Assembly: GCA_038850545.1 (NCBI GenBank)
Contig: JAWCLS010000001.1
Location: forward strand, 4,285 to 68,284
Reading direction: 5' to 3'
DNA length: 64,000 nt
From: Candidatus Bathyarchaeia archaeon
Lineage (GTDB): Archaea > Thermoproteota > Bathyarchaeia > Bathyarchaeales > Bathycorpusculaceae
Below, one piece after another: positions 1-64,000 of this stretch. Both the position numbers and the translations under genes were made by a program. The notes under the pieces are model-generated. The model ran no database searches. It had not been told where the DNA came from and was given only the letters and a program-made list of their open reading frames with translations. Numbering within the stretch: the first letter of the stretch is position 1; each line of letters begins with the position of its first letter.

Positions 1-304
1 CCAGAGCCTGCCCCAACTTCAAGCACTTTGTGGCCTACTTCCAACTGGAGGGCTTCATTCATTATTGCAACCATGTCTCGCCTAGCTCAGCCTTAAAGCT
101 GAGGCTATGTGGCGCTGAGATTGTTTGCCCAAAACCAATTGGAAGAGGTGTGTCCACAGCGCTGTAAGATTGCATATTTTCCGGCAGAAACCTTGCTCTA
201 GGCACGGTGCGCATAGCTCTAATCACTTTTTGAGAGCGGAGGATGCCCTCTTTCATGAGATTATCAATGAGTCTCTCCCAGTCTCTCTCCAAACATTCCA
301 CCAA
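1..304 (-). CDS. pcm: protein-L-isoaspartate O-methyltransferase, 3'-partial at the window edge and interrupted by a 32-nt insert (exon 1 at 109..304, exon 2 at 1..76)
   Basis: The listed ORF 62..304 matches the PCMT N-terminus up to GFGQTISAPH, then diverges and stops. In another minus-strand frame the sequence continues MVAIMNEALQLEVGHKVLEVGAGSG (PCMT block plus SAM motif I) to position 1. Removing 32 nt joins the two parts in frame. Confidence 0.85.
77..108 (-). other. putative bulge-helix-bulge (BHB) intron inside the pcm coding sequence
   Basis: The minus-strand RNA reads 5'-CGCC ACA UAGC(C)UCAGC UUUAAG GCUGAGCUA GGCG AGA C-3'. It has a 4-bp central helix (CGCC/GGCG) flanked by two 3-nt bulges (ACA, AGA) on opposite strands, plus a 9-bp inner hairpin. 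Cutting after the 2nd nt of each bulge removes exactly 32 nt and gives ...GCG CCA CAC AUG GUU... = A P H M V. Confidence 0.55.
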
Positions 305-366
305 GTAAGTGAAATACAGATACTAGCATTTAACATTATTTACATCCTAAAATTGGCGAATGCGGT

Positions 367-2196
367 TTATTTCACAGTTACAGATTTTGCCAAGTTTCTC
401 GGCATGTCGGGGTTTAGCCCTCTTTCAACAGCCATATAATATGCTAAAAGCTGCAGTGGAATGACGAAGGGTATTGGCGACAAGACGTCTGGTATGCCTT
501 TTGGCACTTCCACATAGTCGTCGGCGAGCCTCTTAACTTCCTCGTCGCCTTCCTCTATGACCGCTATTATTGTGGCTCCTCTGGCTTTCATTTCCATAAT
601 GTTCCCTATTATTGTCTTGTGGGTTTCGTCTTTGGGACATATGAAAACCACGGGGAACTCGTGCTCGACTAGGCTTATTGGGCCGTGTTTGCTTTCGCCC
701 GCTGGAAAGGCTATGGATGGGATATAGGCTATTTCCATAAGTTTAAGTCTGCCCTCGTAAGCTGTTGCTGTGCTTATTCCACGGCCTAAGAAGAAGAACA
801 CTCCAGCATCTTTGTATTTTTTCGCGATGTTCTTCACTTTTTCTTCTTGACTTATTATTATTGTTTCAACCACGTCTGGCAACTTCTCAAGCTTTGCCTC
901 TAAAAAGTCCATCTCATCCTGGGAAATTTTCCCCCTTTTCTTTGCCAGCCTAAGGGCAAGTTGAGCAAGGACTGAAAGCTGAGAGGTGAAAGTTTTTGTT
1001 GCGGCAACTCCTATCTCTGGGCCGGATTGCTGACAAATATAGACCCGTGCAACCCTTGTTAGAGTGGAACCGATGACGTTGGTTAACCCTAGCACAGTTG
1101 CTGCCCTTTGACGGGCGATGTTCACCGCTGCAAGCGTGTCCGCCGTCTCGCCGGATTGGCTTACCGCCAAAATTGTGCTGTCAATGTTTACAGATTTACC
1201 GTGCTGTTCAACGAATTCTGAGGCTATCACAGGGTAGGTTGCGAGGAAAGCAAGTTTAGAAAACATGTAGGATGCAGCTAAACACGCATGGTAAGAGGTC
1301 CCGCAAGCCACCAAGAATACTTCACGGGCGCGGTCTAGGAAAGTTGCCATCAAGTCTAAATAGTGTTCCTGCAGCCTCAGCGTGTTCCGTAGACAGGCTG
1401 GCTGCTCATGAATCTCTTTTAACATGAAATGGGGGTAACCTTGCCTAACAGCCATTTCAGGCGTCCAATCAATAAGTTTGGGCTCCCGCATCACAAGGCT
1501 TGAATCCGCAATTTTTCTTATCTCGAAACCTTCCAAGGATAAGGTCACTAACTCTCCATCATCGATTATAACTGCCTTATTGGTTAGGGGTAGAAATGCT
1601 GGAATGTCTGAGGCGCAGTAGATTGCGTTTTCGCCTAATCCTACCACGAGGGGGCTCTCATGTTTGGCGCATACTATTTTGTTGGGTTCCTTAAGCGAAA
1701 TTACAGCTATGGCGTAAGAACCGTTAAGCTTCCTTACACTTTCAAGAACAGCATCCGTTAAGCTTATGGACGGATTATTTTTAAATGCATCCTCAATTAG
1801 GTGGGCTATAACTTCGGTGTCTGTTTTAGATTTGAAAATGTGGCCCTTGTTTTCCAATTCAAGCTTTAACTCGGCGAAGTTTTCTATTATTCCATTATGA
1901 ACGACAGCTATTTGCCAGTTACAGTCAACATGAGGGTGCGCATTAACCTCTAATGGGGCTCCATGGGTAGCCCACCTTGTGTGGCCTACGCCTATATTTC
2001 CAAGCAGAGAGTCGAGATTGTGAATCTTGTGAACTTCATCTATTTTTCCGCTGTCCTTTTTTACGTAGAGTTTGCCATTGTATATTGTTGCTTCGCCTAC
2101 TGAGTCGTAGCCGCGATATTCAAGTCTTTTTAAGGCTTGATGAATTACTGGCGCAGCGTTTCCATCTTTCATAATGCAGCCGAATATGCCACACAT
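367..2196 (-). CDS. glmS: glutamine--fructose-6-phosphate aminotransferase (isomerising)
   Basis: 609 aa with an MCGIFG N-terminal nucleophile, a class-II GATase domain and two SIS domains. The C-terminus ends ...AKSVTVK. Full-length family match. Confidence 0.95.
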   Translation of the reverse strand: MCGIFGCIMKDGNAAPVIHQALKRLEYRGYDSVGEATIYNGKLYVKKDSGKIDEVHKIHNLDSLLGNIGVGHTRWATHGAPLEVNAHPHVDCNWQIAVVHNGIIENFAELKLELENKGHIFKSKTDTEVIAHLIEDAFKNNPSISLTDAVLESVRKLNGSYAIAVISLKEPNKIVCAKHESPLVVGLGENAIYCASDIPAFLPLTNKAVIIDDGELVTLSLEGFEIRKIADSSLVMREPKLIDWTPEMAVRQGYPHFMLKEIHEQPACLRNTLRLQEHYLDLMATFLDRAREVFLVACGTSYHACLAASYMFSKLAFLATYPVIASEFVEQHGKSVNIDSTILAVSQSGETADTLAAVNIARQRAATVLGLTNVIGSTLTRVARVYICQQSGPEIGVAATKTFTSQLSVLAQLALRLAKKRGKISQDEMDFLEAKLEKLPDVVETIIISQEEKVKNIAKKYKDAGVFFFLGRGISTATAYEGRLKLMEIAYIPSIAFPAGESKHGPISLVEHEFPVVFICPKDETHKTIIGNIMEMKARGATIIAVIEEGDEEVKRLADDYVEVPKGIPDVLSPIPFVIPLQLLAYYMAVERGLNPDMPRNLAKSVTVK

Positions 2197-2205
2197 TTAA
2201 AAGCC

Positions 2206-2332
2206 TCATGCATTTGCACTTTTCTGCGAAATCTATCAAGCTTTTTGTTTAATAAGCATTTTTAATGAAAATTTTTCAATTCTAAAAGATTTTTGTAGGT
2301 TCTTTCGGCGGCGTGCACCTTTTAATGCATGA
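2206..2332. repeat. long-range inverted repeat in the glmS / wHTH divergent intergenic region
   Basis: TCATGCATTTGCAC (2206..2219) and GTGCACCTTTTAATGCATGA (2313..2332) were read directly. There is a 9-bp arm TCATGCATT/AATGCATGA plus a GTGCA(C) arm, about 93 nt apart. Confidence 0.5.
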
Positions 2333-2417
2333 AGAAAATTTGTGAAAATCTATTATTCTTCTGTAACCTTTAATAAAATTTTAATAATAGAGAGTGGCTT
2401 TTTGATTATGAAAGGCC

Positions 2418-3380
2418 ATGGATAAAAAATTGCTGTTTTATGATAATGGGAAAGCCCGGAAATTTAAGGAGATTAAAATATTTGATGATCCCCAAAGGTT
2501 TAAGTTGATTTTAGATAATCTTAGTTGGAAAATTTTGGTTTTGCTTTCTGAAAGGGAAATGTACCCTTTGGAAATAGCTAAAGATTTGGGGATTCACGAG
2601 CAGAAGGTCTATTACCATATAAGAAAGCTTGTGAAGGCTGGAGCAATAACTGTTACGAGGCAGGAGGAAAAGAAAGGAGCTGTGGCTAAATACTATAGGG
2701 CGACGTCTGCGGCTTTTGGAATAGAGCTTCCACGGGAATATAGGCCTATTGGAAGGCTTTCAACAATCAAAGATTACGAGAAAGTGCAAAAATTCTTCAG
2801 TGAATTTATTCTAGAGGATGGAAGTTTCAACGGGAAAATTGTGGTAGGAAGCCCCACGCCTCACGGTCCCTTTAAAACAAGTGCGAGAGACGGGCATTAT
2901 GCTTCCCATCTAACCTTCTTTCTTGGACAATTTACCAAGATGCCCGTGGACTTCGCCATAAAACTAGACGTGGACGTGAAGGCTGAGAAGGAGGAGAAAA
3001 ACAACCTTGTCCTCGTAGGCGGACCTGGAACCAATCTTTTAACACAGGAGCTGAACGAGTATCTTCCTATAAAGTTTAGTATGAAGCCCTCTGAGCAAGG
3101 CTTTCTTTTCGGCGGATTAGTGTCTCAGAAAACTTCGCAAGTTTACACTGCGGACACTGTTGGGCTTGTGGCAAAAATAGTTAACCCATGGGATGCAAGT
3201 AAGCGGGTCATAGTTTTGGCTGGAAATAAAGCAGTGGGCACAAAGGCATGTGTTTTAGCTTTAACAAACTTTTGGGAGAAAACCTTGAAGGAGTACACTG
3301 AAGGCACGTTTGCGGCGGTGATACAAGGCTTTGACTTGGACGGTGATGGAAAAGTGGACTCCATAGAAGTTCTTGAATAG
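2418..3380 (+). CDS. winged-helix (ArsR-like) DNA-binding protein with a large C-terminal domain
   Basis: The N-terminal segment ...WKILVLLSEREMYPLEIAKDLGIHEQKVYYHIRKLVKAGAI... is a typical ArsR/wHTH signature. The roughly 220-aa C-terminal domain is not recognised. Confidence 0.7.
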   Translation: MDKKLLFYDNGKARKFKEIKIFDDPQRFKLILDNLSWKILVLLSEREMYPLEIAKDLGIHEQKVYYHIRKLVKAGAITVTRQEEKKGAVAKYYRATSAAFGIELPREYRPIGRLSTIKDYEKVQKFFSEFILEDGSFNGKIVVGSPTPHGPFKTSARDGHYASHLTFFLGQFTKMPVDFAIKLDVDVKAEKEEKNNLVLVGGPGTNLLTQELNEYLPIKFSMKPSEQGFLFGGLVSQKTSQVYTADTVGLVAKIVNPWDASKRVIVLAGNKAVGTKACVLALTNFWEKTLKEYTEGTFAAVIQGFDLDGDGKVDSIEVLE

Positions 3381-3445
3381 TCACAAAAATCCTTTAGAGC
3401 GCTCTGCATAATGCACACATTAAGCGGTAATGAGGCAGATGTATT

Positions 3446-3871
3446 ATGGAAGTAACTGAAGTTGTTACGGCTTACGGACATAAGAATATTCAAGCCACTC
3501 ACAAGTCGACGCTTGAGATTACTAAAGAAAAAGAATTGTCAAAAAGGGGACACTGCATAATTGCCACTTCAGCAGATAAGGGTTTAAACGAGTTGAATGA
3601 AAGGTTTAAGGAAAGCCTACGCCGAGAAAATTCTAAACTTACGATCCTTATCGAGGCTGGAGGAGTAAGCGAAGTTATAAATGCTCAGGGGAGCCCGCTT
3701 CTTATTCTCACACATCCCACAGATATGATTGTGAGGAAAAGCAACTACATATGCAGTCGCACGCTTGGAATCTGCGCGGATAAGGCTGCCTGCAACCTTT
3801 CAAGGGAGCTTGTGGAAAAACTTAGAAGCCAAAACATGAAAGTGCGGGTAACACTAACCGTTACTATTTAG
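3446..3871 (+). CDS. DUF371-family protein
   Basis: 141 aa with GHKNIQATHKSTLEITKE and GHCIIATSADKG motifs resembling the archaeal DUF371 family. Family assignment is from memory. Confidence 0.6.
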   Translation: MEVTEVVTAYGHKNIQATHKSTLEITKEKELSKRGHCIIATSADKGLNELNERFKESLRRENSKLTILIEAGGVSEVINAQGSPLLILTHPTDMIVRKSNYICSRTLGICADKAACNLSRELVEKLRSQNMKVRVTLTVTI

Positions 3872-4938
3872 CGGATTTTAGCGTCCAGCACAGCTTGCCA
3901 CTCGTAGGGTGCAGTTTCGCGGACAAACCTTGAAAATAGGATTTTCTCCACTTCTCTGCCAAATTTTTCAACTTCGCCTTTGAAGCGAAGTTTCAAATTT
4001 TCAAGCGAATCAGAAGCTGTGACAAAGCTGTAAAAATGTATTGTGCCGCCTTCAGGTTTTAGGGCTTCACATGCGGCGTCGACAAAATCTATGGCTTTTT
4101 CAGGCAGGTTCATGATTACTCGATCCGCCAGACCCCTCAGCATTTGCTTAACTATTTGTTTTGCATCTCCAAAAATTGGGTGAACTTTTCTCTCAACCCT
4201 GTTTAGCCTAATGTTCCTTTTTAGGAAGGCGACCGCGTCGGGGTTCACATCTATTGCGTAAACTTTGACGTTTTCATGGGTTTTAGCGATTAGGATTGAG
4301 AAGGGGCCGACTCCTGCAAACATGTCTATAACTGTTTCACCATCCTCAACCAGCGAAGATACACGATTATGCTCATATGAGAGGCGCGGCGAAAAATAGA
4401 CCTTAGTCAAATCCACATAATATTTACAGCCATATTCTCTGTGAACTGTTTCAGTTTTGCGTTCTCCAGCTACGACTTCAAATTTTCTTAGGCGGTATGT
4501 TCCAGTAACGACTCCAGCCTTAGCCAAAACGGTGCAAACGTTTTTGTGCGCTTGCAAGATTGCATTGCCAATATTCATCTTGTAGGCTTCAAGTTCCGGC
4601 GGAATCTCAATTATGGCTATGTCTCCAACAAAGTCTATTGCATGGGGAAGACTTGCCAATAGGTAGGATGGAAGCCTGTCTTCAAGTAGCTCCAGAAATG
4701 TTTTAATACGCTTTTTCCTTTCGGTAAAGATGCGCTCTGAAACCTCTAGGTTTGAAATTTGTTCCTTAAGTTTTTCAAATTCTTCAGGCGATGGAAATCT
4801 AGTTAAGGGTACATAGATATGGGCGTCATCTCTTTGAATTTTCAGCTCTCCGTCAACTATTTTTAGCTTGTTAGCTGAAGCTATGGCTTTTTCGCCTTCT
4901 TTTTTTGGTACTTTAAGACATGGTGATGTTTCAGGCAT
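3868..4938 (-). CDS. trm5: tRNA (guanine37-N1)-methyltransferase Trm5 / Taw22-like (Met-10+ family)
   Basis: 356 aa with the class-I SAM MTase motif DMFAGVGPFSI and the NLP motif (MNLPEKA). The D1-D2-D3 architecture is typical of archaeal Trm5. Confidence 0.85.
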   Translation of the reverse strand: MPETSPCLKVPKKEGEKAIASANKLKIVDGELKIQRDDAHIYVPLTRFPSPEEFEKLKEQISNLEVSERIFTERKKRIKTFLELLEDRLPSYLLASLPHAIDFVGDIAIIEIPPELEAYKMNIGNAILQAHKNVCTVLAKAGVVTGTYRLRKFEVVAGERKTETVHREYGCKYYVDLTKVYFSPRLSYEHNRVSSLVEDGETVIDMFAGVGPFSILIAKTHENVKVYAIDVNPDAVAFLKRNIRLNRVERKVHPIFGDAKQIVKQMLRGLADRVIMNLPEKAIDFVDAACEALKPEGGTIHFYSFVTASDSLENLKLRFKGEVEKFGREVEKILFSRFVRETAPYEWQAVLDAKIR

Positions 4939-5110
4939 TAAACCACTGATTCAGGTGTATTTCATTCAATTATTTTGAAGAGTCTCTTTTGGTTATTATA
5001 ATCATAAGCCTTTCGCCTTAACATAGGCAAAGCATCTAGACCTCATAGATATACGGGCTTCTCGTTTGTTACCTCTTTAACACGCCAAAATCTCCATTTT
5101 CACTCGCTTT

Positions 5111-5680
5111 TCAATCAATTCTGCAGTCTTCGCAGACGAATTCTCCGTTCACTTCTTTAAGGTTATCTGACCATCCGCCGCAGCGATCGCAGTACCCGGC
5201 TAGGGATGAGCCTTCCTCTCTTGTTGTTTGCGCCATGTTTTCTCCTTCTATTAGGGCTTTTTCCTGAATGGTTTCTATGAGTTCAGGCATTACGTTTAAA
5301 ATGTCTTTGCTTGAGAGCAGCCCAACTAGTTGTCCCTTATACATTACCCCGAGTCTACGTATGTTTAGCCTGTTCATTCTCCTTGCAGCCTCGTTTATCG
5401 TTGCGTCTGGCTCTATTGTTATCAGGGGGGTGGTCATAACGTCCTTAGCCTTCAGAGAGTCTGGCTTGATGTTTTTGGCAAGCACTCTTACAACGAGGTC
5501 TCTTTCCGTTATAATTCCAATGGGTTTTCCATCTTTTCCAGTCACTATTATGCAGCCTAAGCCGTGTTTGTCCATGAGTTCTGCAACGTGGTTCGCCGTG
5601 GCTTCTTCTTCCACAGTTATGACTGGGCTGCTCATAACATCCTTAACCAGCATTCTGGACCTTAATCCAATTTCCGCCAT
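5111..5680 (-). CDS. CBS-pair domain protein with a C-terminal zinc ribbon
   Basis: Two CBS repeats (VKDVMSSPVITV..., AKDVMTTPLITI...) are followed by a CDRCGG...CEDC Cys4 tail. Confidence 0.85.
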   Translation of the reverse strand: MAEIGLRSRMLVKDVMSSPVITVEEEATANHVAELMDKHGLGCIIVTGKDGKPIGIITERDLVVRVLAKNIKPDSLKAKDVMTTPLITIEPDATINEAARRMNRLNIRRLGVMYKGQLVGLLSSKDILNVMPELIETIQEKALIEGENMAQTTREEGSSLAGYCDRCGGWSDNLKEVNGEFVCEDCRID

Positions 5681-5840
5681 TGTCCTCAGCCACTGAAGCC
5701 CTTTTTCATTTACCTATCGAAGTCAAAATGAAAACTGGCATTTAAAACTTATTATGCCATAAGGAATGCTGCAATTTCGCTGGATGGGGGAAGTTTATTA
5801 GACCGTGATTGTTTGATTCTAGTTCAGTTGGGATAAGCGT

Positions 5841-6731
5841 ATGTTAAGGACAAATTTTGATAGGCTGGTGAAAATTTCAGTTGTAGGCGAAGTGGCAAGT
5901 CCAGTTTATGGAAGAGGCGTATACAATATTTCAGCTGAAGGCGTTCCAATGGTTTTGCCTGGTGTTGGCGGAATAACCTACAACGTGAGGGTCGGCGACC
6001 CCGCCTGCGGTTGGGAGGCTGACCATGTTGAACCAGGCGTAAGCATAGAGAATAAGGAGAATGACCCGCGTTTTGGACAGGGTGCAAACACTGCTTTAAA
6101 TGTGCTTTCCTGTGTTGGAAATGAGGCTTTTGTGGTTTCCGGCGACGCTAAAGGCGCACGGGGCGTTGTGACTGGCAAGCATGGCGGAATAGAACATGTG
6201 CTTGTTGACTTTCAGCCAGAAACCCTTGAGAAGCTTATGCTCGGCGACAAGGTGCTTGTAAAGGCCTTCGGCGTAGGCCTCAAACTCTTGGATTTTCCAG
6301 AAGTTAAGGTTATGAATATGGATCCGCGTTTCCTAGAGGCCTTAAACCCCAGGCCGAACGGCGACAAGCTTGAAGTCCCAGTCACGCATATAATTCCAGC
6401 GGCGATTATGGGTTCGGGTTTGGGCGCCAACCAAACGTATTCAGGAGATTATGATATACAGCTTTTCGACGAGAATGTACGCCGAGAGTACGGCCTTGAC
6501 GATTTAAGGCTCGGCGATTTGGTGGCCATACTTGACGCGGACCACTCTTATGGGAGGATTTACCGTAAAGGAGCGGTTTCCGTAGGCATAATTGTGCACA
6601 CGAACTGCGTGACTTCAGGTCATGGACCCGGAGTTACAACGCTTTTAACCTCATCCTCTGGGAAGATTATTCCAAAAATTGACCCCAAAGCTAACATTGC
6701 TTTGCTTTTAAAGCTGAGGACAGATATATAA
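5841..6731 (+). CDS. conserved hypothetical protein (possibly DUF4438 family)
   Basis: 296-aa ORF with coding-like composition and no strong antisense alternative. The family guess is from memory only. Confidence 0.6.
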   Translation: MLRTNFDRLVKISVVGEVASPVYGRGVYNISAEGVPMVLPGVGGITYNVRVGDPACGWEADHVEPGVSIENKENDPRFGQGANTALNVLSCVGNEAFVVSGDAKGARGVVTGKHGGIEHVLVDFQPETLEKLMLGDKVLVKAFGVGLKLLDFPEVKVMNMDPRFLEALNPRPNGDKLEVPVTHIIPAAIMGSGLGANQTYSGDYDIQLFDENVRREYGLDDLRLGDLVAILDADHSYGRIYRKGAVSVGIIVHTNCVTSGHGPGVTTLLTSSSGKIIPKIDPKANIALLLKLRTDI

Positions 6732-6776
6732 GTAAGCAAGGTTATATCTGCTTTAGAACCTTAGCGAGATGTTGAT

Positions 6777-7067
6777 ATGCCTTACAAGAGGAAGAGTCGG
6801 GGGCGTTCAAAAGGCTCTAAGGGTAGAAGCGGCTTTGTCCAGTGTGCCAACTGCGGAGAGCTTGTGCCGCGGGATAAAGCCAAAAAAGTTACACGCAGAA
6901 TATCCCTAGTGGATCCTGCTTTGGCTAAGGAGCTTCGCCAGAAAGGCGCTTATATTTCAGCGCCTGTAGACACTAAATATTACTGTGTTTCATGCGCAGT
7001 GCATTATGGCATTGTGAAAGTTAGAGCCAAAGATGAGCGTCGCCTGCGTTTGGGCAGAAGATTTTAG
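6777..7067 (+). CDS. rps26e: 30S ribosomal protein S26e
   Basis: MPYKRKSRGRSKGSKGRSGFVQCANCG...YCVSCAVH matches the eS26 pattern (basic N-terminus, CxxC ... CxxC zinc motif). Confidence 0.9.
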   Translation: MPYKRKSRGRSKGSKGRSGFVQCANCGELVPRDKAKKVTRRISLVDPALAKELRQKGAYISAPVDTKYYCVSCAVHYGIVKVRAKDERRLRLGRRF

Positions 7068-7070
7068 GGT

Positions 7071-7694
7071 TTAGGCTTTTTCCATTTTCTTTAAGGCTTT
7101 ATAGGCGTGTATGCTTCTTTGCAGCACGGTTAGGTTTGTTAAGATTGCAAGTATAATTGCGGCAGCTTCTATGGCGTTTGCCAGGAAAATCTCAACTAGG
7201 CTTGCGGCTGCAATTATGATTATGCGTTCAGCTCTTTCCGCTATGCCCACAGCCTCCATTTTTAGGTTTGCGGCCTCGCCCCTTGCACGTGCGTAGCTTA
7301 CCAGCAATGAGCCTATTAGCACAGCAAGTCCCCATGGAATGGTGCAAAGCCCTCCGAGAATTATGCCTGCATAGACTGCTGAGTCCGCATACCTGTCCAG
7401 CAGCGAGTCTAAGAAGCCTCCGAAAGGTGTAGCTTTTCGGTGAAGCCTTGCAAGGGCGCCGTCTAGAACGTCGCAGTATCCAGACAATAAAAGCAGAACC
7501 ACCGCCCATGGGAGGTATGCACGTCCGTGGGTGTAGGCTAAAGCCGAGAGTAATGCTAAAACTATGCCTGCGGCGCTTACCGCATTAGGCGTTAACCCTA
7601 TCCGGCTGGCCGCTTTCGCCTGAGTTGCTATGGCTGATTGAACCTTAGCCTTAAGCTTTGTCAGCATGGGTTTTCGCTTTTTCTGTGTTAACAA
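7071..7694 (-). CDS. CDP-alcohol phosphatidyltransferase (archaetidylinositol-phosphate/serine synthase-like)
   Basis: The signature D(x)2DG(x)2AR...G(x)3D(x)3D is present as DVLDGALARLHRKATPFGGFLDSLLDRYAD. The protein is multi-TM. Confidence 0.9.
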   Translation of the reverse strand: MLTQKKRKPMLTKLKAKVQSAIATQAKAASRIGLTPNAVSAAGIVLALLSALAYTHGRAYLPWAVVLLLLSGYCDVLDGALARLHRKATPFGGFLDSLLDRYADSAVYAGIILGGLCTIPWGLAVLIGSLLVSYARARGEAANLKMEAVGIAERAERIIIIAAASLVEIFLANAIEAAAIILAILTNLTVLQRSIHAYKALKKMEKA

Positions 7695-8000
7695 TCCTTA
7701 TTTAAGAATTGGCGTGCAGGATGCTCCTTGCAGGTTGATTCACGTTTTATAACTGTGGCTTTACGCTTCTCAACTTTAGTTTTCTACAGGTTAAATCTAG
7801 ATTCGCCGCTATAGGCTATGTCAATTTTGCAGGGGCTTTCCAGCAACAAAATTGTATACCCTCTACATTTTTTGGTTTGTGGCGCAACCAATGGCAGCCC
7901 TATCCTCTAGTTTTTTGAAAAATAACGTCGGCCAGAAGACTCTTAAATGGAAGCCTAATTCACAGTAGAGTGTCGAATCCCTTAACGTGGGGGGTTAATC

Positions 8001-8594
8001 TTGTCTGATAGGGCAATTTTGGAGGTTGTTGCCTCAGAAGTTAAGGCTTGCACTAAATGTGGTCTTTGGAAAACTCGCAAAAATGCTGTTCCAGGCGAGG
8101 GAAATCCAAATGCCAAAATTATGTTTGTTGGTGAGGCCCCAGGCTACTGGGAAGATGTTAAGGGCAGGCCGTTTGTTGGTGCTGCAGGGAAATTTTTGGA
8201 CACGCTTTTGGCTGAGGCTGGGCTTTCAAGAGGTGAAGTCTTCATAGGAAATGTTTTGAAGTGTAGGCCTCCTGGAAACCGTGAGCCTTCGTCCAGCGAA
8301 ATCCAAACTTGCACGCCTTACTTGGATAGGCAAATAAAGGCTATAAAGCCGAAGCTTATGGTTACGCTTGGAAATTACTCCACAGCCTACATTTTCTCTG
8401 GGGCTGGACTGCCTTTCAACGGCATAACACAAGCTAGGGGAAAATTCTACCAGGCAAACGTTTCGGGCTTGGCTGTCACGGTTTTTCCAACCTTTCATCC
8501 AGCAGCTGGGCTTTACAGCGCCAAATACAAGCAAATTTTAACCGCCGATTTTAAGCTGCTTAAGGCAAAAATTTCCGAAATGAAACTTGTATAG
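8001..8594 (+). CDS. udg: uracil-DNA glycosylase, family 4
   Basis: CTKCGL...GEGNPNAKIMFVGEAPG...PFVGAAG motifs are present. The start is TTG (ttgtctgat) behind GTGGGGGGT. Confidence 0.9.
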   Translation: MSDRAILEVVASEVKACTKCGLWKTRKNAVPGEGNPNAKIMFVGEAPGYWEDVKGRPFVGAAGKFLDTLLAEAGLSRGEVFIGNVLKCRPPGNREPSSSEIQTCTPYLDRQIKAIKPKLMVTLGNYSTAYIFSGAGLPFNGITQARGKFYQANVSGLAVTVFPTFHPAAGLYSAKYKQILTADFKLLKAKISEMKLV

Positions 8595-8595
8595 G

Positions 8596-9507
8596 CTATA
8601 GCTTTTTGGCGGCTTTCAACTCGTTTAACAGTTCCTCTGCGCTCTTGAAGGTTTTGGACGGCAGCTCCGCAAGCAACTCAGAAAGCCTAACCTGTTTTCC
8701 TTCCTCAATTTCCACGAGTCTCCATCCAACTTTTTTGATGAGCATGCTTTTTGGAGTTGGGTAACGGGTCCTTGCAACAACACTTTTCACAGATTCTAAA
8801 CCCGCCGAGCCAGTGATTTTTGGAAATTTTCCCTTCGTCAAATACTCCATAAAGCGTATTCCGTCTTCAAACATGGAGAGGTTGTTGAAAAGCACATAAA
8901 CCGTTTTACCCTCATCTTCGAAGGGTTTCACTAGTTCCTTCAGTTTTCGCAGCTCCTCGTCGCTGTACTGGTAATAGTAAAGTTCTTTGCCTAAGCCGTG
9001 AAGCCTAAAGTAGACGGTTTGGCTTGTGTAGGCAGGCAAAACCCTGAAAGGGTCTGTTACGTGCACAATGTCTAAGCTGCTTAGGACGCGGCTAAGCCTT
9101 TCATAGACTTCTGGTTTCTCCCATTCTGGCCCGCGGGTTTCCCAAACCAAAACAAAGCCTTCGCGGTCAACAGCCCTGAAGAATTTCTCTGCATCGCCGA
9201 GTTTTTCCGGTCTGAAGGAGCCGGGGGTTTGGATTAGCAGTATTTTCGCTTTTAGGGTTTTGCAGATTTGCTTCATGTTTTCGAAGGCTTTGAGGCATGC
9301 TTCGTCCAACTTCATTTTCGATTTGTGGCTTATGTCTTGATGGGCTTTAACTGTGAACTCGAAGTTTTCCGGGGCTTTTTCCCGCCAACTCGCAACGGTT
9401 TCTAGGCGCGGATACTCGTAAAATGTGCTGTTCAACTCCACAAGCGAATAATTTTCGAAATAGCGTTTCATTGAGGCTGGAAAGCCGCAGCACCCAACCT
9501 TAATCAT
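8596..9507 (-). CDS. DUF72 (UPF0759) family protein with a roughly 70-aa C-terminal extension
   Basis: MIKVGCCGFP...ELNSTFY is the DUF72 N-terminal signature. Confidence 0.8.
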   Translation of the reverse strand: MIKVGCCGFPASMKRYFENYSLVELNSTFYEYPRLETVASWREKAPENFEFTVKAHQDISHKSKMKLDEACLKAFENMKQICKTLKAKILLIQTPGSFRPEKLGDAEKFFRAVDREGFVLVWETRGPEWEKPEVYERLSRVLSSLDIVHVTDPFRVLPAYTSQTVYFRLHGLGKELYYYQYSDEELRKLKELVKPFEDEGKTVYVLFNNLSMFEDGIRFMEYLTKGKFPKITGSAGLESVKSVVARTRYPTPKSMLIKKVGWRLVEIEEGKQVRLSELLAELPSKTFKSAEELLNELKAAKKL

Positions 9508-9521
9508 GGCTTTTCACGCGC

Positions 9522-10346
9522 TTAGGTGCTTACTTTTGGGGGTGGGCGAACTGATTTCCCAAGCTTTTTGCGAAGTGCAATGCGGTAAAGTTTCCTTAAA
9601 GACTTCACGAGCTGTTCAACGCTCGGCAAGGCTGAATAGATTAGGGGTATGCGGTCGTATTCTGCCAGGCGAATTGAGTATTCGTCTGGTTTTACGCCGT
9701 GGAAAACGACTACGCTTGGTTTTAGGCTGCTCATTCGCACAAGCATCATAGGCGAGTTCTCATCTCCGATGTTCGTGAAGACAAGCGCCCTCTGGGTTGT
9801 GGCTCCAAAAAGCTGCGAATACTCAAAACCCGAAAGCGTCTCAATAGTTTTCTTGCTGTCAACAACAGTGTAGCCGTAAACCTCCTTAACATAGAGGCTT
9901 GAACACGCCGCAACCTCGCCTTTAAGGGCTTTACATAAATATTCAACACGAACGGGAATTGGAAATTCGCGTAAATCCAAAACAGCCATGCTGGGCGAAC
10001 TCGTCAGTCTAGCAAACTCCCGGATGAAACGGCTTCCCCTCTCCTCGTCAATTTTCAACAAGGCCCAAACAAACCTTCTCACAAACTTTGTTCCCGGACT
10101 CTTCCTCCGCCCGCTTTCATAGTCGCTTATTACAGAGGATGAAAGCAGCATCTTATCTGAAAGGGTTGTCTGGGAAACCGCGAAGAGCTCACGCCACTTC
10201 CTCATGGTTGCCCCAGGCTTGCTTGAGAGGATAATCTCCCCAGCGATTCTCCTTGCAAGAACCTCGCGAACACTGGGAGACACAGACATGCAAGCGCCCT
10301 TCCAGTCCGCCAAGTTCTCCCTAAAAGCGTGCAAGTATAAAACCAT
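9522..10346 (-). CDS. XRE-type HTH transcriptional regulator (COG1709-like)
   Basis: MRKWRELFAVSQTTLSDKMLLSSSVISDYESGRRKSPG is an XRE/HTH_3 signature followed by a conserved archaeal C-terminal domain. The true start may be the internal Met at 10289. Confidence 0.7.
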   Translation of the reverse strand: MVLYLHAFRENLADWKGACMSVSPSVREVLARRIAGEIILSSKPGATMRKWRELFAVSQTTLSDKMLLSSSVISDYESGRRKSPGTKFVRRFVWALLKIDEERGSRFIREFARLTSSPSMAVLDLREFPIPVRVEYLCKALKGEVAACSSLYVKEVYGYTVVDSKKTIETLSGFEYSQLFGATTQRALVFTNIGDENSPMMLVRMSSLKPSVVVFHGVKPDEYSIRLAEYDRIPLIYSALPSVEQLVKSLRKLYRIALRKKLGKSVRPPPKVST

Positions 10347-10401
10347 ACCGCTTTTAAAGGCTTATGTCATCAAAGAGAAGCGCCCTATGAAACGCCTAAA
10401 C

Positions 10402-11295
10402 CTAAACCATGAAAATTAAGAGAGTCCCTAAAACAATTATGATGGAGCCGACGGCAACTTTTGCAGTGACCTTTTCGCGGAGAAAAGCGATTCCTGACAT
10501 TGTTGAAAATAGCGGTGTTGTTGAAGATATGGGAACAGCCTGCGATTCTGGAATGTGAGAGAAACTTAAAGCTAGAAGAAACCATCCTAACCCTAGGGCG
10601 ATTATTCCCCCAGCCAGCAGCATGGCAGCCGTCCTCCTTTTCATCTTAAAAAATTTGAATCCTCTCTGGGTTGTTGGGGTGAATACAAGTAGAAAAGCTG
10701 CAATCGCTGCTATTCTAAGGGTGTTAACTGCAAAGGCATGCTCCAAACTGGATGCTTCCTTCATGGCTAAATTAACCATTGATATGCTTATAGACCAGAC
10801 AACGGCTGTCACTAAAGCTATAACTACGCCTCTAACCATCAAGCTTCTCCGCATTTTCGCCTTGTCAGTTTCGCCCTCTTGGCTTAGAAGCCAAATTCCC
10901 AAAACAATAGCCACAGCTGCAAAAACAACGGGCAGTGTGACGTTTTCTCCTGCTAATAGGGCGGCCCAAACAAGGCTGAAAAGCGGATACGTGCAAGTTA
11001 TTGGAACAGCCCGCGCCACGCCTAGGATTTTTAGGCTAAACATGTATAGGGTGTCGCCTAGCCCCAAGCCAATCAGCCCGCTGACACAGGCAAGAAAAAC
11101 CACGTAGGCTGACAGACCCGCTAAAATGCCGATTCTGCCCAAAAAAGCTAAACATAAAATTAGGAATATGCTTGTTCCAAGGCAGCGCACAGTGTTAGCC
11201 GTTAAGGGTTTAGTCTCAGCTAAAGCTCCCTTATACAAGACGGCTGAAACAGTCCAGCATATGGCAGCGCCTAAGGCTGCAAGCTCGCCAATCAT
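10402..11295 (-). CDS. EamA/DMT-family transporter
   Basis: 297 aa, about 10 TM segments and two EamA-like halves. Confidence 0.85.
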   Translation of the reverse strand: MIGELAALGAAICWTVSAVLYKGALAETKPLTANTVRCLGTSIFLILCLAFLGRIGILAGLSAYVVFLACVSGLIGLGLGDTLYMFSLKILGVARAVPITCTYPLFSLVWAALLAGENVTLPVVFAAVAIVLGIWLLSQEGETDKAKMRRSLMVRGVVIALVTAVVWSISISMVNLAMKEASSLEHAFAVNTLRIAAIAAFLLVFTPTTQRGFKFFKMKRRTAAMLLAGGIIALGLGWFLLALSFSHIPESQAVPISSTTPLFSTMSGIAFLREKVTAKVAVGSIIIVLGTLLIFMV

Positions 11296-11382
11296 TTTAT
11301 GTCCTTCAACTTTTACTTTAAAGCGCTTTAATGGTGAATGCTGAGCTGTTAAATATTTAATGTTTTACAATGTAAGATTGGG

Positions 11383-12084
11383 ATGGCTATGTCGTTCATT
11401 GTCTATTGGTGCGCTGAAGTCTCTGAAAGGTTTCCCAAGCTTGCCGTGGGCATAGGCGCAATAAATAATGTGCTTGTGGAGGGGGAGAATGAAAAGATCC
11501 GGGAACTGAAAAGGGTGGTTTACGAGAAAGTTAAAGCCAGACATGACTTAGAAAAGTTGAAGGACGATCCAGTTGTGAGGGCTTACCGAGATTTTTACTG
11601 GAAACTAGGCATAGACCCGACGAAAATAAGGCCTTCAGGCGAAGCCTTGCTGAGGCGCGTCTTAAGGGGCAATGAACTTCCAACAATTTCCACGGCGGTG
11701 GACGCTTATAATTTGGCTTCAATGGAGACGATAGTTCCCATAAGCGGCTTCGACGCGGAAAAGCTTAACCCGCCCTTCCACGTGCGCTTTGCAGAAAACG
11801 GAGAAGAATTCACAGGAATTGGGATGGATAGGCCTATGCTCTTAACGGATAAAATGCTTGTCTTGGCTGACGGCAAACGCGTTCTATGCATTTATCCCCA
11901 CAGAGATGCAGACTACACAAAGATAACGGAGAAAACAAAAAACATTCTCATAGTTGGGTACGGCGCCCCTAGAATAAGCACACGGCAACTAGAAGAAGTT
12001 GTTAAAACGGCTTTGGAATACATTAAAATTGCTTGCGGAGGAGAAATCCAAACGGTAAAAGTTTTCAGCGCCGAACACGAATAA
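11383..12084 (+). CDS. B3/B4 tRNA-binding domain protein (PheT B3_4-like)
   Basis: ...RPSGEALLRRVLRGNELPTISTAVDAYNLASMETIVPISGFD... is typical of stand-alone B3/4 domain proteins. Confidence 0.75.
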   Translation: MAMSFIVYWCAEVSERFPKLAVGIGAINNVLVEGENEKIRELKRVVYEKVKARHDLEKLKDDPVVRAYRDFYWKLGIDPTKIRPSGEALLRRVLRGNELPTISTAVDAYNLASMETIVPISGFDAEKLNPPFHVRFAENGEEFTGIGMDRPMLLTDKMLVLADGKRVLCIYPHRDADYTKITEKTKNILIVGYGAPRISTRQLEEVVKTALEYIKIACGGEIQTVKVFSAEHE

Positions 12085-12085
12085 A

Positions 12086-12874
12086 GTGTGGGGTGCCAAA
12101 GGCTTGTCTTTCAGCGCTAAAATGGAGGAAAACGCGAAAAACAAGGAATCCAACATTGTTTTAGCCTTGGACTTTCCCTTTGAAAAACCTGAAAACCGTG
12201 AAATTCTCTACAATAGTGCGGAGCATGTTTTAGAGGCTGTTCACCCCTACATTTGTGCTGTAAAGTTTAACCATCACCTCGTTCTTCCGCTAGGCACTTT
12301 TAACGGCGTCCAAAAGCTCGTGAGAAAGGCGCATGAAAAAGGGTTAATGACAATAATGGACTGCAAAGTGAACGATATAGGCTCAACAAACCAAATTATC
12401 GCAGAATACTATTATGCGGCTGGCTTTGACGCTTTAATAGCGAACCCCTTCGTGGGGTGGGAAGAGGGCTTAAAACCCGTCTTTGAATTTGCAAAAAATC
12501 TGCAGAGGGGCGTAATCCTCCTCGTTTACATGAGTCATAAAGGAGCGAGCGAAGGCTACGGACAGAAAGTCTATGATGCAGAAACTATGCGTAAAACTCC
12601 TCAATACGTCCTGTTTGCGAGGAAAGCTCTGAAATGGGGTGCTGACGGTGTTGTGGTCGGCGCGACATACCCTGAAAAAATAAGAGAGGTTCGCGAAGTG
12701 GTGGGCGGAAAAATTCCAGTATATTCGCCTGGCGTTGGCGTTCAGGGCGGGGAAATAGAATCTGCTTTGAAGGCTGGCGCCAGCTACCTCATCGTGGGAC
12801 GCGCAATAACCCTTTCAGAGAACCCCGCTGAATCCGCTGAGAAAATTAGGAACATGGCAAAACGCTTTAAATAA
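12086..12874 (+). CDS. pyrF: orotidine 5'-phosphate decarboxylase
   Basis: IVLALDF, DCKVNDIGSTN and VGRAI motifs are present. The ORF has a GTG start at 12086 and an alternative ATG at 12122. Confidence 0.9.
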   Translation: MWGAKGLSFSAKMEENAKNKESNIVLALDFPFEKPENREILYNSAEHVLEAVHPYICAVKFNHHLVLPLGTFNGVQKLVRKAHEKGLMTIMDCKVNDIGSTNQIIAEYYYAAGFDALIANPFVGWEEGLKPVFEFAKNLQRGVILLVYMSHKGASEGYGQKVYDAETMRKTPQYVLFARKALKWGADGVVVGATYPEKIREVREVVGGKIPVYSPGVGVQGGEIESALKAGASYLIVGRAITLSENPAESAEKIRNMAKRFK

Positions 12875-12896
12875 GCCTTAAAGGGTTTAAAAGCGT

Positions 12897-13049
12897 TTAT
12901 CTTTCTCTTCTCTCCCAAAGCTCTTTTTTAAGCAGATCCCTCACGGCCGACCTTATTGCGGCGCTTCTGCTTGGGTACATGTTCGCCCTCACAAGCTCAT
13001 CTAACCCTTCAAGGTAAGCTTCAGGTAGTAATACGGTTACGAGTTTCAT
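12897..13049 (-). CDS. ribbon-helix-helix (CopG/MetJ-like) small protein, 50 aa, absent from the supplied ORF track
   Basis: Hand translation gives MKLVTVLLPEAYLEGLDELVRANMYPSRSAAIRSAVRDLLKKELWERRER. This is the classic RHH pattern (beta strand, then SRSE/A-IR helix). Confidence 0.7.
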   Translation of the reverse strand: MKLVTVLLPEAYLEGLDELVRANMYPSRSAAIRSAVRDLLKKELWERRER

Positions 13050-13097
13050 GTTTCCACCAAACATGTTATGCATATAACATGTGGCAAATATAAAACT

Positions 13098-13445
13098 TTA
13101 ACAAAGTTTCCGACTAATGCTCTCCTCAACCGCCTGCAGTTCCCTCATTACACTTTGAAAGGTCTTAGGTATGTCCTCCACGTGTAGGACGCGGCGGCGG
13201 ATTCCCTCTTGGACTGTTCCCGCTGCAACTAGGATGCTTCCTATAATGTCGGTTATAGTTGGGTCTGGAAAAAGTATTAGTGCCAAGCCAAGCTTGATTA
13301 ACCAAGGTTTTTCGCCGTTTTTAAACAATTTTTTAGTTGCTTTCACCTCTTTTATTGTCTCCTCCAAAGAGTGCAGAAAATCCACGTAACTCCCACCTAA
13401 TTCATTTAATGCGTTGGCAACTGTTTTCATCTCGTCCGTTTTCAT
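13098..13445 (-). CDS. hypothetical small membrane-associated protein
   Basis: 115 aa with an SD GAGGGTGA 4 nt upstream of the ATG. It has a central hydrophobic stretch WLIKLGLALILFPDP...ILVAAGTV. Confidence 0.6.
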   Translation of the reverse strand: MKTDEMKTVANALNELGGSYVDFLHSLEETIKEVKATKKLFKNGEKPWLIKLGLALILFPDPTITDIIGSILVAAGTVQEGIRRRVLHVEDIPKTFQSVMRELQAVEESISRKLC

Positions 13446-13709
13446 TGAGTCACCCTCATGTTTTAGAGGTATAAAACATATTTGCAGAAAAACTTTAGGA
13501 GGCCAAAGTTTCCCTTTGCGCGGCTTTTTCGGCTAAGAAGCACGGCAAGTTTTAAAAATCTCATTCAAACCTGAACAATTTTTCCTCAAATTTTGTATTT
13601 AACGAGTGAAAATTTTGAAACGTTTTGAATGGCAAATCCTACCAAAAATATTATTTTCGAAGCGGGTAATCTTAAAATATGCTTGAAATAATGCGTTGGG
13701 GTTGTTGGC

Positions 13710-14153
13710 TTGTTAGATGAACATTACGGGTTTATTCTGCTTTCGGATGAGAAATGGTGGAATAGGCTTTGTGAGCGGAGCAGAAGCGGCCATGAAACGC
13801 ACGCTTTTGTGCGCAGAAGCCTTGTAGGGCCCAAGGAAACCCAGAAACTGCTTTTTTATGTTAAGCGTCCCTTAACACAAATCCGAGGCGTTGCAGATTT
13901 CATCGAGCGTTTGGCTGGAGACTATAAGGAGTTATGGGTTAAGTATGGTGGTGAAACATGTCTAAAATCCTTTGAAGAGTATTTGGATTTTCTTCAAGGA
14001 AGACGTAAGGCAACCTTCATTAGGTTTAAAAATTTCCGCGAGTTTGAAGTGCCAGTTTCCATGGAAGCAATAGCTAAGGTTTTGGGCATTTTAAGAGTGC
14101 CTCGAGGGGGCAAATACATAAATCGTGAAATGGTAAATCAGTTAACTGTTTAA
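13710..14153 (+). CDS. hypothetical protein (possibly PUA/ASCH-like fold)
   Basis: 147-aa ORF with a TTG start. The fold guess is weak. Confidence 0.5.
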   Translation: MLDEHYGFILLSDEKWWNRLCERSRSGHETHAFVRRSLVGPKETQKLLFYVKRPLTQIRGVADFIERLAGDYKELWVKYGGETCLKSFEEYLDFLQGRRKATFIRFKNFREFEVPVSMEAIAKVLGILRVPRGGKYINREMVNQLTV

Positions 14154-14169
14154 AGGAGTGCAGTTCAAC

Positions 14170-15372
14170 ATGGAACGCTTTGACCCGAAAAAGTTTGTTG
14201 AAAACCAAGTTGAAGAGACACGAAAAAATATTGGTAATGAGAGGGCTCTGGTTGCTGTTTCAGGCGGTGTTGACAGCACAACATGCGCTGTTTTAACGCG
14301 TAAGGCCATAGGTGAAAACCTCATCTGCGTAATTTTGGATGACGCTTTCATGCGGGAAGGCGAACCTGAAAAAGTGGCGAAAATCCTATCCAGAGAACCC
14401 TTCAATGTGCCAGTTAAAATAGTTGATGTCCGCGAGCGCTTTCTAAACGCCATGAAAGGTTTAAGAGACGCCGAAGAAAAGCGGAAAAAATTCCGCGAGA
14501 CTTTTTACACGGTTTTAAGCGAGACAGCCAAAAAAGAAAATTGCCGCGTTCTGGTGCAGGGCACAATCCGCGCTGACATTTTGGAAACGGTCGGCGGCGT
14601 TAAAACCCAGCACAACGTTCTTGAGCAGATGGGCATAAACCCCATGGAAAAGTTCGGCTTCAAAGTTGTTGAGCCCTTATTGGCGCTTTATAAGGAACAA
14701 GTGCGAATGGTTGCGAGATATCTGGGTTTGCCGTCGGAGGTTTCTGAAAGGCAACCTTTTCCAGGGCCAGGCCTTTCAGTGCGCGTAGTCGGCGAAATCC
14801 GCTTAGATAAGCTGGAAACTTTGAAGAAGGCGACAGCCATAGTTGAAAGCGCACTTGCAGAGCATAAGCCAAGCCAGTACTTCGCCGCAATAATCGACAA
14901 CGAGGAGTCTCAGGCTGAACCTTCCGTGACGCATGTGCGTGAAACTGTAGCACGTTTCCTAAATGTCCCATCAAGAAGCGTCAACGTGAAAGTTTTCAAG
15001 GATAAAGCCACGGGAGTGAAGGGCGGCGAAAGACGTTACGGCAAAATAATCGGCTTAAAAGTTGAAACCGCAGATGGGAAGGTCTATCAGACCGCCATCC
15101 GTAATGTTGTCTCTGTGCAGGCAAAAATAATTGATGAAAACCCAGCCATAACAAGAGTCCTTTATGCCGTAAGGGACACGCCTGAAAAGAAGCCCTACAC
15201 TGTGAGCATAAGAGCTGTTCAAACAAAAGATTTCCTAACAGCGCAAGTTTCTGAAATTCCTTGGAAAACACTGGATAAGGCTGCGGCTGAAATCCATGAA
15301 AAATGCCCAAATGTCTCAACAATATATTATGATGTTACACCTAAGCCGCCAGCAACAATTGAGATGGAGTAA
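14170..15372 (+). CDS. guaA: GMP synthase subunit B-like PP-loop ATP pyrophosphatase with a duplicated C-terminal domain
   Basis: PP-loop VAVSGGVDSTT, QPFPGPGL and the C-terminal YYDVTPKPPATIEME are present. The AAGGAG SD favours ATG 14170 over the GTG at 14158. The protein is about 100 aa longer than typical GuaA-B. Confidence 0.8.
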   Translation: MERFDPKKFVENQVEETRKNIGNERALVAVSGGVDSTTCAVLTRKAIGENLICVILDDAFMREGEPEKVAKILSREPFNVPVKIVDVRERFLNAMKGLRDAEEKRKKFRETFYTVLSETAKKENCRVLVQGTIRADILETVGGVKTQHNVLEQMGINPMEKFGFKVVEPLLALYKEQVRMVARYLGLPSEVSERQPFPGPGLSVRVVGEIRLDKLETLKKATAIVESALAEHKPSQYFAAIIDNEESQAEPSVTHVRETVARFLNVPSRSVNVKVFKDKATGVKGGERRYGKIIGLKVETADGKVYQTAIRNVVSVQAKIIDENPAITRVLYAVRDTPEKKPYTVSIRAVQTKDFLTAQVSEIPWKTLDKAAAEIHEKCPNVSTIYYDVTPKPPATIEME

Positions 15373-15465
15373 GCCACGCTAAAATACGCTTCCTATTTGC
15401 CCCTTTCTCAAGACTGTTATAAAATGGTTAAACTCTAAATAGAGGTTTCCACATTTTCTTTGTAG

Positions 15466-15798
15466 ATGTGTATGTTTCGCGTGAGAGTCAACAAAATTGA
15501 GTCTATTCGCGACATCGACGGAAACCTTGGAAAACGTATTGAACTTGTTGAGGAAAGGCAGATCCCCCAGTTCACAATTAGACCCCAAAGCGAAGAGGCG
15601 AGGGTTGCGCAGGAAGTTTTTCAAGCTTTACAGCAGCAGCTGCCCATATTTCCAGCAAAGGCGCAGTTCACAATTCCAAAGATAATACTTTTCCTAACAG
15701 AGCAGGAATATGAAAGCCTAGGCATAGCCTTCGACGTAAACCAAATTTACGAGATAACCCTTGAAAACAAGGCGATAAAATTCAAGAAAACCGCATAA
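15466..15798 (+). CDS. hypothetical protein
   Basis: 110-aa ORF in an otherwise empty gap, with no recognisable family. Confidence 0.5.
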   Translation: MCMFRVRVNKIESIRDIDGNLGKRIELVEERQIPQFTIRPQSEEARVAQEVFQALQQQLPIFPAKAQFTIPKIILFLTEQEYESLGIAFDVNQIYEITLENKAIKFKKTA

Positions 15799-16219
15799 TC
15801 TCCTTCCTAATTTTCCTTAAAGCCGAATACTTCGGATGAAAAGACAACACAAACATCATGCTTCTTAAGGCGCTGCAAACCTTCTTCACACTGGACTTCT
15901 TATTTCTATCGCAGTATAATGGAACAGGCTCTTCTTTGCCGTCTTTGTAGTAAACATATATTGGTGCTGCCCTGCTCTTCAAAGTTACAATTTCAATGTC
16001 TAAATTCAGCGTTCTAGCCGCCTTTTCAGCCGCTGCACTTACAGATTTTAGTCTCTTTCGGCAAGAAGCCAAGTTTGAGGCATAAACCAGAAGTTTTCCG
16101 CGGTTAGCCTCCAGCAAACCTAAACCTCCAAAACTCAATTTCAAAAGTTTGCTTTTAAAATAAGCGGCGAAAAGACAAAAACGCCCTTCGGAGAGAGATA
16201 AGTTAAAGTGAAGACTCAT
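15782..16219 (-). CDS. hypothetical protein
   Basis: 145-aa ORF, no recognisable family. It overlaps the previous gene convergently by 17 nt. Confidence 0.45.
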   Translation of the reverse strand: MSLHFNLSLSEGRFCLFAAYFKSKLLKLSFGGLGLLEANRGKLLVYASNLASCRKRLKSVSAAAEKAARTLNLDIEIVTLKSRAAPIYVYYKDGKEEPVPLYCDRNKKSSVKKVCSALRSMMFVLSFHPKYSALRKIRKEIMRFS

Positions 16220-16244
16220 AAACGCCTAAACACTGTAAAATTTA

Positions 16245-16550
16245 TTGCCCGCAGACAAGAGAAGGGTGGTTGTCATGAAGGTTAGGGCGCATGTGCTTGT
16301 GAGTGGTCGCGTTCAGGGAGTTTTCTTCAGGTCTGAAACTAGATATGAAGCAAAAACGCGAGGCGTTAAGGGTTGGGTTCGCAACACGCCAGACGGCAGA
16401 GTTGAAGCAGTCTTCGAAGGCGAAGAAGAAGCTGTCAAAGAGCTTATAGAATTTTGCAAGCGTGGGCCGCCCGGCGCAAGAGTCACCAAAGTTGATGTTA
16501 AACGGGAAGCTTACACCGGAGAGTTCAGGGATTTTGAGATAAGGTACTAG
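16245..16550 (+). CDS. acyP: acylphosphatase
   Basis: [41 protein letters not shown] is the acylphosphatase signature. The likely real start is MKVRAHV at 16275. Confidence 0.9.
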
Positions 16551-16558
16551 CCGTTCTG

Positions 16559-16969
16559 TTAAAATTTCTTCTTCGGAACCCTAAAGTGGGATTCTTTTCC
16601 GGCGCTTACGTAGTCTCCGCCTAAACCGCGCACAATGGAGGCTATTTTTGCAAAATTTTCAGAGCCTAAAAACTGGCGGGGCTTTATCACTATAAACTCG
16701 TCCCTCTCCTCAAAGTTGAGTAGACCCTCTAAATCCTCTGGAAATGTCATCTTAACATCATCTATTCCCCTTCCCTTCTCCACCTCAACCTCTTCCGGCG
16801 ATGGTGCGGGTGGGGAAGGCGGAGCAAACTGCGAAACCGCAAAAGATTTAAGCGATGTGGAAACCATTCGGAGGTCTTCTGCAATGCTGTTTAAAACCAC
16901 AAGCAGCTCATCAACCCTCTCTATAAGTTTTTCAACCTTCTCCCTTTCAACACTCATACATGCGCACAT
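16559..16969 (-). CDS. hypothetical protein (coiled-coil N-terminus, Pro-rich linker, conserved C-terminal domain)
   Basis: 136-aa ORF with no recognised family. Confidence 0.5.
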   Translation of the reverse strand: MCACMSVEREKVEKLIERVDELLVVLNSIAEDLRMVSTSLKSFAVSQFAPPSPPAPSPEEVEVEKGRGIDDVKMTFPEDLEGLLNFEERDEFIVIKPRQFLGSENFAKIASIVRGLGGDYVSAGKESHFRVPKKKF

Positions 16970-17030
16970 CCTCTCAAATTCTTATAGCTCTTAGGCTGTA
17001 TTTATTAATTGTTTATGCGCTAAACCCATA

Positions 17031-18089
17031 ATGAAAGGGAGCCCGTTGTCGTTGATTGAAATTGATGGGAGCCAAAAAAGCGGAAGCGGAACAATACTTA
17101 GGCTTTCAGTAGCCCTAGCGTCAATGCTTGGAAAGCCCCTCCACATATACAACATTAGGCAGAATAGGCCTCAGCCAGGGTTAAGGCCTCAACACTTGGA
17201 AGCCGTATTAACCGCGGCTAAACTCTGCGAAGCCCAAGTGAAAGGAGCAACGCTGAACTCCCGAGAGCTTTGGTTCACCCCAAAAGAAGTCTTAGGCGGA
17301 AAATTCGAGGCTGAAATTGGCACAGCAGGCAGCATCCCAATGCTTATCATGACGGTTCTGCCCATATGCATTTTCGCAAAAAACAGGGTTAATCTTCACA
17401 TTTCTAAGGGTGGAACAGATGTTTCCCATTCGCCAACAATAAACTATATGCGAAACGTGTTTCTACCCGTATTAAAGCGCATGGGAATAGACGCGTCTAT
17501 AACAGTTCACAAGTATGGCTATTACCCGAAGGGCATGGGCGAGGTAACCCTAACTGTTGAGCCTTGCAAGGAGCTGAAGCCGCTGCGTTTAGAAGAGTTC
17601 GGCGCCTTAACAGCCATCAAAGGAGTTTCAGTTTGCACCTTCCTAACTGAAAGAAAAGTTGCCGAACGCCAAGCAACCGCAGCAAATAACTATTTAAAGG
17701 CTAAAGGCGCCGCCGCCGACATACAAATAATAAATGACCAGTCGAATCCTCTGCAGAAGGGGAGTTCCCTAGTTTTGTGGGCTGAAACTGACAAAGGCGC
17801 CTTGCTGGGCGCAGACGCCATAGGGGAACCCAGAAAAACAAGTGAGGCTGTTGGAGTGGAAGCCGCTGAAAAACTATGGATGGAGATTTCTGCAAAGGCC
17901 ACGGTCGACGTGCACTTGGCTGACATGCTAATTCCCTACGTAGCCCTAGCTAGGGGCAAATCGGCATACCTAACAAGAAGCGTTTCCGACCATTTGGAAA
18001 CAAACATTTGGCTTGCCGAGGCTCTTCTCGGAGTTAAGTTCAAAATCGAAAAAGTCAACGGGCTCTACAAAGTGGAAAAGGTTGACTAA
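17031..18089 (+). CDS. rtcA: RNA 3'-terminal phosphate cyclase
   Basis: GSQKSGSGTILRLSVALAS plus full-length RtcA similarity (352 aa). Confidence 0.9.
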   Translation: MKGSPLSLIEIDGSQKSGSGTILRLSVALASMLGKPLHIYNIRQNRPQPGLRPQHLEAVLTAAKLCEAQVKGATLNSRELWFTPKEVLGGKFEAEIGTAGSIPMLIMTVLPICIFAKNRVNLHISKGGTDVSHSPTINYMRNVFLPVLKRMGIDASITVHKYGYYPKGMGEVTLTVEPCKELKPLRLEEFGALTAIKGVSVCTFLTERKVAERQATAANNYLKAKGAAADIQIINDQSNPLQKGSSLVLWAETDKGALLGADAIGEPRKTSEAVGVEAAEKLWMEISAKATVDVHLADMLIPYVALARGKSAYLTRSVSDHLETNIWLAEALLGVKFKIEKVNGLYKVEKVD

Positions 18090-18091
18090 CT

Positions 18092-19510
18092 TTGAAGGCT
18101 AAAGTTAGGGGAATATACACAACAGCCTTAACAAAACTGCTTCTGGAAAACGGCTTCCAAATTGTTCAGCCTTCCCAAGCCATAAAAACACGCTTCAGCA
18201 TTCAAGAAACTAACGAGCCTACAGACATTAAAATAAAGGATAGACATGACCTTCAAGGAGTGGTTGTTTTAGGCACAGCCGAAGCCACAAAAGCATTCCA
18301 TTCAGTTATACATTCATCCCTTGAAGACGCCATAACCAGAAAATGGAACGTAAGCATTGACGGCATTTACAAAGGAAACATTGTAGGCGGAGACGAAAGC
18401 GCTGTTTACGTCCAAATAGGAGAGGAAACTGTTGGAATGCTTCCTGTTTTGGAAGCCCCAAACGAAAAACAAAGAGAAATAATCGTTCAGGTTGAACGGA
18501 AAAGAATGGGCAGAAAAACTCCAGTTTTAACAACCCAGCTCAAAATCGTCGGGAAATATGCCATACTCGCAAAAAACAGCAAGGTTGGCGTGAGCCTAAA
18601 AATCCGCGACATAAACAAGCGGGCGGAACTTTACGCTCTGGGAAAACAGCTATGCCCCGAGGGTTGGGGAATAATCTGGCGAGAGCCAGCAGCCCAAATG
18701 CAAAAGGATTTTTTGGAAAAAGAGATCATGAAACTTGCTGAGAAAGTTAAAACTTTAAACGAGAGAGCAGCATCCGCGAAGGCTCCAGTTCTCTTGGTTG
18801 AGGGATTATACTTCATGGACGTTGAGTTTCCATACTTCTCAAAAAGGAAACTAGACGAGCTGAGGGCTTCAGTGACGCCGACCCTTGAGGGACACCACTT
18901 CTACAAAACCTGCGGAGGCAAACTTTCAGCCGCCCTGCAAATGGCTGAAAAACTTCTGGAAAAGGGAAAAAGCAAAGCAGAAATGGAAAAGCTTTTCAAA
19001 ATGCAAGTTCAGCCGGAGTTTCCAGAGGAAGGCTCAACTGTGAATGTGGAACACGTAAAGCTAAGCGGCTTAGTTTTAAACCTTGGACAAGCCACAATAG
19101 AAGCCATGAACAGCGAGAAAATAAAATACTGGAGAACCATCAAAGCGAACGGCTTCTACGACGGATTAGGCGTGGCAAAAGAGGTTGGCGACAAAGCAGT
19201 AAGCGAGACAAAACCAGGCGAATGGCGCATAACCACAAACTATTTCTCAAAAAATGGAGAATGGAAAGGAGCCTACATAAACCTAAACACGCCAGTGGAA
19301 GTCTACCCGAAGACAATACGCTATGTAGACTTGGAAGTCGACGTGTGCATCCGCCCAAACGGTGAAGTCAGAGTCATAGACATGGAAAAACTTGAGAAGG
19401 CTTTTGAAAGGGGCTTTTTAAACAAAGCGCTCTTTGAAAAAGCTAGAGAAACAGTGGAAGCTCTTACGGAAAAAGATTTTATTAAAAAATTTTCGGCTAA
19501 CTTTATTTAG
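18092..19510 (+). CDS. fau-1: RNA-binding protein / probable ribonuclease FAU-1 (RNase E/G-like, DUF402)
   Basis: (M)KAKVRGIYTTALTKLLLENGF is the FAU-1 N-terminal signature. TTG start lies 3 nt after the rtcA stop. Confidence 0.85.
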   Translation: MKAKVRGIYTTALTKLLLENGFQIVQPSQAIKTRFSIQETNEPTDIKIKDRHDLQGVVVLGTAEATKAFHSVIHSSLEDAITRKWNVSIDGIYKGNIVGGDESAVYVQIGEETVGMLPVLEAPNEKQREIIVQVERKRMGRKTPVLTTQLKIVGKYAILAKNSKVGVSLKIRDINKRAELYALGKQLCPEGWGIIWREPAAQMQKDFLEKEIMKLAEKVKTLNERAASAKAPVLLVEGLYFMDVEFPYFSKRKLDELRASVTPTLEGHHFYKTCGGKLSAALQMAEKLLEKGKSKAEMEKLFKMQVQPEFPEEGSTVNVEHVKLSGLVLNLGQATIEAMNSEKIKYWRTIKANGFYDGLGVAKEVGDKAVSETKPGEWRITTNYFSKNGEWKGAYINLNTPVEVYPKTIRYVDLEVDVCIRPNGEVRVIDMEKLEKAFERGFLNKALFEKARETVEALTEKDFIKKFSANFI

Positions 19511-19550
19511 CATCATTCACTTCTTATTCCTATTTCAAGAGAGAGCCAAA

Positions 19551-20888
19551 TTGAACGTAAACTTAGTCCTGAAAGACTTGAAAGCTTACGTGAATAAAAC
19601 GGTAATGGAGTGCTGCCTGGCAATAAAGGATGGGAAAATTTTCAAAATTGGAAAAGAGGCAAATATGCCGAAGACTGAAGAAAAAATAAGCCTTAAGGGG
19701 CTTCTGGTTTTGCCAGGCTTAATAGATGTCCACGTGCATCTTAGGGATGAAGGCAAATCCTACAAAGAAGACTTTTACAGTGGAACCGCTGCCGCGGCAG
19801 CCGGCGGAATAACAACAGTTTTGGACATGCCCAACAATAGCCCAGTCACAATGAGCGCCGAAACCTTAAGAAACAGAATGAAAACTGCTGAAAGGAAGAT
19901 TCTGGTTAATGTTGGCTTCTACTCCGAATTTCCCAGAAATCTGCAAGAAATCGGCGAAATAATTAGGGAAGGCGTCGTGGCTTTCAAGCTTTTCATGGGC
20001 GAGCAAGTAGGGGGTTTAAACGTAGACGACGACCATGCCATTAAAGAAGCCTTCAAAAACGTTGGCATAAAGGTTCCAGTGGCAGTCCATGCAGAAGACA
20101 AAGAAACTTTGAAAAGCGCTGAAAAAGAGCTTAGGCTCAAGGGATGCAACGATGTTGAAGCTTTTCTTAAGGCGCATTCAGAAGAAGCTGAAGTTAAAGC
20201 TGTAAAGCGCGTAATTGCCATTGCCAAGGAGACTGGTGTCCGTGTGCACTTTTGCCACGTAAGCAGTGAAAAATCCTTAAAAGCGGTGGTGGAAGCCAAA
20301 AAAGCCATGTTGCCAATATCATGTGAAGTTACGCCACATCATCTGCTTTTGTCCGTTGAAGATCTAAAGCGTATAGGCTGTTTGGCTTTAAACGTGCCGC
20401 CTGTTAGGGAGAAAAATCATGTTGATTTTCTATGGAAAGGCGTCAAGGAGGGATGGGTTGACATTATAGCCTCAGATCACGCTCCCCACGCCATTGAAGA
20501 GAAAAGCGCAGATGCCGTTTGGAACGTTAAGGTTGGCATACCTGGACTGGAGACCACGCTTCCATTGCTGCTTAACGAGGTGAATAACGGACGGCTAACT
20601 ATAGCCGACGTGGTTAAGCTTATGGCTGAGAATCCCGCCAAAATTTTCAATTTGAAGGGTAGGGGAAGCCTGAAAGAAGGAAATAAAGCTGACTTGGTGG
20701 CTGTGGATTTAAAGAAGGAACACCGTATAAATGCGCCGAAGTTTCATTCTAAAGCAAAGTATTCCCCCTTTAACGGCATGCAAGTCAAAGGCAAGCCTCT
20801 CAAAACTTTCGTAAACGGAAAACTGGTCATGGACAACGACGAAATAGTCGCTGAAGCTGGAAGCGGCGAAATAATCGAGGGAGGATAA
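19551..20888 (+). CDS. pyrC: dihydroorotase (cyclic amidohydrolase superfamily)
   Basis: PGLIDVHVHLRDEG, AFKLFM and ASDHAPH motifs are present. I place the start at TTG 19551 because the 5' part of ORF 19434.. overlaps the fau-1 3' end. Confidence 0.85.
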   Translation: MNVNLVLKDLKAYVNKTVMECCLAIKDGKIFKIGKEANMPKTEEKISLKGLLVLPGLIDVHVHLRDEGKSYKEDFYSGTAAAAAGGITTVLDMPNNSPVTMSAETLRNRMKTAERKILVNVGFYSEFPRNLQEIGEIIREGVVAFKLFMGEQVGGLNVDDDHAIKEAFKNVGIKVPVAVHAEDKETLKSAEKELRLKGCNDVEAFLKAHSEEAEVKAVKRVIAIAKETGVRVHFCHVSSEKSLKAVVEAKKAMLPISCEVTPHHLLLSVEDLKRIGCLALNVPPVREKNHVDFLWKGVKEGWVDIIASDHAPHAIEEKSADAVWNVKVGIPGLETTLPLLLNEVNNGRLTIADVVKLMAENPAKIFNLKGRGSLKEGNKADLVAVDLKKEHRINAPKFHSKAKYSPFNGMQVKGKPLKTFVNGKLVMDNDEIVAEAGSGEIIEGG

Positions 20889-20891
20889 ATC

Positions 20892-21377
20892 TTGAAGTTC
20901 ATTGTTGATGGAATGCTTGGAAAACTAACCCGATGGCTTCGCATGCTGGGGCACAACGTGAAATACTCGAATAAGATGGACGACTCACAGCTTATTGCAA
21001 TAGCCAAAAAAGAGCGTAGAATTCTCCTCACAAGAGATTTAGAGCTTTACCAGCAAGCCACAGCTAAGGGCGTCCAAGCCCTATACATGGAGGGAAAAAC
21101 AGAAGCTGAAAGACTCGCAAAACTCGCCCAAAAATTCGGAATAAACCTCGACATAGACATGGCGAAATCAAGATGCCCAAAATGCAACACGAGAGTAAAA
21201 CCGATACCTAAAGAAAAAGCAGAGGGCAAAGTTGAAAAAACCACTTTTTCCTACTACAACGAGTTCTGGCAGTGCCCAAAATGCGAACAAATTTATTGGC
21301 AAGGCGCCCACTGGACAAGAATACGGAAAACCCTTGAAAACGCAAAAGAAAACCTGAAGAAAATGGAAATCCAATAG
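20892..21377 (+). CDS. Mut7-C / DUF82 PIN-like RNase domain protein with a zinc ribbon
   Basis: KFIVDGMLGKLTRWLRMLGHNV plus CPKCN...CPKC. TTG start behind GGAGGA. Confidence 0.8.
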   Translation: MKFIVDGMLGKLTRWLRMLGHNVKYSNKMDDSQLIAIAKKERRILLTRDLELYQQATAKGVQALYMEGKTEAERLAKLAQKFGINLDIDMAKSRCPKCNTRVKPIPKEKAEGKVEKTTFSYYNEFWQCPKCEQIYWQGAHWTRIRKTLENAKENLKKMEIQ

Positions 21378-21440
21378 TCATATCAGTTGCACAAATTTAA
21401 TTTGGGGAGCATGCATAAAAACTAATAAAAGGTTGTTTGG

Positions 21441-22232
21441 TTGAATCTTCAAAAACCCGAACGCGAATTATCAATAGAGGAAGTTCTAAGGTGGACTTTT
21501 ACAATTTATTCCAAAAATTTTATCATGTTTTTCACACCATTTCTTATCACAGCACTACTTTACGGAAGCTTAGGCATCATATTCGAAAATTTTGTCACCA
21601 CAGTTACAGCTAACATTCCAGCTCCCGGAGCACCCGTAGAAGAGATACAAAACTGGTTTTGGAGCTTCATTCTTACTTTTCTGGCTATAGCCTCAGTTAT
21701 GGGTATAATATCTTGGATAATAGGCACAGTTGTAAATGGGGTTTGTGTTAAGTGCGCTGCGGACGTGATAGAAAGGGGCAAGGCAGTTCTCGGAGAAGCC
21801 TTAAATTATGCAGTCTACAAGATTTTTTCCCTTTTGGCGGCGGCACTTGTGACTGCGATATTAATTGGGTTGGGCTTTATCGCGTTGATAGTGCCCGGAA
21901 TAATCCTCTTAGTAATGTTTTCTTTAGTTGTTCCAGCAATCATAATAGAAGACATTGGAGCCCTAGAGAGTTTATCTAGAAGCAGGAGGCTCGTAAGCAG
22001 ACGCTGGCTAAAAACATTCATCCTACTTTTAATAGTATATTTAGCGGTGCTCTTCACATCTTACGTTGGAAGGCTTATTGGGCAGCCTCTAGGGCTTTTC
22101 AACGTCATAGTAAGCAACGTCACCGCAGCCTTCGTTCAACCCATTATTCCAATTTCAATAACAGTATATTATTATGCCATGTTAGCGAAGGAGGCCCAGA
22201 GGGTTCCTCCGCCTCCTCCGCCGCCCTTCTAA
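21441..22232 (+). CDS. integral membrane protein, unknown function, poly-Pro C-terminus
   Basis: 263 aa, about 6 TM segments, ending RVPPPPPPPF. Confidence 0.65.
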   Translation: MNLQKPERELSIEEVLRWTFTIYSKNFIMFFTPFLITALLYGSLGIIFENFVTTVTANIPAPGAPVEEIQNWFWSFILTFLAIASVMGIISWIIGTVVNGVCVKCAADVIERGKAVLGEALNYAVYKIFSLLAAALVTAILIGLGFIALIVPGIILLVMFSLVVPAIIIEDIGALESLSRSRRLVSRRWLKTFILLLIVYLAVLFTSYVGRLIGQPLGLFNVIVSNVTAAFVQPIIPISITVYYYAMLAKEAQRVPPPPPPPF

Positions 22233-22259
22233 AACTGAAAAGAAAGAGTGAAAAAGAGG

Positions 22260-22502
22260 TTATTTCTTCTCTTCTTCTAGAAGCCACTTTAAAGGTATGT
22301 CCTGATATGTGCCGTCCGGCAAGGTTCGCCTAATGGTTATTGGCAGTATACCTGCCTCAAGCTCTTTTAAGGCTATGTCTATTGGACTTGAGAAACTCTC
22401 TGAAACGTCGATGAGGATTGGGGCGCCCATGGATATTTGAAGGGCTCTGGCCCCGACCACTCTTGCCTTCTCGAAACGGGTGAGTTTTGGAGGACCTATC
22501 AA
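22260..22502 (-). CDS. rpoK: DNA-directed RNA polymerase subunit K (Rpo6/RPB6)
   Basis: [22 protein letters not shown] is the Rpb6/omega-like signature. Confidence 0.9.
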
Positions 22503-22529
22503 AATTTTCTTCTCTTTTTCGGACGTATT

Positions 22530-24182
22530 CTAATACTCCCCAGCGCCCGGATATTCGCCTTCAGACGGGCCTTTCGGCGGCATTGGGGGAGCCTTTGCTT
22601 TTCCAGCTGCTATCACGTCGTCGATTTTTAGAATCATGGATGCAGCTTCATTTGCAGATTTTATCACTTGTTTCTTGACGGAGATGGGCTCGAAAACCCC
22701 TGCCTCTCTCATGTCTTGAATTTTTCCAGAGTTAACTTCTATCCCAGCCCATGTGTCGCCCTTTTCATGCTTCGCCCTTAGTTCGGATAGTATGTCAATG
22801 GGGTCTAATCCGGCGTTTTCGGCGAGTGTCGTTGGAACAGCTTCTAAAGCTTCAGCGAAGCTTTTAACTGCAAGTTGTTCCCTTCCAGGAAGAGTTTCAG
22901 CATATTTTTTGAGAACACGGGCGATTTCAAGCTCTGGGGCTCCGCCGCCAGCAATAACTTTAGGTTCTTCAACTATGTCCCTAACAACGCATAAGGCGTC
23001 ATGTATTGAACGTTCAGCCTCGTCGACTATGCGTTCTGTCCCGCCCCTTATTAGAATTGTAACTGCTCGCGGGTTTTTGCATCCTTCTACAAAGGTCATT
23101 TTGTCATCGCCTATTTTGCGTTCTTCAACGAGGCTTGCATAGCCAAGGTCCGCCGAGCTCATATCGTCCAGGTTTGTTATTAATTTTCCACCAGTGGCCT
23201 TTGCAAGCTTTTCCATGTCGGATTTTTTGATTCTCCTCACTGCGAGGATTCCCTTTCGAGCCAAGAAGTGCTGAGCCATGTCGTCTATGCCTTTCTGGCA
23301 CAAAACAACATTTGCGCCTACTGCGACGAGTTTATCCACCATTTCCTTCAGCATAGCTTCTTCCTGCTTTAGGAAGGCATCCATCTGCTCTGGGCTTTCA
23401 ATGTTGATTTTAGCGTCAAACTCTGTTTTTTCAATTTCTAAAGAAGTGTCAAGCAAGGCTATTTTGGCGTTCTCCACATGTTTAGGCATTCCTGAATGCA
23501 CGACTTCCTTGTCTAAGACTATGCCGTTTATGAGTGTTGTATCCCTCACCGACTCGCCTGGCTTTTTCTCAACTTTCACATCATCTATGTCAACTTTGTA
23601 TTTGTTGTCCTCTTTCTCTACAACCTGAAGAACCGCCTTAACAGCCAAATCAGCCAAATATTCTCTCTGTTCAGATACCAATTTGCTTGCCATGCTCGTC
23701 ATGGCAGCCTTCTTCAAGTATTCTTGATTGTCAAGGTCTACGGGTATGGCTATTTTCTCCAGAGCTTCAAGCGCCTTCTCCGCGGCCTTTTTGTATCCGT
23801 CGATTATTATGGTTGGGTGAATATTTTTGCCTATTAATTCTTCAGCCTTGCTCAGCAACTCGCCTGCAAGTATAACGGCTGTGGTTGTTCCGTCTCCAGC
23901 CTCGTTGTCTTGGGTTTTAGCCACTTCAACCATCATTTTTGCTGCTGGATGCTGAACATCCATTTCGTCTAAGATTGTGCGGCCGTCGCTTGTGATTGTT
24001 ACGTCGCCGAAGCTGTCCACAAGCATTTTGTCCATGCCTTTCGGGCCTAGGGAACTCTTTACAGTTTCAGCTATTATTTTTGCCGCCATTATGTTGTTGT
24101 GTTGAGCTTCCTTTCCCCTTGAACGGCTTGAACCTTCCCTTAATATTAAAACTGGAACTCCAGCTGATGCGGGTGATGACAA
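22530..24182 (-). CDS. ths: thermosome subunit (group II chaperonin)
   Basis: [22 protein letters not shown] and the C-terminal charged tail are present. I place the start at TTG 24182 ([17 protein letters not shown]...) with GGAGG 8 nt upstream. The track ORF extends to 24209. Confidence 0.95.
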
Positions 24183-24190
24183 ACCAACAA

Positions 24191-24234
24191 CCTCCCAAAT
24201 GCGTCTCAAACAGAAACAGCATTACAATATAAAT
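24191..24234 (-). promoter_or_regulatory. thermosome promoter / 5' leader: TATA box (ATTTATAT, 24227..24234) and SD (GGAGG, 24191..24195)
   Basis: Read on the minus strand: AGAAAAATTTATATTGTAATGCTG...GGGAGGTTGTTGGTTG. The TATA lies about 45 nt upstream of the proposed TTG start. Confidence 0.5.
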
Positions 24235-24362
24235 TTTTCTAATTTAAACGGTAACAAAAGATGAAGGAGATGGCAATAGACAGCACGGTGACCATTTGTT
24301 CAGTGTATAATAGCAAAACTTTCAATAATACGGGTTTTAATTAATGGTATAAGGGTGAATGG

Positions 24363-26150
24363 GTGAACCTTTTTGTATTCCTTTTCATATGGGCTTTTGT
24401 GTGGTTTATTCCAATACCGCCTAGGAAAACTGGGTGGAGGAAGCCTTCGCGCATAATTTCACTATTATTGGGTTTGTTTCTCTTCTTCATAATTCAGTTT
24501 TCAAGGCCGCCCCTTAGCATTTTCGCATTTTTGCTCGTGTTGCTTAGGCTTTTCGCTGCTTTTGTGGAGTCAGCTTTTTCCGTAAGGCGTGCAACTTTTG
24601 AGGAAACGGAAAAGCATTACTACTACAGTAAGCGTATTCCTCTGAAGGTTTCAGCAAAAATTAGGGCAAAAATAATAGGCATTCTGTTCATTCTCTATTT
24701 GCTCGCCACCTCCATGTTGATAGTTTTTTGGCAGGTTCAAAGGGTGGCAAACGCCTCTTACTTTAACAGTTTCATCAGCATAAGATCAGGACTGCCCTTT
24801 AACACTGGAATCCCGGATAATATGGTGCGCCTCGTCACAGAGGAGCTCGCCGTTTCCATAGCCAGAAGGCACATGTCAGAATTTGGAAGCAACACTCAAG
24901 TTTTAGGGTGCCACATAACGAAAACTCCCGAAGGCGAACTTGTATGGGTCGCCGTTATAGGCTCAACTAACGTTATCGCGGAAAACTACGTTAAAGGATT
25001 CGTTATAATAGACGCCGCAGACCCAAATACTCCGCCGAAAATACTGAAGGAAGAGTTTGCTATTGGAGAAGGCTTATGGTTTGACCACAACATTCATTTC
25101 CGCTCCTACATGAACGACATTTCAAGAAGCTATGGCATAGCCTACATTACATGGGACTTCGCAACAGAAGAAGCAGCATACATTGTGGCACGTTACAACG
25201 TGGGCTTCGACTTAATTAGAAGATATGAAACCCCGATGGTTTACGACTCAGCAGGCAAAGTGTACCGCCAAGCAGAGTCTCTTTCTGAAGTCCCCAGGTG
25301 GATTACGCAGGTTTATGATGAAGACTGGCTTGAGGATATGATAAACGAGATGGGAGGCTTCAGAAGAGGCGAAGGCTTCGATTATTGGGCAGGAGGCTTC
25401 CTATGGATTATTCCGCCGAGCCGCGAGCGCTTCGAAATGACGGAGGACACCCGCTACATTGTAGACCCAGAAACAGGCGACGTTGTAGCCTTGGTCTGTG
25501 TAAACCCCGTCGGAAACACGCGAACCCTCTCCGGAGTTTTCAAAGCCACACGAGACGGCATATTCTTCTACGATTTCAGGCAAGCCAACTACATTTCGGG
25601 CATGACCGCCGAAGACTTTGTTGAAGGGAGGCTTCCAAAGCCTGCAGCAGGCATCTACGACGCTGAAATGCCTCTGCTGTATCCCGTTGAAGTTTCTCCG
25701 GGCAAATATAGGCTTGCGTGGTATGTGCCCATTTACTGGCGGGAGGGCACATGGGAAAAAGATGAAACCATATACTTGGCTGGCTTCGCCATAGTTGACG
25801 CAGAAGAAACAAGCAAAATAGCCATAACAATGAATGAAGAAGGCTTAACAAGCGAACAGCTTGTGCGCAAAACGCGGTTAGACTTTCTGAAACTTTTCGG
25901 AGTGGTAACCTATCTAGAAGTTGATGCAAAAGTTTTGGGGAAATATGAATATGTGGAAGAGGGAACAACGCATATAGTTCTGCGTCTGGACAACGCAACC
26001 TACCAGTGGGTGGAAGCAACTCCGAAGGATATCCCAACCCTTCAATGGAACGAGCTGATGGCAACAAAGGCGGGAGACAACGTAACAATGCAAATTGAAA
26101 AACGTGGAGAAAAGTGGGTAATAACAGCCTTTGAAAACCTAAACGTTTAA
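24363..26150 (+). CDS. large membrane-anchored protein of unknown function
   Basis: 595 aa with a GTG start behind AAGGGTGA. It has about 4 N-terminal TM helices and a roughly 470-aa soluble Trp/Tyr-rich domain. No family recognised. Confidence 0.7.
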   Translation: MNLFVFLFIWAFVWFIPIPPRKTGWRKPSRIISLLLGLFLFFIIQFSRPPLSIFAFLLVLLRLFAAFVESAFSVRRATFEETEKHYYYSKRIPLKVSAKIRAKIIGILFILYLLATSMLIVFWQVQRVANASYFNSFISIRSGLPFNTGIPDNMVRLVTEELAVSIARRHMSEFGSNTQVLGCHITKTPEGELVWVAVIGSTNVIAENYVKGFVIIDAADPNTPPKILKEEFAIGEGLWFDHNIHFRSYMNDISRSYGIAYITWDFATEEAAYIVARYNVGFDLIRRYETPMVYDSAGKVYRQAESLSEVPRWITQVYDEDWLEDMINEMGGFRRGEGFDYWAGGFLWIIPPSRERFEMTEDTRYIVDPETGDVVALVCVNPVGNTRTLSGVFKATRDGIFFYDFRQANYISGMTAEDFVEGRLPKPAAGIYDAEMPLLYPVEVSPGKYRLAWYVPIYWREGTWEKDETIYLAGFAIVDAEETSKIAITMNEEGLTSEQLVRKTRLDFLKLFGVVTYLEVDAKVLGKYEYVEEGTTHIVLRLDNATYQWVEATPKDIPTLQWNELMATKAGDNVTMQIEKRGEKWVITAFENLNV

Positions 26151-26156
26151 CCGCTC

Positions 26157-26660
26157 TTAATAAACAGAGACTTTTGCAACACCCTTGACTTTCAGAAACT
26201 CAGGAATAAGCTCTCCCGGAATCTTCTTTTCCACGATAAGGGTGAGTTTCGGCTCAGGTGAAAGCTCCGGGTCGTCAACAATCGCCTGCCTTATACTTAG
26301 ACCGTTCTTTGCAAGGATCATGGCTGAATTTGCCAATATGCCTGGGATTCTGGCGTCAACTGGGGTTATCTCAACAACCCCGAAGTCCAAGTGTCTTGCA
26401 GTCTCTTTAAGGGAATAGCCTGCAGACCTTAAACCTTCAAATATTAAGCGTAGCTCGCGGTTAGCCCCGATGGTTTTTATTGTTTCGTTAACTGTTCGCC
26501 TGTCAACGCCTGCAACCCGTGCAATGCGCACTGGCGGAATTTCAATTTCGTTAAGGTAAACTTTTCCGTTTCTTACGCTTAACCCATTTTCTACAAGAAT
26601 GCGCGCCACCTTCAGCCTTTCAGGATGGTTTTCCAAATGCTTTTTTATAGTATTCCACAT
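26157..26660 (-). CDS. ACT-domain regulator of amino-acid metabolism (COG2150-like, HTH + ACT)
   Basis: The N-terminal ...RLKVARILVENGLSV...IARVAGVDRRTVNETIK HTH-like part and the ACT-like C-terminus resemble the COG2150 family. Confidence 0.65.
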   Translation of the reverse strand: MWNTIKKHLENHPERLKVARILVENGLSVRNGKVYLNEIEIPPVRIARVAGVDRRTVNETIKTIGANRELRLIFEGLRSAGYSLKETARHLDFGVVEITPVDARIPGILANSAMILAKNGLSIRQAIVDDPELSPEPKLTLIVEKKIPGELIPEFLKVKGVAKVSVY

Positions 26661-26723
26661 GTTTCAGCGTCTCCTAATGTACTTTTTTGTGCAACAAAGT
26701 ATAAATATGTTTATTCAATCAAA

Positions 26724-27257
26724 ATGCTAGCGACAAAAATGTACATGGAGGATCAAAATAAATCATTGACGAATAATTACAACTTAACGGAGTTTACAAA
26801 AATATACAGGTATGATGCTAAAGAAGAAAAAGGGGATTATTACATCGAAATTCGCATAGTTGACATGTTCCTCTTGAAATCTCATGAAAAAACCGATGCG
26901 CAACGGCTTGCTGATCTTAAGGCTGAAATCGAGTCTGATGGAATTCTGAAAAAGCCCATAGTGGTGGATGTTAACACTAACGTAGTTCTTGACGGACACC
27001 ACCGAATAGACGCTCTGAAGGCTCTTGGATGCTCAAAAATACCCGTAGTCTTCGTTGACTACCAGTCTCCCAAAATCGGCGTAAAAACAGCAGAAAACGG
27101 CGAAGAATATCCAAAGCGTAAAGTCATTGACGCTGCCTTAAGGGGTGAACCGCTTCCACCAAAATCCACATGGCACTACATCATTTTTTCTAAAGAGATA
27201 GCTCACATATCCAGAATACAAAAGCCGGTAAATATTCCCCTTGGAAATTTAAAGTGA
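26724..27257 (+). CDS. ParB/Sulfiredoxin-fold domain protein (candidate small-molecule kinase of the SerK/SbnI type)
   Basis: [40 protein letters not shown] is the ParB N-terminal/Srx signature (DGHHR). The start is uncertain (26724, 26739 or 26745) and a TATA-like AAAGTATAAATAT lies at about 26697. Confidence 0.7.
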
Positions 27258-27349
27258 TCATTTCATCTATGTTATGTACGAAATTGTACTCAAAAGACTT
27301 AAATATAACATGTAAGTTCTTTTGTCAACACAATTTAGGGGTGAAACAT

Positions 27350-28747
27350 GTGCCATCAGCAAAGATAATTTTGGACGAAGAAGAAATTCCCAAACAATGG
27401 TACTGCATACTGCCAGATCTGCCAAAACCGCTTCCGCCATTCATAGAACCAGATACAAGGGCGCCTGGAGGTGGAGTAGCCCCAAAAATATTCCCAAAGG
27501 CGATCCTAGCTCAAGAATTCAGCAAAGACCGGTGGATAGATATACCTGAAGAAGTGAGGGAGGTTTACAAACTTTGGAGGCCTACCCCGCTTTTTAGGGC
27601 TGTCAGACTTGAAAAAGCATTGAATACCCCTGCCAAAATTTACTATAAGTACGAGGGAGCTAGCCCACCTGGAAGCCACAAGCCCAACACAGCTGTCGCC
27701 CAAGCCTACTACAACATGAAAGAGGGCATTCAGAGGCTAGCGACAGAAACTGGAGCTGGCCAGTGGGGTTCCGCCTTAGCTTTTGGCTGCATGATGTTCG
27801 GGTTGAAATGCACAGTTTACATGGTAAAAGTGAGTTATCAGCAGAAGCCCTACAGAAGAATTATGATGGAGTCTTATGGAGCGGATGTCTACGCAAGCCC
27901 AAGCGAACACACCGAAACTGGCAGAAAAATTCTGAAAGAAGATCCTAACAATCCAGGCAGTTTGGGTATAGCCATAAGCGAGGCTGTTGAAGACGCGCTC
28001 ACCCACGAAGACGCCAATTACGGGATAGGCAGCGTTTTCAACCACGTTTTACTGCACCAAACAGTGGTTGGGTTAGAAGCGAAAAAACAGCTTGAATTAG
28101 CTGGAGACTACCCAGATGTCATATTTGGATGTATAGGTGGGGGAAGCAGCTTTTCAGGAATATTCTGGCCTTTCTATTACGACAAAGTTTCCAAAAAAGC
28201 ACCGAAGAACACGCGATTTGTAGCAGTGGAACCCACCGCGTGTCCATCAGTCACAAAAGGCGAATATACGTATGACCATGGGGACACGGCAAGGATAACG
28301 CCTCTGGTTCCAATGCACACCTTAGGCCACGATTATATACCGCCTCCAATTCACGCTGGAGGCTTACGCTATCACGGGATAGCCCCAACAATAAGCTTGC
28401 TCGCTTCGGAAAAACAACTGGAAACAGTGGCTTACAATCAAGTTGAAGTTTTCGACGCCGCAAAACTTTTCATTCAAACTGAGGGCATAATACCAGCACC
28501 AGAACCAGCCCACGCCATAAAGGCGGCGATTGATGAAGCCTTAAGATGCAAAAAAACTGGCGAAGAAAAAACTATCCTGTTCTTGCTGTGCGGCCACGGC
28601 TACTTTGACATGCAAGCCTACTCTGACTACTTTAGCGGCAAACTGCCACCATACGAATATCCAACGGAAAAAGTTGAAGAAGCTATGAAGAAACTTAGGA
28701 AACTCTATCCATGGCTGGACGAAGTTAAAAAGAAATACATAGGATAA
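27350..28747 (+). CDS. trpB2: TrpB2-type tryptophan synthase beta-like PLP enzyme (stand-alone)
   Basis: [26 protein letters not shown] is the N-terminal extension typical of TrpB2. PLP-Lys region GSHKPNTA and GGGSSFSG are present. No trpA is adjacent. GTG start is at 27350 or 27341. Confidence 0.85.
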
Positions 28748-28866
28748 AAACCTCACTTTTCCTCCATTTTTCATATCTTTAAACCACTACTAATTTTTAT
28801 TAAGTGATTTAACCGAGTAGGTAGAGAGCTGATTTAAAATTTGGCGAAAGGAAGCTGAGTGAAGGG

Positions 28867-29997
28867 TTGATTAGGAATAAAAATTCGGCAAAGAATGTAG
28901 GCTTTATTGTTAATCCAATAGCAGGTATGGGAGGAGCTGTTGGACTTAAAGGCACTGATGGGAAAGCGATTTTAGAAAAAGCTGTGGCACTCGGGGCTAA
29001 ACCCATAGCACCAGCTAGGGCGAAGTCTTTCCTATCTGAACTGAAACCCCTTAAGGAGAAGATAAGGCTCATTGTTGGAGCTGGAAGCATGGGGGAGAAC
29101 GAAGCCAAAAGCTGTGGCTTCTCATGCGAGGTTCTTGGTGAACGTAAAAGGGAAACAAGTGCTGAAGACACGGTAAAAATTGCAGGAGAAATCAAAGAAA
29201 TAGGCGCAGACATCATTGTTTTCTGCGGCGGGGATGGAACAGCCCGCGACATATTCAATGCGGTTGACACCAGTCTACCCGTATTAGGCGTTCCAACAGG
29301 AGTAAAAATGCACAGCGCCGTGTTCGCAGTTAACCCTAAAGCAGCGGCAAAAATCGTTGCAGCTTTCCTTTTTGAGGGGTTGCCCCTGAAAGAGGCGGAG
29401 GTTATGGATGTGGATGAGGAAGCTTTTAGGAAGGGGCGGGTGTCCGCAGAGCTGTATGGGTATATGCTGGTTCCCTACGAGCCGCTGCTGATTCAAGGCG
29501 CTAAAATGGCAAGCCCAACAACAGAAAGCGAACTGCGCAACCAAGCCGCCATAGCAATCTACATAATTGAAAACATGCAGCCAGATGTAATCTACATCAT
29601 GGGCCCTGGAACCACAACCCGAACCATAGCAGACCTTTTAGACGCGGAAAAAACGCTTTTGGGAGTTGACCTATTCTGCAACAAGAAAATAATAGTCAAA
29701 GATGCAAACGAAAAACAGATTCTGGAGCACATCCGCGGCAAAAAAGCGCAAATTATAGTTACGCCCATAGGCGGACAAGGATTTATTTTTGGAAGGGGAA
29801 ATCAGCAGATAAGCCCAAAAGTCCTTCGGCAAGCAGGCCTAGAAAATATAATCGTGGCTGCCACAAAAAGCAAACTGGAAAACTTGAAAAGTTTAAGGGT
29901 TGACACCGGCGATCCAAGCCTAGACGATGAACTCCGCAAGCGCCGAATAAAGGTTATAATCGACTACAAAATTGAACGCGAAATGCCCGTTGAATAG
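28867..29997 (+). CDS. ATP-NAD kinase-like family protein (COG3199 / AcoX-like)
   Basis: GFIVNPIAGMGGAVGLKGTDG and GGDGT motifs are present. TTG start. Confidence 0.75.
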   Translation: MIRNKNSAKNVGFIVNPIAGMGGAVGLKGTDGKAILEKAVALGAKPIAPARAKSFLSELKPLKEKIRLIVGAGSMGENEAKSCGFSCEVLGERKRETSAEDTVKIAGEIKEIGADIIVFCGGDGTARDIFNAVDTSLPVLGVPTGVKMHSAVFAVNPKAAAKIVAAFLFEGLPLKEAEVMDVDEEAFRKGRVSAELYGYMLVPYEPLLIQGAKMASPTTESELRNQAAIAIYIIENMQPDVIYIMGPGTTTRTIADLLDAEKTLLGVDLFCNKKIIVKDANEKQILEHIRGKKAQIIVTPIGGQGFIFGRGNQQISPKVLRQAGLENIIVAATKSKLENLKSLRVDTGDPSLDDELRKRRIKVIIDYKIEREMPVE

Positions 29998-30077
29998 CGC
30001 GTTGTTAGTGGCAAAATGATTTAATATGCAGGTTGCACAAACAGCTTATGATTGTCTAAGTGGTTGGAAAGCGCCAA

Positions 30078-31181
30078 ATGATTCCAATTAATGCCCCACA
30101 AGTTGGGGAGGAAGAAATTGAGGCTGTTGCCGAAGTTTTAAGGAGCGGTGTGCTTACGCACGGGCTTGGCGAAGGCCCAATGGTTAAAAAGTTTGAAGAA
30201 GATTTTGCAAAGTTTGTTAAGGCAAAATACGCCTTAGCCGTTAACAGCGGAACAGCCGCCTTGCATATGGCGGTTGTGGGTGCTGGAGTAGAGCCCGGCG
30301 ACGAGGTTATTCTTCCAAGCTTCACTTTTGTAGCAACAGCAGAAGCCGTTGTAATGGCTGGAGCCAAACCCATATTCGTGGATATAGACGCTGAAACTTA
30401 CAACATTTCTCCAGAAAAAATTGGAAAAGCCGTAACGAAAAAGACTAAGGCTGTAATCGCTGTTGACCTTTACGGCTCGCCAGCCGACCTAAAACCCATC
30501 CGAGAAATAGCAGACAAACACGGGTTAAGGGTTATCGAGGATGCGGCTCAAGCTCACGGCGCAGTTTACAATGGAAAACCAGTCGGCGCCTACGCAGATG
30601 TTGCGTGCTGGAGCTTCTATGCAAGTAAGAACATGACCACAGGCGAAGGAGGCATGATAACAACAAACGATGCGGAAATGGCTGAAAAGTTTAAGCTTCT
30701 AAGAAGCCACGGGGAGAAAGAGAAATACAAGTCTATTCTTTTGGGGCATAATTACCGCATGCCAGAAATCCAAGCCGCAATAGGCTGCGTGCAACTAGCC
30801 AAACTGCCTAACTTTTTGGCGAAAAGGCGAGAAAACGCGGAAAGACTAACTGTAAAACTTAGAGAGGTGAAAAATCTGCGGCTGCCCACGGAGCCAAGAG
30901 ACTGCAGAAACAGCTGGTATCTTTACACCGTTAGACTAAAGGATGCGAAGAGGAAGAAAAGAGACGTTGTTGTCCAGAAGTTGAGGGATAAAGGTATAGG
31001 CGCTGAAGTATACTATGCTTATCCCATCCACCTTATGCCATACTACCGAAAATTTGGGAAGTTTAAACTCCCGGAAACAGAGAAAGCTTCAGAGCAGGTT
31101 TTTTCGCTGCCAGTTCATCCAAGCGTAACCCTTGAGCAAATAGATTTCATAGGCGAAACTGTTCTGCAATATATAAAATGA
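30078..31181 (+). CDS. DegT/DnrJ/EryC1/StrS-family PLP-dependent aminotransferase
   Basis: The fold-I sugar-aminotransferase pattern is present, including AVNSGTAALHMA, DAAQAHG and the PLP-Lys context FYASKNMTTGEGG. Confidence 0.85.
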   Translation: MIPINAPQVGEEEIEAVAEVLRSGVLTHGLGEGPMVKKFEEDFAKFVKAKYALAVNSGTAALHMAVVGAGVEPGDEVILPSFTFVATAEAVVMAGAKPIFVDIDAETYNISPEKIGKAVTKKTKAVIAVDLYGSPADLKPIREIADKHGLRVIEDAAQAHGAVYNGKPVGAYADVACWSFYASKNMTTGEGGMITTNDAEMAEKFKLLRSHGEKEKYKSILLGHNYRMPEIQAAIGCVQLAKLPNFLAKRRENAERLTVKLREVKNLRLPTEPRDCRNSWYLYTVRLKDAKRKKRDVVVQKLRDKGIGAEVYYAYPIHLMPYYRKFGKFKLPETEKASEQVFSLPVHPSVTLEQIDFIGETVLQYIK

Positions 31182-31268
31182 AAGTAGATGCCACGCTAGG
31201 TTTTTATACAATGCTTCGCAGTATTGAACTCCTCGGCATGACCAAGAAGGTTTTGGGGAAACCTAACT

Positions 31269-32606
31269 ATGCAAAGATTAAAAGTTATCATAATGGGTGC
31301 TGCTGGAAGAGACTTTCACAATTTTAACGTTTACTTTAGAAATAATGACGCCTACGAGGTTGTTGCCTTTACAGCCACGCAGGTTCCCGGAATTGAAGGG
31401 AGAATTTATCCTCCAGAACTTGCAGGCAAGAACTACCCAAATGGCATACCAATTTATCCGGAAGAGGATTTAGGCAGGCTGATAAGGGAGTATGACGTGG
31501 ACCAGGTGGTTTTCGCCTACAGTGATGTTTCCCACGAATATGTCATGCACAAAGCCTCCTTGGTTTTGGCGAATGGCGCTGACTTCAGGTTAATGGGCCC
31601 TAAAACGACAATGCTGAAGGCTAAGGTTCCAGTAATTTCAGTAGGCGCTGTTAGGACAGGCTCCGGAAAAAGCCAAACCTCCCGTCAAGTTGCAAAAATT
31701 TTGAAAAATAAAGGTTTAAAAATTGTTGTCGTTAGGCATCCCATGCCCTATGGAGACTTAAAAAAGCAGATTTGCCAACGTTTCGCCTCCTACGAAGACC
31801 TTGACAAGTACAACTGCACAGTTGAGGAAAGAGAGGAATATGAACACCACATAGACAATGGAGTGGTGGTTTACGCGGGAGTGGATTATGAAAAAATATT
31901 AAGAGAGGCGGAGAAAGAAGCGGACGTGATTGTGTGGGATGGAGGAAACAACGACTTACCCTTCTACAGGCCAGACCTACACATAGTCGTAGCCGACCCC
32001 CATAGAGCGGGACACGAAGTCTCATATCATCCCGGCGAGGCTAATCTGAGAATGGCGAACGTGGTGATAATAAACAAGGTTGATACAGCAGATCCCCAAA
32101 ATGTGGACAAAGTCAAAGAGAACATTAAAATGGTTAACCCAGACGCCGTGATCCTGGAGGCGGCATCGCCTATAACGGTTGACAGGCCAGATTTAATCAT
32201 GGGAAAACGTGTTCTGGTGATTGAGGATGGACCCACATTGACGCATGGTAACATGTCCTATGGGGCGGCGACAATTATAACAAAACAGCTTGGGGCAAGC
32301 GAGCTAGTCGACCCTAGACCGTATGCCGTGGGTTCAATAAAAGAAACTTATGAGAAATATCCCCATTTAGGAAATGTTCTCCCAGCGGTGGGTTACGGTG
32401 GGAGACAAATAGCCGAACTTAAGGAAACAATCACTCGCACGCCTTGTGATGTTGTGGTGATAGGAACCCCTGTGGACTTGAGAAGAGTCATGGCAATCGA
32501 CAAAACAGCAGTAAGAGTAAAATACGAGCTTAAAGTATTAGAGCCATTATCTCTAGAGCAGGTTCTAGAGGATTTCCTCAAAGGGATGAGAAAAAATGGG
32601 AAATGA
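31269..32606 (+). CDS. COG2403-family P-loop protein (predicted GTPase; cyclic 2,3-diphosphoglycerate synthetase-like family)
   Basis: KVIIMGAAGRDFHNFNVYFR plus Walker A GAVRTGSGKSQTS. The specific function is not assignable from sequence alone. Confidence 0.7.
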   Translation: MQRLKVIIMGAAGRDFHNFNVYFRNNDAYEVVAFTATQVPGIEGRIYPPELAGKNYPNGIPIYPEEDLGRLIREYDVDQVVFAYSDVSHEYVMHKASLVLANGADFRLMGPKTTMLKAKVPVISVGAVRTGSGKSQTSRQVAKILKNKGLKIVVVRHPMPYGDLKKQICQRFASYEDLDKYNCTVEEREEYEHHIDNGVVVYAGVDYEKILREAEKEADVIVWDGGNNDLPFYRPDLHIVVADPHRAGHEVSYHPGEANLRMANVVIINKVDTADPQNVDKVKENIKMVNPDAVILEAASPITVDRPDLIMGKRVLVIEDGPTLTHGNMSYGAATIITKQLGASELVDPRPYAVGSIKETYEKYPHLGNVLPAVGYGGRQIAELKETITRTPCDVVVIGTPVDLRRVMAIDKTAVRVKYELKVLEPLSLEQVLEDFLKGMRKNGK

Positions 32607-32979
32607 AGAAACTGAGATTTCTCGAATAAAAATAAAATTTATGATTGAAGGTTTAGGTGAAGCTGAGGGGGAATTTATCCGCCATTTAGCCCCAAGAACA
32701 GTGGACATCATTGTTAGGAAACTTCCCTTTGAGGGAAGAGCTGCCCTCTGGAAGGAGGAGGTCTACTTTGAGATACCCGTGCGGATGGGCGATGAAAAGG
32801 CGAAAAGCGTTGTTGAAAAGGGAACCATAGCTTTCTGGCCTATGGGAAGCGCCCTCTGCATATTTTATGGAGAGTCTCAGCCCTACAGTCCAGTGAACGT
32901 TCTGGGAAAGGTAACCAAAAATCTTGAACTCTTCAGCAAGGTTAAAAGTGGAACAAGAATTAAAGTTGAAAAGTTATAG
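32596..32979 (+). CDS. cyclophilin-like fold protein (PF04126-like)
   Basis: LAPRTVDIIVRKLPFEGRAALWKEEVYFEIP...GTIAFWPMGSALCIFYG resembles the Cyclophil_like family. It overlaps the upstream gene by 11 nt. Confidence 0.6.
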   Translation: MGNEETEISRIKIKFMIEGLGEAEGEFIRHLAPRTVDIIVRKLPFEGRAALWKEEVYFEIPVRMGDEKAKSVVEKGTIAFWPMGSALCIFYGESQPYSPVNVLGKVTKNLELFSKVKSGTRIKVEKL

Positions 32980-33483
32980 GAATGCGCTTTCGCTCCAGCT
33001 TCTTAAAAGCTTTTCACACTCTTCTTTTACCTCTTTCTTTCGGCTTTTTCTTTTTAATGTCTCAAGGAATTCTATGCGTTTCTCTACCGAACGCCTTTCA
33101 GCTTCACCGCCATAGTACAATTGGCCTTCAAGATATTCCTTCATGTGGTTTGCCTTTTGTATGAAGAGGCTTGCTGAGTCCACAGGATTCTGCACAGCGT
33201 ATTTGTTTGCCCAAATGCTAGCTTCAGATTCGCGGAGCTGTGTTAACCCATCAATCTCCACTATTTCTTTAATGTATGTTCTCAAAAAATCATGGTAGCC
33301 AGCTGTCTTGACAAGTTTAAGCGCAGCTTTCACCTTCTGCTTAAAATCAAGGCTTCCTTTGACCCTTAGACGATGCCTATAACCTTTCTTCACCAGCTCT
33401 TGAGCTTCCTTAACTTCATCGGCTGTATATATTCTGTTTGGAAATTTCAATTGAACCTTAACCTCTGGTGGTGAAGCACGCAT
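32974..33483 (-). CDS. hypothetical basic protein
   Basis: 169-aa ORF with no recognised family. Confidence 0.5.
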   Translation of the reverse strand: MRASPPEVKVQLKFPNRIYTADEVKEAQELVKKGYRHRLRVKGSLDFKQKVKAALKLVKTAGYHDFLRTYIKEIVEIDGLTQLRESEASIWANKYAVQNPVDSASLFIQKANHMKEYLEGQLYYGGEAERRSVEKRIEFLETLKRKSRKKEVKEECEKLLRSWSESAFL

Positions 33484-33514
33484 AAATATTTGGAAGGCAA
33501 TACGGCGAAGTAAT

Positions 33515-33847
33515 TTAATCTGCTGCCTTGTAAATCTTAATGTTGTGGTTTCCTGAGACCAGTTGAACCACCCCGCTGCCTTCCAGTTTTTCCAGCAAAT
33601 CTTTTGCTGCGCTTATGCGTATGTTGAAGCGAGATGCCACCGTATAGGGTGTTAGAACACGCATTTTCTTCAAATCTTCCACCATTTTTTCATCCCTGAC
33701 GTCTAGAGCAAGGATCCCTGTCAGCTTTTTCTCCTTCGCCCCTGACTTGTCTTTTTCCTTCTTCTTTCTCTCTTCCTCATCCTTCCTCATTTGCATGCGT
33801 TCCATCTGCTTTAAGCTTAGCTTTTTCTTTCCACCCATAACAGGCAT
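33515..33847 (-). CDS. rps25e: 30S ribosomal protein S25e
   Basis: Lys-rich N-terminus plus a wHTH C-terminus ...VLTPYTVASRFNIRISAAKDLLEKLEGSGVV. Confidence 0.85.
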   Translation of the reverse strand: MPVMGGKKKLSLKQMERMQMRKDEEERKKKEKDKSGAKEKKLTGILALDVRDEKMVEDLKKMRVLTPYTVASRFNIRISAAKDLLEKLEGSGVVQLVSGNHNIKIYKAAD

Positions 33848-33946
33848 CTCCGGAAAGTTTTACTGCGGTTATTCTTCTCGTTACCCCACTTATATGCGTT
33901 ACTTATCCAAAACTAAGGTACAAAAAGAAAGAAGGGGTTGAAAGGC

Positions 33947-34168
33947 TTATCTGCCCATAACTTTTCGAGCTGCAATTTCGATATCTTCAGCTTTTATAGT
34001 CTTTCTTCCAGTATGCATTGCAAAGTCGAGGGCTTCCTTAGCTATCTTTATACCTATCTCCTCTAACGCTTTGGCTAACTCCTTTGCAGCTGCTTCACTC
34101 ACTCTGTCAGCTCCAGCTTTTTTGCATAGCCTGTGCATGGGAGCAATAGCTAACTCTAAATCTGCCAT
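33947..34168 (-). CDS. archaeal histone (HMf family, histone fold)
   Basis: LAIAPMHRLCKKAGADRVSEAAAKELAKALEE...HTGRKTIKAEDIEIA is a typical archaeal histone. Confidence 0.9.
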   Translation of the reverse strand: MADLELAIAPMHRLCKKAGADRVSEAAAKELAKALEEIGIKIAKEALDFAMHTGRKTIKAEDIEIAARKVMGR

Positions 34169-34306
34169 AAAGACTCCTCCGTAGCTTCTTTTTGTATTTA
34201 AAGCAATATTTAACGTTTATTGCATTTTTTCACAAAATTTTACGCTCAAGCCTAGTTTTCTTCAGACAATAAAGGAAATTATAAAAGTGTCTAAATCTGT
34301 AGTTTT

Positions 34307-35122
34307 ATGTTCAAAAGTGATGCCAAAATGAAGCCTTTGAACTACGTCGACGTGCACATACATCTTTCAGACGAAGAATATAGTGAAAAGGTTGATGAAA
34401 TTGTTTTTGAAGCTAAAAAATGCAATGTTATCGCTTTGATTTCTAATTCCATGGATTTGGAAACAAGCCTTGGAAGTCTGGAACTGGCTGAAAAATACGC
34501 AGGAACAGTTTACGCTGCTTTAGGGGTTCACCCGTGGAGTGTAAACGCCCTAACTGAAGACCAAATTCATGAAACATGCCAGCTTATCCTAAAACAGCAA
34601 AGGAATAATGCTTTAGTGGCTATTGGAGAAGTTGGACTAGATTACAAATATGAGAAAATATGGAACAAACAGCTTATGGTTTTTGATGAAATGTTACGTT
34701 TAGCTGAGAAGCTGGATTTGCCAGTCATAATTCACTCCCGTGGAACAACCTCGAAAATCGTTGAGATGCTTCCATCATACCGCCTTAAAAAGGTCTTGTT
34801 GCACTGGTTCAGCAACCCTATAAGCATATTGCCTAAAGTTGTGGAGAAGGGATACTACATCAGCGAGGGGCCGCCAGCAGCATATTCCAACGGCATACGC
34901 GATGTTATTAAAAGAATACCTTTAACAAATCTTTTAACAGAAACCGATGGGCCAGTGCGCTATTTTAAAGGCCCCTTTAACGGCAAAACAACGACCCCTG
35001 CTTTTATTCCAATAGTTGTTAAGGCTGTAGCGGAGATAAAACAGGTGAATGTGGCTGACGTTGCTGAGCAGATAATAAAAAACTTTGAAGATTTTTTCCA
35101 ATTAAAGTTGAATTTGAGTTAA
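34307..35122 (+). CDS. tatD: TatD-family metal-dependent hydrolase
   Basis: VDVHIHL, GEVGLDY, IHSR and TDGP motifs are present. The likely start is the Met at 34328. Confidence 0.85.
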   Translation: MFKSDAKMKPLNYVDVHIHLSDEEYSEKVDEIVFEAKKCNVIALISNSMDLETSLGSLELAEKYAGTVYAALGVHPWSVNALTEDQIHETCQLILKQQRNNALVAIGEVGLDYKYEKIWNKQLMVFDEMLRLAEKLDLPVIIHSRGTTSKIVEMLPSYRLKKVLLHWFSNPISILPKVVEKGYYISEGPPAAYSNGIRDVIKRIPLTNLLTETDGPVRYFKGPFNGKTTTPAFIPIVVKAVAEIKQVNVADVAEQIIKNFEDFFQLKLNLS

Positions 35123-35258
35123 AAGGATAAGTTTGTGATGTCAGTTTAAGGTGCGGACGCGTAAAGTTAAATTAGCCTTGCTGTTTTATGATTTGTTCAC
35201 TTTACCCATTTAACGGTGAAACGTAGAAATGTTAAGTCTGCTTGGGGGACGTTGAAGT

Positions 35259-35480
35259 TTGGGAAATGTTCGAACAGAACACATTAAGCGTTTAGCCGAA
35301 GAACTCATTAGGCGTTTTCCTAACAAATTCTCCAGCAAATTTGAAGAGAATAAACATGCAGTTTCCACGTTGTTGCAGGGAGCGACAACCAAAGTGCGAA
35401 ACCAAATTGCCGGATACATCACCCATATTTATGGTGGCATGCAAACGCCAACTGCTAGTGAGGGCTCAGAAAGCGGGTAA
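35259..35480 (+). CDS. rps17e: 30S ribosomal protein S17e
   Basis: (M)GNVRTEHIKRLAEELIRRFPNKF...VRNQIAGYITH matches eS17. TTG start. Confidence 0.9.
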   Translation: MGNVRTEHIKRLAEELIRRFPNKFSSKFEENKHAVSTLLQGATTKVRNQIAGYITHIYGGMQTPTASEGSESG

Positions 35481-35530
35481 ATTTATTAGATTACCCTTTA
35501 TTATTTTAGAAAACACGGAGACCCAAAATC

Positions 35531-35905
35531 ATGATGGACCAGTATAGACGAGGATGGGCTTTGCGGTATCTGCGGGAAGCAAAGGCTGAACTTGAAGCTG
35601 CGAGAAAAATGCCCTACATGGCTTCAAGCCTGATCTTGGAAGCCATAAGAAAGGCTAGGAACGCCGTATACTACAGCCTAGGAGAACCAGCCTTCATAGA
35701 GATAGTTGTAAGGGAAGCTGTAGAAAATATGCGGATTGGAAGCGATCCCGTATTGAAGTGTTTAGTTGAAATTGAAGGAACACTGCAACAGCTAACACAG
35801 CTAGAAGAGGTGGACGAGGAAAAAGCCATAAAACAGGCAGACAACCTAATACAAATAGCCTCAGAAATAGTTGAAACTTTAATAGGGGAAAAAGTAGAAG
35901 ATTAA
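35531..35905 (+). CDS. hypothetical all-helical protein
   Basis: 124-aa ORF with no motif recognised. Confidence 0.5.
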   Translation: MMDQYRRGWALRYLREAKAELEAARKMPYMASSLILEAIRKARNAVYYSLGEPAFIEIVVREAVENMRIGSDPVLKCLVEIEGTLQQLTQLEEVDEEKAIKQADNLIQIASEIVETLIGEKVED

Positions 35906-35908
35906 AAA

Positions 35909-37081
35909 CTATAATTTTTCTAGAGCCTCAGACATTCGGTCTAAGGCTTTCTTAATGTTTTCAACGGAGGTCGCAAATGATAGGCGTAGGTATCCTTCAC
36001 CATAGGCTCCAAAGGCTGTTCCAGGTAAGACTGCAACGCCCGCCTTGTTAAGCATGTAATCGGAGAGCTCTTGGGACTTCATTCCTGTTCTTGTTATATT
36101 CGGAAATACGTAGAAGGCTCCGCGAGGTTTTTTACATGTTACTCCTTTAAGCTTGTTCAAGCCTGAAACTATGACTTCCCGTCTCTTTCTGAATTCTTCA
36201 ACCATTTTTCCAATACTGTCTTGCGGACCTTTTAGGGCTTCGATGCCTGCCATTTGGACGAAGGCGCATGTGCATGAGTTTGAGTTTATCATCAGCTGAG
36301 TTATTTTTTGAGCCAGGTCTTTTCGCATGACGCCGTAGCCGAGTCTCCAGCCTGTCATGGCGTAGGTTTTTGAAAAGCCATCCAAAATTATGGTTTTCTC
36401 TTTCATACCTGGAAGCGAGGCGATGCTTTCATGCTCCCCTTCATAAATTATTCTATTGTAAATTTCGTCTGAAAGCACTAAAACGTCGTCTCTGTCAGCA
36501 ACGCAGTCAGCTATCAGTTTCAAGTCGTCCTTCGTTAAAACGTTGCCAGCGGGGTTTCCCGGCGAATTTATGATTATCATCTTCGTCTTTTTCGTTACGT
36601 GCTCCTTAACGTATTCGTGGTCTATTCCAAAGTCGTTATCTTCTTTGAGGGGCACCGGCACTGGTTTGGCTCCGACAAAGTTTATCACAGACTCGTATAT
36701 TGGAAATCCTGGATTCGGATATAATACTTCCTCGCCTGGGTTTACGCATGCAAGTATAGCGAAGAACATTATTGGTTTGGCGCCAGGCGTCACAACAACC
36801 TCTTCGGGGTCAACCTCAATGTTTCTGCTCTTTGCAACATCTTCAGCTATAGCTTCTCTCAATTCTTGGATGCCCGCCGCTGGAACGTAATGAGTGTAGC
36901 CTGCGTAAAGGGCCTTCACCGCCGCGTCCTTTATATGCTTAGGCGTGTCAAAGTCTGGCTCACCAATCTCCAAGTGCAAAATATTTTTACCCTGTCTCTC
37001 AAGGGCCTTCGCTTTTGCAAGCACTTCGAAGGCTGTCTCCGTTCCAAGGTTTTTCATTCTTTCCGCGAGTATGGATGCCAC
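35909..37081 (-). CDS. class-I PLP-dependent aminotransferase (aspartate aminotransferase-like)
   Basis: SKTYAMTGWRLGY (PLP-Lys), NPGNPAG-like INSPGNPAG. 390 aa. Confidence 0.9.
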   Translation of the reverse strand: MASILAERMKNLGTETAFEVLAKAKALERQGKNILHLEIGEPDFDTPKHIKDAAVKALYAGYTHYVPAAGIQELREAIAEDVAKSRNIEVDPEEVVVTPGAKPIMFFAILACVNPGEEVLYPNPGFPIYESVINFVGAKPVPVPLKEDNDFGIDHEYVKEHVTKKTKMIIINSPGNPAGNVLTKDDLKLIADCVADRDDVLVLSDEIYNRIIYEGEHESIASLPGMKEKTIILDGFSKTYAMTGWRLGYGVMRKDLAQKITQLMINSNSCTCAFVQMAGIEALKGPQDSIGKMVEEFRKRREVIVSGLNKLKGVTCKKPRGAFYVFPNITRTGMKSQELSDYMLNKAGVAVLPGTAFGAYGEGYLRLSFATSVENIKKALDRMSEALEKL

Positions 37082-37162
37082 TCAAATCACCTACATTTCG
37101 AAACCGAAAAAATGTAAAAAAAGTTGTATTTAACCCTTACACTTTTTAATGTTTCCCATAGC

Positions 37163-38170
37163 CTAAATTAACTTAGTTAGCGGCCGAACTTTTAAAACTT
37201 CAGAGTTAACAAGATTCGGTGGCACTTTTCCATGGAAGAAGGCAACCAGGTTTTCCGCTACCATTTCAGCCATTCTGGATCGAGTTTCACGGCTTGCGCT
37301 TCCTATGTGGGGGGCGACTACGACGTTTTCAAGCTTAAGCAGCGGATTATCAACGGGTGTAGGCTCCTGCTCAAAAACGTCTAGGGCTGCGCCTGCGATC
37401 CAGCCTTCTTTTAGGGCTTTGTAAAGTGCTTTCTCATCTATAATAGGGCCTCTTGCGTTGTTAATTATGTAGGCGGTTTTCTTCATGAGTCTGAGTCTTT
37501 CCTCGTTGATCATGTGGTAGGTTTCTTTTGTCAGCGGAACGTGAATGCTTACAAAGTCTGATTCTTTGAGGAGAGTCTCCAAATCCACACGTTTTGCGCC
37601 GACTTCTTTCTCCACCTCAGGCGGCATGGGCACAACATCGTAGTATAGAATTTTCATGTTGAAGCATTTGGCTCTTCTTGCCACGGCTGTGCCTATCCTG
37701 CCCGCTCCAACGATGCCTATTGTTGCGCCGTGAACATCTTTGCCCAAAAGCATGCTTGGATGCCAACTCACTTTCCATTGCCCAGTTCGGACATACTTGT
37801 CCGCCTCAACAATGCGCCTTGCAACGGCCATCAACAAGGCCCAAGCTAAATCCGCCGTGGTTTCAGTTAACACCCCTGGAGTGTTTGTCACATATATGCC
37901 TCTTTTTGTAGCTTCGTTAACGTCTATGTTGTCGTAGCCCACAGCCATCTGGGAGACAATTTTCAATTTTGGCGCAGCGTCAAAAACTTCAGCGTCAATC
38001 TTGTCTGTTAAAAGCGTGGCTAAAGCGTCCACGCCTCTAGCCTTCTCTATTATATGCTGTTTCGGAGGCGGGCCGTATTCAGGCCAAACCTCAACATCGA
38101 AGTATTTCCTCATTATTTCCAGGCTTCTTCCGGGAAGCTCACGTGTCACGTACACTTTGGGCTTCGGCAT
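37163..38170 (-). CDS. gyaR: glyoxylate/hydroxypyruvate reductase (D-2-hydroxyacid dehydrogenase)
   Basis: Collinear with archaeal GyaR: [34 protein letters not shown] and PPNLVN. Confidence 0.85.
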
Positions 38171-38270
38171 ATACTGTTCACCTTAGCAATGGTTTGCGAA
38201 ATACTTTATTAAGGTTCTAATTCTTACATTTATGCGCTTCCCTTTCGAAACGTCATAAAAAGGTGTACCG

Positions 38271-39641
38271 ATGATAAGAAATATAGAGCAGCTTATTGAG
38301 AATGGTGAAACTCCGCTTGACCGTAAAGCCAGAGCTTTAGCATTAAAAAGCTTAGAAACTGCTATGAAAGCAGCAGATCCTAAAAGGATAATAAAGCAAA
38401 AAATCTCGCTAAGGAATTCCGTTCTCCACGCGAATGGTTACTCCTTTGACCTTAAAAAATTCAAAAACATATACGTTATAGGCGGAGGAAAAGCCGGTGG
38501 TTCCATGGCTGAAGCCCTAGAGGAAATAATCGGTAAGCGCATAACTTTCGGCGTTGTAAACGTTCCTAGAGGAAGCAAGCATAAAACAGGCATTATTAGG
38601 CTTCATGAGGCAAGCCACCCGGTTCCAGACGAGTCCGGCGTCGAAGGAACCAAACGTATGCTAGAAATTGCAGAGAAGGCGGGCGAAGAAGACCTTATAA
38701 TATGTTTGATTTCAGGCGGAGGTTCAAGCCTCATGCCCTTGCCCCGCGGCGAAATCACCATAGCCGACAAGAGTAAAATCACCGAGGACCTCCTTAAAAG
38801 CGGCGCAACCATAAACGAAATAAACACTGTTCGAAAGCACATTTCAGAGTTTAAGGGCGGCTGGCTTGCGAAAAAGGCTTTTCCAGCAACAATCCTAAAC
38901 CTAATCCTTTCAGATGTTTTAGGCGACTCCTTGGACTTCATCGCTTCAGGCCCAACTGTTCCAGACTCAACAACCTTCAAAGATGCAGTGAAAGTTTTAA
39001 AAAAGTATGGCTTATGGGAAAAGGCTCCTGAGTCGGTCCGAAAAGTCTTATCTAACGGGGAAAGGGGTCTTATTCCTGAAACTCCTAAAGCTGGAGATGA
39101 AGCCTTTAAGAAAGTCTTTAACGTGGTTGTCGGAAACAATAGGTTTGCAAGCTTAGCTGCATGTGAAGCCTTAAAGTCTGAAGGACTAAACACGCTTCTG
39201 CTAACTGCGGTTCTCGAAGGCGAAGCAAGACACGCTGGGACAGTGCTGGCTTCAGTGGCGCGGGAGGTCGCCGCGTCTGGAAATCCTGTTCCAAAACCAG
39301 CGGGTATAGTGGCTGGCGGAGAAACAACGGTCACCGTTGTCGGAGACGGCTTAGGCGGAAGAAACCAAGAAATAACCTTAGCAGCCGCGTTAAAGATCAG
39401 CGGCCTCGATGGAGTTGTTGTTGCTTCTTTCAGCACTGATGGTGTGGATGGACCGACGGACGCTGCTGGAGCATTAGTTGATGGGAAAACCCTAGCCAAA
39501 GCTGAGAAGATGGGACTGAACGCTGAGGAATACCTAGCCAAAAACAATTCTTACAACTTCTTTTCAAAACTGGACGATCTCATTTTTACTGGTTCAACTG
39601 GCACAAACGTTAACGACATCTCTGTCATGGTGGTTTTATAA
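38271..39641 (+). CDS. gck: glycerate 2-kinase (DUF4147 + MOFRL family)
   Basis: VIGGGKAGGSMA, LISGGGSSL and the C-terminal MOFRL ...GGETTV...GGRNQE...TDGVDGPTDAAGA are present. Confidence 0.85.
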   Translation: MIRNIEQLIENGETPLDRKARALALKSLETAMKAADPKRIIKQKISLRNSVLHANGYSFDLKKFKNIYVIGGGKAGGSMAEALEEIIGKRITFGVVNVPRGSKHKTGIIRLHEASHPVPDESGVEGTKRMLEIAEKAGEEDLIICLISGGGSSLMPLPRGEITIADKSKITEDLLKSGATINEINTVRKHISEFKGGWLAKKAFPATILNLILSDVLGDSLDFIASGPTVPDSTTFKDAVKVLKKYGLWEKAPESVRKVLSNGERGLIPETPKAGDEAFKKVFNVVVGNNRFASLAACEALKSEGLNTLLLTAVLEGEARHAGTVLASVAREVAASGNPVPKPAGIVAGGETTVTVVGDGLGGRNQEITLAAALKISGLDGVVVASFSTDGVDGPTDAAGALVDGKTLAKAEKMGLNAEEYLAKNNSYNFFSKLDDLIFTGSTGTNVNDISVMVVL

Positions 39642-39664
39642 CATGTGAAAAGAGTTGATGGAAA

Positions 39665-39949
39665 ATGGTTGTAACCGTTAAGTTCCTTGGCAGTCTCCGC
39701 AACATATCAGGAAAGAGCAAAATAACCCTAAAATTTGAAACTCCCGTCCCTTTAAGGGAAGCCGTAAAGAAAATAATTGAAGAGCTGCCAGCGTTGAGGA
39801 GGGCGTTAATCGACCAAGAACTTGGAGACCCGAGGCCAAACAGTCTGATAATTGTTAACGGAAGGGAGATAAGCATCCTAGATGGTTTGGAAACCATGCT
39901 GAAAGACGGAGACGAGGTTGTCTTTGTCCCAGTTTTGCACGGCGGATGA
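39665..39949 (+). CDS. MoaD/ThiS-family ubiquitin-like small protein (SAMP-like), C-terminal GG
   Basis: 94 aa, beta-grasp pattern, ending ...VVFVPVLHGG. Confidence 0.8.
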   Translation: MVVTVKFLGSLRNISGKSKITLKFETPVPLREAVKKIIEELPALRRALIDQELGDPRPNSLIIVNGREISILDGLETMLKDGDEVVFVPVLHGG

Positions 39950-40069
39950 TTCTGTGAGGCTTTACGTACTATCGAGGCAAATGTTGCAAACCCGAAAGCA
40001 ACGGTTTGTAAATAAGTTGGATAATATCGCAAAATTTAAGACAGAAGATAGCAATTATAACATTTTGAA

Positions 40070-40609
40070 GTGACGGGTTTGGGAAAAGCAGCTTGGCAAA
40101 CTCCGCTGTATGTTTCGGTTGCTTGGGCCTTAATGATAAGCTATCAAATGTTCACTCAGGCCGCAGTCACAACACTTGTTACTTACATTCACATGTTTTG
40201 GCCTTCCGTGGGCGCTTGGCTAACTTCCAGAGTAGACATGATAGTCTTCATATCCGCATTCGCATGGGTCTTTGTCCTCTCATCCGCTATTCCATCAGTC
40301 ATTCTAGGAAAAGAAAGAAGTGTTCTCATTCAGTTCTTTGTTTGCTTGACCTTAACCTTTCTGGCTTTCATAGCCTACGATGTCTTAGCAGCCTATGAAG
40401 GTGTGCCAATCAACCAAATCCTACGCTTAGTTGTTTTACTCAACAATCCTTTCCTTGCAATAGCTTATCTCTCCGTGCCTTATGTTCTAATGCTTATAAT
40501 CGATTTTCGCGCTAGAAAAAGACGTAAAAAAGAAGAAAAATTATTGGAAGAAGTGACAAATGCTTACCTGCAGAACGCCATCGCTGCTGAACAGAATCAC
40601 CAAGAATGA
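40070..40609 (+). CDS. integral membrane protein, unknown function
   Basis: 179 aa, about 5 TM segments, a basic KRRKKEEK tail and a GTG start. Confidence 0.55.
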   Translation: MTGLGKAAWQTPLYVSVAWALMISYQMFTQAAVTTLVTYIHMFWPSVGAWLTSRVDMIVFISAFAWVFVLSSAIPSVILGKERSVLIQFFVCLTLTFLAFIAYDVLAAYEGVPINQILRLVVLLNNPFLAIAYLSVPYVLMLIIDFRARKRRKKEEKLLEEVTNAYLQNAIAAEQNHQE

Positions 40610-40630
40610 AACAATGATGGAAACAGCGTC

Positions 40631-41428
40631 ATGTTGAATCCGTTAATAACTTTGACTACAGATTTTGGGTTGGCTGACCCTTACGTCGCCGAAATGAAAG
40701 CCGTTATTTTTAAAATAAATCCAGAAGCCAAAATAGTTGACATAAGCCACCAAGTAGAAAAATTCAACATAAGAATGGGCGCGTATGTTTTGGCTGCAGC
40801 GACACCGTACTTTCCAGAAGGTACAATTCACGTGGCAGTTGTAGACCCGGGTGTTGGAACAAAACGCAAACCAATCTTAATAGAGACCAAGAATGGGTTT
40901 TTCATCGGACCGGACAACGGCGTTCTGGCTTTGGCGGCAAACAAGCAAGGCATAAAACATGTTTATGAAATTGCAAACCCGAAATTTATGCTTCCGAAAA
41001 TATCCGCCACATTTCATGGAAGAGACATATTCGCCCCAGCCGCGGCTTTTCTCTCTAAGGGGGTTCCACCATCAGAATTTGGACGCGAAATCCGCAAAAT
41101 TATGATGCCAAAATTCACAAAAATAGCTAAAAAAGGCAACGCACAAGTAGGCGAGGTTATACACATCGATGACTTTGGAAATATAATCACAAACTTTACA
41201 GAAAAAGAGCTTAAATTGGCGGGCGCCAAGGATACCATCAACATCAAACTTAAGAAAACCACATTAAGTCTTAAACTTTGCAGGGCTTATGCAGAAGTGG
41301 AAGCGCAAAAGCCGCTGGCTATTATAGGAAGCCATGATTTTTTGGAAATATCCATAAACCAAGGGAACGCTGCGGAAACTTTTAAGGTAAAAGCTGGAGA
41401 CAAGGTTAAACTTTATCGCTCTTTGTAA
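40631..41428 (+). CDS. SAM hydroxide adenosyltransferase (DUF62 / SAM hydrolase SAM-dependent halogenase family)
   Basis: ITLTTDFGLADPYVAEMKAVI, VVDPGVGT and FHGRDIFAP motifs are present. Confidence 0.85.
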   Translation: MLNPLITLTTDFGLADPYVAEMKAVIFKINPEAKIVDISHQVEKFNIRMGAYVLAAATPYFPEGTIHVAVVDPGVGTKRKPILIETKNGFFIGPDNGVLALAANKQGIKHVYEIANPKFMLPKISATFHGRDIFAPAAAFLSKGVPPSEFGREIRKIMMPKFTKIAKKGNAQVGEVIHIDDFGNIITNFTEKELKLAGAKDTINIKLKKTTLSLKLCRAYAEVEAQKPLAIIGSHDFLEISINQGNAAETFKVKAGDKVKLYRSL

Positions 41429-41930
41429 GGTCTTTTAGCCTTTCAACACCGCCTATCTCCTTTATAAATTCAGCCACGCTTTTTGGCACAAGTTCCTCCC
41501 AGTTTTCTCCTTTTAGCATTCGCTTCCTAATTTCGGTTGCAGAGTAAACCTTCCGCTTATGGAAACGGATGGACTTAACCTCGTATCCGGCTTCTATGAA
41601 AAGTCTTCTAGTAAGCGGCTCATTGGAGTATACAACGTCAAAGCGTGGAGTATACCCCTCAACGGCGGAAACCCAAACCATATGTATGTGTATGTCTGGG
41701 ACAGGCACAATCCATATACGCCGATAATCTATTCCAGCCTCGTCTAAGGCTTTCCGAATCATAACAATTCTTTCACCTGTCGTAAAGGGGTTACCAACAC
41801 GGTGGCTGTACTGGGCGCTGCCAACAACGATTATCAGCTCGTCAACTTCCTTTAAAACCTCTTTTACTACGCTTAGATGTCCCAGATGAAAGGGTTGAAA
41901 CCTTCCAACGAAAAGCCCACGTTTAACCAT
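41406..41930 (-). CDS. nadM: nicotinamide-nucleotide adenylyltransferase
   Basis: GLFVGRFQPFHLGH plus ...SATEIR. Archaeal NMNAT pattern. Confidence 0.9.
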   Translation of the reverse strand: MVKRGLFVGRFQPFHLGHLSVVKEVLKEVDELIIVVGSAQYSHRVGNPFTTGERIVMIRKALDEAGIDYRRIWIVPVPDIHIHMVWVSAVEGYTPRFDVVYSNEPLTRRLFIEAGYEVKSIRFHKRKVYSATEIRKRMLKGENWEELVPKSVAEFIKEIGGVERLKDLTKSDKV

Positions 41931-41989
41931 GGAACCATCCTCTTTTGAGGTTTAAGCATCTTGCTTTTATCATTTGCGTTTGAAAGGCA

Positions 41990-42601
41990 CTATTGCCTCC
42001 CTTTTTGCCTAAATAACAAACTTTCCACGGGAAAAACATGCAATTTCCCCCCGTTTACTGAAATATTTTGTTCAGCGGTGTATCCTCTTCTCTCGCGGCT
42101 TAAGATTTCTAGCTTAACTTGCAAGCCTCCGCCGTATCCGCCTAAAGAAAAATTGGAAGCCACAACTCTGTGGCATGGGACAATTAAGGGAAACGGATTA
42201 GAAGCCATAACGCGGCCCACAGCTCTAGGGCTTCCGCCAGCCACCTTCGCAACAGAACCATATGAAGCCAAATAACCAATGGGAATTGAAGCGACAACTT
42301 TAAGGACGTTTTTTGCATAGCCCGACAAGTGCTCCGTGGCGAGGGAAAATTTGTAAGAGGCATCCCTTCCACAGTAAATGTCTCTAAGCAAGGTTATCAC
42401 TTGCTCAGCGAAACTGGAAACCTCTTGCGAATGCTGAAAAGGAATATTAAAAGGAATGCTTCGCAACAAATTGTGCAAAACCTGACTTTTGTTAAACGCG
42501 AACGCTGTGGCAAAAATGCTTTCGCCATCGCAAGCAACTCCAAACCAGACGCCCTCCAGGTTTTTGGCATAAAGAGTTAGCATCCCGCCCCGCCTTTTCA
42601 A
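41990..42601 (-). CDS. ogt: methylated-DNA--protein-cysteine methyltransferase
   Basis: Active-site PCHRVV, YGSVA and the helix-turn-helix region are present. Confidence 0.85.
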   Translation of the reverse strand: MKRRGGMLTLYAKNLEGVWFGVACDGESIFATAFAFNKSQVLHNLLRSIPFNIPFQHSQEVSSFAEQVITLLRDIYCGRDASYKFSLATEHLSGYAKNVLKVVASIPIGYLASYGSVAKVAGGSPRAVGRVMASNPFPLIVPCHRVVASNFSLGGYGGGLQVKLEILSRERRGYTAEQNISVNGGKLHVFPVESLLFRQKGRQ

Positions 42602-42735
42602 GAGTATTACTGAGTCATTGGTTATTTAGCTCTATGTCCATGGAAAAATACTGAATGGAACAGATGTGAACAGCTATGGCTTAAGTTGGAAAATCATTAA
42701 GTTTAATAGGTTGTGAACGCATATCCACGTGAAAG

Positions 42736-43365
42736 GTGAGAAGCATGGAAAAAGAGGGACAAATGCCCCAGTACCTATGGGTTCCAGGCGCAACCACTGT
42801 TGGCATAGTGTGCAGGGACGGGGTTATCCTGGCCTCTGAGAAACGTGTTTCTTATGGGTACTTGGTTGTTAGCAGAGGCGGAAAGAAAGTTTTCAAGATA
42901 ACAGAGCATATCGGCGCAGCGTGTGCTGGGCTTGTTTCCGACATGCAGATTCTGGTAAGAGAAGTGGAAGCTTACGCGAATTTGTATAGCATGGATGTGG
43001 GCAGACCCATTTCTGTTAGATCAGCGGCCAAACTGATGTCAAATCTGCTTTTCGCCCGCAGACTGGCGCCGCTGATAACCCAAACAATCGTTGGAGGAAT
43101 AGACGACGAAGGCGCATCTCTTTATGTGCTGGACGTCTTGGGCTCAGTGATCCCTGATAAGTTTGCTGTTGTGGGTTCTGGAACGGAAATTGCCATGGGA
43201 GTCCTTGAAGAAGGTTATAAGGAAGGCTTAAGCATGGAAGATGGGAGGGGACTAGTTGTCAGAGCAATAAAATCCGCCATAAGCAGGGACATCATGAGCG
43301 GAGACGGCATCGACTTCCTATTCTTAACGAAGGATGGAGCTCGCGAAGAATCAATAAAATTCTAA
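42736..43365 (+). CDS. psmB: proteasome subunit beta
   Basis: The propeptide is followed by GATTVGIVCRDGVILA (Thr1 nucleophile). The likely start is ATG 42745 behind AAAGGTGAG. Confidence 0.9.
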   Translation: MRSMEKEGQMPQYLWVPGATTVGIVCRDGVILASEKRVSYGYLVVSRGGKKVFKITEHIGAACAGLVSDMQILVREVEAYANLYSMDVGRPISVRSAAKLMSNLLFARRLAPLITQTIVGGIDDEGASLYVLDVLGSVIPDKFAVVGSGTEIAMGVLEEGYKEGLSMEDGRGLVVRAIKSAISRDIMSGDGIDFLFLTKDGAREESIKF

Positions 43366-43373
43366 AGGCTAAA

Positions 43374-44033
43374 TTGGGTAAACAGTCAAGCGGAGACCAG
43401 ACACACTTGTCATTCGATTTAAGCTTAGAGGAAGGAAAAATTCTCGTTAAGCTTGCACGCAACGCAGTGGAGGAATACTTGAAAAATAGAAAACGCATAA
43501 GCATGCCTGAAAGTATCCCAGAAAAGTTAATGCAACCTTGCGGAGTCTTCGTCACAATAAACAGCATTGAAAGCGGCGAAAAAGAACTGCGGGGATGCAT
43601 TGGTTATCCCTACCCATCAACCCCTCTGGTTCAAGCGGTTATAGATTCTGCCATAAGTTCTGCAACCCAAGACCCGCGTTTTTATCCGCTTTCCTTAGGC
43701 GAACTGGACCATGTGGTTTTTGAGGTTAGCGTTCTTACTCCACCGCAGCTTGTAAGTGTGGAAAAGCCAAGCGAGTACCCCTCAAAAATTAAAGTGGGTG
43801 AAGACGGGTTAATTGTTGAAAGGGGATTTTATAAGGGGCTGCTTCTGCCTCAAGTCCCTGTGGAATGGGGTTGGGATGAAGAGGAATTTCTATGCCAGTG
43901 CTGCCTTAAGGCGGGTTTGCCTCCAGACTGTTGGCTTATGAACGGCACAAAAGTCTATAAGTTTCAAGCCATAATTTTTGAAGAGGAAAAACCAAAGGGC
44001 GAAGTTAAAAGGAAAACTCTTCTCTCTGTATAG
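43374..44033 (+). CDS. AMMECR1-domain protein
   Basis: CGVFVTINS...LRGCIGYP is the AMMECR1 signature. TTG start. Confidence 0.85.
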   Translation: MGKQSSGDQTHLSFDLSLEEGKILVKLARNAVEEYLKNRKRISMPESIPEKLMQPCGVFVTINSIESGEKELRGCIGYPYPSTPLVQAVIDSAISSATQDPRFYPLSLGELDHVVFEVSVLTPPQLVSVEKPSEYPSKIKVGEDGLIVERGFYKGLLLPQVPVEWGWDEEEFLCQCCLKAGLPPDCWLMNGTKVYKFQAIIFEEEKPKGEVKRKTLLSV

Positions 44034-44036
44034 TGA

Positions 44037-45179
44037 TCAAAAATTCGCAGCTTCTTCAATAATTTCCACTGCTTTTTCAACACCCTTAAACTTGTTTGAG
44101 TATTGGTTCAACTTTTGCACGTTACGCTTGTAAAACGCTATCTTGTTCTCCATTTCATGGATTGCTTGCATCAGTTGTGTTCTGTTTTCCGCAATTATGG
44201 AACATTTCATGTCCTGCATTTTCTTGGCGTTGGCCCTTTGCTCAGGCTGTGTTGGGATGCAAATGCTTGGTTTTATATGTTTTATGGTTTCGAAGCATGT
44301 GGTGTGCCCTCCGCTGAAAATTATAAGTTTGGAGTTTGCCATGCATTCCTGTCTTTCTTGCGGAGACAACCACGTGTGTATGGTGCAGTTTCCAATTTTT
44401 GCTGAGATTTTCTTTCCTTGTTCTCCTAGGCTTACTATGCTTTTCGTCTTCAGTTCGCTTAAAACTGGAATCACGATTTGTTTCAATTTGGCCTTTGTTC
44501 CAAGAGGCCCGCTTATTGGAGCGAAAATATACTCTTCTGATCCTTCTGTGGGCGTCATGTCAATGAAGCTGCCCACAAATTCAACTTTGTCTTTGACTCC
44601 AACATCCTCCAAGCTTCCTAAATTGTATTCGCAAACAGTGTATGGCATCGGGTTGTCTGGAACAATTATTTTTGAACAAAATTTTACATAGCGTTCAGTA
44701 AACCTTTCGCCTGGAATAAGTAGAGAAGGGAAACTATAGCTTGGTCGAATAACATTTGTTATATACACTGAGGGAAAATTCCATCTATGCGCCAAGCGCA
44801 GTGCATGCATGTCACCGTCAGAAATAATCAGGTGCGGCTTGATTTTTCGAATGTTCCTTCTAAGGTCATAGTAGCGGTGCACCGTTTCTATTCCACTCGG
44901 AGTTTTCACCCCAAACTTCCCTTTTCCTTCATTGGAATGTGGGAGGGGTAATAAAATGTTCAAAAGCGACGCTGAAACAATTATTCCACGCGTGTTCTCG
45001 TACCAAGCCACAGGCGTGCAATGGTAAACGTTCTTAAACTCCTTTTTTAGAAGCTTGTAGGCTGTTCCTCCAGAAAAGAAGAACAGTTCATGCTCCCTCT
45101 CTTCCAGCTTCTTTCCTAAAAGCATCAGCCGTGAAACATGCCCCAACCCCAATTCAGTGCAGCTAAGCATCAAACGCAT
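44037..45179 (-). CDS. GT-B fold glycosyltransferase (GT28/MurG C-terminal-like, MJ1255-like)
   Basis: N-terminal ELGLGHVSRLMLLGKKLEEREHE and C-terminal ...IFSGGHTTCFE resemble the GT1/GT28 family. Confidence 0.7.
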   Translation of the reverse strand: MRLMLSCTELGLGHVSRLMLLGKKLEEREHELFFFSGGTAYKLLKKEFKNVYHCTPVAWYENTRGIIVSASLLNILLPLPHSNEGKGKFGVKTPSGIETVHRYYDLRRNIRKIKPHLIISDGDMHALRLAHRWNFPSVYITNVIRPSYSFPSLLIPGERFTERYVKFCSKIIVPDNPMPYTVCEYNLGSLEDVGVKDKVEFVGSFIDMTPTEGSEEYIFAPISGPLGTKAKLKQIVIPVLSELKTKSIVSLGEQGKKISAKIGNCTIHTWLSPQERQECMANSKLIIFSGGHTTCFETIKHIKPSICIPTQPEQRANAKKMQDMKCSIIAENRTQLMQAIHEMENKIAFYKRNVQKLNQYSNKFKGVEKAVEIIEEAANF

Positions 45180-45287
45180 AATTCAAAAGAGCGCAGCCGA
45201 TATTTATTTCAGTTATCCTAACAGTTTTGGAGAGGAACAAAAACTATTAAATAAGAAGTGTTCTCTTGATGAGAACATGGTAAGCGT

Positions 45288-46169
45288 ATGTTCTTGCCGA
45301 AGAAAATTTTGGAAGAGAAACTTAAGCGTTTTCTCGCCGAAGACCTTGGGCAAGGAGACTTAACCTCCGCCCTGATAGTTCCTGAAGGAGGCATAGCAGA
45401 GGCAGAAGTTATAGCGAAAGAGGCGGGTGTTGCTGCTGGAATTGAGGAGGCCGATGCTCTTCTCAGAAGTCTCGGCTTGAAATCTGAAGCTTACGTTAAA
45501 GATGGAGACGAAATAAAGCCCAAACAGGTTTTAATTAAAATTTCTGGAGACGCAAAAACCATACTTTCCGTTGAACGCACCCTTCTGAACGTAATTTCCA
45601 GAATGAGCGGCATAGCCACAGCCACGAGGAAAATTGTTGAAGAAATCCGAAAAGCTGGATACAAAACAAGAATCGCCTGCACAAGGAAAACTGCGCCTGG
45701 ACTGCTATACTTTGATAAGAAGGCAGTTCTCGTAGGCGGCGGTGACCCCCATAGGCTTCACTTAGACGACATGGTTCTAATAAAGGATAATCATATAGCA
45801 ATTGCGGGGAGCGTTGAGAAGGCGGTTAAAATGGTTAAGGAAAAAGTCTCTTTCAGCAAGAAAATTGAGGTTGAAGTGGCCAACGTCGAAGATGTTCTGA
45901 CGGCGGCAAAGGCTGGAGCAGACATAATCATGTTGGACAATTTTTCACCTAAACAAGTAGAAGAAGCAGTCATTCTTCTTAAAAAGGCTGGATTTTTCGG
46001 AAAAGTCCTTATAGAAGCCAGCGGCGGAATAACTGTTGAAAACGTTCTGGATTTCGCCTCAAAAGAGGTTGACATAATAAGCCTTGGAGAATTAACCCAC
46101 AGTGTAAAAGCCTTAGACATAAGCCTAGAAATCACGAGCTTTAAATTAGGGAGCCGAGTGCTTGAATAA
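45288..46169 (+). CDS. nadC: nicotinate-nucleotide pyrophosphorylase (carboxylating)
   Basis: ERTLLN, TRKTAPGL, IKDNH, IMLDN and ASGGI motifs are present. Confidence 0.9.
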   Translation: MFLPKKILEEKLKRFLAEDLGQGDLTSALIVPEGGIAEAEVIAKEAGVAAGIEEADALLRSLGLKSEAYVKDGDEIKPKQVLIKISGDAKTILSVERTLLNVISRMSGIATATRKIVEEIRKAGYKTRIACTRKTAPGLLYFDKKAVLVGGGDPHRLHLDDMVLIKDNHIAIAGSVEKAVKMVKEKVSFSKKIEVEVANVEDVLTAAKAGADIIMLDNFSPKQVEEAVILLKKAGFFGKVLIEASGGITVENVLDFASKEVDIISLGELTHSVKALDISLEITSFKLGSRVLE

Positions 46170-46704
46170 GCGCTACTTCTATGACTGCAGCCACGAATAA
46201 CGTTACAGCACATATGGAAATCATGATACATGTGTTTACAAGCTCTCTTCTTCCCTTACGCTGTATGATGCGCCAAGTCAGCCAAATGCTTTGCGCGAGA
46301 GCTGTGGAGTATGCCAAAAACTCAAGCCATGTGAATGGGAAGATAAATAGTAAAAGGAAACTTAGTATTGGTGATACTTTTACACTGATGCTTTCAGCAG
46401 CGATCACAACACCCGTGCTGTATAGCACGTAGCATCCAAAAAATGGGCCAACGACGGGTATGAAAAATGAAAGGCACAAAATGAAATTGTTCCCGAAAAT
46501 AAACGCTGTTCCACCAAATGCTCCGGCACTTGAAACGTTCTCCCGCATTTTCTCCATTTCGTCAGTAATTTCAGTTACCTCTTCGGCGGTAAGCGGAGTT
46601 AATGCACCTGCAACAGTTACAATCAGCGAAAGGATGAAAAAAGCTACAATCGTGAGAATTCTCTTTGTCCTTGACGAATTGCGTGTCCAAAATTGAAATG
46701 CCAA
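46141..46704 (-). CDS. SpoIIM-like / DUF95 membrane protein
   Basis: IFGNNFILCLSFFIPVVGPFFGCYVLYSTGVV is typical of DUF95. About 5 TM segments. Confidence 0.7.
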   Translation of the reverse strand: MAFQFWTRNSSRTKRILTIVAFFILSLIVTVAGALTPLTAEEVTEITDEMEKMRENVSSAGAFGGTAFIFGNNFILCLSFFIPVVGPFFGCYVLYSTGVVIAAESISVKVSPILSFLLLFIFPFTWLEFLAYSTALAQSIWLTWRIIQRKGRRELVNTCIMISICAVTLFVAAVIEVALIQALGSLI

Positions 46705-46724
46705 GACTTCAACTCCTTAAACTT

Positions 46725-47417
46725 TTATTGTTTCGGACTTATTTTTAATGCTCTAAATCCCCTTGCACATGGATTTAGCATTTCCGCGATATTAACCTTT
46801 TTCAGAAATTCGCAGTTGTCTTCTGCGTAGCCTCTGACATCGTGTTCCGCCGCCATAAGAGAGCAAAGGTAAATGCGGTTGTCCATAATTCTCGGCTGAC
46901 ATTTTGAGGGCAAGCCAAGAAGCAGCGAACGTTTTTCTGCTAAGGCTTTATCTGAAGCATATAAAATAGCGTGAGCGCCTGCAGTTAACTCTGCAACCCT
47001 TACTGGGACGCTTTCTTTGCCTATTGCCAAAACCTCAACACCATATTTTTGCGCGATTTCACCAGCAATTTTCCTCAATTTAGGCAAAATTTTTAGAAGA
47101 TGGCTCTTTGCCCTACTGGAAATTTTCATTTTTGAGAATTGAATCGGCGAAAGCTGCTCAAGGGAAACAGCTCCCATGGACATGTCAAGATGTACAACAT
47201 CCGCTTTAACCCTTCTAAGAAGGTTTCTGCAAAGTTCCGCCTCATGCACTATAACATCGTGACCGTTTTCAGCGTTTACGAAAATGGGTTCAGCTAAGCA
47301 CTCGCTTGGTTCTCTGTAAGGAGGAGCAACAAGCACGGCTGCAGCCGCAATGATGGATACCGGCTCAAATTTATCGTTCAAAATTGCGGATGAAGAATCA
47401 GCTGCAATTATCCTCAA
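46725..47417 (-). CDS. conserved archaeal hypothetical protein (possibly DUF4152; RNase-H-like nuclease fold suspected)
   Basis: 230-aa ORF with an N-terminal IIAADSSS strand and a later VVHLDMS acidic motif. The family guess is from memory. Confidence 0.5.
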   Translation of the reverse strand: MRIIAADSSSAILNDKFEPVSIIAAAAVLVAPPYREPSECLAEPIFVNAENGHDVIVHEAELCRNLLRRVKADVVHLDMSMGAVSLEQLSPIQFSKMKISSRAKSHLLKILPKLRKIAGEIAQKYGVEVLAIGKESVPVRVAELTAGAHAILYASDKALAEKRSLLLGLPSKCQPRIMDNRIYLCSLMAAEHDVRGYAEDNCEFLKKVNIAEMLNPCARGFRALKISPKQ

Positions 47418-47464
47418 ATTCCCACCTCCTTTTATTAAGCTTGATAAAGGATTTAGCTCTACCG

Positions 47465-48082
47465 CTATGCCGTAAAAGCTCTTAAGCGTATTCCTAAAAC
47501 AAATATTTCAGAGCTCTTTGCCCTGCTAGCTTTAGGTTTTATCACCTTCACATCTTCGAAGTAATGTTTCACCTTTTTAATGTAATCGTCTAGCATGTCG
47601 CCTTGGAAAACTTTTACAAAAAAGTTCCCGTTGGGCTTAAGGGTTTTTAAAGCTATTTCTAATGCTTTTTGTGCGCAGTCTAGTTGGCGGGCGTGGTCTA
47701 ACTCCCATATTCCGGAAATGTTCGGCGAAACGTCTGAAATTAAAACATCCGCTTTTCTGGGAAGCATTTCTAAAATCTGCTTCATCGTCTCCTGTTCGGC
47801 TACATCGCCTATCATTGTTCTAACGTTATTTTCTGGAAAGGGCTTGATGGGTTTTAAGTCAACCCCTAAAACAAAACCGCCAACTCCAACGATTTTCCTC
47901 GCAGCTTGAGTCCACCCGCCTGGTGCGGCGCCCAAATCAACAACAACGTCGCCTTCTTTAATGAAATGATATTTTTCCACAGCTTGAAGAAGTTTGTAGG
48001 CTGCCCTTGAACGGTATTTCTCTTCTTTTGCTTTTTTATAATAGTAGTCTCTTTTCCTTTCCTGAAGCCAAGCTTTAGGCAA
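47465..48082 (-). CDS. rlmE: 23S rRNA (uridine-2'-O)-methyltransferase RlmE/FtsJ
   Basis: YRSRAAYKLLQ, DLGAAPGGW and DVSPNISG motifs are present. Confidence 0.9.
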   Translation of the reverse strand: MPKAWLQERKRDYYYKKAKEEKYRSRAAYKLLQAVEKYHFIKEGDVVVDLGAAPGGWTQAARKIVGVGGFVLGVDLKPIKPFPENNVRTMIGDVAEQETMKQILEMLPRKADVLISDVSPNISGIWELDHARQLDCAQKALEIALKTLKPNGNFFVKVFQGDMLDDYIKKVKHYFEDVKVIKPKASRAKSSEIFVLGIRLRAFTA

Positions 48083-48084
48083 AA

Positions 48085-48483
48085 CTAGCTGTCACCTAAC
48101 GTCTTATACTCGCTTTCAGCTATGCGTAGAAGCCATTCGGTTAGTTTTTCACAGTTTTGGGGGGTTATGGCGCCTGTTGGGCCGCATCTTTGGCTTTCGG
48201 GGCACATCATGCATGGGCAGTCTAATATAGAGTTTATGGATGCTGGAAGTCTTTTTGGATAAAGCCTATAAGTCCATCTCCCTTCATATAGTTCTTTTTC
48301 TCTGCGTATCAGCCCCCTGCTTTCAAGTTTTAGGGCTATTCTTGAGCCTTCTCTGCTGCTTGCCCCAAGCTTCCGCCACAGCTCAGACTGAAGCAGCCCC
48401 TCATTTCCAGCGTTCATTATTATTTGCAAAGCTTTCTGTTCTAAATCGTTATGTTTTGGCATTTCGACCGTTCCAATTTTCAC
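48085..48483 (-). CDS. winged-helix protein with a C-terminal Cys cluster (TFE-beta / RPC34-like candidate)
   Basis: wHTH LLQSELWRKLGASSREGSRIALKLESRGLIRRE is followed by CPCMMCPESQRCGPTGAITPQNC. Confidence 0.45.
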   Translation of the reverse strand: MKIGTVEMPKHNDLEQKALQIIMNAGNEGLLQSELWRKLGASSREGSRIALKLESRGLIRREKELYEGRWTYRLYPKRLPASINSILDCPCMMCPESQRCGPTGAITPQNCEKLTEWLLRIAESEYKTLGDS

Positions 48484-48547
48484 ACTAATATATAGATGTT
48501 TCCAAGTAAAATATGTTTATCCGAAAGATAAAATAATTTATGTAGAA

Positions 48548-49579
48548 GTGCTGGAGATGAGTCGTGAAAAATCTGGAAAGGGCTACTGCCTTGGAATTGA
48601 AAGCACCGCAGACGACTTTAGTGTTGGAATATCAACCTTTGAAGGGGAAATACTGGCAAACGTTATAAGCGCATACATACCGCCAGAAGGGGGAATACAC
48701 CCGAGGGAGGCGGCGCGGCACCACGCCGAAACTGCAAGTAAAGTTGTAGAAGAGGCTTTTCAAAAAGCTGGAATCAAACCTAAAGACTTGTCCATTGTGG
48801 CGTTTGCCCAAGGCCCTGGACTTGGACCATGTCTCAGAACAGGTGCCACAGTAGCCAGAGCCCTAGCCTCATATCTACGACTTCCGCTTGTCGGAGTCAA
48901 CCACTGTGTGGCACATATTGAAATAGGGAAGCTTAAAACAGGCGCAAAAGACCCTGTTACGCTTTATGTTTCAGGCGGGAACACCATAGTGGCGGCTTTT
49001 GACTCTGGTCGTTATAGGGTTTTCGGCGAAACTTTGGATATCGCACTTGGAAACTGCTTGGACGTTTTTGCAAGGGAAGCTGGACTGCGACATAGGGTGG
49101 GCGAGCCATTTGGTGTTATTGTGGAAAAACTCGCCTTAAAAGGGGAGAAGTTCATTCAGTTACCCTACACTGTTAAGGGCATGGACATGTCCTTCAGCGG
49201 CCTTTTAACAGCCGCAATTAACATGCTGAAAAGAGGGGAGCACAAACTTGAAGACTTATGTTACAGCCTTCAAGAAACAGCCTTTTCCATGGTTACAGAG
49301 GTTACTGAAAGAGCCTTAGCCCACACAGAGAAGAAAGAAGTGCTGCTGACTGGCGGTGTGGCCGCTAACAAAAGGCTTCAAGCAATGATTAAGATTATAG
49401 CTGAAGAGCACGACGCCAAATTCTGCGTTGTACCAAGCGATTTTGCCATAGACAACGGCGCAATGATCGCGTGGACAGGCGTTCTTGCCTTCACTCACGG
49501 CATAGTAACACCAATCGACGAAAGCTTTGTAAAGCTGAGGTGGCGCCTAGACGAGGTTGAAGTCCCATGGGTGAAATAA
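48548..49579 (+). CDS. kae1: tRNA N6-adenosine threonylcarbamoyltransferase Kae1
   Basis: LGIESTADD, HH-type metal site (VNHCVAHIE), YVSGGNT and DNGAMIA are present. Confidence 0.95.
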   Translation: MLEMSREKSGKGYCLGIESTADDFSVGISTFEGEILANVISAYIPPEGGIHPREAARHHAETASKVVEEAFQKAGIKPKDLSIVAFAQGPGLGPCLRTGATVARALASYLRLPLVGVNHCVAHIEIGKLKTGAKDPVTLYVSGGNTIVAAFDSGRYRVFGETLDIALGNCLDVFAREAGLRHRVGEPFGVIVEKLALKGEKFIQLPYTVKGMDMSFSGLLTAAINMLKRGEHKLEDLCYSLQETAFSMVTEVTERALAHTEKKEVLLTGGVAANKRLQAMIKIIAEEHDAKFCVVPSDFAIDNGAMIAWTGVLAFTHGIVTPIDESFVKLRWRLDEVEVPWVK

Positions 49580-50235
49580 GCGAGCAGCTACTGATTAAGA
49601 AAGGAGCAGAAGCCTGTCTATACCTTGTAAACTGGCACGGCAGAAAAGTAGTAATCAAGAAGCGTCTGCCCAAACTCTACAGGCTTCCGGCACTAGACGA
49701 GCAAATCAGAATCTATAGGACAATTCATGAGCCGCAACTCATGCACGAAGCGAAAAAGGCGGGAGTACCCACACCCACAATATTTTTAGTTGATACCCAA
49801 AACGCCGCAATCATAATGGAATTCATTGAAGGAAAACAGGTGAAACAGCTGTTAGGCAAACTTTCTGAAGCTGAAAGGCAAAGCCTATGCGAGAAAATTG
49901 GCGAGTTAATAGGCAAACTTCACAATCATGGGATAATCCACGGCGACCTAACAACATCTAATATGATTCAAAACCCTGAAGGAAAAATATTCTTCGTCGA
50001 CTTTGGACTAGGCGAAAAAACAAAGGAACTCGAAGCCAAGGGGGTAGACCTGCACCTTATGAGAAGAGCCTTACAAAGCACGCACTTTGGATATGCAAAT
50101 GAATGTTTTAATGCTATTATCAGGGGCTACTCAATCGTTTTAGACGCCAAAGCCGTTAAAGATGTTTTAGAAAAAATAAGGGAAATAGAGAGGCGAGGAC
50201 GTTACATCGCCGAGAGAAAAAGCGAAAACGAATAA
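49567..50235 (+). CDS. bud32: KEOPS Bud32 kinase (Kae1-associated RIO-like kinase)
   Basis: IKKGAEA, HGDLTTSNM, FVDFGL. It overlaps kae1 by 13 nt. Confidence 0.9.
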   Translation: MGEISEQLLIKKGAEACLYLVNWHGRKVVIKKRLPKLYRLPALDEQIRIYRTIHEPQLMHEAKKAGVPTPTIFLVDTQNAAIIMEFIEGKQVKQLLGKLSEAERQSLCEKIGELIGKLHNHGIIHGDLTTSNMIQNPEGKIFFVDFGLGEKTKELEAKGVDLHLMRRALQSTHFGYANECFNAIIRGYSIVLDAKAVKDVLEKIREIERRGRYIAERKSENE

Positions 50236-50300
50236 TTATGCTGGAAAAGATTTTAAACATGTGAGCTGAAAGGAGCTTAAAGAAAAATGTGGGACGCTAG

Positions 50301-50897
50301 ATGGATTTTCAACTGAAGGGCAAAGTTGTTTTTTTCGCGACTAACAACATAAACAAGTTTAGGGAAGCCTGCGAGGTTTTAAGCCGCTATAAAATAGCAG
50401 TAGGCATGTTGAGAATTAAGACGGTTGAGATTCAAAGCGACACTTTGGAAGAAATAGCTAAAGCCAGCGCCTTACATGCCTTCGAAAAATGTGACTTGCC
50501 CATAATAGTTGAAGATGCAGGACTATTCATAGATGCTTTAAATGGTTTCCCAGGACCTTATTCCTCCTACGCTTATAAAACCATAGGTAATAGTGGACTG
50601 TTGAAACTGATGGAGAATCTTGAAAACAGAAGCGCAAAATTTCAGTCAGTGGTGGCCTACTATTCAGCGGAGCTTGAGTCTCCGCTATGTTTCAAGGGGG
50701 AAGTCCGTGGAGAAATAACCAGAAAAGTTCGGGAGGGCCACTCTGGTTTTGGATTTGACCCAATTTTTAAGCCAAAGAAAAGCGACAAAACATTTGCTGA
50801 AATGAACATCCTAGAAAAGAACAAGTATTCGCATAGAGCGAAGGCTCTGCGAAAATTCGCCAAATGGTATAAAAATCCGGGCGACAATAATTCTTAA
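50301..50897 (+). CDS. rdgB: non-canonical purine NTP pyrophosphatase (HAM1/RdgB)
   Basis: FATNNINKFRE, FPGPYS, GFGFDPIF and SHR motifs are present. Confidence 0.9.
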   Translation: MDFQLKGKVVFFATNNINKFREACEVLSRYKIAVGMLRIKTVEIQSDTLEEIAKASALHAFEKCDLPIIVEDAGLFIDALNGFPGPYSSYAYKTIGNSGLLKLMENLENRSAKFQSVVAYYSAELESPLCFKGEVRGEITRKVREGHSGFGFDPIFKPKKSDKTFAEMNILEKNKYSHRAKALRKFAKWYKNPGDNNS

Positions 50898-50942
50898 ATA
50901 TCAGTCTAACTTCGCTCATACAGAATTTGAAAGGGTCAGAGC

Positions 50943-51383
50943 ATGCCGAAGCGGGAAAAGGGTAAATCTCATTCAACTAGGCCTGTGAGTAAGCGTCCTC
51001 CAAGCTGGTGCAAATACCAACCAGAGGAAGTTGAGGCTCTGGTCATCAAACTTGCTAAGGAGGGACACCCCCCAAGCCGTATAGGAACCATCCTAAGGGA
51101 TCAGTATGCCATTCCCCTTGTTAAACCTCTAACGGGTAAGACTATAACCAAAATCCTCGAAGACGCTGGGCTTAAAACGGCGGAGCCTGAAGATCTTGAA
51201 AATTTGTTGAAAAAAGCCGCGAGGCTTTCAGTTCATCTTGAAAAGAACAAGAAGGACTTGCATAACAAGAGGGCTTTACAGCTCATTGAAGCGAAAATTC
51301 ACAAGCTTGCAAGGTATTATAAACGCGAAGGCATTTTGCCTCCAAGCTGGAAGTATGAGCCTAAAGCAGCCTCCATAACCTAA
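50943..51383 (+). CDS. rps15: 30S ribosomal protein S15 (uS15/S13e)
   Basis: The N-terminal S13e extension plus the uS15 helix bundle (...LHLEKNKKDLHNKRALQLIEAKIHKLARYY). Confidence 0.9.
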   Translation: MPKREKGKSHSTRPVSKRPPSWCKYQPEEVEALVIKLAKEGHPPSRIGTILRDQYAIPLVKPLTGKTITKILEDAGLKTAEPEDLENLLKKAARLSVHLEKNKKDLHNKRALQLIEAKIHKLARYYKREGILPPSWKYEPKAASIT

Positions 51384-51454
51384 AACCTAACCATCTATTA
51401 TGTTAAGATTACGCGGGAGCTTCACTATTTTTAAATTGAAATTATGCCAACTAC

Positions 51455-52921
51455 TTGTCTGTGAGGGCGATGTCTTTAAACGAAAACCAAACTGCGGAGT
51501 TCTTCAATTCGGTTTCCAAAGCTTCTAAAATAATTCTGGAAACCGTAAAAGAGGACGGCTTTATTGAGTTATATTCTCACCTGGATGCCGACGGAATAGC
51601 TGCAGCGGGAATTATTGGTAAAGCCTTGTATAGACTTGATGCTAGGTTTCGCATTAGAATAACCCAGTGGGTTAACGAGAAACTTGTGGCTGAAATCCTC
51701 CAAGAGAAGCCTCAGATGGTTATTTTTACAGACTTGGGAACTGAATATGCAAGTTTGTTAAGCCAAAAAATCTCAGGGTTAAAAATAGTGGCTTTAGACC
51801 ACCATCAAATAAGCGGAGAACCAACCGAAGGTTTCTTATGCGTTAACCCACACTTCCACGGAATAGATGGTGCAAGGAACATCAGCAGTTCAGGTGTGGC
51901 GTATTTTGTGGCTAAAGCCATGGACGTGGCTAATGCTGATTTGGCTCCAGTAGCAGTTGTAGGCGCCCTTGGCGACTTGCAGGACAAGTACGAACAACGA
52001 ATGCTAGGCGGACTAAACGAAAAGATTGTTGAAGATGCAAAAAACGAGGGCTTATTAACTGTTGAAAAGGACTTGATTTTCTTCGGCAGGGAGACCCGCC
52101 CAATTCACAAAGCATTAGCGTCAACAACAAGCCCATTCATTCCTGGAATAAGCGGCGCTGAAGACAAAAGCCTAGCGCTTCTCGTAAGCCTTGACATCAA
52201 ACCAAAATACGATGATAAATGGAGGGCCTTAAGAGACCTAACAGAAGACGAGAAAAAAAGACTTTGCTCAGCCCTCGCAGATTACCTGCTTTCAAAAGGG
52301 CTACATTATGAAATATCTAACCTCATTGGGCATGTGTATACTTTAAACCGTGAAGAGCCATGGACCCCCCTTAGGGATGGAAGGGAATTTGCACTCTTGC
52401 TTAATGCCGCAGGGCGTATGGATAAGCCGAGCCTCGGCATAGCAGTTTGCATGGGCGACAGGGGTCTAGCTCTAAAAGAGGCAATTAAGGTTCTTGAAGA
52501 TTACAGGCGCACCATTAACAAGTATCTTGGGTGGGTTATGGAAAAGCCTGAGCGCATTAAGGAAATGGAAAACATTTACGTTATTTACGGCGAAGATTTC
52601 ATAGATGACAAGATAATAGGGGCTATTTCATCCATCCTCTTAATGAGCCTTCCAAACCCAGAAAAGCCTTTAATTGCATACACAAGCGTGAAAGAGGAGG
52701 GACTTATGAAAGTTTCCGCAAGAACCACAGATATGTTGGCCCATAAAGGGGTCAATCTTGGAGAAATTATGCAAGTTGCTGCTGAAAAATCCCTTGGAAA
52801 GGGCGGAGGCCATGATGTGGCTGCTGGGGCCCAAATTCCCACGGAAAACATCGATGTTTTCATGAAACTCGTCAATGAACTTGTTGGAAAACAGTTGGCA
52901 GGTGAGAAAATTGGAAGCTGA
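51455..52921 (+). CDS. recJ: DHH/DHHA1 phosphoesterase, archaeal RecJ/Cdc45-like (GAN-type)
   Basis: HLDADGIAA (motif I/II), DHH as LDHHQ and the DHHA1 GGGH (GKGGGHDVAAGA) are present. Alternative start ATG 51470. Confidence 0.8.
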   Translation: MSVRAMSLNENQTAEFFNSVSKASKIILETVKEDGFIELYSHLDADGIAAAGIIGKALYRLDARFRIRITQWVNEKLVAEILQEKPQMVIFTDLGTEYASLLSQKISGLKIVALDHHQISGEPTEGFLCVNPHFHGIDGARNISSSGVAYFVAKAMDVANADLAPVAVVGALGDLQDKYEQRMLGGLNEKIVEDAKNEGLLTVEKDLIFFGRETRPIHKALASTTSPFIPGISGAEDKSLALLVSLDIKPKYDDKWRALRDLTEDEKKRLCSALADYLLSKGLHYEISNLIGHVYTLNREEPWTPLRDGREFALLLNAAGRMDKPSLGIAVCMGDRGLALKEAIKVLEDYRRTINKYLGWVMEKPERIKEMENIYVIYGEDFIDDKIIGAISSILLMSLPNPEKPLIAYTSVKEEGLMKVSARTTDMLAHKGVNLGEIMQVAAEKSLGKGGGHDVAAGAQIPTENIDVFMKLVNELVGKQLAGEKIGS

Positions 52922-53159
52922 AATAGTCATTTATTACGATGATGCTGAAACTGCAAAGGCGGTTGCAGAGGCAGTTTCACTAGACAACCTCAAGGTGCCC
53001 TCTGGTTTATCCATCAAAACTTTGAGAAGGGAAAATGAGGTTTCAACGTTTATAAAGTGCGGAAAGAAGCTTCCAACGTTTATAGCCACAATTGACGACT
53101 TGCTATTCTCCATCTCGACAGCAGAGAAAACATTGAAAACCATAAAGAAAACATTATAG
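52911..53159 (+). CDS. pcc1: KEOPS subunit Pcc1
   Basis: LEAEIVIYYDDAETAKAVAEAVSLDN... is the Pcc1/CTAG pattern. TTG at 52911 lies behind GGTGAG. It overlaps the recJ-like 3' end. Confidence 0.7.
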   Translation: MEAEIVIYYDDAETAKAVAEAVSLDNLKVPSGLSIKTLRRENEVSTFIKCGKKLPTFIATIDDLLFSISTAEKTLKTIKKTL

Positions 53160-53237
53160 CCGCCTTTATTCATGATAAGGTTAAATATTCGGGTTTAAGC
53201 TGGTAAGGGCTGCGAGAAACAAAAACACGCAAAATGT

Positions 53238-54542
53238 GTGGCGAGAATGCTTGACATAAAATTAATCCGCGAAAACCCCGACCTTGTTAGGAAGAACCTT
53301 GAGAGAAGAGGCAGCCCTGAATATTTAGAGATGTTAGATGCGCTGCTGGAATGCGACGGGAAGTGGCGGCGGAACCTGACAGAGCTAAACGAGCTTCGCC
53401 GAGAAAGAAACAGAATGACAGCAGAAATTGCGGCGGCAAAAAGGAAAGGGCTAGACGTTACAGCCATTGTTTTAAAGGCAAAAACAATAGATGAAAAAAT
53501 CACGGGGCTGGAGAGACAGGTAAGCGAATATGTAGAAAAAGTGCGCTACTACCTCATGAGGCTCCCAAACCTCTTGCATGACTCGGTTCCAATAGGTAAA
53601 GATGAACTTGACAACGTGACTCTGAGAACCTGGGGAACACCACCAAAATTCAGTTTTCCACCTAAGGATCATATAGATTTGGGGTTAAGCCTAGACATAA
53701 TGGACGTTGAGAGAGCCGGGAAAATTGCGGGTGCAAGGTTCTTTTACCTAAAAAGGGAAGGCGTATTGCTTGACATGGCCCTGATTAACTTTGCATTGGA
53801 GGAGATGGTTAAAAAGGGCTACACGCCCGTAGAACCACCTTTCCTAATGAGGCGCAAACCCTACGAGGGCGTTGTAGCCCTAAGCGATTTTGAGGACATG
53901 CTTTACAAAATCGAGAATGAAGACTTATACCTAATCGCCACCTCAGAGCATCCCATGGCAGCCATGTTCATGGACGAAGTTTTAAATGCTGAAGATCTTC
54001 CCATAAAGTTCGTTGGAATAAGCACCAACTTTAGGAAAGAGGCTGGAGCCCACGGCAAAGACACTAGGGGAATTTTCCGCACCCACCAGTTTAACAAGGT
54101 TGAACAGTTCGTCTTCTGCAAACCAGAGGATTCATGGGAAATTCATGAAGAGCTTATAAGAAACGCTGAGGAACTTTTCCAGAAACTCGGCTTAGCATAC
54201 CGTGTCGTAAACATATGTACTGGCGAAATTGGAACTGTTGCCGCCAAAAAATACGATATAGAAGTCTGGATGCCTGCTCAAGGAATTTACAGAGAAGTGG
54301 TCTCATGTAGCAACTGTACAGACTATCAGGCGAGAAGGCTGAACATAAGATACAGGGAGAAAAAAGGCGAGCCTCCGAAGGGTTTTGTGCACACACTGAA
54401 CTCCACAGCCCTAGCCACTGGAAGAACAATGGTTGCAATACTCGAAAACTACCAGCAAGAAGACGGCTCGGTGATAATACCGGAGGTTTTAAGGAAATAT
54501 ATGGGCGGTATAGAAAAGATAGAACCAAAAAGTAAAGCTTAA
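53238..54542 (+). CDS. serS: serine--tRNA ligase
   Basis: MLDIKLIRENPD, class-II motifs (FRKEAG, TSE, GxGxGxxR-like ATGRT). The likely start is ATG 53247. Confidence 0.95.
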   Translation: MARMLDIKLIRENPDLVRKNLERRGSPEYLEMLDALLECDGKWRRNLTELNELRRERNRMTAEIAAAKRKGLDVTAIVLKAKTIDEKITGLERQVSEYVEKVRYYLMRLPNLLHDSVPIGKDELDNVTLRTWGTPPKFSFPPKDHIDLGLSLDIMDVERAGKIAGARFFYLKREGVLLDMALINFALEEMVKKGYTPVEPPFLMRRKPYEGVVALSDFEDMLYKIENEDLYLIATSEHPMAAMFMDEVLNAEDLPIKFVGISTNFRKEAGAHGKDTRGIFRTHQFNKVEQFVFCKPEDSWEIHEELIRNAEELFQKLGLAYRVVNICTGEIGTVAAKKYDIEVWMPAQGIYREVVSCSNCTDYQARRLNIRYREKKGEPPKGFVHTLNSTALATGRTMVAILENYQQEDGSVIIPEVLRKYMGGIEKIEPKSKA

Positions 54543-54587
54543 TATTCTATTAATGAAACTTTTCTCCGCTGTTAAACGAGGGATGCA

Positions 54588-55190
54588 ATGTCGACGAAAA
54601 AGGTAAGGGATAAATGGCGCAGTAAAGTGTGGTATACAGTGTTGGCTCCGCCGTACTTCGGAAATGCGGAGTTAGGAGCGGTTCCTGCAGACGAGCAGGA
54701 AAAGCTAATAGGCAGAGTGATTGAGACGACACTTTATGATATTACAGGCGACTTTACTCATCAATATTTGAAGATATATTTCCAAATAACTCATGTAGAT
54801 GGAAAAACGGCGCACACCATGTTTAAGGGACACGAGTATTCAAGGGACTATTTGAGAAGTCTCGTGCGCCGAAGGACAACCAAAGTTGACGGCATATTTG
54901 ACGTTTCAACAAAGGATGGATACAAGTTTCGGGTATCCATTTGTGCATTCACCCTTTCAAGAATTGAAACTTCAAAGGAAAGAGCCATACGTAAGGTTAT
55001 GGCAAAAATCATTAAGCTGAAAAGCGCGGCTTTAACTATGGACCAGTTTGTTCAGGAAATGGTTTTGGGGAAAATAGCTTCAGACATCTATAATGAAGCT
55101 AAAAAGGTGGTTCCCCTACGCCACGTGGGCGTTAGAAAATCAAAACTTCTGACACAAATAACCCAATTGCAGCTCCAAAAAGCAAGTTAA
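54588..55190 (+). CDS. rps3ae: 30S ribosomal protein S3Ae (eS1)
   Basis: KDKWRSKVWYTVLAPPYFG is the eS1 signature. Confidence 0.9.
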   Translation: MSTKKVRDKWRSKVWYTVLAPPYFGNAELGAVPADEQEKLIGRVIETTLYDITGDFTHQYLKIYFQITHVDGKTAHTMFKGHEYSRDYLRSLVRRRTTKVDGIFDVSTKDGYKFRVSICAFTLSRIETSKERAIRKVMAKIIKLKSAALTMDQFVQEMVLGKIASDIYNEAKKVVPLRHVGVRKSKLLTQITQLQLQKAS

Positions 55191-55278
55191 AACTATTTCC
55201 CCGCAATACTTTTAGCATACCAATAGTTCAGATACCTAAAAATTGTTTCCCTTAACATAAAATCGAGAAGACAGTAAA

Positions 55279-56340
55279 ATGTGCATATTGAAGGGAGATA
55301 ATTTGGGAGAGGTTAAAGTTGTTTTATATGGTGTTGGTGCTGTCGGTGGGTTGATAGCTAGGTTTCTATTGGAAAGGCAAGGTGTGAAAATAGTGGGTGC
55401 AATTGATGTTGCTGAGGATAAAGTTGGCAAAGATTTAGGCGATGTTCTAGGCTTAGATAGGAAGCTTAGAGTAACAGTTTCTAAAGACGCTGACTCCTTA
55501 TTTTCAAGAGTCAAAGCAGACATCGCCATCCATGCAACAGCATCATACCTAAAAGAAACATTTCCACAAATAGCCCAGCTCATAAAAAACCGCGTAAACG
55601 TCATATCCACATGTGAAGAACTTGCATACCCATATTATTCAGAGCCGAAACTTGCGGAAAAACTCGATGCCCTTGCTAAAAATTATGATGTAACAGTTTT
55701 AGGGACAGGAATAAACCCTGGCTTTTTAATGGACACCCTTGTTATAACTCTCACAGCGGTCTGTCAGAAAATAGAGAAGATTGAAGCAGTTAGGGTGATT
55801 AACGCGGCAAAAAGGCGGTTGTCCTTCCAGAGGAAAATAGGCGCTGGCTTAACAGTTGAAGAGTTTAAACAAAAAGTAGCGAACAAGCAGGTCACAGGGC
55901 ATGTGGGGCTTGAGCAGTCTATTGCAATGATTGCTGACGCCTTATCGTGGAAACTTGACGAGATAAAAACTGTACCTGTCGAACCAGTAATAGCTAAAGA
56001 ACCAGTGAAAAGTAATGCTGTAAGAGTTAAAGCTGGGAAAGTGGCTGGACTAAAACAGACGGCAAGAGGCTTCATCAAAGATAAAGCGGTTATTGTTCTC
56101 AATTTCCAAGCGTACATAGGTGCAAGAGAAGAATATGACGCTATAACCATCAAGGGTGTTCCTACGATAAAACAGAAGATTCAGCCATGTGTACCCGGAG
56201 ATGCGGGCACCGTGGCAATCGTAACCAACTCAATTCCTAAAGTGCTCAACGCACCGGCAGGCTTGTTCACCATGAAGGATTTGCCTGTTCCATCAGCCGT
56301 GCTCGGAGACTTAAGCAAAAAAGTTTCGTTTAAAAGCTAG
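55279..56340 (+). CDS. DapB-N-like NAD(P)-binding oxidoreductase (COG3804; 2,4-diaminopentanoate dehydrogenase / amine dehydrogenase family)
   Basis: VVLYGVGAVGGLIARFLLERQGVKIVGAIDV Rossmann motif. Alternative TTG start at 55303 behind GGGAG. Confidence 0.65.
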   Translation: MCILKGDNLGEVKVVLYGVGAVGGLIARFLLERQGVKIVGAIDVAEDKVGKDLGDVLGLDRKLRVTVSKDADSLFSRVKADIAIHATASYLKETFPQIAQLIKNRVNVISTCEELAYPYYSEPKLAEKLDALAKNYDVTVLGTGINPGFLMDTLVITLTAVCQKIEKIEAVRVINAAKRRLSFQRKIGAGLTVEEFKQKVANKQVTGHVGLEQSIAMIADALSWKLDEIKTVPVEPVIAKEPVKSNAVRVKAGKVAGLKQTARGFIKDKAVIVLNFQAYIGAREEYDAITIKGVPTIKQKIQPCVPGDAGTVAIVTNSIPKVLNAPAGLFTMKDLPVPSAVLGDLSKKVSFKS

Positions 56341-56383
56341 CCTATTAAAGCAAACATTAAACTATCTGCAATCCAACTAAAAT

Positions 56384-56848
56384 GTGGTGGGTATGGGCTA
56401 CAAATATGTGCACACTAAGGACTCTTTGAGCCTCGACGACCTGATTAAGAGCATTAAAAGCAGAGAAGATTTCCAGAAAGCTGGGGCGATAGCCATATTC
56501 ATAGGTGTTGTGCGCGGTGAAACTTCAACTGGGGAAAGGGTTCAAAAGTTGGAGATAGAAGCCTATGAAGAGAAGGCTGACGAAGTTTTGTCAAATATAT
56601 GCCAAGACCTAAAGCATAAGGAGGGCGTTGTGGATGTTCAAATTCACCACTTTCGAGGCGATTTTCGCGTCGGTGAAGACTTGGTATACGTTATTGTGGC
56701 GGGTTCTCATCGGGAAACCGTTTTTCAAGTTTTAAGGGATGCTGTTGAAAGATATAAAAAGGAAGCTCCAATTTTCAAAAAAGAAATTGTAATAAACAAG
56801 GAAGGCAAAGTAAAATCTTGTTGGGTAACTGAAAGGGAAGTGCGTTAA
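56384..56848 (+). CDS. moaE: molybdopterin synthase catalytic subunit MoaE
   Basis: GAIAIFIGVVRGE...LEIEAYEEKA...PIFKKE is the MoaE pattern. Confidence 0.8.
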   Translation: MVGMGYKYVHTKDSLSLDDLIKSIKSREDFQKAGAIAIFIGVVRGETSTGERVQKLEIEAYEEKADEVLSNICQDLKHKEGVVDVQIHHFRGDFRVGEDLVYVIVAGSHRETVFQVLRDAVERYKKEAPIFKKEIVINKEGKVKSCWVTEREVR

Positions 56849-56890
56849 AACTTGTATTTTGCGAAGCGTTATTAGGTATATGTTTAAACT

Positions 56891-57577
56891 ATGATTGGAG
56901 ATGAGAATTTGGAAAAAAAGAGTTACGCTTGGTTTGAAAGACGGCGAAGAACTAAAGCCCTAGACTTGGCTCAGGAACAAATAACCAAGGCACTTGACAC
57001 GGTAACGCTTCTCAATCAAGCAATGCAGAAAATGTCGGAAAACAATAAGAAAGAGGCGATGCAAAACATTGAAAACATTTTTAAAGTAGAAAAAGAGGTT
57101 GACAGACTGAGAACAGAAGTTTTCAAAGAACTTTCAAAGGGTGTAGCCCTATTTGCAGAATACCGCGAAGACTTAATGCACCTTGTGAAAAGGCTTGACA
57201 CGCTTGCAGACCACGTGAAAGACGCGGCAAGATGCATTATAATGCTTGAGGAAGCTGTAATCCCTAAAGAGCTGTGGGAAAACACAGCTCGCACAACCTC
57301 AATTTTGGTGGAATGCGCTCATGCGCTACGGGGAAGTATAGAAAAAATTGCAGTGGACTCTGCTGCGGCTATAAATGGAGCAAAAAAGGTTGAAGAAATT
57401 GAAAAGAAAATAGACGATGAATACCTTAAAAATAAAACTCTGTTCATTAAATATGCCAGAGAAATGGACAGTGGCTCAATAGTTATATTCGACGACTTAG
57501 TGGAATTCATTGAGCACGCTGCAGACATGTGCGCTGACACAGCCGACTACATAGTAATCCTTGCCAGCAGAGAATAA
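56891..57577 (+). CDS. DUF47 / TIGR00153-family protein (PhoU-like)
   Basis: 228-aa helical repeat protein. The pattern EVDRLRTEV...HLVKRLDTLADHVKDAA...IEHAADMCADTAD is typical of DUF47. Confidence 0.7.
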   Translation: MIGDENLEKKSYAWFERRRRTKALDLAQEQITKALDTVTLLNQAMQKMSENNKKEAMQNIENIFKVEKEVDRLRTEVFKELSKGVALFAEYREDLMHLVKRLDTLADHVKDAARCIIMLEEAVIPKELWENTARTTSILVECAHALRGSIEKIAVDSAAAINGAKKVEEIEKKIDDEYLKNKTLFIKYAREMDSGSIVIFDDLVEFIEHAADMCADTADYIVILASRE

Positions 57578-57578
57578 A

Positions 57579-57854
57579 TTATTTGCCAGACTTGGCTAAA
57601 ACTTTTCCAAGAGCAAATGAGGCGCCTAAAACGAGAAAAGCGCCGAAAAAGCCTGCAAGCAGCGTCGATAAATAGGGGTTTTCAACCGTTGGCAAAGTAT
57701 AGTCTGGCATTATTCCCATCCATAGGGTTTCTGGTTCTTCAATTTTTAGGGTTTCAGCTACTTTTTCCAGTCCGTCGGGGTCTGTTGAAGCGAAGGGCGC
57801 TAAAACCGCAAAACTAACCAAAACAAGCATCAGTGCCTTAATTGGCCCCCGCAT
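57579..57854 (-). CDS. PDGLE-domain small membrane protein (CbiN-like accessory)
   Basis: A signal/TM segment is followed by TDPDGLEKV, then a C-terminal TM. It overlaps cbiM by 17 nt. Confidence 0.75.
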   Translation of the reverse strand: MRGPIKALMLVLVSFAVLAPFASTDPDGLEKVAETLKIEEPETLWMGIMPDYTLPTVENPYLSTLLAGFFGAFLVLGASFALGKVLAKSGK

Positions 57855-58512
57855 AGCATCCTCTCCTCATAAATGTTAAACCATTTAGAACTGTTGGGCG
57901 CAGTTTATACAATTGGGTTATGAATGTTGTTGTTATTGCCGCTTCGCCTAGCCCTATTAACACGTGCCAAAATAGCATGGCTGGAACGGTTACAGTCACG
58001 CCTCCGGCCTCCGAAAACATCGGGGAAAATCCTATTTCTAAGCCGCATGCTAGGGCGCCTAAAACAACTGAAAGCCATGAGGCAGCAAAAATGCTTAGGT
58101 AAAATCTTTTGCCCTTTTCAACGTTCCCGGAAATAAGCTTTAACAGGAAAAAGCTTAAGCCTCCTATAACAGCCATGTTGAGAATGTTTGCTCCTAAAGC
58201 AAGTATGCCTCCATCCGCAAAGAAGAATGCTTGAATCAGTAACACAATGGTCATGCTTAGAATTGCAGCGTGAGGGCCTAGAACAATGGAAAGGAAGGTG
58301 CCTCCGACTAAGTGTCCGCTCGTGCCATAAAGTATTGGAAAGTTTAACATTTGAGCCACAAAGACAAATGCGCTTGAAACAGCCAACAGCGGAGCCAGCG
58401 ATTGAGTATAAGCAGACTTAGCTTTTCTCCATGCCCAAGTAAGAGAAACCATAGATATGATCCACATGAAAGCGGCGATCTCTGGGCTTAGGAAACCATC
58501 AGGGATGTGCAT
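57838..58512 (-). CDS. cbiM: ECF-type cobalt/nickel transporter S component CbiM/NikM
   Basis: MHIPDGFLS is the invariant N-terminus (metal ligand His2). About 6 TM segments. Confidence 0.9.
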   Translation of the reverse strand: MHIPDGFLSPEIAAFMWIISMVSLTWAWRKAKSAYTQSLAPLLAVSSAFVFVAQMLNFPILYGTSGHLVGGTFLSIVLGPHAAILSMTIVLLIQAFFFADGGILALGANILNMAVIGGLSFFLLKLISGNVEKGKRFYLSIFAASWLSVVLGALACGLEIGFSPMFSEAGGVTVTVPAMLFWHVLIGLGEAAITTTFITQLYKLRPTVLNGLTFMRRGCYAGAN

Positions 58513-58523
58513 AGTGCTTCCTC

Positions 58524-58551
58524 GTAATACTTTTTTTAATAAAAGTATTAC
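58524..58551. promoter_or_regulatory. perfect 11-bp inverted repeat (candidate operator) immediately upstream of cbiM
   Basis: GTAATACTTTT (58524..58534), a 6-nt spacer TTTAAT, then AAAAGTATTAC (58541..58551). It sits 12 to 39 nt upstream of the cbiM ATG (58512). Confidence 0.5.
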
Positions 58552-58803
58552 CTAATAAACTTTTTCGCAGGCAAGCATATTAAATATCGCGAGAGTTGGG
58601 TTAAAGAGCTACAATGTGTTATACGGCGCATCATTAAAACTTCTATGAAAGAAATAGTTTCTCATAACTAATGGTTGAGAATGAGCCAAACCCCTTCCCG
58701 CGACCTGTAAGTGGTTCCGATTCTTGCCCTAGAGAATTCTCAACATACCATATAACAAACTTAGAGATACCAACTCCTAGAATATCAAAATTCACCAGTA
58801 AAT

Positions 58804-58928
58804 TGGCGCCGGGGAGGGGACTCGAACCCCTGCGAGCCCGAAGGCCCACTGGCTCTCCTGCTTATTCTAGCCCTTTATTATGGGGTTGGATCTCGAGGCC
58901 AGCGCGATAACCACTCCGCCACCCCGGC
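58804..58928 (-). tRNA. tRNA-Ser (anticodon CGA) with a 37-nt intron at the canonical 37/38 region (58855..58891) and a genomically encoded CCA
   Basis: Hand fold: acceptor GCCGGGG/CCCCGGC, discriminator G73, 3-bp D stem GCG/CGC and anticodon stem CUGGC/GCCAG. The loop is CU-CGA-GA after intron removal. It also has a long variable arm GGGCCUUCGGGCUC and a T arm AGGGG-UUCGAGU-CCCCU. Confidence 0.9.
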
Positions 58929-58969
58929 ACCGACGCGTTGAAGAAAGTGTTATCGTTGTCTAAAAGGTT

Positions 58970-59791
58970 TTATTGCGTTTTTAATAGTGATGGGAATAAC
59001 CACTTTTTCTTTTTCCTACTTTTTTCATGATCCCATTCATTCAGAATTCTTACTGCTTCGTTGGCGGTTTTTATGGCGTTTTCTTCGCCTGCTTCGGGTT
59101 TGAATTCATTTGTGCATCTGTTGGCGTAAACGGCGCATATGGCGCCTGCTCTTAACCCATATAGGTTTGCTAAGGTGTAGAGAGTTGCGGTTTCCATTTC
59201 AAGGTTGAGCACCCTAGCCTTCTGCATGGCTGATAGGAGAGTTTCCGTTTGCGAGATAGACGCGTGAGCTTTGGGTAAGCGGTTTTGTCCAGCATAGAAA
59301 TCTGCTGTTGTGGCGGTTACACCCACATGGTAGTTACTTATGCCAAGGGTTTCAGCTGCCTCGATCAAAGCCAGCAGCACCTCGTAATTGGCGGCAGCAG
59401 GGTATTCAGGCATAACGTAACAGTTGCTTGTGAAGTCTAGGCGAACGGCGGCTGAAGAAATTATCAAGTCTCCGCATTCAATGTCCTTTTGTATCGCGCC
59501 AGTGCTTCCCACGCGGATGAAAGTGTGAACTCCCAAAGCTGAAGCCTCGTTAACAACAATAGCCATGCAAGCTGGTCCAATACCGCTGGACAAGGCGGAG
59601 ATTGGAACGCCTTTATATTTGCCAGTGAAACTTCGAAATTCGCGGCGGCAGGAAACCTCTTTCGCTAAATCCCAGAACTTAGCTATCTTAGGAACACGAT
59701 CTGGATCTCCTGGAACAAGCAAGTACCCTGTCAAGTCGCCTTTTCTACATGCAATATGATACTGCTTTTCACCTGGTTCCAGTCGATGCAT
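58970..59791 (-). CDS. udp: nucleoside phosphorylase, PNP/UDP family 1 (uridine phosphorylase-like)
   Basis: LVPGDPDRV, SSGIGPACMAIVVNE, RVGSTGA and EMETA motifs are present. Confidence 0.8.
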   Translation of the reverse strand: MHRLEPGEKQYHIACRKGDLTGYLLVPGDPDRVPKIAKFWDLAKEVSCRREFRSFTGKYKGVPISALSSGIGPACMAIVVNEASALGVHTFIRVGSTGAIQKDIECGDLIISSAAVRLDFTSNCYVMPEYPAAANYEVLLALIEAAETLGISNYHVGVTATTADFYAGQNRLPKAHASISQTETLLSAMQKARVLNLEMETATLYTLANLYGLRAGAICAVYANRCTNEFKPEAGEENAIKTANEAVRILNEWDHEKSRKKKKWLFPSLLKTQ

Positions 59792-59817
59792 ATGGGCATG
59801 CCTCGCTCAGTACAACG

Positions 59818-60810
59818 CTAGGATTGCAGTTTCTTAGGCATCACTAAGTCTGCGATGTCCACGCTGTGCTCGTATATCTGCATTAAAGCTGAGGCTGCTG
59901 CGAGAAAATGGGGTACTAGGTCAGCGCTCTGCGCTTTAGTGCTCTTTTCCAAGACGGCGAAAGCCTTTTCAACATTTTCCCGCATACCCCCCACAGTCAC
60001 GGCTAGGCTAACATCGCCAGCCAGAAAAGCTTTCAAGGCATTTTCATGTGCCTCATAACAGATCGTGTGAAATTCCACGAGCAACTTTTTCAAATCCTCA
60101 GTTAACTTTGGGCCTTTCATCGTGATAACTTTGCATGCAGCGCGCACACATTCGTCGCCGATGTTTTCCACTAAGCTAGCCGCCAAACGGTAATCTAGAC
60201 ATTCAATTGGCTGCACGCCCAATTTCTCGCTTAAGCTTGGGTTTTGAATAATGGTTCGCAGAATGCGAATAAGGAGGAAGTATAACCTATCAACCTCCTC
60301 ATCGCGGGCTATAACACTTTTGGCTAAAGAAAAATCTCCGTTCATAAGCGCGTCAACAACGTCTCGGTGCATGCCAGCAGCAAGGGCATAGCCCCGTCGA
60401 AGAATCTTATCAGGGGGGAAGCTGGAAGGCTCCAGTAAACACTGTAAAACAATTTTGGAATAATCCTCCTCGACGATTTCCAAACCCACTAAACGGCTAA
60501 CAGTCTTTTTAACATCCTCTCGCACCTCAAAACTGACACGCTCCTTCCCCTCCACACGGATAATATCAAACCCAAGCAGATATTTCCCAATGATTTCACG
60601 GCTTAAATAGGGCACAGGCTTTAAAATGGCAACGCGTGGAGAAGCAACGGTTCCATACTCAGGGTCTATGAGAAGTTTACCATCACTGGTTTCGCTTATA
60701 GCAACCGTAGATCCGCGTTTTAAACCGTAGCGTTCAGCCCAATCCTTCGGTATACAAACAAAGAAAGTGCCGCTTGGAGTGCGTTGAACCTTTCGAATCT
60801 CGCCCATCAA
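59818..60810 (-). CDS. phoU: AbrB/SpoVT-domain + PhoU-domain regulator
   Basis: N-terminal SpoVT/AbrB swapped hairpin (FVCIPKDWAERYGLKRGSTVAI) is followed by two PhoU-like helical repeats (DEEVDRLYF..., HENALKAF...). Confidence 0.8.
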   Translation of the reverse strand: MMGEIRKVQRTPSGTFFVCIPKDWAERYGLKRGSTVAISETSDGKLLIDPEYGTVASPRVAILKPVPYLSREIIGKYLLGFDIIRVEGKERVSFEVREDVKKTVSRLVGLEIVEEDYSKIVLQCLLEPSSFPPDKILRRGYALAAGMHRDVVDALMNGDFSLAKSVIARDEEVDRLYFLLIRILRTIIQNPSLSEKLGVQPIECLDYRLAASLVENIGDECVRAACKVITMKGPKLTEDLKKLLVEFHTICYEAHENALKAFLAGDVSLAVTVGGMRENVEKAFAVLEKSTKAQSADLVPHFLAAASALMQIYEHSVDIADLVMPKKLQS

Positions 60811-60889
60811 CTCACCACAATAAAGGTATATTATGGCAAATATATTAACACATCTAGAGCATATATTTAATATATAAACTTAAGCGTGA

Positions 60890-61486
60890 GTGTTGATATT
60901 GGAAAACAAAGTTATAATCGGTATAGATCTTGCAGGTAAACCGGAAAATCCAACAGGGTGGGCACTGTGGCGAAACAGAAATGTGGAAACCTCTCTCATT
61001 TATACAAATAAGGAAATTTTGGAGAAAATCACACTCGTTAAACCAACAATTGTAGCAATTGATGCTCCCCTTAAACTCCCAAAAAAAGGCTTACTAAGAA
61101 AAGCGGATAAGGAGCTAATAAAGAGGGGATATCGCGTTTTCCCACCACGCTTAAAAGCCATGAAAAAGCTTACTCTCCGCGCAATTAAGCTAAATAAGTT
61201 GATAGGAGAGAAAGGAATAGAAACAATAGAAGTGCATCCAACATCAACCCGCAGGGCCCTCAACATGCCAATAAAAGACTGGAGAAAAATTCAAACGCTC
61301 CTAGAAAGCATGGGCCTAGAAGGAAGCCTAAAAACGTGCATATTGACACCTCATGAAATTGACGCAGTGACTGCTGCATTAACAGCGCACCTCTACAAAC
61401 AAGGCTTAACGGAAGCATTGGGAGACGAGGAAGGAGGATACATCATAGTGCCTAAAAAACAGGACTGGAGAAACATTAAACTATGA
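60890..61486 (+). CDS. DUF429 / COG2410 predicted RNase-H-fold nuclease
   Basis: VIIGIDLAGKPENPTGWALW...VAIDAPL...HEIDAVTAALTA is the DUF429 pattern. Confidence 0.65.
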   Translation: MLILENKVIIGIDLAGKPENPTGWALWRNRNVETSLIYTNKEILEKITLVKPTIVAIDAPLKLPKKGLLRKADKELIKRGYRVFPPRLKAMKKLTLRAIKLNKLIGEKGIETIEVHPTSTRRALNMPIKDWRKIQTLLESMGLEGSLKTCILTPHEIDAVTAALTAHLYKQGLTEALGDEEGGYIIVPKKQDWRNIKL

Positions 61487-63045
61487 GCCGCATTGAGAAA
61501 CTTCAAAAAGCAGTAGAATTAACCCTTTCAGCAGGATACCAGCTCAACAGAGACGCTTTTGACTTCTTAAACATGGCGGCAGCAACAGAAGACCCTGTGG
61601 AAATCATGAGCAAGGCGTTAGAAAAAATAGAGTCCCTTAAGGATAAGCCATTGTTTATTGGAAAAAGCTTACTTGAAGAGCTTACTGAGAAGCCGAAGCC
61701 TCTTAAAGAAGTGCCACCACAGCAGGAGATAGAGCAGGCTAAAATATTGCCTGAACCGCAACCGCAAATGCTGGAGGGAAAGAGGCTTTTCAGACCCTAT
61801 GCAAAAGAAGTTGAGGCAAACATTAACATAGTGGAGGATTTTGGCGGCAAGTTAAGTTCCAATGGAACAATAGAGAGGTATCTTGAATATTTCCGAGACA
61901 GGTTTAAGCGTCTTGAAAGGCTTTTGAGGCAGAGAATAGACGCTAAAAGCGCAACATCTATTGTCGAAGCCTTGAAGGCTCCGCCAAACACGAAGCTTAA
62001 AATAATTGGCATGGTTACCGAGAAGAGGGAGCAAAAGCAAAAAGTGTTCCTTACCATTGAAGATATGACTGCAAATGTAACTGTACTTGTGCCCCAGAAC
62101 TCTCCCAAGGAACTTTTGGATAAAGCAAGGATGCTCCTGCTGGATCAGGTTATCTGTGTAAGCGTTACTAAAACAAGAGGCAGCTTGCTGATTGCTGAAG
62201 ACATCATCTTGCCCAATATTGCTCAAAAGACTCGGAACAAAGCTTCAGTTCCTGTTTACGCCGTGCTCACATCGGATATGCATGTGGGCAGTGTAATGTT
62301 TCAGAAGGAAGCGTTCAACCGTTTCGTTTTATGGCTTAATGGCAAATATGGAAGCGAAGAAATGCGAGAAACAGCAAGCCATGTGAAGTACGTTCTAATA
62401 GCAGGGGACATTGTTGACGGCATAGGTGTTTACCCAAACCAGGGTAAGGAACTTCTAGTAAAAGACATTTACAGCCAGTACAAATTGGCCGCAAAATTCA
62501 TTGAGCAAATTCCGGACTACATAGAGGTTATAATTATACCTGGGAACCACGATGCGCCAAGAAATGCCCTGCCGCAACCGCCGATTTCAAACGCGTTTCT
62601 TGAACCACTGCAAGAGTCGAGGAAAGTTTACTCCTTGGGAAACCCATGCTTTTTGAGTCTTCACAACGTGGAAGTGCTAATGTATCATGGACGCAGCCTC
62701 GACGATGTATTATCCACTGTTCCAGGGATGGTTTATACGCATCCAGAGAAGGCTATGACCCTGCTTTTGCAGAGCCGCCATTTAGCACCTGTCTACGGCG
62801 GAAAAACCCCCCTGTCTCCTGAAAGCAGAGATTTTTTGGTTATTGAACGCGTTCCAGACATTTTCCATGCAGGGCATATACATACTTTAGGGCAAACCAA
62901 TTACAAAGGGGTGTCTGTGGTTAATTCAGGATGCTGGCAAGCGCAAACAGAGTACATGCGAAGGCTTGGGGTTGTTCCAACACCTTGTTTAGTCCCAGTG
63001 GTGAACCTTCAAACATTAGATGTTAGGGTTATTCCCTTTGCCTAG
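61483..63045 (+). CDS. polB: DNA polymerase II (PolD) small subunit DP1
   Basis: OB fold plus calcineurin-like phosphodiesterase motifs (SDMHVGS, GDIVDG, PGNHDA, GHIH) and SGCWQ. It overlaps the upstream gene by 4 nt. Confidence 0.9.
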   Translation: MSRIEKLQKAVELTLSAGYQLNRDAFDFLNMAAATEDPVEIMSKALEKIESLKDKPLFIGKSLLEELTEKPKPLKEVPPQQEIEQAKILPEPQPQMLEGKRLFRPYAKEVEANINIVEDFGGKLSSNGTIERYLEYFRDRFKRLERLLRQRIDAKSATSIVEALKAPPNTKLKIIGMVTEKREQKQKVFLTIEDMTANVTVLVPQNSPKELLDKARMLLLDQVICVSVTKTRGSLLIAEDIILPNIAQKTRNKASVPVYAVLTSDMHVGSVMFQKEAFNRFVLWLNGKYGSEEMRETASHVKYVLIAGDIVDGIGVYPNQGKELLVKDIYSQYKLAAKFIEQIPDYIEVIIIPGNHDAPRNALPQPPISNAFLEPLQESRKVYSLGNPCFLSLHNVEVLMYHGRSLDDVLSTVPGMVYTHPEKAMTLLLQSRHLAPVYGGKTPLSPESRDFLVIERVPDIFHAGHIHTLGQTNYKGVSVVNSGCWQAQTEYMRRLGVVPTPCLVPVVNLQTLDVRVIPFA

Positions 63046-63605
63046 GATAACCCCCGTGCAATGAGCCGGGCAACACGAATTGGCTCCGGTACTCTCCCGC
63101 ATGCTGCCAAGCTTTTTATTAAGCATTTAGCCCATTGAGCATCTGCGCCTATTGTTTCAATGTAAAGCGGGGGCTCTTCAGCTAAAACGTTTACCTTTTG
63201 AAAAGGGCCCAGTTTCTTTAGCACTTTCCAGCGGATTTGCCAATCTTTAAAGTGGCGAAGTAGAGCACGTCTTACAGCTTTGTTGTCTGGTTTTGTCCGT
63301 GAAATAACAATTACAGGTTTTTCAAATTTGTTAAAAAGAACTGTGGGGTCAATCAAGTTGAATCCTGCGAAAGAAACTCCAGCAAGCATAACTGCTTCAA
63401 AGTCCCATTTTTTTAGGGCTTTAACAACTTTCTCTGTTGCATCTAAACCATCAACTTTGACCTTTACAAACTTTACATCTTTAATTTCTAGTCCTTTGAG
63501 AAGCACCGTTGCAACTAACGCGTTTTTTGTAACTCCTTTTTTGAAGCTTCCATCCTCAACTCCTACTACCCGCATTTTTCGAAAGGCATTTTGGTTCATA
63601 ATCAA
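63042..63605 (-). CDS. DUF99 / UPF0215 family protein (named endonuclease dU in some databases)
   Basis: MRVVGVEDGSF... is the DUF99 N-terminal signature. Confidence 0.75.
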   Translation of the reverse strand: MIMNQNAFRKMRVVGVEDGSFKKGVTKNALVATVLLKGLEIKDVKFVKVKVDGLDATEKVVKALKKWDFEAVMLAGVSFAGFNLIDPTVLFNKFEKPVIVISRTKPDNKAVRRALLRHFKDWQIRWKVLKKLGPFQKVNVLAEEPPLYIETIGADAQWAKCLIKSLAACGRVPEPIRVARLIARGLS

Positions 63606-64000
63606 TCAGGCGCCCGAGTCTACCGTCATTAGAGAAAGTTTCTCTAATAAGTGTACGTGTAACCTCTAACCGAATCTTCTTTGTCCGCCCATACCTCCCC
63701 ATACTCACAATTTGAGCATTTAACAAGCCCAATGCGTCAAGTTCATTAACTAAAGTGCTTACACGCCTTTGCGTCAAGGGAGCTATGGCTAACTCTCCGC
63801 AGAGCTCATTGTACACGTCATATATTTCTCCCGTCACTGCGCGATAACCGTTTGCCCTTATCAGATGGAAAACGCTTAGAACAACAAGTTTTGAGTGTAA
63901 TGTTAAGTTTGTCAAAGCCTCAATAATGCGGTTGTGCTCAATGAGTTTTTCAGCTTCCCTAACGTGTTCTTCGTTAACAACCCTCGCGCCCGTCCGTTCC
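63556..64000 (-). CDS. cdc6: Orc1/Cdc6 replication initiator, C-terminal part only (5' end beyond the window)
   Basis: The AAA+ lid plus winged-helix domain are present: ...LTLHSKLVVLSV...TGEIYDVYNELC...TQRRVSTLVNELDALGLLNAQIVSMGRYGRTKKI. The frame stays open to position 64000. Confidence 0.85.
   Translation of the reverse strand, partial: ERTGARVVNEEHVREAEKLIEHNRIIEALTNLTLHSKLVVLSVFHLIRANGYRAVTGEIYDVYNELCGELAIAPLTQRRVSTLVNELDALGLLNAQIVSMGRYGRTKKIRLEVTRTLIRETFSNDGRLGRLIDYEPKCLSKNAGSRS

Follow-up and report, generated by a model that had tools for sequence, protein, structure and literature searches.

A bulge-helix-bulge (BHB) intron in the cbf5 pre-mRNA of Crenarchaeota was reportedly described by Watanabe et al. 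2002 and Yoshinari et al. 2006, and Marck and Grosjean 2003 are said to have described non-canonical archaeal tRNA introns with relaxed HBh' motifs. The cbf5 gene encodes a pseudouridine synthase, and its BHB intron in Crenarchaeota was also treated by Yokobori et al. 2009 (PMC2738675). For more than 20 years, protein-coding archaeal introns that depend on the tRNA-splicing endonuclease rested on cbf5 of some Crenarchaeota alone. A paper from 2020 gave cbf5 as the sole protein-coding gene with a reported BHB intron, and a paper from 2025 cited only the cbf5 work for mRNA. A canonical hBHBh' motif is defined by two or more Watson-Crick pairs in each of its outer helices (PMC7714728), and archaeal tRNA introns with relaxed HBh' motifs have been reviewed (PMC6379350). 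Splicing endonucleases (EndA) of broad specificity, being either (alpha-beta)2 enzymes with a Crenarchaea-specific loop or epsilon2 enzymes, are found across the TACK lineages according to a survey without Bathyarchaeia (PMC5829648).

We analysed a stretch of 64,000 nucleotides from a Candidatus Bathyarchaeia archaeon (hereafter the window), at the edge of which a gene for protein-L-isoaspartate O-methyltransferase (pcm) is encoded on the minus strand in two different frames. Directly upstream of pcm lies glmS (glutamine-fructose-6-phosphate aminotransferase, with SIS and GATase domains; 367..2196, minus strand), and this gene order on the same strand is also kept in relatives. A minus-strand open reading frame at 62..304 encodes the PCMT N-terminus through ...DTPLPIGFGQTISAPH and then continues with SLSFKAELGETWLQ and two stops, while the family-conserved continuation MVAIMNEALQLEVGHKVLEVGAGSG is found in another frame, from 74 to the window edge. 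The gene leaves the window at position 1, with 25 codons of its second part visible. The original prediction was that pcm breaks after GQTISAPH and resumes in another frame after 32 nt, and that cuts behind base 2 of both bulges of a BHB motif excise these 32 nt and restore the conserved peptide; sequence and coordinates agree with it on both points. With 108..77 removed, the message would read GCG CCA CAC AUG GUU (A-P-H-M-V). Exon 1 (109..304, minus strand) would encode the 66 N-terminal residues of the methyltransferase, ending in ...GQTISAP and the C of the His codon. The predicted intron (77..108, minus strand) is the 32-nt sequence AUAGCCUCAGCUUUAAGGCUGAGCUAGGCGAG, with the 5' cut at 109/108 and the 3' cut at 77/76. 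The first 25 codons of exon 2 (1..76, minus strand; 161-164 codons in relatives) begin with the AC of His and go on with MVAIMNEALQLEVGHKVLEVGAGSG. Joining the exons in silico changed the Pfam match to PF01135 (PCMT) from E=1e-14 for the unspliced 80-aa open reading frame to 1.4e-25 for the spliced 91 aa, the match then crossing the junction. The start codon of pcm is ambiguous (TTG 304, GTG 301 or TTG 292), and relatives begin with MEKDWE....

The arrangement of CGCC, ACA bulge, hairpin, GGCG and AGA bulge that had been proposed for this RNA was confirmed base by base at 114..76, all on the minus strand. In the central helix H, the 5' strand CGCC (111..114) consists of exon bases, namely positions 2-3 of the Ala codon GCG and positions 1-2 of the Pro codon CCA, and pairs with 82..79, where the 3' strand GGCG (79..82) consists of intron bases. 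The 5' bulge ACA (108..110) would be cut after AC, and the 3' bulge AGA (76..78; ANA in relatives) after AG. Between them lies the inner helix h' with its loop, UAGC(C)UCAGC UUUAAG GCUGAGCUA (83..107), which has 9-10 bp and one bulged C. Towards the exon, only G115-C75 closes the 3' bulge. This single G-C pair makes up the entire exon-side outer helix h and is G-U in the related locus L060, and the next position pairs only if the Ser wobble base is U; an adjacent outer helix was rejected as part of the motif, as it is not conserved. The pcm motif therefore falls outside the canonical hBHBh' form, since h is one pair though h' has 9-10 bp. It has H, the intron-side bulge and h' intact and a poorly closed exon-side bulge, and with its single-pair h it is filed as relaxed HBh', the type originally assigned to it. 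The short repeat ACAU, found at 110..107 and 76..73, was rejected as a target-site duplication, as had already been argued: it represents the two bulge contexts (AC/AU and A/ACAU), and its excision would take 34 nt and break the frame.

Compared with the described systems, the pcm insert resembles the cbf5 intron in its patchy distribution, with gain and loss among relatives, and in its TACK host lineage, where a heterotetrameric EndA of broad specificity would be expected. Its host gene is unlike cbf5, as is its occurrence in Bathyarchaeia and not in Desulfurococcales or Sulfolobales: pcm belongs to the PCMT family (PF01135) and not to the cbf5/TruB family, so that the two are the same kind of intron in different genes. 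The candidate distal exon-exon helices seen at pcm (see below) are a further difference, and cbf5 splicing has been proven by RT-PCR and in vitro cleavage, whereas we infer that of pcm. With the relaxed tRNA introns the pcm insert shares a 4-bp helix, 3-nt bulges, the presence of h' and a weak or absent exon-side helix, and its length of 28-57 nt lies inside the tRNA-intron range of 11-175 nt. Unlike tRNA introns, it is not surrounded by a tRNA body, and the exon strand of H consists of codons, so that protein and RNA constraints overlap there. An mRNA has also been described as a substrate of the archaeal splicing endonuclease in a euryarchaeon (PMC7714728), but there the target is located in an untranslated leader and no reading frame is interrupted. 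The eukaryotic HAC1/XBP1 introns are likewise short, frame-changing mRNA introns processed by an endonuclease and RtcB-type ligation without the spliceosome (PMC13149111), and there, too, the unspliced message gives a truncated product. They differ from pcm in their nuclease, IRE1, and in their twin stem-loops; stress regulation is established for them and would be purely speculative for pcm.

By itself, the predicted fold of the single window sequence exceeds chance only weakly. In a 71-nt context the minimum free energy (MFE) structure holds the hairpin and three of the four H pairs (z = -2.5). In a 145-nt context (MFE -54.2 kcal/mol, z = -3.8; none of 200 shuffles reaching this stability) it comprises the hairpin and all of the CGCC/GGCG helix, with the 3-nt ACA bulge between them, and the 3' site sits in a 6-nt internal-loop strand. 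A BHB motif is by itself not evidence, because such motifs were equally frequent in shuffled sequence: a loose scan of the window gave 1744 candidates per strand versus about 1480 in shuffles, a strict all-G/C motif (4-bp helix, 3-nt bulge and inner stem of at least 4 bp) gave 10-12 per strand versus 3-13, and the strict scan combined with an ORF-merging test gave 54-56 candidates versus 41-72. The matches that appeared to merge reading frames in the loose scan were rejected as ordinary gene boundaries, and the only two from the strict scan were rejected as antisense to real genes; a second protein-coding BHB intron was not found in the 64-kb window by the generic scan with ORF merging. What stands above chance at pcm is that both cut sites hit the frame break of a conserved peptide to the nucleotide, and that the site is kept in relatives. 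A self-splicing group I or group II intron was rejected, as the insert has 28-57 nt compared with a ribozyme core of hundreds and Rfam gave no match at window 1..304.

A scan of GTDB with one genome per species yielded 383 species with a relative of this locus, and the best 80 loci were examined. These 80 of the 383 were all from Bathyarchaeia, one being labelled Thermoproteota only. In 38 of them, as in the window, an insert is present between the identical two nucleotides, and 42 of the 80 are without it. The expectation that aligned pcm loci of relatives would hold the same insert with compensatory changes in the helices was borne out, the insert being found in 38 other species at the same codon position. 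The nearest representatives of the window are L055, L071 and L060, with about 80-83% DNA identity. In a protein search with the spliced N-terminus 549 homologues were obtained; the named ones among the best 120 belong to Bathyarchaeia/Bathyarchaeota, and about 110 of these best 120 stop right behind SAPH, at a total length of only 63-91 residues. Beyond SAPH they carry different tails of 0 to 14 residues, among them SLSFKAELGETWLQ, SSALLLG, SLSHTC, SPANAG and G. An exact match to the window's own N-terminal fragment was absent from the protein collection. The intron-bearing loci were sequenced and assembled independently in many studies, with many assemblers, and some of them lie on contigs of 0.6-2 Mb. 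For two populations with the intron, 18 contigs apiece were seen in independent JGI samples, and every time a 70- or 77-aa call was followed by a separate C-terminal PCMT call of 162 or 158 aa.

The inserts vary in length, with 28 nt in one locus, 30 nt in seven, 31 nt in 14 and 32 nt in nine besides the window; longer ones have 33 nt (three loci), 35 nt (one), 36 nt (two) and 57 nt (one). All 13 inserts with a length that is a multiple of 3 contain an in-frame stop, and in the remaining ones the frame is shifted and a stop is reached within 17 codons. Translation through any of the inserts is thus impossible, and one common frameshift would not rescue them all. When the spliced proteins were placed in a rough neighbour-joining (NJ) tree, intron-bearing genes made up one large clade and also turned up on scattered branches between intronless ones. 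This pattern is consistent with an old intron that was precisely lost more than once, similar to what was proposed for cbf5 (PMC2738675), the tree being too weak for counting events. The pcm intron is apparently old within Bathyarchaeia, with a hairpin that would have changed in sequence and length and precise losses in many lineages.

The structure is kept more strictly than the sequence. The pattern CGCC / AC(A/G) / hairpin / G(G/A)CG / ANA fits all 39 sequences (38 loci and the window), so that the 4-bp helix and the two 3-nt bulges on opposite strands are present throughout, with an exon-side closure of one pair. The 5' bulge is ACA in 38 of the 39 and ACG in L062, and GGCG is invariant but for GACG in L031, which leaves one C.A mismatch. 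In a MAFFT alignment H was invariant, with 99% of cells paired, and the four basal pairs of h' were 100% paired, three of the four having changed on both sides (U-A to C-G, A-U to G-C and C-G to U-A). When the 3' partners were slid by 1-3 columns as a control, 15-37% of cells were paired. A model-fitted alignment, which leans towards structure, showed compensatory changes in eight of nine h' pairs, and slid controls over both alignments were paired at 15-40%. Shuffles equalled the observed covariation in 0 to 4 of 500 cases, depending on the measure, and RNAalifold recovered the same H and h' from the sequences alone. The covariation in h' indicates that structure rather than sequence is kept among these orthologues. 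A covariance model built on 36 orthologous sites matched the pcm site with 56.9 bits (E=5e-14) as the only strong match in the window, and no further copies of the intron were detected with it in the 64-kb window or in 531 kb of related loci. A dispersed mobile element was therefore rejected, as there are no paralogous copies.

The effect of the pairing is also seen in the codons. Ala-Pro is encoded as GCG-CCA in all 38 intron-bearing pcm genes, compared with GCG in 17 of 38 and CCA in 12 of 38 intronless genes (Fisher 2e-8 and 3.5e-11, respectively, with kinship ignored). The wobble base A of the Pro codon is the first base of the bulge, and the Ser wobble just beyond H is free in intron-bearing and intronless genes alike. 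Judged from this codon choice, the exon bases at the pcm intron are constrained by RNA pairing. On the rough NJ tree, the intron-bearing genes are spread across several branches.

Once the insert is removed in silico, the gene is intact. In every locus with a whole exon 2, the frame of this exon stays open for 161-164 codons after splicing and closes with the conserved LGGVAFVPLTG.YGH. The full spliced product of L055 is matched by PF01135 from one end to the other (E=2e-67) and aligns without gaps to the PIMT of Pyrococcus furiosus (PDB 1jg1; E=5.5e-59), with an identical junction peptide GQTVSAPHMVAIM. Intronless orthologues have GCN CCN CAY ATG GTN unbroken, and one of them, L008, has GCGCCACACATGGTT, which is exactly the predicted junction. 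Cutting at the BHB sites restored the frame and the conserved peptide in all loci in silico, and by these comparisons pcm is a living gene under selection in the intron-bearing lineages. P0001, a close intronless homologue on a short ENA contig, was considered as a possible second intron and rejected, as it looked genomic with a frameshift from a 5-nt deletion.

Taken at face value, the two reading frames could also be two genes, in which a fragment of about 66 N-terminal residues with a junk tail and a 162-residue C-terminal fragment reassemble into an active methyltransferase, UAGGCGA serving as ribosome-binding site and the hairpin as spacer. An in-frame ATG of exon 2 indeed lies two bases past the insert, AGGCGA is located 3-4 nt before it and is one base away from the Shine-Dalgarno core AGGUGA, and gene callers predict two genes. 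But this ATG encodes the Met of SAPHM, which is conserved universally and occurs in intronless genes too, the break lies inside a conserved motif, and the tails of the N-terminal fragments are unconserved at 0 to 14 residues. Two genes would leave unexplained why fixation of CGCC and of the Pro wobble A is confined to genes with the insert, why GGCG is always exactly complementary with 3-nt bulges on both sides, and why exact removal recreates the orthologous sequence, and we regard a split gene as improbable. The stable hairpin straight after the His codon and the ACAU repeat at both borders of the insert might instead suggest translational recoding, either as a bypass of the insert like that of phage T4 gene 60 or as a frameshift stimulated by the hairpin. 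A ribosome that landed on the second CAU, however, would be out of frame, and the in-frame triplet before AUG is variable (GAC, AAC, UAC), so that the locus has no take-off and landing codons matched in frame as in T4 gene 60. Nor is there an offset that is constant across orthologues as in programmed ribosomal frameshifts, as insert lengths fall into all three classes modulo 3 and contain in-frame stops. A hop would moreover have no need for the invariant CGCC/GGCG pairing, and recoding of either kind seems very improbable.

Decay of the gene is the remaining alternative, with the insert as a MITE-like or repair scar in a pseudogene, or as an artefact of assembly. As it stands pcm is untranslatable, and the related intronless pcm of P0001, on its short ENA contig, carries an unrelated 5-nt frameshift. 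Against this, 38 species, sequenced in many studies and with many assemblers, carry an insert at this very site, and an assembly artefact is excluded by the two JGI populations, which recur on 18 contigs each from independent samples. Exon 2 is intact and conserved everywhere, the helices are kept by compensatory changes, and no other copies of such an element were found in 531 kb. Broken helices and additional disruptions had been named beforehand as the signs that would speak against an intron, and the relatives show the opposite. A pseudogene, scar or artefact is therefore extremely improbable, and we conclude that the 32-nt pcm insert is very probably a real, conserved mRNA intron of the BHB type, a conclusion drawn from comparison of sequences.

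Novelty of a pcm intron had been part of the original prediction, and the literature searched agrees with it, naming cbf5 only as late as 2020-2025. In the full-text literature, with most subscription journals outside the search, no paper was found that ties pcm or protein-coding genes of Bathyarchaeia to BHB introns. In mechanism the pcm intron would belong to the same class as that of cbf5, with a new host gene, a new lineage and unusually rich comparative support, and, after cbf5, pcm is probably just the second protein-coding gene of archaea known to depend on BHB splicing. A second host gene in a globally abundant uncultured lineage would make mRNA splicing by the tRNA machinery no one-gene curiosity, and the dozens of natural pcm variants would supply comparative data on the needs of EndA outside tRNA. 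In hundreds of metagenomic records, gene callers and NCBI annotation at present give pcm as a 63-88-aa 'hypothetical protein' or 'partial' methyltransferase and a separate C-terminal call of about 160 aa. As a result of this split annotation the gene looks broken or absent in these genomes. Annotation that takes BHB motifs into account would repair these calls and could expose more cases.

In the proposed splicing reaction, exon CGCC and intron GGCG would pair in the transcript to form the 4-bp central helix, with the h' hairpin closing the 5' bulge ACA and a single G-C pair closing the 3' bulge ANA on the exon side. EndA would cleave after the second base of each bulge and leave a 2',3'-cyclic phosphate and a 5'-OH, RtcB would ligate the exons to ...GCG CCA CAC AUG GUU..., and the intron would probably be circularised by RtcB. 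Only the spliced mRNA would encode the complete protein-L-isoaspartate O-methyltransferase. This is the best-supported reading and follows the route of tRNA, rRNA and cbf5 introns. Cleavage by EndA, ligation by RtcB and the tolerance of the host enzyme for relaxed motifs are steps that we infer. A search of JGI metagenome contigs for the spliced junction returned four matches, all of them distant (67-89% identity) intronless genomic alleles. A full-length protein call for the spliced product of one of the 18-contig populations was not found above 84% identity, so the search gave no sign of cDNA, or of an almost identical allele lacking the intron, for that population.

As the adjacent outer helix is nearly missing at pcm, pairing between more distant parts of the exons is of interest. 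With longer flanks, the RNAalifold consensus contained the pairs CCNCUUCCA (148..140) with UGGAAG.NGG (43..34) and GGNUUYG (136..130) with YGARGCC (57..51). In the window this gives three candidate distal helices on the minus strand: helix A, CCUCUUCCA (148..140) with UGGAAG (43..38) and AGG (36..34); helix B, GGUUUUG (136..130) with UGAAGCC (57..51); and helix C, CA (127..126) with UG (61..60). These regions encode conserved residues, and their conservation alone therefore proves nothing. Wobble positions inside the distal pairs are selectively fixed in intron-bearing genes, and adjacent unpaired wobbles are free. Leu-12 is CTT at a frequency of 0.95 in intron-bearing versus 0.57 in intronless genes, Ala+8 is GCC in 36 of 38 versus 11 of 38, and Leu+11 is TTG at 0.97 versus 0.57. 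On average 17.2 of 18 distal pairs are formed in intron-bearing genes and 15.1 in intronless ones, a trend that was kept in most local sub-clade comparisons, these contrasts being phylogenetically non-independent. The modelled pairs are suggestive of a distal exon-exon clamp that stands in for the missing outer helix.

A bolder reading is that the pcm intron acts as a gate of expression, in which methyltransferase output would hinge on EndA and RtcB as in HAC1/XBP1, and in which the site would be recognised via long-range exon-exon clamps (CCNCUUCCA/UGGAAGNNGG and GGNUUYG/YGARGCC) replacing the outer helix. We consider this combination unlikely. If gate and clamp were both true, they would represent a previously undescribed mode of mRNA reading by the archaeal tRNA-splicing machinery.

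Genes for the two enzymes, endA and rtcB, were found neither in the window by Pfam (70 ORFs) nor in the window and the related loci by regular expressions for catalytic motifs. Elsewhere in the window, we observed a gene for an RNA 3'-phosphate cyclase (17031..18089) and an intron-containing tRNA (58807..58928).

The outer, exon-side helix of the bulge-helix-bulge (BHB) motif, reduced to one G-C pair in the predicted pcm intron, may be replaced at a distance by candidate exon-exon helices that enclose the intron on the minus strand (window 34..61 and 126..148). These candidate helices pair CCUCUUCCA with UGGAAG.AGG, GGUUUUG with UGAAGCC, and CA with UG. Synonymous sites within them were fixed among intron-bearing pcm genes of Bathyarchaeia, whereas they were variable among intronless ones.

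Among the pcm introns of related genomes, the longest variant comprised 57 nt (L066 3185..3248). Its inner hairpin was extended, G+C-rich and of the 20-bp class (-31.7 kcal/mol), and despite this longer hairpin the CGCC/ACA/GGCG/AGA core was unchanged. A central-helix mismatch was found in only one of the compared introns (L031 3194..3230), where GACG replaces GGCG and thus places a C.A opposite CGCC; exon 2 of this gene was nevertheless intact. In a close relative (L085 620..690, ENA contig k141_433867), the pcm gene lacks the intron and was called as two overlapping PCMT fragments because approximately 5 nt are missing after ...GHVYT (ACAG|ATTGTG versus ACA GTT GAG ATT GTG in relatives). An intron was rejected as the cause of this break, which reflects either misassembly or genuine pseudogenization of the gene. 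The N-terminal pcm pieces of relatives are listed in NCBI and JGI as 'hypothetical protein' or 'protein-L-isoaspartate O-methyltransferase, partial', and hundreds of public records thus consistently misrepresent the interrupted gene as two separate ones.

The window also encoded a tRNA gene on the minus strand (58807..58928; Rfam RF00005, 48.2 bits), and the Rfam match left a 41-nt stretch in the anticodon loop unaligned. By our reading this gene is a tRNA-Ser(CGA) with a 37-nt intron at position 37/38. The BHB of this intron also looks imperfect, with one C.A in the central helix and no clear inner helix. ARAGORN reported zero tRNAs in the whole window.

On the plus strand (17031..19510), a gene for the RNA 3'-terminal phosphate cyclase RtcA (PF01137) was located directly upstream of a gene for a FAU-1/RNase E-G-like protein (PF10150 and DUF402), placing these RNA-end-processing genes in one chromosome region; neither rtcB nor endA was found near them. 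Four long ORFs, of 595 aa (24363..26150), 445 aa (31269..32606), 274 aa (9522..10346) and 263 aa (21441..22232), showed zero Pfam matches at E<=1e-5. Their surroundings were otherwise well annotated and of housekeeping character, including genes for the thermosome, the proteasome, Kae1/Bud32, SerRS and the PolD small subunit.
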